Source: Eledone cirrhosa
Lineage: Eukaryota
Assembly: GCA_964016885.1 (NCBI GenBank)
Contig: OZ024740.1
Coordinates: 381,920,001-381,984,000, forward strand
DNA: 64,000 nucleotides
Reading direction: 5' to 3'
Position numbers and translations under genes: made by a program
Shown: one piece after another, positions 1-64,000 of the stretch
Numbering within the stretch: position 1 is the stretch's first letter
Layout of the letters: each line of letters starts with the position of its first letter
Notes under the pieces: model-generated
The model's input: the letters and a program-made list of their open reading frames with translations, nothing else
Database searches by the model: none
Told to the model about the DNA's origin: nothing

Positions 1-31
<31 letters not shown>

Positions 32-53
32 GCGCGCACACACACACATATAC

Positions 54-125
<72 letters not shown>

Positions 126-585
126 CACCCTCTCACTTGTTCTCTCTCTTCGGGTGAGAGAGAATCATAATGTGTATGGATTCGCCAATAAGCGTTTGTG
201 AACGGAAATATGGGAAGGTTTTAAAAAGTACGGAGAAAGGAAGACAGGAAAATAGTAAAGAATAATACGTATTGAAGAGAAATGATTGCTTTTTCCACAG
301 ACAGGCACATGTAGACTTTGCAATCATTTTCTCTCGATTCTTCCCTATATTTTTCATTTGTTCTGCTCGTCATACTGTAACCTAAATTCTACTTATCCAT
401 ACAGACGGTAATAGACGACAACAGATACATGAACATATAGAGAAATACATAGATATAAAAATTCATAAATAGAATCATGATAGGTGAATATATATATATA
501 TATATATAGGTACATGGATGTATATGGATGAGAAGATATACGGATACGTATTTATTTGCCTCACCCTCTCACCCCCGCTCTCTCT

Positions 586-643
<58 letters not shown>

Positions 644-1120
644 GTGGATAAATAGCTAGATAGATAGATAAATTGAGTGACGGATATATATAGAGATAGC
701 TCTTACGATAAAACCAGAATGAAGAGACAACAAATGAAGAAGGGGGAAACGTCGCGAAAATGAGAGAAATGAAATTTAATAGAAAATGAGAATGTGTTGG
801 TGGGAGAGAGGTACATATTAAAAAAAAATTGAAGCCTTCTATCTATGAGGTGGATCTACAGAGAAAAATGAAGACGTGAAATAAATCATAGATAAAAGAA
901 CTACATAAACAAGCAAACAAAATAATGAAAATCCTTAGTAAAATTGAAGAATGACTTTAGATAGATATAGGGAAAGATGTCTAGATAAATCTGAAGATAG
1001 ATACATAGATAACCATATACATGGATATGTATAAATACAAATATATAGCATAGATATACAGCCAGACACACACGCACAAAAACGTCACACAGTTATATAC
1101 ACGCACACGCACACACACAT

Positions 1121-1194
<74 letters not shown>

Positions 1195-3528
1195 GCACAC
1201 ACACACACATATATATATATATCAAGGGATAGCTTGATAGAGAAATATCAATGAAAATAATATGGGGTTATAATGAGAAACCGATTTAGGAAATAGTAAA
1301 ATGGTAAAGAGAAAGATTGGGATAAATTATACATAATCTAAAAGTGTGAGAGACAGGCGGAGAGTTTACATAATAAGGAACCGGAACCAAGTAGACACAT
1401 TGATAATATGAAATACAAAACCACATAAAAGGTGATAAGGCACCAGAAATTTAGAAGGTGTTGTTTCATATATATATGTGATACTATCATCTCTTTAGGA
1501 CATCAACCAGATCTGTATCCGATTAATCTAAAGTATAAATTGTACAGATTTTTTACTTATTCCCTGCTTCCTTTCTCTTTGATAAACAGAAGGCAGGTGC
1601 GTTTCCTTTATGTCCACTTCAATATCAATAGCATATATGTTTTCTTTTCTAGAACTGCAATGGGAATAGTGTTATATAACTATTCTGTTATATATAGGTT
1701 ATTTACGTGTCTAGTTCAGGTAAATATCACCCAGTCAACTAGCAGAGCTCTGTTTATCTGTGTCTCGCTAGATTTTGATTTCAAAACGCATCACGCTCGT
1801 ACAAAAGTGTATGACAATGACCTTTTAGCAACCAGCCAGCGAGCCTCTATGTATCCGCTGGAATTGCTAAATACATCGGAAAGCTTTCTCTGAAATCTCA
1901 ATGAAATTATATTTAAAAGAGACACTTTGAACGGTGCAGTACAAGATACACTGTCTAGATTAAGGCATGTATGGCTATGACAGGTATAAATATGATTTTC
2001 ACCATTTCTTGGTCGATAAAAATATAGTCAATTGGTATAATATTCAGTCAATTAAATTCATCATTTATATTTTATCGTACTAATAAATATTTATGTAAAC
2101 AAAAAAGGTGACTGTCAATATTGTAGAGATCCTAACTATTGTGATACATTTATAATTTACGATGGAAATAGTTGATGAGTTCCTATTGCGGATTATGGCG
2201 TCATTTAAATACGATTTTAATGGCATGCACATCATAAGCACACTTTTGCATGGATTTGAGAAAAATGGCACTATTTTCATCAGGTACATCTTGCTCAACT
2301 GTCGGAAGCACACAGCACTGAGTACTTAGTGAAATGGAATGGATATATATTTATTTATCTATTTATTTATATATTTATATATCGCAGTGAAACAGTAGAA
2401 GACGAGTGAACTTGTAATAATCTGAATTGGTAAAAAATGACGCAATTTTTGAAAGTGGAATATATTTTATGTCATGTTATATTCTACCGTTTGAACTTTG
2501 CACATTATATTTGAAAAAATTGCAATTTTCTTCTATATTTGTCTTCTTCATATCACGTTGAAGGATGCAAATGGCAGGATGTGGAGAGCAATGGATAAAA
2601 TGCTGTTTACTGGGGATAACATTAGTAATGTTATCAGATATTCCTGGACTCGACATTATCTATCACTTTTCTGGGACCAAAGAAAAATATATACCGATGA
2701 TCAACAATGGCATGCCTATACGTTTATGGTTCTATGCCAAGGCAATTAATCAATTTTTATATAGTACTTACTGCTGCCTACATTTTAAAGAAACATTTCT
2801 TTAATAAATAGAGTCGGAAACAAATGAACAACCTAAAAGAAGAAAAAGGAAAAAATCAAAAAGAAATTACTGATATATATTTAAAAAAAAAAAAATAATG
2901 TAAATGAAAAGTTTATAAGGATAAAATATACAGTGATTGAATTATGACAAAGTACATTAACGAAAAATTTCAAAGGTGAAAAAATAAATGCATGATGTAA
3001 ACATTCAGAATGAGAGAGGGTGCAGAGTGTAGGAGAAAGATAAAGAGAGTGAGTGAGAGAGAAGGAGTAAATAAGAGAGAGAAAGTAAGTGAGAGAAAGA
3101 GAAATGGGTGTGGAGTGTGAGAAAATATAGGTCGATATAGTAGAAGGCTTTCTGACAAATATGACAGATTCTATTACCATATGCCACTGCAAAATAGCAG
3201 TACAGCAAAGAGATGTCTATAACTTCGGGGGAAATCTGACAGTGATAGTTGAATGTTTCTTCAAGGGAGTGCACCGAGGTGATCTGAAAGCACCTTGCAT
3301 TGGTTTTGTATTTTCTGTTTAGTTTTTAAATATTTATTTATTTATTAACTTATTTATTTATTTAAATTTCTTGAATGGATGTATGTCATTAACTAGTTGC
3401 TTTTCTTCGCATATGCGGAAACTATAATTAATCTTTGGCATACGTACCTGCATTCTGATGCATAGATACACACACACAAACACAGAAACACACACATATA
3501 CATATATATATATATATATTGACACACG

Positions 3529-3578
<50 letters not shown>

Positions 3579-3586
3579 TATACATG

Positions 3587-3670
<84 letters not shown>

Positions 3671-4830
3671 CATATATACATGCATAAATGCATACATACA
3701 TACATGCTTACATACTTATGAGGCATGATGTAGTAGTAAAGCAGTATACAATATAATCCATCCAAAGAAAGGATAGTCTTGAGAATAAACGTAGAAAGTT
3801 ACTGCGATGAAGAAGATATATGAATACATAACATAAAACTTTACGGGTGGAATGTTCCATTCAACCCACACAGCCGAAAAATGTAAACATAACAGACCAG
3901 ACAAAGTGATATAGGAGAGAGAAAAAAGGTCTAAAAAGCTGCCGAGCAGATGTCAGTAAAATGTTAAAAATTAGAGATAAACAGAATATGTATGCTTTCG
4001 CAATGAAAAATCAGCAGATACTCTAGCTCAAAGGTTATCAACCTATTTCGGCAAAACGCCTCCTTTTACCCTCGAAATCACGAAACGCCCCACCCCTACC
4101 CTATTTTTCCATTTTTAAATATACTACTGATTTTGATATCAGTAGACAACTGGGCCAAATCAAGTTATGTTAGAATCTTTAAAAAATACTCGTACCAAAT
4201 AAATACAAAAATGTTTCAGTCCAAAACAAAAGCAAAATATTTCAAATTATATATCTTTGAAAAATAGACGTGAATGTTCTCAAAGATTTGATCTCAGTCG
4301 AAAAAGGTTTTTTTTTTTAAATTCTATATTTCACTGTTAGCTGTTGTAATATTTTGAGTGGATAGACAATTCTACAATTCAAACTGTAAAGTCAAAATAC
4401 AAAAGATGCTAAATATGAAGAATGTCTTACCTTTCTCTGAAATCACAAACTGGGGGTGGGGTGGGGGTGGGGAGAATATTACCTTGCAGAATAAAATACC
4501 TCATAGCAAAATAAAATACTTAGTAGAAACGAATGAATCGAGAAGCTTGGTGACAGTGAGAAAGAAATATCTGTATTCCTTATATATATATAATCATAGA
4601 TAGACACACACACACATACATATAAACGCGCACGCACACACACACACAGACAAACACACACACATACACCGACACGTATATATACATACACACACACAAA
4701 CGTATGTGTGTGTGTGTGCCTTGGTTTTGGTACAGAAAGAATTTTGTCTCCAGCTTTTATTGCCAGGTCAAAGCCCACTGCTCTTTTTAACAACGCCAAA
4801 TAACAACGCCATAAATAAATAAATAAATAA

Positions 4831-5862
4831 ATATTCATCATCTATATTAATGACATCACTGACATCATCAAACACAGCAACATTAAAATTTTCGCTGATG
4901 ATTCCAAGATCCAAAAGGTCATCAATGGCGTGGATGACCGGATAAGCCTTCAGTCAGACCTACTGGCTGTTACCCAATGGGCAGAAAAGAACAACATGTT
5001 ACTGAACGAAGACAAATTCGAACTGATCCACTTTGGAAAAGAGGATGCTCTGAAACTCCCGTACTCCCTTCCCTCCGGGGAAACTCTCGTGGCATCTAAC
5101 AACATCAGAGACTTGGGAGTAACCGTGGACAGCAACATAAGCTGGACCACGCATATAAGCAGCAAAGTTGACATGGCCCGCAGAATGTGTTCCTGGATCC
5201 TCAGAACCTTCCAGTCGAGAGATTCCCGCACCATTATCCTTCTCTTCTCTACTTTTGCCCGACCACACCTTGAATACTGTTGTCCACTGTGGTCTCCCCA
5301 CACGAAACAAAGTATCATGAAACTTGAAGCTCCTCAAAGGGCAATCACGAAAAAGATAGATGGCATGTCAGACCTTGACTACTGGGGTCGATTAGAAAAC
5401 CTGAAACTTTACTCACTCCAACGTCGCCGTGAGCGTTATATTATCTGCATGATGTGGAAAATGTTCCATCATCACTGCCCAAATGATGTTGGCATCGCCT
5501 TCAAGATACACCCAAGGCTTGGGCCCCGTGCTATCCGTCCCATTCAAAAATCTAAATCGCAACTCATAACAACAATACGGCACAATTATTTCACCTCAAT
5601 CGGCCCTGCTCTCTTCAACATCACACCAGGACACGTCAAAACAGAAACTGACCACACAAAATTCAAGAAGTCTTTGGACAAATTCCTCCAAGTAATCCCG
5701 GACAAACCACCCACACCCGGATATGTCTCCGCAAACAGTAATTCTCTTCTCGAATGGGCCATGGTGCCCAAATCCTGAATTGAAAGACTTCGCCAGGTGG
5801 TGCTATTAAGTTAGACATGGCCTGGGCCAATACTGGCCAAAACATTTCAAAGTTATTCAAAG

Positions 5863-5865
<3 letters not shown>
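4831..5865 (+). mobile_element. 5'-truncated CR1/L2-group LINE: RT C-terminal half, short 3' UTR and tandem-repeat tail
   Basis: The frame is open from 4831 (IFIIYINDITDIIKHSNIKIFADDSK, RT FADD motif) to the stop at 5778, and contains RDLGV..DS.ISW..HI, RPHLEYCCPLWSP and LYSLQRRRERY. The tail (TTCAAAGTTA)x2 at 5846-5865 runs into (TA)n. Confidence 0.9.
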
Positions 5866-5948
<83 letters not shown>

Positions 5949-5951
5949 CGA

Positions 5952-6009
5952 ATACCTGATGATATCACCGGATTCATACGGAACCGGGTCATTGAAATGA
6001 TCATAGTAT
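5952..6009 (+). ncRNA. Type I hammerhead ribozyme motif with minimal palindromic helix III
   Basis: atac-CTGATGA-[t..accgg..ccgggt..t]-GAAA-tgatca-TA-gtat. Helix I is atac/gtat, the predicted site is AUA, and AATAAA follows. Confidence 0.8.
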
Positions 6010-6303
6010 AATAAACCTTTCAAGGATTTACACAAGTCCAGCTCCTGTTATTTTATTATAATATTTAACTCCGTTCTCGCACCACCAACTACACAAACGA
6101 AGACGGTTGAGCTGCTTTACGTTGAGTTCTCTCCATATTATTACATCAAGATTGACCATACGGAATGACCAGCTCTATCCAGTGGTGTACCTTCAAACCT
6201 ATATATATATATATATATATATATATGTCTGTCCACCCTCTTTCTATCTTTATTTATATATATATATATATATATATGTCTGTCCCACTCACTTTCTCTC
6301 TTC

Positions 6304-6390
<87 letters not shown>

Positions 6391-6540
6391 AAGAATTAAA
6401 ATACTAGAATGTGTTGGAGTTACACACCCTCTTCGTATTATAGAAATGACAGTAAAAGTATAGCTCAATGTAATTAAACAGAGCCAAAGAATTATGAAAA
6501 TAAACCAAAGAAGCCTTCAATACATCAACAGTCTTTATTA

Positions 6541-6578
6541 GCCAACAATGTTTCGACCTATTAAGGACTCATCAGGGC
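6541..6578 (-). ncRNA. Type I hammerhead ribozyme motif
   Basis: The minus strand reads gcc-CTGATGA-gtcct taat aggtc-GAAA-cattg-TT-ggc, followed by taataaa. Confidence 0.75.
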
Positions 6579-8320
6579 AATTAAAGCTATAAGAAGCACT
6601 ATCGGCCAATACAAGCCAAAAAACTCAGAAGAATATGGAGTGTACAAACAATAAGTATAGGAAAATATCAAGTAAAAATTGCTAAGGAAGTGAATTACAT
6701 TTTGAACCATATTACAAATATAGTCCAATGCAAAAACTAAAGCTAAACAAAGGTGGTAATATAGAGAGGGAATTATTGCACTATATATAATATAATATAA
6801 TATAATTGATAATAATAATAATAATATTAAAAGGCCCAATATACATATATATATATATATACATATGTACGCACATATACATATATATCAATACACATTT
6901 CCATCAATTCAAGCACAAACTAACCCTTATTAAGAGTTTATATATAAATAATAATAATAATAAGAAGAAGAATAAAAATAAAGATAAAAATAAAGATAAA
7001 AATATAATACATATATTATTTACAGTATAAAATGAAGAATAAATGAAGAATAAATGATTAAAAGTAAACATATAATATATAATAAAACTATATAATTATA
7101 TAATAGATAATCTCCGGTTAATTTGCACAAACAATATAATATAAATGTTACAATAACACTATAATAACAATGTTATAATATAATGGCACATAACTTAACA
7201 AATCATATAGAGTTACAGACCGGGTGAGAACAAATATTGTACAGAACTAAATTATGTTGGAAAAATTTAATTTGGAAAAATATCAAAACCATTGCAAGAA
7301 AAACAGATGGAGGTCAAATTTCTATACAATTGGTGTAAATAGATATTATCCAAACATTACACAAATTATAAAAATACAAACATATTACAGAATTTATAAA
7401 ATTTAACATAACATAATGGTACATTTAATAATCGGTAAATAATAAAGATCAGTAGTACGTTTACAAAGAGTGGAATGATATAAAACTTCAATATAAAATA
7501 TTGAACATAGTATAATATACATAATTACATGGTTTGTGGACAGACATTTGTGAATAAGTGAATGAGAACCAGACAGAAAACAACGCACGGTAGTATAAAT
7601 ATATAAATAAAATCAACCGGAAATCGAAAAACAAAAACAAAAGTTTTTAATTAGGTGTCACATGCAGTTAAGTAAAAAATTTAGGAAACAAACCCGAATA
7701 AATGACTAGAAAACCACATTAAATTAATTAATATTGAAAGTATCTAAAATACATAATAAGTCAATACAAAATTAACTATGGTTTAAGTAATCAAAATCCC
7801 TAAATTTAAGATATGACTATAAAAACATCTGGAGAAGAATGAAATATTCAACTATCAGTTGAATAACGTTATCTACTAAACAGACTTTAAATAGAATTAT
7901 GGTAGGCCAATGGGGACAGAAAAAAGAAATGCATGTGGGATACGAAGGAGCATAAAATCATAATCAATATACTGTATAATACAATAGAAAGGAGCAAAAA
8001 AGGGAATAGAGTATAATTATAGTATATTTGAAGGGGCGAATGACAAGTGTGTGTGTGTGGGGTGTGGGGTTAGTTATCCAAAGAAGAATCCAAATAAAAT
8101 AAAATAAAATAAAATAATATAAAATAAAATATATAATCAGATATAAACTCTTAATGTGTTAATAGTGAAAATATAATATTTAAGAAGATAGATATGGTAT
8201 GGTAGCCAAAAGACTATGAAAGCTAGAATGAAAAACTGTTAAAAACCAATAATAATAATGATGATAATGATGGTGGTAAACAAAATGAACCTAAACTAAA
8301 AAGATAAGGGAATATAGCAG

Positions 8321-8716
8321 CTAATGGATACAATTTACACTACTAGAACCTTTAGATTTATAATAAAAGTAAGAATTTGAAATGGCGTGGGGGCAAGAAG
8401 AGAATATCTCAGACTTTCTATTAAGTAAAGTTTCCCTAGAGAAAATTATAGAGTGGGTCTCAAGGATACAGAGATTACAAAATCTAGTATGTGTTGAAAG
8501 GTTATTAGAGCGTGCTACTATACGCTAATTAAGGCTATATGGTATATTAGCCCCCTTAAGATCCCAGATATGGTGTGCTAGAGAAGTAGAATTCTTAAAC
8601 TTAACATGTTTAAAATTAGAGATATGAGAATTAAACCTAGTCTTAAAAGTGTTAGATGTAGAGCCTATATATGTGCTATTAGAGGAATTCGTTTTAACTA
8701 CACAAGCATAAAAATA
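8321..8716 (-). pseudogene. PLE GIY-YIG endonuclease fragment with one premature stop
   Basis: Hand translation: YFYACVVKTNSSNSTYIGSTSNTFKTRFNSHISNFKH...STSLAHHIWDLKGANIPYSLN*RIV...CNLCILE...LNRKSEIFSSCPH. It is colinear with the 28375-28941 endonuclease, and the stop falls where that protein has W. Confidence 0.85.
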
Positions 8717-8787
8717 TATATATATAAAGGAAGAGAGAAAGAGGGTGGGACAGAGAGAATACGAAATGTGTGTGTGTTTGGTACACG

Positions 8788-8858
<71 letters not shown>
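8788..8858. repeat. (TCTA)n microsatellite
   Basis: Visible tetranucleotide array. Confidence 0.95.
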
Positions 8859-8862
8859 CCAA

Positions 8863-9267
8863 CAGGGGGCTCAAACATGCGGCCCGCGAACAACTTTTCT
8901 GTGGCCCGTGGTAGGACCAATATTTCATAATGCATTATAACAGGTGAAAATAAGGCGGTGAGCTGGTGGAATCGTTAGCACATCTGGCGAAATGCTTAAC
9001 GGTTTTTCTTCCGTTTTTAGGTTCTGAGTTCAAATTCCGCCGACCTCAACTTTGCCTTTCATCCTTTTGGGGTCAATGAATTAAGTACCAGTTGTGTAAT
9101 AGGAACGATGTAATCGACTGAACCCTAAACCTACAATTTCATGCTTTGTTCCTATAGTAGAAATGATTATAACTGGTGAAAATCTTCACCCACCACCACG
9201 TTTGGCCCACTGTGCCTCTTCTCCAGGACATAATGGCCTTTTTGTGTCCCTGAGTTTGAGACCCCTC
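8863..9267 (+). mobile_element. hAT-type MITE interrupted by a SINE
   Basis: Imperfect 14-bp TIRs CAGGGGGCTCAAAC (8863-8876) and GTTTGAGACCCCTC (9254-9267), subterminal GGCCC motifs, and degraded 8-bp flanks atctccaa/ttctacac. Confidence 0.65.
8952..9165 (+). mobile_element. tRNA-derived SINE with target-site duplication
   Basis: A-box-like GAGCTGGTGG, B-box GAGTTCAAATTCC and body ctttgcctttcatccttttggggtc. An 18-bp TSD attataac(a/t)ggtgaaaat lies at 8934-8951 and 9166-9183. Confidence 0.8.
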
Positions 9268-9299
9268 TTCTACACACACACACACTCACATATATACTT

Positions 9300-9559
9300 T
9301 ACTGTTTTTCTGTATCTGGACTACGCCCATGCTGGAGCAACACCTTGGTAACTTATGGGACGTCAACAAACCAACAAGCATTGGTGGGAGGGCAAACACA
9401 AACGCAAAGACACACACAGACATATATACATATATACATATATACGACGGGCTTCTTTTACTTTCGGTCTATGAAATCCACTCACAGAGCTTTGGTCGGC
9501 CCGGGCAGTGCGACTGAACCCGGAAATATGTGGTCGGGAAGAAAGCTTCTTGTCACACT

Positions 9560-9561
<2 letters not shown>
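9300..9561 (-). mobile_element. Degraded tRNA-derived SINE of a second family
   Basis: B-box-like GGGTTCAGTCGC on the minus strand near 9510-9521. The body resembles a SINE family I recall from cephalopod genomes. Confidence 0.55.
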
Positions 9562-9590
<29 letters not shown>

Positions 9591-9592
<2 letters not shown>

Positions 9593-10940
9593 CTATTAAT
9601 AATGAGTTCAAACCCCAGGCAGTCCTTTACAATGAAATAGCTCAAAGAAATATTTCCGAGCCGTGTAATACAAGTTAATATAAATGAATATATTTGATAA
9701 ATTTATATATTTGATGAATTAATATTTGATAAATTAATATATTTGATAAATTTATATTAACTTGTATTACACGGCTCGGAAATATTTCTTTGAGCTATTT
9801 CATTGTAAAGGACTGCCTGAGGTTTGAACTCATTATTAATAGTATCACTGCTCCTTACGTAGAGCTAAATTTAGCCCCATATAAACGGCTGTTATTTCTA
9901 GCAGCACGAGTATGGGGCAGCTAGACACTGGATAACCGTATGTGAAAAACCATGTGCGGTAAACAGTCTTTTTACATATTTTGAAGTGGAACATACCAAT
10001 TTTTCTGGCGCTTGCTGAGGAGATAGAAATGCGGTATTCTTCCACATTTTTCATTTTTCGAAACATATTTCGATTTTAAGGTTTAAACCTGTCTACGGAA
10101 CAGATTTGATTTTGAAATTTAAATTTGTCCAAGCACCCCGGCCATTTGCCAATATACTTTGATTTTATTGATTTATTATTTTAAATCAAGACAGGCAAAC
10201 TGTATTATTATAATTAGTATTTTTCAATCTAGCTAACTTTAGTCGTTTACAATACAAACACGGATATGTTGGTATTTGTGTTTATCAAATATATTAATTT
10301 ATATTAACTTGTATATATATATATATATACAAGTTAATATAAATTAATATATTTGATAAACACAAATACCAACATATCCGTGTTTGTATTGTAAACGACT
10401 AAAGTTAGCTAGAATGAAAAATACTAATTATAATAATACAGTTTGCCTGTCTCGATTTAAAATAATAAATCAATAAAATCAAAGCATATTGGCAAATGGC
10501 CGGGGTGCTTGAACAAATTTAAATTTCAAAATCAAATCTGTTCCGTAGACAGATTTAAACCTTAAAATCGAAATATGTTTCGAAAAATGAAAAATGTGGA
10601 AGAATACCGCATTTCTATCTCCTCAGCAAGCGCCAGAAAAATTGATATGTCCATTTCAAAATATGTAAAAAGACTGTTTAACGCACATGGTTTTTCACAT
10701 ACGGTTATCCAGTGTCTAGCTGCCCCATACTCGTGCTGCTAGAAATAACAGCCGTTTATATGGGGCTAAATTTAGCTCTACGTAAGGAGCAGTGATACTA
10801 TTAATAATGAGTTCAAACCTCAGGCAGTCCTTTACAATGAAATAGCTCAAAGAAATATTTCCGAGCCGTGTAATACAAGTTAATATAAATTTATCAAATA
10901 TATTAATTTATCAAATATTAATTTATCAAATATATAAATT
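9591..10940. repeat. Fold-back array of a 546-bp structured non-coding repeat (family X)
   Basis: Partial sense unit at 9591-9682, antisense unit at ~9750-10312, (TA)n centre at 10312-10329, sense unit at 10328-10890. The motif tacaagttaatata recurs at 10328 and 10874 (period 546). Confidence 0.9.
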
Positions 10941-10971
10941 TATATATATATATATATATATAAATATATAA

Positions 10972-11046
<75 letters not shown>

Positions 11047-11049
11047 TAG

Positions 11050-11584
11050 ATGAGATTCTACAGGACTAGAACTGTTTCATTCTTTATAAATCATCAGGAA
11101 TCTGGGAATCAAAAATTAAGTATGGTATTTATAGGTCTCTTCAAGTGGTAGGAGAGGGTAGGAAGTGGGATGGGTGTCGGTCATTGGTTGATAGAAAAGG
11201 GAATTCATTAAAAGCTAATTCTTCAAAGCTATAGTTTATTTTTAGAGTAACAAAGGCAGAAAGAATTCTATAAAAAAGTTCAGGATGGGGTGCCACTCCT
11301 TATTTTTACGTTTCTCTTAAGCTAACAGGTGTCTATAAGATCAGTGGGGGTCAGTCATGGTTGCTAGATTTAAAGGAAAGGGAGATTCTTTAAAAGCTAT
11401 ATTCTTTAAGGTTTACTAAGTGACAAAGGCCTAGAGAATTCTGTAGACAAATTCAAAATATTGAGTGCATATCATACTATTATCTTCAAATTTCTCTTAA
11501 ATTATTCAACTATATGCCAAAAATCAACAGATACATTCACAAACACACTCACTCCCACACTCACGCGCACCCACAAACACCCAC

Positions 11585-11590
<6 letters not shown>
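11050..11590 (-). mobile_element. PLE pseudo-LTR, family B, left arm of an inverted pair
   Basis: Reverse complement of ~13175-13716; carries an HHR. Confidence 0.8.
11053..11103 (-). ncRNA. Type I hammerhead ribozyme motif (family B)
   Basis: agattc-CTGATGA-tttataaagaat-GAAA-cag ttctagtc ctg-TA-gaatct; site GUA. Confidence 0.8.
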
Positions 11591-11635
<45 letters not shown>

Positions 11636-11814
11636 TATATATCTATATATATTGTTATACTTTGGGAGGGTCATGTTGCCAATAAGAAACACACGCACCA
11701 GTTGCTTTCACTTCAATTTATTATATATTTATAAATTTATAAATTTACAAATCTACAAACCTATAAATTTCTGGTTGGTTGGTTGGTTCCACAACCAGAT
11801 AGTTGTTTATATAT

Positions 11815-11859
11815 AGTCATAGTCCTTTTGTCACACACTCTGTGTCCTCTTCAGTGACT
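11815..11859 (-). ncRNA. Family A hammerhead motif, degenerate (GAAA changed to AAAA)
   Basis: agtca-CTGAAGA-G-gacaca gagtg tgtgac-AAAA-ggac-TA-tgact. Confidence 0.65.
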
Positions 11860-12063
11860 GGGGATTCCTTTCTTTGTTTCTGTGCCTTTGCTTTCTTCTG
11901 TCCTACGCCATTTTGTTTCTGTGTGTGTGTTGTGTGCTAAGTTTGCGCATGCGCCACATCCGGGTGTCTGTGTGTGTTTGTGTTCGTTTATCTATTTGTT
12001 TATTTATTTACATGTTGTTGGTTGGTTGTTTGTTCTATGTGTGTGTGTGTTTTCATTTTGTCC

Positions 12064-12735
12064 TTAATTGTAAGTTGTGATGTTGCTGTTCCACTCATAT
12101 TTTTTATTTAATTTTGGTTGTAATTCTTTTATGCTTACTGCCTCTGTAATTTGCCTAAACATTGCATCTTTTCTGTGTGTGGATTCTATGTTTATTTCTA
12201 TGTTCTCTAATTTACCCTTGTGTTCTATCTTAGCATGTTGGTAGAGTACAGATGATTCTTTATTATCTTGAAGGTCTCGCCAGTGTTCATTTATCCGTTC
12301 CCCTATACTACGAGCTGTCTCACCTATGTACACTATATTTTTGTTTCTACATTGTCCTTCAGTACATCTTATGCTATACACTACATTTCTAGTTTTACAG
12401 TTAATATGGGAGCTTATTTTACAGGTTATACATTTCTTATCTATACATGAGGGTCTTTGGAACGGGTATGTCTTGCTAATAAGTGTTTTTACGGAGGTAC
12501 CTGGTGTTTCTACTATCTTAATATTGAGTTTATGTTTATTTAGGGCCCTTCTAAATTTGTAGGCTAGTTCGCCTCTAGGGGTTGTATTGATGAACATTAC
12601 ACTCTGGTATTTATTGCTATCATACCATGAGTTTATTCTATTGGCCTTGTTCCTAGTTCTTTCTATTCTATTCCAAAATTTGCTCCTATACAAGGGGCAG
12701 GTCCCATTTATGTCATTATTGACCATTTTTCCCAT
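12064..12735 (-). CDS. PLE linker plus GIY-YIG endonuclease (truncated retroelement ORF)
   Basis: CIDKKCITC linker; NVVYSIRC..C..VYIGETARSIGERINEH; R..TEA..I...QPKLN. Confidence 0.9.
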   Translation of the reverse strand: MGKMVNNDINGTCPLYRSKFWNRIERTRNKANRINSWYDSNKYQSVMFINTTPRGELAYKFRRALNKHKLNIKIVETPGTSVKTLISKTYPFQRPSCIDKKCITCKISSHINCKTRNVVYSIRCTEGQCRNKNIVYIGETARSIGERINEHWRDLQDNKESSVLYQHAKIEHKGKLENIEINIESTHRKDAMFRQITEAVSIKELQPKLNKKYEWNSNITTYN

Positions 12736-13095
12736 TTGGTTCTGGCTCCTCTATACACTCTGATTCTATCTCTCTGATTGTAGCCAGAGAACTGCATACG
12801 GTGGATGAAGTGTTGTACCATGTCGTCACATGGTACCATGGGCCCAGCACTATGTGTCAATAATTGTCACAAGTGTAGTGTTTGTACCAGAGTTTTCAAC
12901 TGGCTGGACTAAAAAGTCACACTCGTTCAGCGCATCGGTAGGGGTTCTCCTACATGGATATAAAGTAGTGGCCGTACTCGAAAACGAGTTGGCAGCCACC
13001 ATATATATATATATATATATGTATGTGTATATATATATATATATATGTGTGTGTATGTGTGTGTATGTGTGTATATATACGTGTGTATATATATA

Positions 13096-13174
<79 letters not shown>

Positions 13175-13180
<6 letters not shown>

Positions 13181-13795
13181 GTGGGTGTTTGCGGGTGCGC
13201 GCGAGTGTGTGAGTGAGTATGTTTGTGAATGTATCCGTTGATTTTTGGCATATAGTTGAATAGTTTAAGAGAAATTTGAAGATAATTGTATGATATGCAC
13301 TCAATATTTTGAATTTGTCTACAGAATTCTCTAGGCCTTTGTCACTTAGTAAACCTTAAAGAATATAGCTTTTAAAGAATCTCCCTTTCCTTTAAATCTA
13401 GCAACCATGACTGACCCCCACTGATCTTATAGACACCTGTTAGCTTCAGAGAAACGTAAAAATAAGGAGTGGCACCCCATCCTGAACTTGTTTATAGAAT
13501 TCTTTCTGCTTTTGTTACTCTAAAAATAAACTATACCTTTGAAGAATTAGCTTTTAATTAATTCCCTTTTCTATCAACCAATGACCGACACCCATCCCAC
13601 ACCCCTACCCTCTTCTACCACTTGAAGAGACCTATAAATACCATACTTAATTTTTGAAACCCAGATTCCTGATGATTTCTAAAGAATGAAACAGTTCTAG
13701 TGCTGTAGAATCTCATTTATATTAAAACTTTTATACTCAGCAATGTATTGAGTACCTTACTTACTGTGGTTACCTCCGATTCAACCCGGAATAAC

Positions 13796-13797
<2 letters not shown>
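13175..13797 (+). mobile_element. PLE pseudo-LTR, family B, right arm with 3' extension
   Basis: Inverted copy of 11050-11590 that continues past the HHR through TATTGAGTAC to (TA)n. Confidence 0.8.
13663..13713 (+). ncRNA. Type I hammerhead ribozyme motif (family B)
   Basis: agattc-CTGATGA-t ttc taaa gaa t-GAAA-cag ttctagtg ctg-TA-gaatct. Confidence 0.85.
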
Positions 13798-13832
<35 letters not shown>

Positions 13833-13882
13833 TATATATACGATATTAATAAATGGAAACTATATTTATAAAACCATATTTA

Positions 13883-13943
13883 TTTCATTATACATATTTC
13901 AGGGATACCAAATTAAATTATGGTATGCCTTCATCAGACAAAA
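13883..13943 (-). ncRNA. Type I hammerhead ribozyme motif
   Basis: ttttgt-CTGATGA-aggcatacca..tggtatccct-GAAA-tatgta-TA-atgaaa. Helix II is long; helix I contains two G-U pairs. Confidence 0.75.
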
Positions 13944-14014
13944 TTACAATATATAACAGTTTTACAAAAAAGCTTTGACGTACCTTTTTAAAATGCAACC
14001 ATTAATAGAACTTT

Positions 14015-14116
<102 letters not shown>

Positions 14117-14233
14117 TGTGTGTGTGTGTGTGTGTGTGCGTGTGTGTGTTTGTGGGTGTGTGTAATGTATTACACAAACACACACACACCACATGTATAT
14201 ATATATATATATATGTATGAATGTATGTAGATT

Positions 14234-14262
<29 letters not shown>

Positions 14263-14264
<2 letters not shown>

Positions 14265-14656
14265 CGTTTCTGAAATTGTTTAGCAAGATTCTTTATCTGA
14301 AATCGTGTGTTGAAACCGATATTTTAAATAAACAAATAAATAAATGAACAGAAACACACACAGACACCCGGATGTGGCGCATGCGCAGACTGAGCACTCA
14401 ACACACACACAGAAACAAAATGGCGTAGGACAGAACAAAGGAGAGGCACAGAAACAAAGAAAGGAATCCCCAGTCACTGAAGAGGTCACAGAGTGTGTGA
14501 CGAAAGAACTATGACAATATATAAACAACTATCTGGTTGTGGAACCAACCAAACAACCAAAAATTTATAAATTTATTATAAATTTATTATAATAAATTAA
14601 AGTGAAAGCAACTGGTGCGTGTGTTTCTTATTGGCAACATGATCCTCCCAAAGTAT

Positions 14657-14662
<6 letters not shown>
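14263..14662 (+). mobile_element. Solo family A pLTR preceded by an inverted copy of its terminal tail
   Basis: 14326-14662 matches the family A pLTR; 14263-14322 is the reverse complement of the tail at ~40397-40456. Confidence 0.85.
14473..14515 (+). ncRNA. Family A hammerhead motif
   Basis: gtca-CTGAAGA-G-gtcaca gagtg tgtgac-GAAA-gaac-TA-tgac. Confidence 0.8.
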
Positions 14663-14692
<30 letters not shown>

Positions 14693-14715
14693 ATATACAT
14701 ACATACATACATACA

Positions 14716-14750
<35 letters not shown>

Positions 14751-14880
14751 GCATGTAGATTTATATATATATAAATATTTGCTCTACAGTTCTTATACAT
14801 CTGATATATATTTATGCTTATCGAGCCCTCTTTGGAATTTAGTCTTCAAATTTATTATTGTTACTATATATATATATATG

Positions 14881-15966
14881 ATAATAATGGAGCTGCGGCG
14901 TTGCAAATGGGTTACACATGAAAAAGTTTGTCCTTCATCAGTGATCTTCCAACCATCATAGGCATTTCATCGCTTTAAAGACCATATACCTCCGGTTGGT
15001 GCGAGCAACGGCTAAAAAAAGTCGTTGGGACACGTAAATAAAGGGGACTTGAGGGTAAACCAACAAAATGGTTTAAGCAACAGAAAGTGATGAAGAAAAG
15101 AGACAAGTCCCAGATTTCTATGAATTTAAATTCGGTGAAATCGTGAACGAGAGAATAAAGACCATCAAACCTGGTTGAAATGTGAGCAAGGAAGGAATTT
15201 CGCACATGTCTAACGGGGGGAAGAAGGGGTGTTGTCTGCGAATTCGGTAAACATAAGTTCTGTGAAATCGTAGACGAGAGAGAGAAAAAAATTCATACCA
15301 GCTTGGCCAACGTGCGAGAGAAAAGAATCACACACAGGTCAAACGGGAAGAAAGAGGAGGAGGAGAGGTAGTGACAGAGAATGAGTGAGTGAAGGATGAG
15401 GAAGAGGCTAACAGAGAGAGAGATTGCTAGAAAGGGTAACGATACAAAGAACGAAACAGACGGGTAGCAGCAGAGGAAAAAATATATGTGTAAATATGAT
15501 AATAATGGAGCTGCGGCGTTGCAAATGGGTTACATATGAAAAAGTTTGTCCTTCATCAGTGATCTTCCAACCATCATAGGCATTTCATCGCTTTAAAAAC
15601 CATATACCTCCGGTTGGTGCGAGCAACGGCTAAAAAAAGTCGTTGGGACACGTAAATAAAGGGGACTTGAGGGTAAACCAACAAAATGGTTTAAGCAACA
15701 GAAAGTGATGAAGAAAGAGACAAGTCCCAGATTTCTATGAATTTAAATTCGGTGAAATCGTGAACGAGAGAATAAAGACCATCAAACCTGGTTGAAATGT
15801 GAGCAAGGAAGGAATTTCGCACAGGTCTAACGGGGGAAAGAAGGTGTCTGGTCTGCGAATTCGGTAAACATAAGTTCTGTGAAATCGTAGACGAGAGAGA
15901 GAAAGAAAATTCATACCAGCTTGGCCAGCGTGCGAGAGAAAAGAATCACACACAGGTCAAACGGGA

Positions 15967-15968
<2 letters not shown>
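14881..15968. repeat. Direct repeat with 618-bp period and diverged ~127-bp sub-repeats; probable PLE pLTR relative
   Basis: 14881-15350 is nearly identical to 15499-15968. The internal motif tgaaatcgt(g/a)(a/g)ac at 15136 and 15263 is shared with the pLTR at 31917, 33757 and 33900. Confidence 0.85.
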
Positions 15969-16021
<53 letters not shown>

Positions 16022-16169
16022 TATGTATATATATATATAAATCTACATACATACATATATACATGCATACATTTACGTATGTATATAGATATGCAATTAT
16101 ACATTTGTATGTATACATGCATTTATATTTAAGTGTGTAAGGATGTTGACATGATTTATGTTGTTTTTT

Positions 16170-18760
16170 GGTAAGGAACAACATTTTGTCTCCAGTTTTT
16201 ATTACCTAGGGAGATTAAATACCACAGCTCTGGCTGAAAGCTGACCAGGTGCTCAAACTCGTGAAACACTAACACCGGCCTCTGTGTGTATATATGTGTG
16301 TGTATATATGTGTGTGTATATATGTGTGTGTATATATGTATGTATGTTCTTCTGGTTTTATAATTTCACAAAATTTCACCAATAGAGAGAGAGTCGGTTT
16401 CTAACATAGACACAATACTCTCTCATTGGAATTTATCCAATATCAACTAGGTAGATATGTATGTATGCATGCATGTGTAGATAGGGATGTATTGTATGTG
16501 CGGATGTGTATGTTTTGAGTTGTATGTGTATGTTTTGAGTTGCATGTGGATGTGTATATGCTTTTTATCTGTACATGTGTATATGCAGTTATCAGATGCA
16601 AATTTTTGGAATGTTTTACATATATTTACTGTTCCATTAATGGATTGTACTTGTAATTTCCTAACTAGTTGTGTTCTTTCTGTTCCTGTGAAGCCTAGCT
16701 TCTCAAGATTTGTATTGAGGCAGTTACTAACATATCCCAGTGACCCAATAATCACAGGCATAAATCTGAAGGTGTAATCAGGGTGGAGTATCTACAGATT
16801 TCTCATCAGTTTTGCATACATATTCTCCTTTTCACTAATCTTATATATTATATTGGCATCTGCTGGGCAGCTAATTTCCACTACTGTGCATGTTTTCTTC
16901 TCCCTGTCCCATATCATAATATCTGGTCTGCTATGCGTGCATTTTATTGGGATTTTTACTGGAACATTCCACCAGTACTCTTTCATATTATGTACATGGA
17001 TGTCTTCCACATTGTTGTAGCATTTAATGTGTTTATTATCGGGGCTATCTTTCTCATGAACTGCATTGTACAGCGTTTTGGTCACTACATCATGCTTCAT
17101 AGATAGATAGTACCGCGATGACATCTTTGAACAGCTGCGGATGACATGGGTGATATCCTCGATGTTAGTTCTGCAGAGTCTGCACTTGTTATCACATCTA
17201 GGTATTCCAAACGTTGGTGTTAGGATAGGCACAGCAAACACATTGTGCGCCACTGTTTTGTTTTGCGCAGAGAGTTCCGATGACCAGATCTTTCTTAATC
17301 GGGTGAAGTATTCCCTGGTAACGCGTTCTTTATTACAGATACCATTATAGGATATGTTCTCATCTATTTCCAGGTATCTGTAGCAGTCCTCATCAGATTT
17401 CGGTGAAACATTAGGCCATTGATGACAATGTTGCTAGATTGGGTTGTTGATTTTCCCCGCTTTACAGTCATGTATGAGCATTTATCTTGGCCAAATTCCA
17501 TTCCTATATCATTTGAGAACGTTGTAACCAGGTCAAGATTTTTCTTCATCCCATCCATGTTTTTGGCATAGAGTTTCAGATCGTCCACAAAAAAATTATG
17601 GGTTAGGTTCGTATTTCTGTCCTCCTGTGAGCCAATGATGTATCCCTCACATTTCTTGAGCAGAAAGGACAAGGGGTTTAATGACAAGATGAAAAATATC
17701 ACAGAGAGACTGTCCCCCTGAAATATACCCCTGCAATATTTTATTTTATCAGTGAAAATCGAGTCCGCCCTCTCTGTTTTAACCTTAGGATAGTAGGCCA
17801 AGAAGAAGACAGCCTCTCTATGGCTCTGACAATAATGTCTGGGACGTTAGTAAGTTGGAGGGCCTCTATCATCCAAGAGTGGTGAACAGAATCGAAAGCT
17901 TTCCTGTAGTCCAGCCAGACTGTAGTCATATTCCTCCTAAGTTGTCGCACCTCCGACATCGCAGTTTTGTTGATTAGGAGGTTTTCAGCACATCCCCAAA
18001 TCCCTTTCTTTGCAGCTGCTTGTTCATCTTTGGTGATGTTATTATTTTCACAGTGATCTTGGAGGAATAAGTTCCGGCAAGCTGTATACATCTTATACAT
18101 CAGGTTCTGGCATGCAATGGGTCGGTAGGTTTTTGCCAAGTGGGTGTCTTTGTTCTTGGAGACCAGTAACGTTTGTGCTAATGTCAACCATTCTGGTATA
18201 AGTGTATCTCCCTTAAGAAATTGTTGGTAGAGGTCAGTAAGATACATCCGATAGAATATTAGTTTTTTGTACCAGTAGCCGACAATCATGTATCTTCCTG
18301 GTGTTTTCTGATCTTGGAGTTTTTCTATCACAGTCGCAAGGGTACCCTCACTTATTTCGTATGTTTTTGTTGTAGTGTAGGAGCAATAGTTTTTTCGGAT
18401 TTCTCTTAGCCACACTGCATCTTGGTTGAAATTCTTCTTTTCACCCCATAATTTTTCTCCAAAAGGAATTTGTCTTTCTGGGATGGGGCCTCATTGACAC
18501 TTATTATTTTGCCCTTCATATCTCTATAGACTGATGTTTGGTTTGGTCTGAATCTTTTATTATGCACTTTTCTCTCATCTACCTTCTTCAGGTATCGGCG
18601 TTTTTCGTTAGCAGCTCTCAATTCTGGTTTGAGGGTGATCAGCTTATATTGGAGAGTTCTGGTTCTACTGTTGCCAAACATCGTCTCTATTTTATTTTTC
18701 ACTCTTTGTTGGTGAGGAGTGAGGCTTTTTTGTGTTTGTTTGCATGTAAGGAGCATTGTC
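16170..18760 (-). mobile_element. R4/Dong-type non-LTR retrotransposon (RT plus restriction-like endonuclease), frameshifted and internally deleted
   Basis: YRPIAC, WLDYRKAFDSV, RGIFQGDSLS, HNFFVDDLKLY, IGMEFGQDKC; CRLC..EDITHVIRSC; RPDIMIWD..VVEISCP; PVIIGSLG. Split across the ORFs between 16447 and 18415. The direct join PTFGI|PRCDNKC indicates a deletion. Confidence 0.9.
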
Positions 18761-19522
18761 ACATATGTATGTATGTATATATGTATGTATGTATTTATGT
18801 ATGTACATATGCATGTGTGTGTGTGTTCGCCATTGCTTCTCTTTGTTGTAATTTCTGTTGAAGTTGTTCTTGTAACTGTTGGAAAAGTTGACGTTGTCCT
18901 TATTTTCATTTTTTTCTATTTCTTTTGTTTTTCTTTTATCTCCCTAGGGAATTCGTTGACAAGCTTCTTTTATTTATTTTCTTCGTTTTCTTCATTCAAA
19001 TGCATTCACACTGGCTGTCGAAGAGACGTACAAATATGACTTATAAAACTTACCAAACTGAAGGGGCTTCCAGTGCCCCTCTAGCCTCTCTCAAATCTTC
19101 AAACGCCCCCTAACGTCCGCCCCTTGGAGTTCCGAAACGCATCCCGGAGGGGGCGGGGGGGCATATACCCCCGTTGATAACCTTTGCTCTAGCTTGACTA
19201 TTACTTTAGATTTGTACCTGTGCTAATTGGGGCTCTAGGATATGTAACTAAGTGCCTCAGTACAAGGCTTTAGACGCTGGGCTTCACAGGACCTCAAAAG
19301 GCACGGTTAGCTAGGAAGTTGAAATTTCAATCTATTAATGGAACAGTAAAAATATGTGAAACATTTGGGAATTACAGCATTAAATAGGTTCATATACACA
19401 TGTATAAATACAGAAACATATGTACGTGTACATATGCAATTCAAAACAAACAGATCGACATATGTAATTGCACCGATACCTACACGCACACAGAAAACAC
19501 ATAGGGACATACACACTTATGT

Positions 19523-19591
19523 ACCTAGTTGATGCTATCTAAATTCCAATGAAAGAGTCTTGTTTCTATGTTAGAAGTAACCGGCTCTCTA
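19523..19591 (+). repeat. Diverged inverted copy of the R4/Dong 3' UTR segment at ~16385-16452
   Basis: acctagttgat..ttccaatgaaagagtcttgtttctatgttagaa resembles the reverse complement of 16385-16452. Confidence 0.55.
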
Positions 19592-22500
19592 GCTTTCCAT
19601 GGGTGAACATTTATAAAATAACAAAACTAGAACACACATATATATACATTACATGAACAATCCCATAAAACCTAGCTTGCATATATATGCATGTATTTAT
19701 ATATATATAGGGTTTGTAGTTACTTCTGTAGCATGATTTATCCGCAACAAACATAATCATACTTTTGCTGTAGGTGTTAAATAAGTCATGTCGTAGAAAG
19801 TTAATTGTAGGTATCTTCATATATATTTAGCGATCTTTTAAACAAAACCTTTCTTAAGATAATGTTTGTTTATTTGAGAAATGTTACCTTATAATTGTTC
19901 TATTCGATATTTTAACATTGAATATTTATTAGTATATCTTCAAGTCGAGTTTGCATTTAATGTTTTGTTAAAATAAGTGCCACTGTTTAATCGACTGCTA
20001 AATATCTTCCAAATTGAAGGGTTTGTATCGAATTAAAAATTAATATTAGGATACATGCAACAGTTAAATCGGGAATTGAATCTTTGAATAATGCATCTTC
20101 ATAAAGCAGCTCATTTGCCCACTTTCCTATAGTTTATATTCATTTTATGAAATCCATATCCATATCAATTGTTTCTATTTTGAAGCATTTCCAACAATGG
20201 ATTCAGCCTAACATGGAATCCAGCCTATATAGTCACTTATAAGTTACACAGGGATAATTGTTACACTCACATATCATACACATGATGTATGTTCTATTAT
20301 TGAATTATTTTCTGTTAAAAGATTGTGATATCTTTTCAAGGAACCTAAAAAAGATAGGATCGGAACTCTCATAACCATGATGGCTTCATCATATACTAAG
20401 TGAAAACATGTCAAACAAACTCGTTTATTATTTAACTCAGAAAATCCAATATGACAAATACTGTTGCAATTTAATTAAATTTACCGCTACCCATATAACA
20501 ATACTATGTTTTCCTTTAATACGACATAAATAGTGAGATTATTCAAAATATAATATACGAGTACCGTCACATGAAAAATGTCAAATATTTTTTGATGTAT
20601 ATTAGTATTGCGTGCATAGACAAATTCTAGTAGATAATGAAATGCTATGATTCTAAACAACTATTCCTCTGCCGCCTCAACGATTGAATGAAGAAAACAG
20701 AGATAAATCTGAAAAAAAAATTGCACTTAAAATATATGAACAGAAATAATTTCATCTAGTTCTGTGCTTGGAAATTACATTGTGACAATACGTTATTGTT
20801 ATAAATGATTTCGTACAGCATCTCTTTCTTCTATATATACATTATCTGTTAAGATTTTCATCTCTTGTACATCGGCTAGCTATTGTTTCATTTTGCAATG
20901 TGCTGCTATTCAGAAATGAAATAATTTAGAGAATTGTAGCAATAAATGCACAATACCAAATATATTTTAGTTTTAATAAATCGTTCGAAAGATGTGGCAT
21001 TTTCCTCACACACAAACACACATACACACACGTGCACATACACACACACCTCCGTGCCCACACACACACGAACACACACACGCGCGCGCGTCAATATGTA
21101 TATATATATAGTTTCAGAAAAGCATGTAACATGCAGTGAATACATGAGAAAAATGCATTTTATAAGTGAAATTTTAGAGAAGGATTACTAAAATAACCAT
21201 ATTCGAGATTAATTTCTGATATATGAAAGAACATATTATTCTCTGTATGACGTTCCTTTGGTTGGGTTGTTGAATCCACACAAACGGATTCTGACGGAAA
21301 TTTCTTATATTCTATCTGTGACCACTTAGCAACTGTTTTAGACTATAGAGACAATACAAAAGTATACTGGATATTTGACGCTTTTATGACTATGAGTGAA
21401 TTAAGCAAGATTTGGGAGCTATTTCTAGAAGACTGGACTATGACTACCTAATTGTTTCTTGCGCATGCCTATTGCAGGAAGTGTAAATTCAAATAAAGGT
21501 ATTCGTAAAGTATTTTGAATATCTCCGAAGAGCCTTCGGCTAAATGAGATGGCTATTATATAAGAATCAAATTCATCATATTAATTGGCATCTTAGATAT
21601 ATTAATTCAAGAAAATCTTCTTACATTCAACTTTTACCATCACAATATGCATATATGGAGAACTGGATCGTTGATCTTATCAATACGCATTTCATAAACA
21701 ATTGTCGTACTATAAGACCGTTTATGAATACAAAGATAAGATTGGTGTCCCCATTAATAACCTGAAGCTAATTAAGTACACATATATATACGGTGATTAC
21801 TGACTCCATCGTGTTATTTGACTCAACGTTGAATACCTTATAATATGTATTTAATTCTGTATAGCCAATACGCTGGTATAGTAGGGGATGTGAAATGAAA
21901 CAGTAAAGTCAGCAGAATATTTAAGTCAGCTTTGTATCATTTCTTTCATTTATGGCGTCAATGCCTTTGATAATCCTAAGAGAGAAAGAACGCTGGAAAG
22001 TATATTCGCTAAAAATGTCCACAAAATAGCTTATGATATTTACATCCTTTTATATACTGCATTCAAATATCGTCAAAATGAATTTTCCCATTCATTCTTC
22101 CATGTTTGATCTATTGACTATCACCTTCCCAAAACATTGACGTCATGTACCTATGCAAGAAACCAGTATTAGGAGACAAATATTAATCAAATACTATTAC
22201 ATTATATGGAATATTTCTAACAAAATATATCTAACAGCATGTCAATACTAACATCCAAAGCCAGTACAGCGTAAAATAGAAAATTAAATTATCACACATC
22301 CTACTGCTGCTATTCAATCTTCTTAAGCCAGCCAAGAAAAAGCGATACATATAATATACAGCACCGCTCACCTATAACTATCCTTTTATAGCTGAAAGTC
22401 CTTTATTCGAACAATTTCAAAGTAAAACCTCAATAAATAGCTCTTGATAATTGAAATAATTCGTAATCATTTCATAGCGAACTTATATTATTGATCTACG

Positions 22501-23798
22501 AACGACGAAGAGCAGCGTCAAATAGAGCATAGTGTTTGAATACAAAGACAAAGTATCTCTAGCTTAGGAATTGAAAAATATCTGGCAACTCTTCCTAGAT
22601 TTCTAGTTGCTTCACAATTTTCACAGTTCGACTCTATTTCAAAATAATGATATTACTGGTCCGTTTAGAAGAAAGTGGAAAATTCTGCTATCATTTTAGC
22701 GACTTAATAGGATTAACAAAATAAGCGGATGGTTGATCTATGTAGCATGAGATATCGAAGAATCTATAGTGGTGCTTTACTGTTTATGCCAACTTACTCA
22801 ACGAAGGGCATCGTGTTAGTAATTCGTCCTTCTACCGGCTACAATAAACAGTCAAACTTCATTTTAATCCCTATTTACGGTTTAAAATGAATGGATGCGG
22901 TTGATAATGTCCGTCTATAAAGATACGTATCACTGTGTATTGATGTCATACAGAATCCTTACATTATATATAAATGTATATTAAATAAAAATGTAGATCA
23001 CGGATTTATAATGCGTGTGGTATAGCGATGTTGAAGAAATTGCAATATTTAAATATTCGATAACGAATTCTTTACTTCCACGTATTTTCCTTCCTTGAAT
23101 TCTATTAGATAAAGGAAACACACGTTGCTGCTGCGAGCTTATTCTTTAAAAACCAGCCTGAAAATAAGAAGCATCAATAATATTAGACACGTTTTCTGCC
23201 TCAGGCTTTTGCTTTAAGTGCCCGAGGTGTTTCTCTCTTGGAATCTGAAAAGGTTTTGTAAACTTTCAAACCCGTTGATCATTGGCAAATGAAAGGATCA
23301 ATACAGGTTATACCAAACTAATGTCGAAATGGAACAAGTTAAAATCACACAACATATATATTTAGTTTATTGAGTGGAATATATTTGTGAGTGTGGGTGT
23401 GGGTGTGGGTGTGTGGGTGTGTGTGTGTATGAGGAGGACAGTAGACTTATAGACTTATAGATTTATTCGTGTCAGCAATATTTAAACCGATGTTTTCCTT
23501 ATCTTGCAAATAACATTAAAATTATATTACAATATATTTATTTAGATAGGTAAAACATAATTGAAAGATATTTTTCTTTCTATATAATCAAATGGTAACA
23601 ACATTGCACTAGTTAATAAATTAATACCAAATAGATCATGAGGACAACGCATTAGAAAGTGGAATGAATAGTCATCTTTAAGAATGAATATTACATTAAA
23701 GTAATGGCATTGAAGCTTGGAAAATTAATATATATACACACACACAAACACACAGATAGACACACACAGACACACACAGACCCCCCCCCCACACACAC

Positions 23799-23913
<115 letters not shown>

Positions 23914-24159
23914 TATATGATAGAACACAAAGTCAAATGTCAAACATATATGTGTCTCTCAATCACACACACATACATATATATAGATACACACACACAC
24001 AAACCTATATGTATATATATATATATATATACAGAGAGAGAGAGAGGGGGACAGTTAGAAAAAGACCCATATTATTATCTTTCTCAGCTGAGATGCTTGC
24101 CCCTATTACAGGCAAAAGGGATATTTGAGGAAATTGTTTACTCAAGTGTTATTTTTCTA

Positions 24160-24620
24160 TCGAATCTATGATTTTCTGCCTTGGATGACTATATTCATAT
24201 GTTTGTCCGTTATTTGCGCTCTGGATTTTTCAAAATCTAAATAATTCTGGTGTATATATTTGTTATAGTGTAATATCCTATATATCTCGTTGTAGGCTGG
24301 ATGCATTCTCTTTATCCTGCATATTTTTGAACCAAGTCAATAGGAATTCTGTGCTGGTTTAGTATTCGTAATATCATAACTATATTGTATTTGATTTGTC
24401 TTTCTATATCTGAATTGGTAGCTTCATAAATCTAATGAAGAATGCATTTTGAAACCTTTTTTCTGTTTTTTTTTAATGTGGAAATGATGTTGTTCAAGGT
24501 TTAGCGGTTTCCTGTGTTTATGTCGCTTGGCATATTCCGGGGTATTGCCTTGTAAGTACACGTCATTTAACTTGTAATAAATGTGTTATATGTTGATGCT
24601 TAGAATTCATAAATATTATT
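24160..24620 (-). pseudogene. Heavily degraded PLE reverse transcriptase fragment
   Basis: Minus-strand pieces TWFKNMQDKENAS and AQITDKHMNIVIQGRKS align by eye with SWFNNIQGKNKC and INISKLEEDIIFHARKT of the 29078-30505 RT. Confidence 0.55.
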
Positions 24621-24929
24621 TTTGACCCTGTGCACTTACATTTTGCTTGAGTGAGCTCTTAATGCTCATAAGTATTGTACGTAAGTTCGATTGGTAGAAC
24701 ACATAATATTTCCATTGCATGTTACATTTTCTATCACATTGACGGTATTATTTTCAAATTGTATTTGGTGGGATGCCGGCGGTGGGTTCTTTTATGTTTT
24801 GAAACCGTAATATTATTCTATTAATTACATAAACTGGAGTTAAAATGCGAGCTAACTTATCTTGTATTAACTAGTTCTCCTTGTATTCTGTACTAATTTA
24901 GTATAATTCAAAATGTAATATACTATGGT

Positions 24930-25100
24930 ATAATATTATATAATATAACATATAATTTAATATAATATAATTTTATATAATATTATATAATATAATGTAG
25001 GGTAATATAATATAATGTAATATAATATAATGTAATATGCTAAAATATAATAATGTAATATAATATAATAAAATATAAAATAATGTAATATATATATATC
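24930..25100. repeat. Degenerate (TATAA)n microsatellite
   Basis: Visible pentamer array. Confidence 0.85.
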
Positions 25101-25117
25101 TATATCTAATGCGGGTA

Positions 25118-25198
<81 letters not shown>

Positions 25199-25200
<2 letters not shown>

Positions 25201-25369
25201 AAGGCGGGTAAAATTCCCGTGATCCATGGACGAGTTCTCTCCAGCGGTCTCTGTCCCTCATCATTGCTGCCATGTCCTGCGTCTCCAACAGTCCAGTGTC
25301 TGTCCTTAGGGCATCAACATACGTTAACCTTGGTCTTCCACTTCTAGTGTGTCCATGTAGGGGCTCCCA
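25199..25369 (-). mobile_element. 3' end of an RTE-clade LINE
   Basis: [56 protein letters not shown], a typical RTE C-terminus (GRP..T and DR..WR). The stop is followed directly by (AT)n. Confidence 0.8.
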
Positions 25370-25389
25370 AATTTCGTTTCATTCTTTCC

Positions 25390-25467
<78 letters not shown>

Positions 25468-25470
25468 CGT

Positions 25471-25522
<52 letters not shown>

Positions 25523-25784
25523 GGACAAAATGAAACGAAATTTCATTTCCCACTCTTAGTACGGCTGTTACATAAATATAAGTATGTACACGTACATACA
25601 TATATGTATACAGACGTACAGTAGTATGTGTATATATATACATACATGCACACATATATATATGTACGTATGGATTCACCGAACATTTATTATAATGCTC
25701 GGTGTGTTTGTAAACAAACATCCCGTATTAAGCCGTAGTGTCTAGCAACCATCGTTGCTCGTTTGTTCAACACTGCCAAAGGAA

Positions 25785-25825
25785 CGCTGTACTAGTTTCA
25801 AGCTTGTTAGCTATCGACAGCAACG
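25785..25825 (-). ncRNA. Hammerhead motif with A6U core change, within a longer rod (25765-25851)
   Basis: cgttg-CTGTCGA-t agct aaca agct t-GAAA-ctag-TA-cagcg. Helix I extends through ggaa/ttcc, ctgcca/tggcag and gttcaaca/tgttgaac. Confidence 0.7.
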
Positions 25826-25901
25826 TATACCTTCCTGGCAGATTGTTGAACGTATATACTTACCTTATGCATATTAACGACTGAGTAGCCCAATTGTGTA
25901 C

Positions 25902-26007
<106 letters not shown>

Positions 26008-26124
26008 GATAAAGAGTTCATTGACTGACCCAGTACCAGTTATATCTTAGCGTACTCAATAGGTAATGTAGAATACATTTCCAGAGTTATTCGCTTCAAT
26101 ACAACACATGTGCCTACAGTAGTT

Positions 26125-26233
26125 CCCGGACTCGAGTTTTGACCACACTTAATGCAGCAGTAGGGAGCACTGCATCCTCTGTCTGCATATTATGCAACAA
26201 TGCATAATCGGAGTATGTCGCTTCATCAGCGGG
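26125..26233 (-). ncRNA. Hammerhead motif with an 82-nt helix II domain; GAAA decayed to AAAA
   Basis: cccg-CTGATGA-[82 nt including attatgca ttgt tgcataat]-AAAA-ctcgag-TC-cggg. Helix III is palindromic and the site is GUC. Confidence 0.6.
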
Positions 26234-26540
26234 TATGGCCTAATCAATAACCAATCGAACGACAGAATTCAACCGTAGTCCATGCCGGCTATGAGTAATT
26301 GTGACCGTCGACACAGTAAAGTGATTAGCAACTGGAATCAGATACAACTCTGCCCCCCGACCAGCAACCGATTTACAAATTTACGTGGTGGCGGGAGATT
26401 AGAAAACAATATATATATATATATATATATATGTGTGAATGAAGTAATTCCATCGGAAAAGTCCAGGAAAAAAGAGTGCTCTATGTATGCAACAGAGCTT
26501 AATTATTATTATTATGTAATAAACAACATAAGGCAATTAT

Positions 26541-26598
26541 TCCATTTACCAGTGGTTTCTTAAAAGCAAAAGGTTTTGCTTTCAATCCTCAGAATGAA
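26541..26598 (-). ncRNA. Type I hammerhead ribozyme motif with intact core
   Basis: ttcatt-CTGAGGA-ttgaaagcaaaa cc ttttgcttttaa-GAAA-ccactgg-TA-aatgga; site GUA. Confidence 0.85.
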
Positions 26599-26889
26599 AA
26601 ATCCTGGTTTGTTTATTGAATATGGATTCTAAAAACAAAAATGCAATCTATATGAAAGTGAGGCTGGAAAAGGGAGAAGGAAAGGAAAAATAAAATAAAA
26701 CTACACATGCAAACACACACAAAAAAACACAAAAGCATACTTACACACACACACATATATACACATATAATTGCACGCATACACATATACATATACACAT
26801 ATATATATATATATATATATATAAAGAGCGTACACCTACATACACATACACATATATACACACATATACACATACATATATTCATACAT

Positions 26890-26938
<49 letters not shown>

Positions 26939-26977
26939 TACACACACACATATATATACACATGTACATATCCATAC

Positions 26978-27008
<31 letters not shown>

Positions 27009-27395
27009 TACATATATATACACATATACATACACACATACACACACACATATATATACACACACATATACATACATTCACACAAACATACAACGTACAT
27101 ACATACACAAATGCACTCCACTACATATTAACACACGCAAATAAATATAAGAAAAAAATATATAAATAATATTAACAAATTTTTGACAGCGATACATGCC
27201 CCAGCTAACAGGACAGACACGCGTGGTAAGTAATACACACATAAGCACATATACATACGTTCGAAATAGTAAACACATACACACACTCTCACACATAAAT
27301 ATACATATACAAATACATAAACACGTACATACACATACATACACAAACACGTACACGTATACAATATAAACACACACATGTATATGTAATTATAT

Positions 27396-27439
<44 letters not shown>

Positions 27440-27894
27440 ACAAAAATATAAGAATAAAAATATAAACGCACACACACATATAAATACGTAAACACACATA
27501 TACATACATAGCTAAACAATTATACACATGCAAATACGTATATATCAAAAGAACGCACAACCAAATACAAACACACACACATATATACACACACACACAC
27601 CCACACACAAACCCACACATACATAAAAATAAATAAATACACACGCACACATATACATACATACACATACATATACATATATACATATATACATATACAT
27701 ATATATATACACATATATATATATAAAAATATATATATATATACACACATACACGTACACATACACACATGCATACACATACACACACACATATACATGT
27801 GTGTATGTGTAAAGCTCAGTATTAGATAAGACAAATGAACCTTACATAAACGTATATATAGTAGTAAAGTAATAAAGCCATACAAGGCAATTAA

Positions 27895-27952
27895 TCCATT
27901 CACCAGAGGTTTCTTAAAAGCAAAAAAAGTTTCCTTCAATCTTCAGAATGAA
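27895..27952 (-). ncRNA. Paralogous hammerhead motif with GUG at the cleavage position
   Basis: ttcatt-CTGAAGA-ttgaaggaaac..gcttttaa-GAAA-cctctgg-TG-aatgga. Confidence 0.7.
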
Positions 27953-28035
27953 AAAAAGCCCTGGTATATCCACATATAGATACATATACACACACAAATA
28001 TACAAATATATACACACATACAGACACGCACACAC

Positions 28036-28072
<37 letters not shown>

Positions 28073-28374
28073 CAGACATATATACATACATATATATACA
28101 CATACATATATATATACATACATACATACACATATATATACATACACAAACATATACGTACACATATACATATATACACACAAAAATACATACACATACA
28201 CATAGGTATGTGAAGGGCAAAACAAAAAGAATATATGGGTGGGGGGGGGGGGCTAAGAGGAGGTAAAAATATAAGGGTAGGTAAGGGTAAACAAATTTGT
28301 TAAATATACAAGAGTACAGAAGGTAGAAGCAGCAAAATAAAAACCGTGGCAAAAGTAAAGAGCAGAGAAGGAGT

Positions 28375-30505
28375 TCAAGGCGGTTGATTTATCGTAGGAG
28401 TGTCAATCCAGTTACAGATCAGATGCGATTTCAGATGAGGACAGCATCTGAAGATCTCAGTCTTAGAGTTAAGGCAAGCGGAAGTGTCTCTCAAGTTTAG
28501 CAAAATCCTATACTTTTCTGTGGTACACAAAGAACAATTCTTTGTGCCCCTTTGGTACTCCCTCGAATGGTCTAATATAGACCAATCAATAGAGTACGGG
28601 ATATTACTATCCTTGAGATCCCATACCTTACTTGCGAGGGCCGTTGATGTTCGTTTATCTGAGTGTTTAAAAGAAGCGACATGTGAGTAAAATCTGGTTT
28701 TAAACCTGTCCTGGGTCATACCGACATATCGCTCGCTTCTGGCTGGCTGGTTGTTGATAACTGGCGTTATTTTAGCCTCATAAACGACAGATTTTGTGTT
28801 ACATTTACCCTGCAATGGGCATTCATCCGGCTTCCTGCAACTGCATCCTGGATTTATCCTCGTACGGTTTGAACTGGTGATTTTGGACTTCATGGATGGG
28901 CAACAAGAGTAGCTGATATTAACTACATTCCTATTAAACATCTTATAATATCTATGAATAGGAGGAAAATGTTTGTCTAGTAGTTCAAGGAATTTCCTTC
29001 CTACATTAGTTTTGACATTTAGAGAGAAGGGGGGTGTGAACCAAATAATCTTCCTTTTCCTGTTATTATGGTTAGTTTTAGGGGGGAGTAGGTAAATAAG
29101 AAATATTTTCTGTAAAACCGCTGTTCTTAAGGGCTTTATTATAATAAGGGGCGGCTTTATTAAAAATGTCTATAGACGAAGATAAGGTAGAAATCCTACG
29201 GCTAATGTTAGGAATAAGATTATTAAAAACTATAGGGGGATGGCAAGACTCTTTGTGTATATACCTAAGATTTTCATTAGGTTTATGATAGGGTTTCAAA
29301 GAGGCAGTAAGTAGATCAAGATTAATATCAAGAAAGTTAGCATTAGTAAGGTTCGTATCTATAGTAATTTTAAGGTTAAGATTAGCAAAGGTACTAATTA
29401 AATCTTTACGGAATTTATCAAGATTATGGCCATTGGTGGTATGAGAAACTGCTAATCCGTCATCACGGTATAAACCGATATTATGGGACGGAAATTTCTC
29501 TTTGAGTGTGTGGAGAAGGAATAATCCTACTAAGTCGCACACATCCGCACTGTCATAAGAACCCATTGCAACATCGAAAGAGTTTTCAGGGTTTGACTTT
29601 TTAACCCAAATATTATCATTAGTAAAAAGTAAAGTTTTTCTGGCATGAAAGATAATGTCCTCTTCTAATTTGGAGATATTAATGAATGGTCTTGCAAAAT
29701 CTAAGGCTTTAGTTAATAAGGAAACAGTAATAGAAGGGTAAAAATCGACAATATCAAATTGCGTAAATCTACACTTATTTTTACCTTGTATATTATTGAA
29801 CCAAGAAATAACAGAGGAAGTATTTAGCCACTGTGAAAGGACAGTGTTAGTTCTAATTTGGAGAATTATTTTTCTTAAGATTTTCTTACTAGCAAGGCCA
29901 ACCTGGGATTTAGCCGGGTTAATCAGTCTACAACTAGGTCGATTAGTAAAGTCCAATTTATGGTCTTTAAGGGTAATATATGCTTTACGCTTAGCTAAGC
30001 TTTCAATCCGGTTATCTATTTGTAAAGAACTAGCTAGTTCTTTAGCTTCTTTATTGATAGTATTGTAGCTATTATTATTAGTTAATTGATATTTATTGGT
30101 AATACTATTAGTTAAAAGTTGGTTATACAAATTACTATTAACTTCAAAGAGGTTTTTGGTTTTATCAGAAAGAACGAAAGTGTTTGTAGAATTTCTAAAA
30201 TTAGAGATATCGTGAGAAAGTTTAGTTTGAAAATTATTATTGTACTTACGAAATTTGATATCACTAATTAGATTAACGAGGTCTAATTCGAAGTTGGCCA
30301 TGTCTTTAATTCTAGGTGGATATTTACGGGATTTAATGTCAAAATTATCTTTAGTATCAGCACTGAATAGTCCATCGTAAACCATTGCCTTCCATCTCAT
30401 TCTTTTAACGACTTGCTCGATTTTATCAATGAGGATTTTGGTGTATGTTGTGTTGGAAGGAGTGGGTATGTTTTTGATAGAATAATCCAAATCATAAAGG
30501 TCCAT
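28375..30505 (-). CDS. PLE polyprotein: reverse transcriptase plus GIY-YIG endonuclease (709 aa if one extra C at 29081-29086 is removed)
   Basis: RT motifs CRLINPAKS, FDIVDFYPSI, AMGSYDSA, GLYRDDGL, FLDINL and YHKP. The shifted frame continues PKTNHNNRKRKIIWFTPPFSLNVKTNVGRKFLELLDKHFP into CSCRKPDECPLQGKC, VVYEAK..YVGMT..RFYSH, CSLC..E and LN..E...CPH. The span is 2131 nt = 710 codons + 1. Confidence 0.92.
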
Positions 30506-30767
30506 GGTGTATGTTGGTTAAATTCCTGAAAACTGTAGAGGGCTCAACTAATCGGGCTGGAAAGTGCCAATCGTATATGTAATATCGAATATGCTGCGAT
30601 CAATCCCGGTTGGAGCTGTATAAATGAAGTAATTCCATCGGAAAAGTCCAGGAAAAAAGAGTGCTTTATGTATGCAACAGAGCTTAATTATTATATATTT
30701 TAATTATTATATATTTAATTATTATATATTTTTATATATTTAATTATTATATATTTTTATATTTTTG

Positions 30768-30828
<61 letters not shown>

Positions 30829-31213
30829 ATATAATTACATATACATGTGTGTGTTTATATTGTATACGTGTACGTGTTTGTGTATGTATGTGTATGTACG
30901 TGTTTATGTATTTGTATATGTATATTTATGTGTGAGAGTGTGTGTATGTGTTTACTATTTCGAACGTATGTATATGTGCTTATGTGTGTATTACTTACCA
31001 CGCGTGTCTGTCCTGTTAGCTGGGGCATGTATCGCTGTCAAAAATTTGTTAATATTATTTATATATTTTTTTCTTATATTTATTTGCGTGTGTTAATATG
31101 TAGTGGAGTGCATTCATGTATGTGTATGTATGTACGTTGTATGTTTGTGTGAATGTATGTATATGTGTGTGTATATATATGTGTGTGTGTATGTGTAGGC
31201 TTGTACACACACA

Positions 31214-31244
<31 letters not shown>

Positions 31245-31516
31245 ATGAATATATGTATGTGTATATGTGTGTGTATATGTGTATGTGTATGTAGGTGTAC
31301 GCTCTTTATATATATATATATATATATATATGTGTATGCGTGCAATTATATGTGTATATATGTGTGTGTGTGTAAGTATGCTTTTGTGTTTTTTGTGTGT
31401 GTTTGCATGTGTAGTTTTATTTTATTTTTCCTTTCCTTCTCCCTTTTCCAGCCTCACTTTCATATAGATTGCATTTTTGTTTTTAGAATCCATATTCAAT
31501 AAACAAACCAGGATTT

Positions 31517-31574
31517 TTCATTCTGAGGATTGAAAGCAAAACCTTTTGCTTTTAAGAAACCACTGGTAAATGGA
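31517..31574 (+). ncRNA. Type I hammerhead motif in the inverted 5' pLTR
   Basis: Reverse complement of 26541-26598. Confidence 0.85.
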
Positions 31575-31607
31575 ATAATTGCCTTATGTTGTTTATTACA
31601 TAATAAT

Positions 31608-31655
<48 letters not shown>

Positions 31656-31672
31656 TTATCAAAATAGATTAA

Positions 31673-31723
31673 AGTTTAAGCAAATAAACGTTGCTTTCAT
31701 CCTTAACGGGATCTTCTGAAACT
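31673..31723 (-). ncRNA. Hammerhead-like motif with CAGAAGA core (U4A)
   Basis: agttt-CAGAAGA-tcccgttaaggat-GAAA-gcaa cgtttat ttgc-TT-aaact. Confidence 0.65.
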
Positions 31724-34715
31724 AAAAAAGTCAATCTGTGAACGCAGAAGTAAATATTTCAAAATACGTTGCAACCGAAGGAAGACAGGAAGACGATACT
31801 TTGGTTCGTGGAAACGTTCCCTGGCAAGGAACGGAAAGGAAATGAAGATAATATGTAATTATTTGGTGCGGTGAAAACAATTACACGCAAAGACAAAACC
31901 ACGTTTATGGTATAAATGAAATCGTAGACTCTAATTCTATTTAAAATGCTATCGGCTTCTGAGTTAAGAATAAAGTAAATAAAATACGGAGGTAATTGAA
32001 ATTAAATATATACATACACGCATCTATATACGTACATACACCATCATACTCGAAAACACTCGCCATGGCTATGCAAATACAAGCACGTACCCCCCCCCCC
32101 CCAAAAAAAAAAAGACACGCACGCATAAATAGAACCCAGGCAACGCCTGTACCCGCACACATACGAACGTATACACCAAATACACATAAAAATATATATA
32201 AATATATATATATATGTGTGTGTGTGTGCGTGTATACATAATTAAATAAACGTATATAAATATACCCACATAAATACGTATATTACGCGCGTACACACAT
32301 ACCTACATGTAAATACACATATGTTCGCGGACGTACGTCAGCTATAACACAACGTACACCTACACACACCCTACATTCGTACGAACCCGCATACTCACGC
32401 AGACGCAAAACTCACGTATACACATAACCAAACGCACATGTACAAGTATATATAATATATATGCCATAACATATACATGCAAATATACGTACGAGAAAGT
32501 ATACGTACCTTCACAAAACATACATATAATATATACTTACCTATACAAATAAGTAATGGTATAAACATAACATATACTTAGCTACCACATCAAGACGTAA
32601 AATATCCGCGTATAGTTCGTACTATCCGCTAGGGTATAATGTGGGGCTGTAATACAGGAAAGTGTTGTGCAATTTATGTTTACAAGCCGAAATTGCCTCA
32701 ATCTTTTTGTTTAAGATGTGGTCTTTGGCGCAGAGTATTTTCAGGGCTACAGCGGCACAGAGGTCACATGGTCTTTTATTTCCGTTATACGATCTAGCCT
32801 TAGCTAGGATCTCTCAGTGTAACTTATATTGGGTGTGGTTGTCTATTAGACTCCAGATATAAGCTGAAAGTGACGTCATATTCCTTCTTAAAGGGTTAAG
32901 AAAAGAATGGGTATGCATGTAAAGACGCTGCTTGAATCTGTTGGCGGTTAACCTTATATAGGCCCTACGGGACGTGGGTGTTTCAACCTTACATTTGTAG
33001 ACAATGTTACTAGAGAGGCATTTCCCGGATAGGGAGCAGTCATCCCGATTCCTATAATTACAGTTAGTACTAGCTACAGGGTTGCACGTGTTCCTACGGC
33101 TAGGTAATTTAGCTAAATTTGAAGCTGTGATGTTATGTGCAAGGTTAGGAGTCGTAGAGTAAGAAATTTTCATGGTATTTCTATTAAAAATGTTACTATA
33201 TTTATGTGCTGGGGGAAATGCTTAAGGGAGAGGAAGATCTTAGCTAATGGTGTGGCCACCTCCATATTTTATGGTGGGTTATACCATACAATGCGTCGGG
33301 ATCTATTTTTGCTAGGTCTATTCTTGTACTCCGTATAAGCTACCTTATTGACAAATCCACTCCGAGCAAGAGCTTCATTGTAATATGTGGAATGGCGGTT
33401 GAAAATATGCTCGTTTATAGATAGACGGGAAAGCCTCAAAGAAACGTTTCTTACCAGGTTCTTGGTTATGCTGGCAGGATTGTTAGAATGCTTACTTATG
33501 TAATTAAGCGTATCATTCGGCTTCCTATAAGGGTAGTGCAAGCCATTCGACAAGTTGAGGGTAACGTCGAGGTAATTAACGACCAAGAGGTTGGCCTCAA
33601 CCTTTATGGAGAGGTTGGAGCCTTTAAAGAAGGCTGTGAGTTCTTTTCTGAACCTGTCGCAAGCACGTGGACCGCACTTTCATGGTTAAAAGCCCGTCAT
33701 CACGGTACAAACCAACGCCCACGTTGGAGAAGACAGAACCACGTTTATGGTATAAATGAAGTCGTAGACTAATATTCTATTAGGTGGTTCATGGAGACAT
33801 TCTCTGGCAATGAACGGAAAAAAACGAAGGATAATACGTCATTATGTGCAGCGATGAGAACAATTATACGCAAAGACAAAACCACGTAAATGGAATAACT
33901 GAAGTCGTAGACTAAAATTCTATTCAGGAAACCAAATGATTCTCGGCTTTAGAGTTAAGAATAAAGTAAATAAAATACAGAGGTAATTGAAATTAAATAT
34001 ATACATACACGCATCCATATACGTACATACACAAGCATACGCGAAAACACTCGCCATGGGTATGCACATACAAGAACGTACACCCCCCCCCCAATAAAAA
34101 AACACGCATGCACAACCAGAACCGATGCAACGCCTGTACCCGCACACATACGAACTTGTACAGGAAATACACATACAAATATATATAAACAATAAATATA
34201 TATATGTGTGTGTGTGCGTGTATACATAATTAAATAAACGTATATAAATATAACACATAAATACGTATATAACGCGCGCACACACATTTCAATTACCTCT
34301 GTATTTTATTTACTTTATTCTAACTCTGAAGCCGAGAATCATTCGGTTTCCTAAATAGAATTTTAGTCTACGACTTCAGCTATACCATTTACGTGGTTTT
34401 GTCTTTGCGTGTAATTGTTCTATCGTTCCACATAATGACGTTTTATCTTCGTTTTTTTTTCGTTCATTGCCAGATAACGTTTTCATTGACCACCTAATAG
34501 AATATTAGTCTACAACTTCATTTATACCATAAACGCAGCTCTGTCTTTTTCGTGTAATTGTTTTCACCGCACCAGATAATGGGGTATTATCTTCGTTTTT
34601 TTTTCTGTTTTTTGCCAGGGAACGTTTCCACGAACCAAAGTATCGTCTTGCTCTCTTCCTTCGGTTGCAACGTCTTTTGAAATATTTACTTCTACGTTCA
34701 CAGATTGCATTGTTT

Positions 34716-34764
34716 AGTTTCAGAAGATCCCGTTAAGGGAAAGCAGCGATTCTTTGTTTAAACT
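34716..34764 (+). ncRNA. Second copy of the CAGAAGA hammerhead-like motif
   Basis: agttt-CAGAAGA-tcccgttaagg-GAAA-gcag cgattct ttgt-TT-aaact. Confidence 0.6.
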
Positions 34765-35056
34765 TTAATCTGTTATTTTAATAAATATTTGCTCTACGGT
34801 TCTATATATCTGATATATATTTATCCTTATCGAGCCCTCTTTGGATTTTAGTCTTCATATTTATTATTATTATTATATATATGTAGGTCCCGCGTACAAT
34901 CTGTCGTAACCACAGTTAAAAAATGTGTACTCAATACAAAAGTATAGTGTCAGCAAGATTATTTAATATGGAATTACATTCTAAAGGTCTAGAACTTTTA
35001 CATTCCAGTTGATTTCCCACGAATAAAACAGTAGTAGTCCTGTAGATATCATTTCT

Positions 35057-35209
<153 letters not shown>

Positions 35210-35218
35210 ATGTGTGAA

Positions 35219-35430
35219 GGTGTGTAGCTGAATGGTTAGAGGATTGGATTCGCAAACGTAAGGCTGAGAGTTCGATTTCCGGACAGGCTGATACGTTATG
35301 ACCTTCAGCAAGACACTTTATTTAACGTTGCTACTTCTACCTGGAGTTGCGACCGGTAGATAGTATCAGCAACTGGAAAAACCAATGGAAACAGTGTTTT
35401 CTCGGTCCGATTTGACGAAAATCGATCGTA
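35219..35430 (+). mobile_element. tRNA-derived SINE
   Basis: A box TAGCTGAATGG and B box GAGTTCGATTTCC, followed by cagcaagacactttattt. Confidence 0.65.
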
Positions 35431-35477
35431 ATATATATATATACATGTGTGTGTATATGGGTGGGGGGTGGGGGGGT

Positions 35478-35521
<44 letters not shown>

Positions 35522-35610
35522 ATATAGGGAAGTAAGGAATGATTTTGTGAGACGTCGATCGGCACTAACGTTAAATATTGACAGAATAGAAGTTGTAGAA
35601 TTTTTTTGGA

Positions 35611-35641
<31 letters not shown>

Positions 35642-35853
35642 TTCGTTTCTGAATTTGTTTAGCAAGATTCTTTATCTCAAAACGTGTGTTGAAACCGATA
35701 TTGTTATGCTTTGGGAGGGTCATGTTGTCAATGAGAAACACACGCACCAGTTGCTTTCACTCCAATTTATTATAAATTAAATTTATAAATTTAAGAATTT
35801 ATAAATTTCCAGTTGGTTGGTTGGTTCCATAACCGGACGGTTATTCATATATT

Positions 35854-35896
35854 GTCAAAGTTCTTTCGTCACACATTATGTGACCTCTTCAGTTAC
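35854..35896 (-). ncRNA. Family A hammerhead motif (diverged)
   Basis: gtaa-CTGAAGA-G-gtcaca taatg tgtgac-GAAA-gaac-TT-tgac. Confidence 0.7.
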
Positions 35897-36141
35897 TGGG
35901 ATTCTTTTCTTTGTTTTTGTGCCTCTTCTTTGTTCTGTCCTACGCCATCTTGTTTTTGTGTGTGTTGCGTGCTTAGTTTGCGCATGCGTTACATCCGGGT
36001 GTCTGTGTGTGTTTATAATTTTATTTATTTGTTTATTTACATGTTACTGGTTGTTGTTTGTTCTATGTGTGCGTGTGTTTTCATTTTGTCCTTAATTGTA
36101 AGTTGTGATGTTGCTATTCCATTCCTGTTTTCTATTTAATT

Positions 36142-37290
36142 TTGGTTAAACTTAAAGAACAATTAGAATACAGCAACCTCCTAACCCTGATAATATACTC
36201 CCGCTACGTTGATGATATAAACATCATAGTAAAAACACCCCCACTAGAGAACAGTCAGCAATTAGAGAAAAACACCATGGAAAGCATCCTGCAAATAGCT
36301 AACTCCATCCACCAGAGTATTAGAGTTACTATAGACTCCCAAATCAAACACCCTAACTATCGATTACCTGTACTAGACACAGATGTCTGGTTAGAAACCA
36401 TTAATAACAAAAAACAAATCCCCCATTCCCATTATGCCAAACCAATAACTTCCAAATATCTGATCCACCGAAACTCAGCTGTTTCGGACCACACTAAAAT
36501 CAACATACTGATTGCTGATTTGGTACGGGTGATGAGAAACGTATCCCGCATGTGCAACCCCCAAAAACTAGAGAGATTCATACAACACTTCATCCACCGT
36601 ATGCAGTTTTCTGGTTACAGTCAGAGAGATAAAATCAGAGTATATAGAGGAGCCAGAACCAAATGGGAAAAAATGGGATCTGCCCCTTGTATAGGACCAA
36701 ATTTTGGAATAGAATAGAAAGAACTAGGAATAAGGTTAATAGAATAAAGTCATGGTATGATAGCAATAAATACCAGAGTGTAAAGTTCATCAATACAACT
36801 CCTAGAGGTGAATTAGCTTACACATTTAGAAGAGCCCTAGATAAACATAAACTTAATATTAAGATAGTAGAAAGGCCAGATACCTCCATAAAAACACTTT
36901 TCAATGACTTCCCTGTATAGATAAGAAATGCATAATCTATAAACTAAGCCCCCATATTAACTGTAAAACTAGAAATGTAGTATATAGCATAAGATGTACT
37001 GAAGGACAATGTAAAGATAAGAATATAGTGTACATAGGTGAGGCAGTTAGTAGTATAGGAGAACGGTTCAATGAACATTGGAGAGAACTTCAAGATAAAA
37101 AAGAATGATCAATACTCCACCAACATGCTAAAATAGAACATAAGGGCAAATTAGAGAACATAGAAATAAAAATAGAATCTACACACAGAAAAGACGCAAT
37201 GTTTAAACAAATCACAGAGGCAATAAATATAAATGAACTCCAAACAAAATTAAATAGAAAACATGAATGGAATAGCAACATCACAACTTA
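36142..37290 (+). pseudogene. PLE RT palm/thumb plus GIY-YIG, frameshifted
   Basis: ORFs 36142-36717 and 36663-36920, plus a downstream NVVYSIRC..VYIGE frame with a stop. Confidence 0.85.
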
Positions 37291-37495
37291 CAATTAAGGA
37301 CAAAATGAAAACACACACACACATAGTACAACCAACAAACCAGTAACATGTAAATAAACAAATAAATAACCAAATATAAACACACACAGACACCCGGATG
37401 TAACACATGCGCAAACTAAGCACGCAACACACACAAAAACAAGATGGCGTAGGACAGAACCAGGGAGAGGCTCAAAAACAAAGAAAAGGATCCCA

Positions 37496-37538
37496 ATCAC
37501 TGAAGAGGTCACATAATGTGTGACGAAAGAACTTTGAC
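37496..37538 (+). ncRNA. Family A hammerhead motif (diverged)
   Basis: atca-CTGAAGA-G-gtcaca taatg tgtgac-GAAA-gaac-TT-tgac. Confidence 0.7.
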
Positions 37539-37679
37539 AATATATGAACAACCGTCCGGTTATGGACCCAACCAACTGGAAATTTATAAATTCTTAAATT
37601 TATGAATTTAATTTATAATAAATTGGAGTGAAAGCATGGTGCGTGTGTTTCTCAATGGCAACATGACCCTCCTAAAGTA

Positions 37680-37763
<84 letters not shown>

Positions 37764-37928
37764 TATTGTTATACTTTGGGAGGGTCATGTTGCCAATAAG
37801 AAACACACGCACCAGTTGCTTTCACTTCAATTTATTATATATTTATAAATTTATAAATTTACAAATCTACAAACTTATAAATTTCTGGTTGGTTGGTTGG
37901 TTCCACAACCAGATAGTTGTTTATATAT

Positions 37929-37973
37929 AGTCATAGTCCTTTCGTCACACACTCTGTGACCTCTTCAGTGACT
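37929..37973 (-). ncRNA. Family A hammerhead motif
   Basis: agtca-CTGAAGA-G-gtcaca gagtg tgtgac-GAAA-ggac-TA-tgact. Confidence 0.82.
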
Positions 37974-38237
37974 GGGGATTCCTTTCTTTATTTCTGTGCC
38001 TTTCCTTTCTTCTGTCCTACGCCATTTTGTTTCTGTGTGTGTGTTGTGTGCTCAGTTTGCGCATGCGCCACATCCGGGTGTCTGTGTGTGTTTGTGTTCA
38101 TTTATCTATTTGTTTATTTATTTACATGTTGTTGGTTGGTTGTTTGTTCTATGTGTGTGTGTGTTTTCATTTTGTCCTTAATTGTAAGTTGTGATGTTGC
38201 TGTTCCACTCATATTTTCTATTTAATTTTGGCTGTAA

Positions 38238-39068
38238 TTATTTTATGCTTACTGCCTCTGTAATTTGCCTAAACATTGCATCTTTTCTGTGTGTGGATTC
38301 TATTTTTATTTCAATGTTCTCTAATTTACCCTTGTGTTCTATCTTAGCATGTTGGTAGAGTACAGATGATTCTTTATTATTTTGAAGGTCTCGCCAGTGT
38401 TCATTTATCCGTTCCCCTATACTACGAGCTGTCTCACCTATGTACACTATATTTTTGTTTCTACATTGTCCTTCAGTACATCTTATACTATACACTACAT
38501 TTCTAGTTTTACAGTTAATATGGGGGCTTATTTTACAGGTTATACATTTCTTATCTATACATGAGGGTCTTTGGAACGGGTATGTCTTGCTAATAAGTGT
38601 TTTTACGGAGGTACCTGGTCTTTCTACTATCTTAATATTGAGTTTATGTTTATTTAGGGCCCTTCTAAATTTGTAGGCTAGTTCGCCTCTAGGGGTTGTA
38701 TTGATGAACATTACACTCTGGTATTTTTGGCTATCATACCATGAGTTTATTCTATTGGCCTTGTTCCTAGTTCTTTCTATTCTATTCCAAAATTTGCTCC
38801 TATACAAGGGGCAGGTCCCATTTATGTCATTATTTACCATTTTTTCCCATTTGGTTCTGGCTCCTCTATACACTCTGATTCTATCTCTCTGATTGTAGCC
38901 AGAGAACTGCATACGGTGGATGAAGTGTTGTATGTGTCTCTCTAGTTCTTCGGGGTTGCACATGCGGGACACATTTCTCATCACCCGTACCAAATCCGCA
39001 ATCAGTATGTTGATATTGTTATGGTCCGAAATGGCCGAGTTTCGGTGGATCAGATGTTTGGAAGTCAT
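38238..39068 (-). CDS. Truncated PLE thumb/linker/GIY-YIG ORF (left arm)
   Basis: Same protein as 12064-12735, extended N-terminally, with a premature stop after EAVSIK. Confidence 0.85.
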   Translation of the reverse strand: MTSKHLIHRNSAISDHNNINILIADLVRVMRNVSRMCNPEELERHIQHFIHRMQFSGYNQRDRIRVYRGARTKWEKMVNNDINGTCPLYRSKFWNRIERTRNKANRINSWYDSQKYQSVMFINTTPRGELAYKFRRALNKHKLNIKIVERPGTSVKTLISKTYPFQRPSCIDKKCITCKISPHINCKTRNVVYSIRCTEGQCRNKNIVYIGETARSIGERINEHWRDLQNNKESSVLYQHAKIEHKGKLENIEIKIESTHRKDAMFRQITEAVSIK

Positions 39069-39095
39069 GATGTTTGGAGGTCATGTTTGGAAGTC

Positions 39096-39925
39096 ATGAC
39101 TTCCAAACATCTGATCCACCGAAACTCGGCCATTTCGGACCATACCAAAATCAACATACTGATTGCGGATTTGGTACGGGTGATGAGAAATGTGTCCCGC
39201 ATGTGCAACCCCGAAGAACTAGAGAGACACATACAACACTTCATCCACCGTATGCAGTTCTCTGGCTACAATCAGAGAGATAGAATCAGAGTGTATAGAG
39301 GAGCCAGAACCAAATGGGAAAAAATGGTAAATAATGACATAAATGGGACCTGCCCCTTGTACAGGAGCAAATTTTGGAATAGAATAGAAAGAACTAGGAA
39401 CAAGGCCAATAGAATAAACTCATGGTATGATAGCAATAAATACCAGAGTGTAATGTTTATCAATACAACCCCTAGAGGCGAACTAGCCTACAAATTTAGA
39501 AGGGCCCTAAATAAACATAAACTCAATATTAAGATAGTAGAAACACCAGGTACCTCCGTAAAAACACTTATTAGCAAGACATACCCGTTCAAAGACCCTC
39601 ATGTATAGATAAGGAATGTATAACCTGTAAAATAAGCCCCCATATTAACTGTAAAACTAGAAATGTAGTGTATAGCATAAGATGTACTGAAGGACAATGT
39701 AGAAACAAAAATATAGTGTACATAGGTGAGACAGCTCGTAGTATAGGGGAACGGATAAATGAACACTGGCGATACCTTCAAGATAATAAAGAATCATCTG
39801 TACTCTACCAACATGCTAAGATAGAACACAAGGGTAAATTAGAGAACATAGAAATAAAAATAGAATCCACACACAGAAAAGATGCAATGTTTAGGCAAAT
39901 TACAGAGGCAGTAAGCATAAAATAA
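39096..39925 (+). pseudogene. Truncated PLE thumb/linker/GIY-YIG ORF (right arm, 1-bp deletion near 39590)
   Basis: ORFs 39021-39608 and 39668-39925 are the two halves; same premature stop as the left arm. Confidence 0.85.
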
Positions 39926-40189
39926 TTACAGCCAAAATTAAATAGAAAATATGAGTGGAACAGCAACATCACAACTTAAAATTAAGGACAAAATGAAAAC
40001 ACACACACACATAGAACAAACAACCAACCAACAACATGTAAATAAATAAACAAATAGATAAATGAACACAAACACACACAGACACCCGGATGTGGCACAT
40101 GCGCAAACTGAGCACACAACACACACACAGAAACAAAATGGCGTAGGACAGAAGAAAGGAAAGGCACAGAAACAAAAGAAGGAATCCCC

Positions 40190-40234
40190 AGTCACTGAAG
40201 AGGTCACAGAGTGTGTGACGAAAGGACTATGACT
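40190..40234 (+). ncRNA. Family A hammerhead motif
   Basis: agtca-CTGAAGA-G-gtcaca gagtg tgtgac-GAAA-ggac-TA-tgact. Confidence 0.82.
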
Positions 40235-40463
40235 ATATATAAACAACTATCTGGTTGTGGAACCAACCAACCAACCAGAAACTTATAAGTTTGTAGATTT
40301 GTAAATTTATAAATTTATAAATATATCATAAATTGAAGTGAAAGCAACTGGTGCGTGTGTTTCTTATTGGCAACATGACCCTCCCAAAGTATAACAATAT
40401 CGGTTTCAACACAGATTTCAGATAAATAATCTTGCTAAACAAATTCAGAAACGAAATACATAA

Positions 40464-40570
<107 letters not shown>

Positions 40571-40710
40571 AAGATTAAACAAGTTTCAATGAATAAATCA
40601 AAGAATGAGTTTTACAATAGATTGGAATCACTCAACAATTATGGTTTTCCGGAGTTATTAATATTAATTCAAAATATTAACAAAAGTAGACATTCGTGTG
40701 ATCAAGTATA

Positions 40711-40773
40711 TTTTATTATACATATTTAAGAGGTACTGAGCTAACTTCAACAGTACGTCCTCATCAGATAAAA
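40711..40773 (-). ncRNA. Family D hammerhead motif, GAAA changed to TAAA
   Basis: Reverse complement of 40878-40940 with a G12 substitution. Confidence 0.65.
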
Positions 40774-40877
40774 TAAGATGATGCATGACATACCCTGACA
40801 TAGTAGATGATTAAGATTCACTACCATGACTGAATCTTAACCATCTACTATATCAGGGTATGTAATGCATCATCTTA

Positions 40878-40940
40878 TTTTATCTGATGAGGACGTATTG
40901 TTGAAGTTAGCTCAGTACCTCTGAAATATGTATAATAAAA
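40878..40940 (+). ncRNA. Family D hammerhead motif
   Basis: ttttat-CTGATGA-ggac gtattg..cagtac ctct-GAAA-tatgta-TA-ataaaa. Confidence 0.8.
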
Positions 40941-41989
40941 TATACTTGATCACCCGAATGTCTATTTTTGTTAATATTTTGAATTAATATATATATACAT
41001 ATATATTAGAAAGTGACTTTTTTTTACAAAATGAAAAAAAAACGAAATGTCCTACACGAGTGAAAGTATAAGGAAAAAAGATGAAATCGAAAATGCAACT
41101 GGAGTCTTTTTTTTAAAATATATATGTATTTGGTTCCTTTACCGGTTTCGCAGTTCTTATGATTTACAAAAGTAGAATTGAGATGGAGGGTTTGCGGTTT
41201 TTCTCGCATCTCGTTGGTGTTCGAATGTTACTTCTGTTTTATATGGAAAACGTGGCTCGAAATAGGTTTTGATACTAAGAACAATATTAAAATCTTTGAC
41301 ATCAATCTTGTATTAGCTGAATTGTATTGATCTAGTATTAGTACAGGTTAAAACCAATGTTAAGATGAAAATTATTATCTAAAAAAAGAAAGATTATTAA
41401 GAATCAGACGATTCTGTGGTGAAGGTGTGATTTTCTGAGAGGAATAGATATATTTCGAAAAGAGTTAACTGCACCGGTTTAAAAACTAAAAAACAATAGC
41501 GACTTATTATTTTGGCAAAGTGCCATGTGTTATATGACACCAGAAGTGTCACTACAGACATAGCGCAGTTTAATGAAAGTGTCGTTTGAAGTTCAACTTT
41601 TTTTTTTGTTTGATTCTTCTCAATTTGTCATAAGTTATTTCATTAGACTATTTAACAAATATAAAATTAATTGTTTCTAGTTGACGTCCTAGAGTGTATA
41701 TTTCTTTCTGTTATTAATTTTGAAAATTTGGCTCTAATTTTCTGATAATGTTCTAACTGAATGAATATACTTCTTTATAAACCTCAGATATGATAAAATG
41801 CAAAACCTGTACGGATTAGAACTTGAGGTTATACACCAGTTATTCCAGCAATTAAACAGCTCTGTAAATGCATCACATTCTGAATACTATGCTCCAAAAT
41901 ACAATATATAAATAGTTTCAAAGGAGCTTCGCAGCACCTCTTCAATATTTCACACGAAAAGAAACTATTTCTTATCATCCAACCTGTCT

Positions 41990-42420
41990 AAATACGGCTT
42001 TCAACATCTCGGGCCCGATTTAATTTTCCCCAGTGGCCTTGCCACATTTGACCTCTTTAACTGGTCATGTGACCTCAGCCTCTGAGAGATTGATCACCGC
42101 TTCCAGATGCACCACGTGTACATCAGAAGATGCTGTTTTGATTGGGTTTAGGAGATCGGCAAAGTATTCTCTTTAATTCGTTAGGATACACGACTCTGAA
42201 GAGAGGAGAACCCAGAGGCCTTATTGATAGCAGGTGTGAAAGAATGATTCCTATTAAGAAGTCAGCGGATAGTCTACCAGAATACTTTATTTGCCGATCT
42301 GAAGTCTTAGTTCAGCTTAACTCCAAAGTTCCCGTGTCTTAATTTTGGATACCTTTACTGTTTCTGCTGCGATTCTTCTAGAGAACAGGTCGTAAAGTGT
42401 CGGAGAGTGATACGGCCACC
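41990..42420 (-). mobile_element. Degraded RTE-like LINE fragment (region between endonuclease and RT)
   Basis: Minus-strand pieces KEYFADLLNP, ISEAEVT, KEVKCGKATG and IGPEMLK. Confidence 0.55.
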
Positions 42421-43011
42421 AGATGTCTAGTTGCGATAGAAGCGGGAAACTGCCGGACCAACAGCAGTAAAGTATTAGGGGAGATGGAGGAATGGATGGC
42501 ACCTGTAACTACCAAGAAAACGCTCACAAGCAAGTGTCGTAGATATAACGAGGCGAATATAGGCCGCCTATAAAAAAGCCTAGTCTTCCCGGGTTTCACG
42601 AAGTACCAGATTTGTGACTGGTGCAAATAAGACCAACGAAACTGCAACTGCAATATATATTTTCTGCGTATAACTATATGTATTGTTCTAAGGGAAATTG
42701 TGTGTATATAGATCCGCATGTACATATATTTTGTGTTTATACTATATTGAAGTGTGGTGTATTAATGTTAATGGTGAATGTATTATTTATGGCTATATTA
42801 TTTTTGTAGCTTATTGGATTCAACTCTATAAAGGCCTAAGACCAATTTCTGGACTAAGGTCGTTGTAAGAAAGAAGTATTTTCTGTGCCCTGGCTTGTAT
42901 TCCATGCTGAGATGATTTGGTGTCTCATATGGGGGCATCCTATGAATAACGTCATTTTTTGTATCGAAATATTCTAAGTCCTCAGCATTCTACACACACA
43001 CACACCCACAT

Positions 43012-43077
<66 letters not shown>

Positions 43078-43255
43078 ACATATATATACGTATATATATA
43101 TATACATATATGTATATATATATATATAAATATATGTGTGTGTCTGTGTATATATACATATATGTATATACATGTATGTATTTATATATATATGTATATA
43201 TATATATATAACCTATACATATATAAGTGGTTACACAACAGTTAGTTCGCCATAC

Positions 43256-43293
43256 CGAGAACAATTGTTTCACCTTAGCGGATCCTCAGCTCG
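43256..43293 (-). ncRNA. Minimal type I hammerhead motif (38 nt)
   Basis: cgag-CTGAGGA-t cc gctaa gg t-GAAA-caattg-TT-ctcg; helix III is palindromic. Confidence 0.78.
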
Positions 43294-43341
<48 letters not shown>

Positions 43342-43346
<5 letters not shown>

Positions 43347-43457
43347 AAAAAGTATGACCCCGACGGCAGAGCTCAAGTCGTTTAGACGGCTATTTCTGGA
43401 CAGAAATACTTGTCGAAACGGCTTGAGCGCTGCCGTCGGGGTCAAACTTGTTCCTAT
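43342..43457. repeat. 116-bp GC-rich near-perfect inverted repeat: fold-back truncated inside a hammerhead
   Basis: gaccccgacggcagagctcaagtcgttt / aaacggcttgagcgctgccgtcggggtc. The right arm carries GAAA-cggc..gccg-TC at 43415-43437. Confidence 0.85.
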
Positions 43458-43532
43458 TTCCCACTCTACTACCCTAAGTATTGAGTACTCTGGTGCCTTA
43501 TGGTCCATCTGGTACCTTACCACAATTCCTTT

Positions 43533-45002
43533 GATTAAAAATTAGCTCTACAGTTAAGGAGCAATAATATTATATTATATTTAGAGTTTAAACTCAAAGT
43601 CATTTACAATTAATCAGCTCAAAGAAAGAAGTATTTCCGAGCAGTGAAATACAAGTTAATATATATTAATATATGATATATGATAAACACATACGTGTTT
43701 GTATTGTAAGAGACAAAGTTAGCTAGAATGAAATAAACTAATTAAAATGAATACAATTTGTCTGTCTCGATATAAGTCAATAAATACAAGCTTATATTGG
43801 CAAAAGTCGTGATTCCTGGACAAATTTAAATTTCAAAATGCAAACCTGCTCCGTAGATGAATTTGAACTGCGAAACCTAAATATGTTTCGCAGCGATGGT
43901 ATAACAATTGAAATATAAAAAGTGAAATATTCAAATCTTCTGTGCTTATCAACATGGATCCAGTAAAATTAGTACATTTCACCTCCAAAAATTTTGCAGG
44001 ACTGATTTACACGTGGTATAACCAGCTATACTAGCCATCCCGTACTCCCGGTGCTAGAAATAACAGCCGTTTATATGGGATTAAAAATTAGCTCTACAGT
44101 TAAGGAGCAATAATATTATATTATATTTAGAGTTTAAACTCAAAGTCATTTACAATTAATCAGCTCAAAGAAAGAAGCATTTCCGAGCAGTAAAACACAG
44201 GTTAATATATATTAATATATGATAAACACATACGTGTTTGTATTGTAAGAGACAAAGTTAGCTAGAATGAAATAAACTAATTAAAATGAATACAATTTGT
44301 CTGTCTCGATTATTTCATTCTAGCTAACTTTGTCTCTTACAATACAAACACGTATGTGTTTATCATATATTAACATATATTAACTTGTATTTCACTGCTC
44401 GGAAATGCTTCTTTCTTTGAGCTGATTAATTGTAAATGACTTTGAGTTTAAACTCTAAATATAATATAATATTATTGCTCCTTAACTGTAGAGCTAATTT
44501 TTAATCCCATATAAACGGCTGTTATTTCTAGCACCGGGAGTATGGGATGGCTAGTATAGCTGGTTATACCACGTGTAAATCAGTCCTGCAAAATTTTTGG
44601 AGGTGAAATGTACTAATTTTACTGGATTCCTGTTGATAAGCACAGAAGATTTGAATATTTCACTTTTTATATTTCAATTTTCATACCATCGTTACGAAAC
44701 ATATTTAGGTTTCGAAGTTCAAATTCATCTACGGAGCAGGTTTGGATTTTGAAATTCAAATTTGTCCAGGAATCACGGCTTTTGCCAATATAAGCTTGTC
44801 TTTATTGACTTATATCGAGACAGACAAATTGTATTCATTTTAATTAGTTTATTTCATTCTAGCTAACTTTGTCTCTTACAATACAAACACGTATGTGTTT
44901 ATCATATATTAATATATATTAACTTGTATTTCACTGCTCGGAAATGCTTCTTTCTTTGAGCTGATTAATTGTAAATGACTTTGAGTTTAAACTCTAAATA
45001 TA

Positions 45003-45010
<8 letters not shown>
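43533..45010. repeat. Tandem plus fold-back array of the structured repeat (family Y, homologous to family X)
   Basis: Forward arm 43533-44310 (period 546) and reverse arm 44311-45010 (period 539). Shares tgctagaaataacagccgtttatatggg and other blocks with 10328-10890. Confidence 0.9.
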
Positions 45011-45035
<25 letters not shown>

Positions 45036-45040
<5 letters not shown>

Positions 45041-45360
45041 TTCAAAATATTAACAAAAAATAGACATTCATGTGATCAAGTATATTTTATTATACATATT
45101 TCAGAGGTACTGAGCAATCTACAACATACGTCCTCAGATAAAATAAGATGATGCATGACATACCCTGACATAGTAGATGGTTAAGATAGCTCAGTACCTC
45201 TGAAATATGTATAATAAAATATACTTGATCACACGAATATCTATTTTTTGTTAATATTTGGAATTAATATTAATAACTCCGGAAAACCATAACTGTTGAG
45301 TGCTTCCAATCTATTGTAAAAATCATTCGTTGATTTATTCATTGAACCTTGTTTAACCTT

Positions 45361-45364
<4 letters not shown>
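45036..45364. mobile_element. Second family D fold-back element
   Basis: Homologous to 40566-40990; inversion point near 45187. Confidence 0.85.
45085..45143 (-). ncRNA. Family D hammerhead motif; a 3-nt deletion recreates CTGAGGA
   Basis: ttttat-CTGAGGA-cgtatg..cagtacctct-GAAA-tatgta-TA-ataaaa. Confidence 0.6.
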
Positions 45365-45431
<67 letters not shown>

Positions 45432-45437
<6 letters not shown>

Positions 45438-45483
45438 ATACTTTGGGAGGGTCATGTTGCCAATAAGAAATTCAGAAACGAAA
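45432..45483. mobile_element. Miniature family A remnant joining two terminal segments in opposite orientation
   Basis: ttgttatactttgggagggtcatgttgccaataag followed by aaattcagaaacgaaat, between (TA)n tracts. Confidence 0.75.
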
Positions 45484-46983
45484 TATATATATATATATAT
45501 ATATGAATGAGTCTTATATATATATATATATATGAGTATTATATATACATATATCTATATACATATATCTATATACATATGTGTGTATGTATGTATGCGT
45601 GTGTATGCGTGAGTTTGAAAACAGTGTGGACACCTCATGACATGCGTCTTTTCCTGTGATGAGTCTCAGCTAACTCGTTTCTTTTTAATCATGGTATAAT
45701 TGCTGCTTCTATAGACGTAACTACTACTATCAATGAAGGATTCTAGTAACAATAAACGTAGAAAGCGACACCAAATATATGTATCAAAACATTAAATTGT
45801 TGTAGTTGTAAAATGCTGTAAGTCGATAAATCATTCTAAAAAGAGCAAAATGAAACAGTCGAACGGTAATGTTATTTGTTCCGGTAAATTATGTTGAAAC
45901 CAGTTGATCCATGCGAAGACCCAGGGTTAAATGACGCCCAGATATTAAAAGGCCAATGCTTTCGAATATTAAATGCTTGTCTATAGTAACTATTTGCTTT
46001 CTTATAATGCCACTAGGTCAAATGTTATTTTATTCTATGGGTTTGTGTAATATAATCATTTATTACTTTAAATGTTTCATTTGTGTTGTCATGGCTAACG
46101 TTAACAGGTTCTTTGTTTTTATATTTAACATTTAAAAAAAGTTGCAGTTATAAAATGAAGCAGCTATCATGTCAGTGATATAAAGCATCAGCTTTATATT
46201 ATCTGTATTCCATAATGTGACTAATATTCTATTATTGAAGTTCAGAAAAATTCTAGTTTTATTTAGTATAATGTAATGATTCAACCACTTTCATCAGCTT
46301 TGTAAAAGGAGGGAAGTGACATATGAATGAATCTTTGTATTTTCAATCTACGTTAAACGTGAGAATTGTTCTTGTCTCTATACAGTCATTGATTTTTTTT
46401 CTCTGACAAATATATCTAACGAAAATTCTATCAAATATTAAATAATTGTCGTATATACGAAAACGATATTCTATTGCTGAAAGATATATTATTGTATATA
46501 ATCAGTTATAGCACTCTATAACATATTTTTCTATACCCTTAACATATATTCTTTGCAATATTACTGCCATGAGCATTCAAGGAAACACAAACTGATGCTC
46601 TCTTCCATTGAAGAATAAATGGAATTCTGTTCAACTTAGTACAACTAAGTACAAAGTTTAAGTTCGTTAACTGGGATCTGCTATTTATTCATGGCGCACT
46701 ACTCGTCAGACAACTTTGTTTCAAACTTTTTAATAACCTTTCATAAACATACGAGGCATTTCTTTAGAGATCAGCACAAAAACATAACATAGTAATTCTC
46801 TCGCAAGGCAGCATTTTTCCTCATTACATCTCCGTGGATCAATTCCTTTTATTAACAATTGATGTTTTGGTATTTGGTATATAGTGCGATATTACAATGC
46901 CTCTGTAAGATCATAAATATTTCATGGAAAGATAAAATCACCAGCATAAAAATATTGCAGCTAGAGCAACTGCTATTATATAT

Positions 46984-47643
46984 ATTTCTACGATTTTGCG
47001 TTTCGTTTCGCTTTTTCTACCAGCCGAAATACGATTCTCGCTGAATATATATTTGTATTAATCTCCCGAGTCTTACAATTAACCTGTTAATAATTCTATT
47101 GACAGATTAATTGCATAAGTTTATTTTAAAAACTACCCGGTTGAGTGCTTTTTCGATTTGTACTATCTATGCAATTGTTTGTATGATATACACATACTGA
47201 ATTCATTTGCCAAAATCTGGGGTTTTTCCCCTTGTGACTTTTACAAAGTTCTGCGTCACTCACAAAGTTGGTTACAGAGCAAAATAGCTGTTGATAACGT
47301 GATATTCCTTGTTCGATGATTATGCTAAAAGCTTATAGTTTTAAGCAGACAGTATTATTGAGTTAGGTGTCAGAGAAGCCCTGCATTTGAATTTTACCAT
47401 CAATTCCATTTGGGTCCAGGTCTGTTTTTATCATTTATTTTGTTTGACCTGTTTAGCTTGATTTGTTTTTTGGCTTAGGTGGTTAATGCCTTCTTAACCA
47501 CTTCTCAGTTTGTATGGCGTGTTAGCATATTGTTTAGCTCTATTTTTTGTAACTAGTGAAGCGCTTGCCAGCATTTCTACGATTTTGCGTTTCGTTTCGC
47601 TTTTTCTACCAGCAGAAATACGATTCTCGCTGAATTTATATTT
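46984..47643. repeat. ~70-bp direct repeats 589 bp apart
   Basis: atttctacgattttgcgtttcgtttcgctttttctaccagc(c/a)gaaatacgattctcgctgaat at 46984 and 47573. Confidence 0.9.
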
Positions 47644-48799
47644 ATATATATATATATATATATGTATATATAAATGTGTGTGTGTATGTATGTGTGTGCG
47701 TATGTATATATGTATAGATACATATACCCACGCGCATAGACAAATGTTGCGAGAAAAACGAAAGCTGAATGCGATTTACACAATTGCCCAGTCCTACAGA
47801 TGTTATTAAAAGGACGGGAAGATATGCAAGATATATAAGACATTCAAATATTTCATAGTAATACGTCATAATCTCAGGAAATATTTTGATACAAAATGTG
47901 TTTTATTTGAGATGTTATTTCTGAATGTAATCCATTTGATATAAATATTGATACGTTTTCGCCATGTCAATGTGACAGTGGAATATCCACGGTACGAACG
48001 GGAAGGACTAAGAAATGAAAAAAAAAAAAAAAAAAGCATAGGCAAAAGCAAACCAATATGATAAATACATAGCCGAATATTGATTAAATTAGTAAGCTAG
48101 CTATTAATATACATATTTTAACAAAGTTTAAATGTAGTGAAGTTATGAATAAATATTTTTACATATACTATACATAATATTTAAATAAACAGCACACGCA
48201 TGGATGGATGGAACAGATAAAATAGTATATATGTATTATTGATTTATGTTCATGCACAGAAGAAAATCCTACAACCAAATGTTTGAAAGCTAATATATGG
48301 CCATCTACCCAGATAGTGCACTGCGTTGCAGAACGGATGAAAGGGTGATCAATATCGAGACATAGACATCCGGCGTTTGGATGTGTTGGAAAACACCGTT
48401 AAAATATAGCGTGTTCAACGCTCTTTTATGAAATAACTAAATCTTCATATTTTTACGTACTATAACAAAGTGGAATAACTCATGATGTAAAATTAATATT
48501 TATAAATTTGTGTGTTTATTCGGTGTTACAAGAATATTGTATATAAATTTGTATTTAATTGTGGTATCGTGTGTTCAGTATAGCAAACGTATGATGTTAT
48601 GTTGAGGTATATAATATAAAGATTTCTTTTAAGGGTTGGAGTTGAGAAGTATAGATGTACGGTGTTATATAAGAGGAGAAAACAGAAAAAAATACTTAGA
48701 AAGTATGGAAATCAGTGTCAAAGATACAGTCATGGTGAAAATAAATACTGAAGCACTGCGGAAAGATTTTGTTGATATTCTAAATTTAATGATGGATGA

Positions 48800-50520
48800 C
48801 ATGAATATTGGTAGTGGTAAACATATCAATGTAAGATCTTTAGACAAAAGAAAACGTTAAAATAAATGGTATTTAATTTTAAACAAGGTGAAGTAGCACA
48901 GAGGTTGACAAAACGTACAAGCTAAGGGAAAGGATGTTGCCAACTATTATATGATGTCTGTACTTGATGTGGAAATTGCTTGCAAGCATCATGTCTGGGG
49001 AAATCTGCCACTATCTCGACATAAACAACTTTTTGCCGGAGGAACAGAATTGATGTCGAAAAAGGTCAGATGGTATAAAAACCAATTACTTATTGACAGG
49101 ATGATGATAACGATCTAGATGAGGAGTCATACGGGTTTGTCATGGAATGGATAGATTAAAAGACGCTTGAATAACCAAGCGCGTAGAAATCTACAATCAT
49201 TGTTGGGAGGGGGGGGGGGGGGTAGTGAAAATCAGGAGAGGTACCTTCCAAGGAGATAGGCAGTTTCTGTTATTGTTTGTCCTTTGCCTAATATCTTTGT
49301 TCCTCTTATTGGGAAGAGAGCAACTTTCCATGAACCGCCCCCTCTTCTTGGCCGACGTAATACTCTATGAGTTGGATGCACTTCAAACACTGTTCGTATT
49401 TCAATGATATACGTATGGAATTTGGTATTAATAATTGTAGAGCCCTAGTGATGAGGAGGGGTAAATTGAAGATAAGCAAATGAATCGAGATACCAATGGG
49501 TGAGGCGATAAACAGAACGTCACCTAAGACGGATATAGAAATTTCGTTTTGGGGGGCAAATTATATCATGGACTATAAAATGAAGGAGAAGATAAGATAT
49601 AGATTCATAAGGAGAGTAAGTAAAATACTAAAATCACATCTGAATAGTAGGGATGCCATAAGTCCAATATATTCCCGAGCTGTGTCTATCATTAGGTACA
49701 GTGTGGGAATTCTTAAATGGAATATAAACGAACAGGAATACAGGGAAATTAATGACTACATAATGTAAGTTTCATAATGATGGTGATATTGAGAGACTGT
49801 AGATAAAAGAGATTTGAAGGAGGAAGAGGATTTATCAACCTGACGGACTGAGTTCAGATGTAGAAGAGCTGTTACATAGATATATATCTGTGAGTAAAAT
49901 GCCAATGCTTATGCCTGTATTGAAACAGGAGATATTAGGCCAGAGATGTCCAAGAGAGGGAGGAAACTGTAGCTAAAATCGTGTCCTATTGTACACACCT
50001 AGCTTAGACTCAGAATATAGGATGAAGGCTTGTTATCATAGGAAAAGTGATCTACTGACATTTACGGAATTCGATTAATTTACGCTACTCTAAGACGTGG
50101 TATAAGCATAATCCAGACTCAGTGATAGAAATAGATCGGGTTTTAAGATACAAACAGATAAGGAATTAGAAAACAATAAACCTGACCAGGTAGATTTTGA
50201 CAGTAATACTATCTTGCTTGATTATAGATGAAACTAGATTTGGAACTGTCATGAGGTCAAGGTCGTCCACATTGTCATACGAGCACTAGGAACTATATCG
50301 AAGGGTTTCCAAAGTTGGCTAAAGATCATTAACCTACCTCCTTTTTTGAGAACACATCGCATGTCTGCTTGGGACAACAAGGACCATCCAATACATTCTG
50401 AATATATATATCTGAGGTATCAGGCAACGGCTTGATGTCATTTGGGCGAATTTTTCGATTATATAACATCAGTAACTGAGATAACAAATTCATAATAATA
50501 ATAATAAAAAAATAATAATT
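48800..50520 (+). mobile_element. Degraded R4/Dong-type non-LTR retrotransposon
   Basis: KIRRGTFQGD, MEFGINNC, RRVSKILKSHLNS..AVSIIRYSVGILKW, NNKPD and VVHIVIRALG pieces, with a (TAA)n tract at ~50492-50519. Confidence 0.75.
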
Positions 50521-51039
50521 TCGACACAAGGCGAACAATATTTAGTGGTGAGTTGATTTAATCACAGTCAGTATTTACTGGTATTTTTATATTGGTCCCA
50601 GAATAATGGATGGCAAACTTGACCTAATGATAATAATAATAATGTTGCTATATTGTAGCATGTTTTAATTCCTCGTTTTTATTTTCTCTATTTTTTGCAT
50701 TTAGTTAGCCACAATTTTTTGGAGACGATTAGTGCTTGTGAGACGAAAATGCTTTCTGTTTTCTGGAGGAAAGAATTTTAAAGGTTTATTATTGTAGTAA
50801 TAACAATGAATCATATGTAATAATAATACTTTAAAGAAAATAGATAAAATAGTTTTTTAGTCATTATTGGTTATGATAAGATCGAAATCCTAGCTGTGCT
50901 TGAATATCTTCTTTATTAGAAAGTATGTTAAACTTTCATAAAAAATTCTTTGAAAAGGTCTACGCCTGTGTATCTTCAGCTAGAAGACGTTACACTAGAA
51001 AATGAATATTTAAAAGTTGAAAGCAACATTTAAATATTT

Positions 51040-52266
51040 CGTAACACATTTAATGCGTCTCTAGAATAAATCCTTAAAACGTACGAGGAAAGGCAACTTT
51101 GAAAATTCTGTACAACGATGTTAAGAAGCGCACTACTGTCTGTTGGAACAATCCGCAACAAGCTTTGCATGAGCGTATCTCTACAAGAATGGTGGTCCAA
51201 TAGAATTACTATTCCCTCAATAGTCGAGCAGTAGAAGACGAATAGCATCGTAGGTGATGGTGTAATTCTTGGCTTCGAAGGTATATGAAGATATAATAAA
51301 TCAAGTACAGCGCAATAAAAAGGGCCTCGAAAATTCCCAGTTCAGACCATACTACGCCATGAATAAGAAAGAGAGAATGGTTGAAGTAGTTGCCCAAGTA
51401 AAGCGGAGAACATTAGATTTCGCCATGGTGCAATGCGATCAAATGGGACATTGTATGTCTTGAGAAGATTTTGTGTTTGAGCGGAAGATCGGGTGAAATA
51501 TGATTTTGGGATCCAGCCAGAAACAGTTGTCTTGTTCATTTTATCTATAACATTCTTCTCAGACCCACAGACCCACAAACGTAAAATATTTCAAAGAAGC
51601 AGCGAGTGGCCTGTACAAATGGGGGAAGATTGGAAAGATGAAACATATGTAGTCAAGTTGCCAAATGGGACTGAAGAAGTGATATACATGGCGGCATCAT
51701 CTGATACTTAGAGTACTGGCTGATGCAGGGTAAGAGTGGGAGAAGAGGATGAACAACGGCAAGAACACAAGTAGTGGAAAAGAGGTTTGTAAAGAAGGAG
51801 TGCACTGCAAGCCAGCCACAAAAAGAAAGACGACTGACCCAACATGGTAGGTGATCCGGGAAGTCTCAGTTGACCTGTACAGTATATACTCTTTTCCCTT
51901 TTTTGGCACCAAGAGTCCCGACCTCGTCTTGTGTTGGCATGGATGGGAGTCTTTGCATGGTTGGGAAGATGGTGAAGTTAGAGGGCCTTACTATCTCTTG
52001 AGCAGCGAACATCGAAGATGAATTCAACAGCAATACAAAGAAGTACAGTGAGCTGGTTGAGCTCTGGGAAACATGGGAATGGTAAGTAACCTGTTTCCCT
52101 GTCGATGTTGGCGTCTTATTATTTATCAGAACCAGAGTTGACTGACTGTTGAGGGGGCCTTTGACTAGCGACAAAGGAAATCAAACACATTTAAGGTCAT
52201 TACTGGAGGCAGCTAAATGCGAGTTATTACATCTGGCTCAAAAGAGAAGATGAATGGTGCACCTGA
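51040..52266 (+). mobile_element. Degraded Hero-like RLE non-LTR retrotransposon, 3' part
   Basis: YTWRHHLILRVLAD at 51683, PDLVL, KKYSELVE, CFPVDVG and terminal SYYIWLKREDEWCT* match the Hero C-terminus as I know it (YTWRH, RPD, PVEVG, W.KR). Confidence 0.65.
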
Positions 52267-53916
52267 AAATTTGAGATAGATGGAGAGATCTCGATCAGAG
52301 TCCCCATATCCGACTTATCGAATGCTAGGCTCTTCTGACGCTTTGAGCTAGACGCAGACACATCAATTTCATCTAACGTTGTGCTGTTGCGCAAGATGTT
52401 CGTCGCCTATATCGGTGGGTGACACCAAGTAGATCTAGTGTCGTCGTGGAAGGGGGCTGAAGTACCTACAAAGTTACTCCACCACCCGATAAGGACATCA
52501 AATCCTGCATTCAGAGACATAATACATCAGTACATCCCGTATAGATCTGTGTTTTCCAAGCGTATATATGTGGATATGAAATAAGAATATTCGTTCGATT
52601 CTTATCGACTGATGAGCAGAAAGCAAGTTTATCTTGTAAACTCAATATACATATGAATATATTAATATATTATAAGCAATTCTTTCCGTTTTAAATTTAT
52701 CAATTTTTTTAACACCTTATTTCGGGAAAAAATACTCGATAAAACCTTAAAATTCTAGACCGTATCTTTCCGGAAATGATATAGTTCTTACTTTTTGCCA
52801 CTACACGATATAATAAAATGCATTTTCGTATAGTTTGGTAAATTTTCGTACATCGTAAATATAATCCTGCAGTAAGAATCATGTGAGAATACAAAACAAA
52901 AATTAAGAAATCAAGCGAATACTGATTGAAACGTGAACATTCCCAATCACTGTCCATTAGTCTAGAAGACTCATTTTCTTCTGTTGTGATATTACTCTTA
53001 CACTGAAATACGTTTGCCATTCTACGGTTATTCAAATTGTATAATGGTTTCTAATCATGGATTAATCTCTGATATTTATGAAAATCTCTTACAGAAAAAG
53101 AAACTACATATCTTCTAGTCTTTATTTGCAGTGAACGTTTTAAGTTTTTATAACATACATTCACATGCCTGCATAGAATTGCAATATGATGTAGCGCTTA
53201 TTCTGCATACCAGTAGGTTGATTGAAAATAGTGCGGAAATGAAAACGTAAATTACTTGGTTGTGGAAGATATAGTCTGAAATATAAAAATAAAGATAAAT
53301 TTGAACAATTTGAAGGATCAAAAGATTGGTGTGATTATAGAGCGATTTGAATCATCCAGTTGGTTTTGCCGTGCTATGAAGCTGATAATTGCTATTCCCT
53401 TCATACATTCAGAGATGAATTTAAAAAATTGCAGATACAGACCAACGTCTTTTAGCGCTAAGATAAATCATTAAATGTTACCGTTTATGAGTTTCGGGTT
53501 GATGGAAGTAATTTCGTTTCATAATAGGATTGCATAAGAGAGAGGGAATAGCCTTCAGTAACATATTTCGGTTCAGATCTATTAGGAACTGTTGTAGTAA
53601 AACAGATTATGAAGAACGTGCACTTTGCAATATTAAGAATGGAAGTAATTTTCAGATAATATATTTGATTCAACAATATCTAACCGATAAGCAGGAAATA
53701 GAAGATAAAAATTGAGTGAAAATCAATGTCTATCTACCTATTTATCTATCTATCTATGTGTCTGGCATTTTATTTATAGGTGCATACATATTCTCATACA
53801 CAGTCACATGCACACTTATATATATATGTGTGTCTGTGTGTATATAGATTCATATATATATATATATACACACACTAATACGTAGGCAGACCCAAATCAC
53901 ACGCACACACACAGAG

Positions 53917-54391
<475 letters not shown>

Positions 54392-54435
54392 AAGTTAAAT
54401 AAAAGTCAAATGATTAAAATTTAGCTTCGTTTATT

Positions 54436-54490
54436 ACTGCTATATATATTTCAGTGACAGCCATCTGTGGCTGTGACCTCTTCAGGCAGT
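54436..54490 (-). ncRNA. Family E hammerhead motif
   Basis: actgc-CTGAAGA-ggtc acagcca caga tggctgt cact-GAAA-tatata-TA-gcagt, followed by AATAAA. Confidence 0.85.
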
Positions 54491-54651
54491 TTGAATTAAT
54501 GTGGTATAGGCAAGTAAATATGTTGTTTAGGTGTATAATATTGGAGTTCCTCAGTGAAATAACAACCCAACAAGGAACTGGGCATATCAGAGTATTGACA
54601 ATATTATACACCTAAACAACATATGTACTTGTCTATACCATACTAATTCAA

Positions 54652-54706
54652 ACTGCCTGAAGAGGTCACAGACAAAGATGGCTGTCACTGAAATATATAT
54701 AGCAGT
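54652..54706 (+). ncRNA. Family E hammerhead motif
   Basis: actgc-CTGAAGA-ggtcacag..ctgtcact-GAAA-tatata-TA-gcagt, followed by AATAAA. Confidence 0.82.
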
Positions 54707-54870
54707 AATAAACGAAGCTAAATTTTAATCATTTGACTTTTATTTAACTTTATTTTACACTACTCCGGGGTAACCAAACCAACCTTCACACTTCGTCGAG
54801 TGCTCCAGCCTGCATACTGAGGTGTTGGTATACAACCAACATAAACTCAAAATATCTCTCTCTATATATA

Positions 54871-54956
<86 letters not shown>

Positions 54957-57699
54957 TGTGTGTGTTTGTGTGTGTGTCTGTGTGTCTGTGTGTGTGGGTG
55001 TGTGTGTGTGTGTGTAGATATATGAAGCAAATACATTACCAATTTTCTATTCAAAAATTAAATTTGCATTCTACCTACACATAGTGAGTGCTTATTCAGG
55101 TAATGTTTGAATGCTATAATTACTATTATATTTCAATCTCCCATTCCAGTATATATACTTATGTATGCATGTATGTATGTGTATAATACGGCTTACTAAA
55201 TTAACCGATGCTTTACACATGTCGTATTATTTACGGTTGACTCCGCTCACTCAACGAAACCAGAAACGAATTCTTGAACCCAATTGTTTTGTTTTAGAAT
55301 TTAGTGGGATAACAACAGGGGATGAGCAAAGTCAGAAGGATTAATTGATAGTTACCCGGAACAAACTGGATTCTGATACATTAACACTCTATTAAATAAA
55401 TAATTACGTATGTAAATACGTAATCCATGACCGGCACATCGTCATCGGTAAGGTCTGCCCATAATTCTCAAATGTTCCTGATTCATTGGATACTAGTTAC
55501 AGACTCTAGTAGCATTTTACAGTCTCTGTGCAAGGAGAATTATGTGATTAGACAGATGATATAAATACAACATTTTCTATTTGTGGTAGCAATAATTAAA
55601 TGAAATATTCTAAGCGCCTATGTATATGTATTTCTGCTTCTGTGGGTATACACAAAATATATGTCCAGATATTTTTCTGTACGATTATATATGAATATTA
55701 AATGAAATAAGGAGAATATCTATCAAACGATCAATGTTTTAAATATATTTTACAGTTATTACAATTTTAGGATTAATATAGATAAATGCATCATCACCCA
55801 CACAAACATATTGTGGTCTGCATCAGCATAATAACGATGTTATCAAATTGATTTGATTAAGAAGTGTACTCATACCATATACAGTAAAAATATACATTAT
55901 TCAACAAAGCATAATATCTAACATGTAACACTTCATATTTCCCTATTGCTTCTCTGGACAGTCGTGATCCAAAACACTTTCATTTACGTATTACTAATAT
56001 TGCTAAATACGATAAGGAAAATAAAACGAATGTAACATAAAAAAGCTTATTACTTAAGTAGATATTACTTTTCGGTTGCAGAAATAAATCTAAAATCTAA
56101 TGACGGTTGCTAGAGAATTTCTAACAAAGGCGGAGTTAATTTCCAGAAATAAAGAATTCTCAAAGTTAATGTACATGAATAGACGGAAGAATGGTTGATA
56201 TTTATTCATAGATATGGACAATTATGTAAATATTCCAGTCAGTTCATTCATCAATATGGATTAATTTACTCAAGGCTTCATGAACATTTGAAAGATTTCT
56301 TCCATGTAAAAGTAGAAGTATCAGCTTTCGGTCAGTATAATTTACGTAATCAAAAGATAAAGGCTCATAAACTCGTCCTTAACGTTCTCCAGTCACACCA
56401 GAATCGATGCAAGGAACTAGGCGTAGGCCGGGAACTCCTTCAGGAATATTTCCAGCAAAAAGGACTTCAATAAATATGACTATGCAGCAAGGGATGATCG
56501 TACACCGAGACAATTATGTATACCACCGAACAAGAGTGGATACGCCGACACCATTTATCACTGGTTCCATTTACAAACTTTCACGCACATGGCATTGTCG
56601 ATCATTGATTATGTTAATCTAAGTTTCCACGCACTCGGACAATTTTGTGATTATACGGCTACGACCTATGCATAGATGATTTCAGGATCACAAAAGCTGT
56701 TGTACAATATATTGTTTGTTGTTTTAGAAGGGAAAGGAGCAGATTAACCTCGTTGGCATTTCACATTTGTGGAAATAATTACTTCAGGTAGGATTCTGTG
56801 GATATTAATTATATGGCGATTAATAGAAAACGTTTTGAAACATGTTTCGGCACGCAATTTTAGTCGAATTATGATGCCAAATTCTTAAAAATTTCTTAAT
56901 TTTTCTTCCGTGTATCTTACCTAACATACTGGATCACGCAACTTTGTAAATGAAGTTTTATAGCATCTTTATTCATGACATCTAATTCAATAATTATTAT
57001 TTTTTCGTCAGACGAAGAAGGAAGAAATAAATTAGTGGCTAGAACATATTTTATATTGAAATTAAATGAGATGACATATGTTACTAACGTAATATATGGT
57101 GCATACAAACATAAGATAACAGACAGTCACACATGTGTGAGTGTGTGTTACGCGCCATACATCCTGCTTCTCTCGTCATCTATCAGTCTTTAAAAAGCAT
57201 CTATTTTCATATAGAAATCCATGTGTAGCAAATGTTATAGTGTAGGACCGGTATATAACTTCTTATATCTTTCCCAAGTATATTTGCCGTAAAAGCCCAA
57301 CTACAGTTACAAGAATGCAGGATAGATTTCATTTTTTTTTTTAATGTGGGACAAGCAAACAAGAAGTTCGGGTATTACTTTGCGAAAGAGCCAATGTTAA
57401 CAAAAGTAAAACGTATCGTATACTGTGTATGTTAGAAATACCATATGATGTATTTTCAGTACTTCTTTTTGGGGGGGTTGAAACATTTCATAAGACAATC
57501 TCCATTTAATAATTCATTTCCTAGAAAGAATATAATATATATTATGGAAATATCTCGTTTTACCTAGATTCAAAACGACAGATAGATTCTGGAAACGTTA
57601 GACAAAAGTAAGATATTATTAATGTAATGCAGGAACATCAAACATGTCAGGAGGAAATGGAAAACAATTTCGCAGGTTTAAAGAAAAAAATAAAGTAAA

Positions 57700-58350
57700 A
57701 AAAGAAAGTCCATCTATATTAGAATAGAAATATTGTGCTGAGAAAAGGACACAATGTTGAAACAAAAGGTTTTGATTGTGTCATAAAGCTAAAGGCTTTC
57801 CAGCAGAAAGTCTGAAAAAAAGGAAATTATAAAACAAAATAAAAACCGGTATGTTGAGCTTGTGAAGAAGCAGTCAATTAGAAATGTTCTGTCATTCTCA
57901 TATTTGCTAGGAAGAAGTAAATGTATAGATTATATAACAGATGTGAAACTGTCATATTATTATGCTTCCAATATGTAATACCCTCACAAAAATGATTATA
58001 CTAATATATTTCATAAATAAATCAGAGAAAAATGTGATTATTCCCCGAAGTATTCTCAATCATACACATAATGAGATTAAGGCAAATAGAATATGAACAA
58101 ATACATTTTAATCGATATATCAATTTTAACAAAAATCATCAATATCTCTTTAAAGAAATATAGGAACTATCAAAATATAAAACACTTGGACTCGGAGATA
58201 TACGAATATGGGGCTTGAAAGTAGAAACATGTCACATTAAATAGGTGCCCTGTGAATGACGAAAAGAAATATAAAAAAAAAATACATTGGCGAAATACCT
58301 GAACGTATTCATACGATTCAGAGAATTGGACTATTAGCTAGAAATAGGAC
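57700..58350 (+). mobile_element. Very old R4/Dong-like 3' remnant
   Basis: Pieces SKYKTL, IRIWGLKVET and IGAL resemble the RLE C-terminus; no open frame. Confidence 0.4.
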
Positions 58351-59281
58351 ATAAAACATAATATCGAAATTAAATCACTACATACAATAGCATACAATAT
58401 CAATAAGACTAATGAAATAATTAAATATATCCGGTATTGCACTTTAGACATCAATTTCGATATATGCCATTATGATTTAAGCTTAAAGTAAAAAGCTGTA
58501 AAATCTACAGAAAGGTACCGAGAATATGATAACTATCAATAATGAATTTTGGTAAGAATATTGTTGTTATAGATTGGATCCATTTATTGGAGAGTTGTTT
58601 CCCATCTGCAGTAGAATATGGCATGACGGATCGTTATAATGTTTATAGTACAAATGTTTTATTTTAAGGATAAATACTAACATAAGTTCATTAGCTATGC
58701 ACTTTGTGCGTGATGAAATTGAAAGGGCTTAAAGAGTGAATGAAATCCTGGAATTTACATTCTTGACCTACTATGTTCACAACAACATACATAAGGTATT
58801 ACAAAGTGAGTAGGCATTGGCGTGACAATTTAACAGAGAAGAAGACACTATGTGATTATGTATCTCAAATAGTTATTATATCAATAAAAGATGTGAATGG
58901 CTATTGAAAACATAAATGCGATTGTGTTTACCAATGATTATTCAGGCATTGTCAGAATACCACAAATTAGGCATGGTTATTGTATCAAATACACCGTGTA
59001 ACGTGGAAGAATAATCCCTTCCTGCATCGCTTTTACGAGAATATGTAAACTAAAAAATGAAGGAATATATAACAGAATTCATCGTGTATTCACAAATTTA
59101 TTTTGGATTCTGAAAGGTTTTCCACGAGAGAAGATATTTTATTTTATCATGGGTGGTGGAACATTTATTCATATTACACAATAAATACATCCGACATTGC
59201 TATTGTTCAATGACAGTATCTTCAATTGAAGGGAATCTTTTACAATCGTAGGATTGTCGGACTATATACAATATATATAGA

Positions 59282-59316
<35 letters not shown>

Positions 59317-59490
59317 ATATATCAGATACAGTATTTTCTTTAAAGCTTAGATAACTGTGTTATGATCACAACTTTACGAAATCCATATCAATAATTTAGT
59401 GTTTATTATGCATAAACATGTGGTACATGATTTCTCATACTATCTTATGATGTATCACGCTATGTTTGTCCCAGTTCAGATATGTATATA

Positions 59491-59561
<71 letters not shown>

Positions 59562-59876
59562 GAGTGTGGGTGTGCGTGCATGTGAGTACGCGCGTGTATG
59601 TGTGCTTGCGTATGTACGAATATGTATGCGTATATATATATATATATATATATATGTAATATACATTCATATTTACATTTATAAATGGACTTATATATAT
59701 ATATAAGGGTAAATTGCCCTTCGGTCACGAATGACAATGGGATGTACAGCTATAACCATTTCTCTCCTACTCCGGGCAAGGTTTTTGCGGCATAACAATC
59801 TCGTCTTTCCTCGCCACAGGAATCACAATTGCCGATACAGCTTGCCACTAGTCGGTAATGTTTACCCGAAGCTGTC

Positions 59877-59969
<93 letters not shown>
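59877..59969. repeat. (TCTA)n microsatellite
   Basis: Visible tetranucleotide array. Confidence 0.95.
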
Positions 59970-62273
59970 ATTATATTAGCTAAACGTTAATCTATATCAG
60001 AACGTCGTCGAAGATAAATCATATATTATCAGCTTTTCAATATTTTGATTTGGTTTCAAAACAAGACACATTAGTAAGAGCTTTGTCTATAATTTTCCCA
60101 TAAACTTGTAGATTATTTGGTATTATTTGTGTTAGCTATCATCCTCACTTTAGATTTTATAGATGCCTAAAGTGAAATCCTGTCTGCTAATTACAAGTTT
60201 TATCTTGTTTAAATGAAACTCTTCAGCTCGATATATTACTCGTGTTTTACTCTTCAAATATATTTACACATGTACATATATACACATAAACACCCCCTAT
60301 ATGTGTAATGTGTTAGAGAGAGACTGCATATATGTATTTTATGTATATATAATTTTGTGTATGTATGTATGTGTGTTACTGTATATGACAAAATCATATT
60401 TGAACACAAATATCATATGATTTATCCAAAGCTGTTAGAAATGTGGATATAAACACATATATGTATCCAGAAAATGTAATCGTTTTGAACATTGCGTAAG
60501 TTGAGCAAATTAAACCAGAAATGGAAAACAAAACTGAAAATGAAAATAAATTAGAATGCTGAAGTACCTGAGTAGAAATTCATTTTGCATAGGTAATCGG
60601 GAGAATGTACATGCATTCTTTCTTTTGCACAGATGGCAAGAATTCCACACGTTTCAGTCTATTTAAATCTCCTCAGCTAAGTAGTGTCATATATTAATAA
60701 TTAAATTCCTTATGAATTAAATATAATTTTATCACTTCTAAAATGTGTTTATGCTTTAAATATATACGTATAAATATTGATTTAGTAGAGTGTTGGATAT
60801 TTAACACGTAAAGGCTTAATATTGATATATTGTTAATGAGATAACAGAAGTCACAAGCAATTTCACTTACACTCCTGTAAAGTTATAAAGCCGAATGCCT
60901 TTCTAGCTATAGTAATTTCTCAAATGTTATACAGACATTGAAATAAGCAATGAAAACGAAAATGAGCAAAGATTTTGGTAATTGGATAACTTGAATGGAA
61001 GTTCTGCAAAATAAATCATCGATTTATTGTTAACCTAGGTTTGTAGCTAACTATTATGCGGCAAAAGTAACTTTACTGTTATTTACACTACACACAAATA
61101 AATCTTGAAAAACAGCAGAATAGATTTCTAATAAAAAAAGCCACCTCATAAACTGTCATCGGTTTTTACGGTATTTTAGACATTAAAAAATAACCAGTAT
61201 ATTAAAGAATATTTATCTGGAGGAAAGTAATCACCGAATATATCATTTATAATAACTCGTGTAATTATATGTTCTGTAAACACGTTAACACATCTGAAAG
61301 TTTATTTTGTTCGCTTTACTTTATACTTATGAGTACTGACTTTACATTTATAAATATATTTGACATATGATACGATAGTAAATAATTTTACAAACTCAAG
61401 TACATTTGAACTGAAGAGGACCTGTATTTAGAAATCATAAAATGTTGACATTCTATTTTTTTCTTAACTATAATTTTAAAGTCTAGGCACAAACGGTGGA
61501 GTATTCGCCTCAATATCTCGTACTTTACTTGCATAACATGTTTTGGGTTCACATCCCAAATTGGCTAGTGTCAATAAAATAATGATGGCTCTATACTAAG
61601 GTAATACACACTATGTGCTCATGTGCTGAGGCAGAAACTTCTTTTTAGTCTATACAGTAACTAAATCTTCGTTCATAATAACTAAATGTTCAGAAATAAA
61701 TCTGTATATGAATCTAAGGACATACTAATGGAAAAACTGATATTACCGTTATTTCAATTGGCTCTTAGAAAAAGAACAAGGCAAGGAGAGCAAAAGAAAA
61801 TTGATAAACACAGATACATATGAAAACGCTCTATGAGAGAGCTCAACATTTTACTGATAAAATACATCCTACTTTATTGTTGTTCCATACTGTACAGCGA
61901 TTCATCCTTGGGTTGAGTAGTATAATAGATATGTTATTAAAAGCTGACAGACAATTCTGCTAGCGTTTTCCATAACCTTTTCTAATTTTGAAGAAGGGAA
62001 CCCTATGTTCGGATTTCCGCGACCCTTCTTACGGCGTACTGTTGTAAGGAAGAAAGCGAAAGGAAACTCCTGACTCATGTAATAGCCTTATATTTTATTT
62101 ATAAATATTTGACAAACGAAATGTATACATAACCGCGGTGAGACTTGAATTAAAAATGTAAATAGGATTCTATTATACGCTCTAAGAACTTTACTAATTC
62201 GCCACATAACAAGATTATTATAATAATTGTTTCTACTTTAGGCACAAGGCGAGCAATTACCCAGAGCATTCCT

Positions 62274-62412
62274 GGTACTCTATTCTATCGACCCCGTAAG
62301 GATGAAAGGCAAAGTCAACCTGGGCGGGATTTGAACTCAGATCGTAAAGGGACGTAACTATGTTGGAAAGCATGGCGTCCAACCCTCTACCGATACTGCC
62401 AATCCACCGCCC
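62274..62412 (-). mobile_element. tRNA-derived SINE, same family as 8952-9165
   Basis: The minus strand reads ggcggtggattggcagtatcgg..ctgagttcaaatcccgcc..gactttgcctttcatcc..ggggtcgat..gtacc. Confidence 0.75.
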
Positions 62413-62579
62413 TATTATTAAGATTATTATAATAATAAATAATAACAATAACAGGAACAATAATGACAATACAATAATTATTGTAATTCTATCTGTATTG
62501 CTTATAATACAAATTGTGCCATAGCAAAATATATATCGTTACAGCGCAATATATTTATGTCATAGCAAATTATATAACA

Positions 62580-63900
62580 CTAGCAGTTTAGCCAGGCATT
62601 GCTCGGGTTTGTACATTTGCTATGAAAAGTTACATACAGGTAAACGTGGCTTGAAAGCAAATAAGCTTATCAATTAAGTGCATAAAGCAGTTGAACCGGT
62701 TATTAAAAGTTACGAACCAATTAGCATTTTGGACAATCAATGATGGGTTAATAATCTTCCAATAGCGAATTTAGCAGACCAAAGTTGCAAGATGGTGGCC
62801 CTGATGCCGCTGGGTGTCAGTTCTGTCCGCCATGGGTGACCCTACCAGGAAAAGGTTTTCTAGACGGCATAGCTCCAACACCTCCAACACCTGCACCAAC
62901 ATCTATAGCACCTATTTGTAGCCGATATTGCGTATCATCCCTTGAGGAGTGTAGGCAAAAAGTCCATTCTTGCTCCCTACGCGGGAACAGGCTACATAAA
63001 GTTGGCCATGGGAGAAGCATGGCTCCCCCAAATGGATGCCCGCCACTGACAATGTTTGCCTTTGTGACTTGTTAATGGACATGGCAAAACATGGTCTCAC
63101 CGGGAATTGGGATCGCCGGAAATCGAACGGGGTATCTGACGCCGAGGAGAAAAGGTTCATAATTGGCAATGAATTCGGCAGAATTGCCAGAAGTACAACA
63201 CTATGGGTGTTGTCATATTAATATTTAACCCATGAAAGTCGTAAAAAATAAATAATTTAAACATTCCCATTCAAATGTCTATAGCATTAATCTGTTATAT
63301 GAAGTGTTTTTTTGCGGGTTGTTATTTGCAATAAGCCGATTTAAAATACCCCAGAAAAGCCGTATGTCAATACGGAACTCCAATGACTCCCCCAGCAGTT
63401 AAATTATAGAGAGGGGGAATAATCTGTTATAGAGAGAGGGAAGAGCGGAGGAGAGAGTAAAGCTAAGAAACTATAGGGAGGTGTGTTAAACCTCAAAGCG
63501 TGAAGAGAGTAAAGCAATTAAATTATAGAGAGGGGGAATGACCTATTATAGAGAGAAGAAAGAACGACGGAGAGAGCGTTATGACTATGTTTGTTGTTGT
63601 ATAAAATGATGTGTTGCTTAGTTTTCAAAGTTTATGTCGCGTTCCTGAACGTAATTTTGTCGATGTTGGGTAGTAGAGAGAGTGAATAAGCGTGTAAGAG
63701 AGAGGGTTAAAGAATGTATTTAGTTTCTCGATTTGTTTCATAGAAGCAGGAAATATTTGGCAAAGTTTATTACGCGATGACCATCGTTGGTAAATTTGGA
63801 GCACATTGGAATAAAAATCATAAAAATCGGTAGAGAAATGTGGAAATGCATAAAAATCATACACAACAGACAGACATCTTCTGTTTTATATATATAGAGA
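62580..63900 (-). mobile_element. Non-autonomous Helitron with both termini and a helicase remnant
   Basis: The minus strand starts TC at 63900 after an A and ends CTAG at 62580 before a T. An imperfect subterminal hairpin lies at ~62592-62606, with an internal Pif1-like fragment. Confidence 0.85.
62912..63169 (-). pseudogene. Helitron RepHel Pif1-family helicase C-terminal fragment
   Basis: PFDFRRSQFPVRPCFAMSINKSQRQTL..G..L..PCFSHGQLYVACSRV (helicase motifs V-VI). Confidence 0.9.
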
Positions 63901-64000
63901 TTACAGAAGGTTTGTCAGAAACTACTCGATTTGATTTTTATCCGTGGTAATTAATGGTTTCTTATATTTTGGGGGGGTTTCTTATATATCCGTGGTAATT

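Follow-up and report, generated by a model that had tools for sequence, protein, structure and literature searches.

How a repeat without coding capacity comes to be copied, and whether this calls for a new kind of catalytic RNA, is the question raised by two related loci in the 64-kb stretch of DNA analysed here (the window), which is AT-rich and rich in microsatellites. Judging from the likeness of its repeats and, by eye, of one ORF (29078-30517) to a cephalopod-type Penelope-like protein, Hydra-1_Obim, the window is probably of cephalopod origin. A preliminary description had read the repeat as an ORF-less, structured element that lacks a hammerhead and relies on an undescribed fold. We find a hammerhead motif on the opposite strand. 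With a probability of roughly 0.78, the two loci represent two subfamilies, X and Y, of an ORF-less repeat with an expanded type I hammerhead, a non-autonomous retrozyme-like element moved by Penelope-like elements (PLEs).

The repeat of about 546 nt and its division into two diverged families are real. The period is 546/547 nt in X and 546/539 nt in Y (range 539-547 bp), and X (9591-10940) and Y (43533-45011) share approximately 70% identity end to end across the unit (E ~1e-60). X comprises three segments, one of about 110 nt (S1) and two of one unit each (S2 and S3), and Y comprises two, of 1.4 (Y1) and 1.3 (Y2) units. All segments with full copies are only 1.0-1.4 units long and carry one hammerhead motif apiece. 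The tandem and fold-back arrangement next to (TA)n had been recognized correctly: tandem junctions are seen in four of the five segments, the fold-backs span 9675-10964 in X (97.5% identity) and 43567-45011 in Y (95.2%), and (TA)n is present at both loci. The unit has a low GC content and, as previously stated, no ORF, the longest stop-free run in any frame of a tandem trimer being 58 codons. Since it closes on itself without an ORF, it is non-autonomous. The segments and their surroundings are:

9564-9592: (TA)n microsatellite bordering locus X on the left, the likely target
9591-9701, minus strand: X segment S1, short copy of about 110 nt that stops at (TA)n at a unit position common with Y2
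9680-9757: repeats of an AT-rich 17-mer where S1 meets the inverted S2
9745-10311, plus strand: X segment S2, full 547-nt unit and about 20 nt more; the hammerhead strand is plus
10312-10329: (TA)n in the centre of locus X, separating the mirror copies S2 and S3
10330-10940, minus strand: X segment S3, full 546-nt unit with an AT-rich start; the hammerhead strand is minus
10930-11048: (TA)n bordering locus X on the right
43533-44310, minus strand: Y segment Y1, a head-to-tail array of 1.4 units
43533-43566, minus strand: 34-bp extension (tail) of Y1 past the terminus used by Y2
44311-45011, plus strand: Y segment Y2, 1.3 units, inverted relative to Y1 and terminating in (TA)n
44998-45037: (TA)n bordering locus Y on the right

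On the strand opposite to that of the preliminary description, which reported no conserved hammerhead core, a type I core occupies aligned columns in all four full copies. The motif runs in the order stem I, core CUGAGGA (X) or UUGAUAA (Y), GAAA, helix III, GUC and stem I. In X, CUGAGGA precedes G and a spacer of 38 nt whose last base is C; GAAA, a helix III of 66 nt and GUC come next. Y has UUGAUAA, with 56 nt in the spacer and 67 nt in helix III, and is otherwise as X. The core, GAAA, G10.1-C11.1, A15.1-U16.1 and the NUH triplet fall in identical alignment columns in the four copies, and positions 3 and 8 switch jointly from C:G in X to U:A in Y. Such U3:A8 covariation is reported for natural hammerheads, and as active in vitro (PMC3088659, in section 8), and also for Schistosoma PLEs (PMC4209133).

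The cleavage triplet is GUC in three of the four full copies and GUU in S3. Stem I has 5 contiguous base pairs in the X copies (9 with the bases found in the majority of reads) and 8 in Y2, and is damaged in Y1. G10.1-C11.1, which would close stem II, is invariantly G-C; the base of stem II has just 1-3 bp and is not favoured in folding. The whole motif spans 125-145 nt, and its parts are located as follows:

10006-10138, plus strand: hammerhead of S2, type I, predicted cut after 10129
10006-10014/10130-10138, plus strand: stem I of S2
10015-10021, plus strand: core CUGAGGA of S2, followed by the stem II spacer (10022-10059) and GAAA (10060-10063)
10063-10128, plus strand: helix III of S2, with GUC at 10127-10129
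10503-10635, minus strand: hammerhead of S3, with the core at 10626-10620, GAAA at 10581-10578 and the triplet GUU at 10514-10512
43961-43810, minus strand: hammerhead of Y1, with the core UUGAUAA at 43952-43946, GUC at 43821-43819 and a mutated stem I
44624-44775, plus strand: hammerhead of Y2, with the core UUGAUAA at 44633-44639, GAAA at 44696-44699, GUC at 44764-44766 and an 8-bp stem I

The motif was overlooked because the two halves of its core are 38-56 nt apart and helix III is 66-67 nt long, and also because the other strand had been modelled and the Y core is a U3:A8 variant. Neighbouring Penelope-like hammerheads in the window have a helix III of 6-8 nt.

A loose hammerhead descriptor matches three of the four full copies, on the hammerhead strand only; Y1 escapes it because its stem I is mutated. 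Shuffled controls gave any match in 6/1000 (X) and 1/1000 (Y) cases, and in 0/1000 when G10.1-C11.1 and GUC were required, rates that are indicative given that the descriptor was written after the motif had been seen. In the whole window, these three copies are the only matches with a long helix III. Rfam yields no match in the window at the gathering score, and three and two chance-level matches at E ≤ 10. A tRNA-derived SINE is not indicated, as ARAGORN finds no tRNA gene and Rfam no tRNA-like head, searches that degenerate heads may evade. By eye, the unit shows no fit to the consensus of HDV-like, twister or pistol ribozymes. Exact pattern scans of viral contigs, metagenome contigs and prokaryote genomes returned no match.

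We regard it as very probable that the motif of X and Y is a hammerhead by descent and under selection for pairing. Self-cleavage would likely occur after GUC, and we would on balance expect family-typical copies to cleave themselves in vitro.

Public reads bear on the pairing. Four runs were mapped on S2, with unphased reads and 40 of 147 differences listed. Organism A contributes 519 contigs and 2111 reads matching S2, which cover all 29 bins, and organisms B and C contribute 3 and 4 partial contigs. The repeat is a high-copy animal repeat with many related copies, and two read joints, going back 475 and 499 bases, fit a tandem continuation in other subfamilies.

Among the 40 of 147 differences listed, 12 in run X10 fall on pairs of stems I and III. 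Five of these create a pair where the window copy has a mismatch (56/56, 155/160, 306/322, 325/343 and 28/156 reads), four of them near fixation (95-100% of reads), and four others preserve a pair. The remaining three break a pair unless the partner changes too, and the partners are absent from the 40 of 147 rows listed. The 17 core positions show no difference among the same 40 of 147, a weak result since approximately one would be expected.

Folding energies point to the same strand. For the hammerhead strand, the RNA folding z is -7.4 (X) and -5.5 (Y), compared with -3.5 and -3.1 for the strand modelled previously; treated as DNA, X scores -3.2 and -2.5 on its two strands. As X and Y fold far better as RNA on one strand, the structure looks like RNA of that strand. 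The earlier view of a structured, ORF-less, non-autonomous element that is probably RNA-mediated, Penelope-like in its insertion layout and possibly self-cleaving finds support. The need for an undescribed catalytic fold disappears with the hammerhead. Covariation is not significant (50/500 and 83/500 shuffles reach the scores), in an alignment of four rows that really represent two families.

Folding models, which ignore pseudoknots and core contacts, speak against activity: in isolated motifs they place the active fold 6.7-13.2 kcal/mol above the ensemble. With the same kind of models, the probability of G10.1-C11.1 is near zero in all four circular monomers, and that of stem I is 0-0.12 in three and high in just one, where the stem is well formed.

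Upstream of the hammerhead, a segment of the 5′ flank may contact the loop of stem II:

9986-9991, plus strand: segment of the 5′ flank, the predicted partner of loop II (10040-10045)

This segment sits about 30 nt upstream of the core and can form six Watson-Crick pairs with the stem II loop. The helix occupies aligned columns in three of the four copies, with one change of G-C to A-U, and is damaged in S3. None of 71 other windows offers more than 4 bp, and 4 of 2000 column shuffles reach 6. The base at 10046 is missing in 53/67 reads, a loss that would, by eye, extend the helix. The predicted pairing possibly braces the hammerhead as a pseudoknot, and sections 7-8 of PMC3088659 describe fast hammerheads that combine stems II of 1-2 bp with a pseudoknot. 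The flank could instead lock the core, for its duplex with the spacer can run along most of the stem II spacer, to about -15 kcal/mol.

This second possibility leads to the most serious alternative, in which the hammerhead was inherited from a PLE terminal repeat and is now inactive or normally locked off, its core trapped by the flank, and the uncut RNA moves by virtue of its structure. Besides the stability of the flank-spacer duplex, it would account for an active fold that lies some 7-13 kcal/mol uphill, and there are precedents: eight of nine Xenopus retrozymes were tested without cleavage (10.64898/2026.07.22.740005), and metazoan PLE hammerheads are described as poor cleavers in vitro (PMC4209133). 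Against it stand the 3:8 swap and GUC, retained across families 30% apart, the near-fixed read differences that repair stems I and III, and the known speed of hammerheads with the short pseudoknotted stems II just mentioned. We consider a locked hammerhead unlikely, if still a contender.

Under the preferred reading of a retrozyme-like element with a working hammerhead, the unit would be transcribed on the hammerhead strand. Cleavage would likely follow GUC, and one motif on its own would suffice for it, given the length and stability of helix III; the predicted pairing of loop II with the 5′ flank may act as a brace. The resulting monomers would then be ligated into circles. Their insertion into (TA)n would fall to the reverse transcriptase/GIY-YIG endonuclease of a Penelope-like element, which would run past a single unit length as it copies and so leave behind partial tandems, truncated copies in inverted orientation and a tail. 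Similar routes have been proposed for PLEs and retrozymes (PMC4209133, PMC7229834 section 14 and 10.64898/2026.07.22.740005).

The insertions themselves have the layout of PLEs, as the preliminary description had supposed. S1 and Y2 abut (TA)n at one common unit position, and S2 and S3 stop about 110 nt earlier in the unit, flanking the central (TA)n; two different unit termini adjoin (TA)n, a point that counts against the preferred reading. Y1 extends 34 bp beyond the common terminus, into unique DNA, a tail seen once. Section 6 of PMC8557442 gives the PLE layout as a partial tandem, an inverted truncated copy, a tail of 30-40 bp and a preference for TA, and X and Y show a partial tandem, an inverted truncated copy, the 34-bp tail and a microsatellite target. 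Penelope-type mobilisation of X and Y is likely.

Neither X nor Y is an autonomous PLE, as with at most 58 stop-free codons they have no ORF for a reverse transcriptase and a GIY-YIG endonuclease, and no autonomous element that shares an end with the unit is found within the window. A link to Naiad elements, which had been suggested as a check, did not emerge from the supplement of PMC8557442: eight short motifs of the unit have no occurrence in its accessible text, where line breaks may hide matches, and the 3′ regions of three Octopus Naiad consensus sequences given there bear no likeness to the unit by eye.

The traits of retrozymes are present, namely the absence of coding capacity, low GC and a type I hammerhead in the unit. 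Li et al. 2026 (10.64898/2026.07.22.740005) ask of non-LTR retrozymes a minimum of two units in a row, each of which holds a complete hammerhead. At loci X and Y, with 1.0-1.4 units per segment, no two such consecutive units exist, and we therefore call the element retrozyme-like and not a member of the non-LTR retrozymes.

Tandem junctions in four of five segments could also be those of a satellite or minisatellite derived from a PLE terminal repeat and spread by DNA recombination, its structure being a leftover, a route that is discussed in 10.64898/2026.07.22.740005. Against this origin, which we hold to be improbable, the segments are short (1.0-1.4 units) and lie at dispersed loci, X and Y have a common terminus at (TA)n, and there are the 34-bp tail and a strand-specific G-U pairing. 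Even less probable is a derivative of a DNA transposon, of the MITE or Helitron/Helentron type, with hairpins that act in single-stranded DNA. Long inverted repeats and TA flanks would suit it, but the inversions are whole-unit fold-backs whose breakpoints differ between X and Y, and not fixed terminal repeats; moreover, folding as RNA shows a far larger advantage and strand asymmetry than folding as DNA, and a hammerhead core is present.

The helices on which the preliminary description was built are partly sound. Its main helix forms a hairpin, here called H, around an invariant block:

9874-9918, plus strand: hairpin H of S2, with TATAAA at 9880-9885
10722-10766, minus strand: hairpin H of S3

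The helix gccccata/tatggggc (10722/10759) of X does change to atcccgta/tatgggat (44037/44074) in Y by two compensatory pairs. The additional G-U pair described for Y is present in one of the two full Y copies, against A-U in its counterpart; read on the hammerhead strand, the variant becomes an A-C mismatch. The 28-nt interior of H is invariant between X and Y. At its paired positions, 9877 C>T and 9915 G>A occur at similar rates in the unphased reads. Both gctc/gagc stems and aaacac/gtgttt occur in X and Y as described. The stem cgaaa/tttcg is the GAAA box of the hammerhead read backwards, with a partner that differs between the families and, in X, a partner base (10071) that differs in 306/322 reads. 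Because its partner is not shared, and because G-U is found in one of two Y copies, neither this stem nor the G-U pair was kept as a family feature.

That hairpin H is the centre of a new catalytic fold in an element without a hammerhead, as first proposed, is the least probable reading of all: the two compensatory pairs, the invariant interior, the paired read differences at similar but unphased rates and the lack of an Rfam match favour it, yet the hammerhead core in four of four full copies makes a new catalyst unnecessary, and H, which gives no sign of catalysis, could be a promoter or a protein-binding site. In the invariant block, TATAAA is found on the hammerhead strand at 9880-9885 (+) and 44510-44515 (+), and may represent an internal promoter. 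H may serve as a promoter, or as a site of recognition by reverse transcriptase or of protein binding.

Metazoan non-LTR retrozymes are among the closest known systems. As described in PMC7229834 and 10.64898/2026.07.22.740005, they share with X and Y a self-paired unit of low GC that lacks an ORF and holds a single type I hammerhead, as well as head-to-tail junctions and co-occurrence with PLEs. Their units measure 170-400 nt (Cervera and de la Pena 2020, PMC7229834) or 51-972 bp (10.64898/2026.07.22.740005), compared with 546 nt in X and Y. In contrast to the retrozymes of these accounts, X and Y have partial tandems only and fold-back insertions at (TA)n, a helix III of 66-67 nt instead of 1-2 bp, and a stem II spacer of 38-56 nt.

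The hammerheads of PLE terminal repeats in PMC4209133 are alike in their type I topology, in G10.1-C11.1 and in U3:A8 (Schistosoma Cercyon). The same text gives fungal and protist PLEs a large helix III, as in X and Y, and cleavage as monomers, whereas animal PLE hammerheads have a minimal or palindromic helix III, unlike the ORF-less, animal-type X and Y. The pseudoknotted hammerheads of Perreault et al. 2011 (PMC3088659) resemble ours in the very short base of stem II and in the U3:A8 covariation. There, the contact between the stem II loop and the stem I flank is paired, whereas in X and Y it is only predicted, and the motif of X and Y measures 125-145 nt and lies inside a repeated eukaryotic retroelement-like unit. 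Chlamys MRC1 and the Naiad/Hydra layout, as given in PMC8557442, likewise combine partial tandems, an inverted truncated copy, a tail of 30-40 bp and a microsatellite target. In that account, non-autonomous Chlamys elements have their 3′ ends in common with an autonomous family, a sequence link that we did not find for X and Y.

Each odd feature of X and Y thus has a precedent alone; we found no report in the open-licence literature of their combination in an animal retrozyme-like element. While the claim of a new catalytic fold falls, a blind spot is exposed, as Rfam and short-spacer descriptors miss this hammerhead. If the element cuts as a monomer, it would break with the reliance on dimers that is usual for the hammerheads of animal PLEs.

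In File S1 of PMC8557442, eight Naiad families are marked HHR_half_core, with core halves 35-50 nt apart, a spacing that is seen in X and Y as well. X and Y might be the first representatives of a class of hammerheads in animal PLEs that has stayed hidden from Rfam and short-spacer descriptors, being oversized, braced by a pseudoknot and active as monomers. Such a class would explain these Naiad families, and elements reported to lack hammerheads would in fact carry them; we put this forward as a speculative and rather doubtful extension. X and Y offer a direct test of whether "hammerhead-less" PLE clades have merely been under-searched.

Other elements of the window are PLE-like. A Penelope-like family with a GIY-YIG-like ORF forms fold-backs at (TA)n in the manner of X and Y (11587-12817, 36445-40517, 14325-14778, 35614-36147 and 53949-54330). 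It carries hammerhead motifs with a short helix III at 14477 (+), 40195 (+), 37968 (-) and 54252 (-), and has two alternative TA ends, since copies can run on for about 57 nt beyond the usual end. PLE-like ORFs at 28375-30517 (-) and 32814-33679 (-) resemble the Hydra clade by eye and are RT-like by Atlas features, and the ORF at 29078-30517 resembles by eye the Hydra-1_Obim protein. Among eight neighbouring ORFs searched against Pfam, one matched, to RVT_1.

A third fold-back repeat at (TA)n, adjoining Y, is found at 40498-41006, 45018-45433 and 13937 (-), and its type I hammerhead motif has an 8-nt helix III and a spacer of 28-32 nt. A fold-back pair of hammerhead motifs with a palindromic helix III lies at 54385-54757 (54657 on the plus and 54485 on the minus strand), and a regular-expression scan points to further hammerhead-like cores at 43220-43295 (-) and 6575 (-). 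Just left of Y, a 116-bp imperfect palindrome (43342-43457) is MITE-like and unrelated to the unit.
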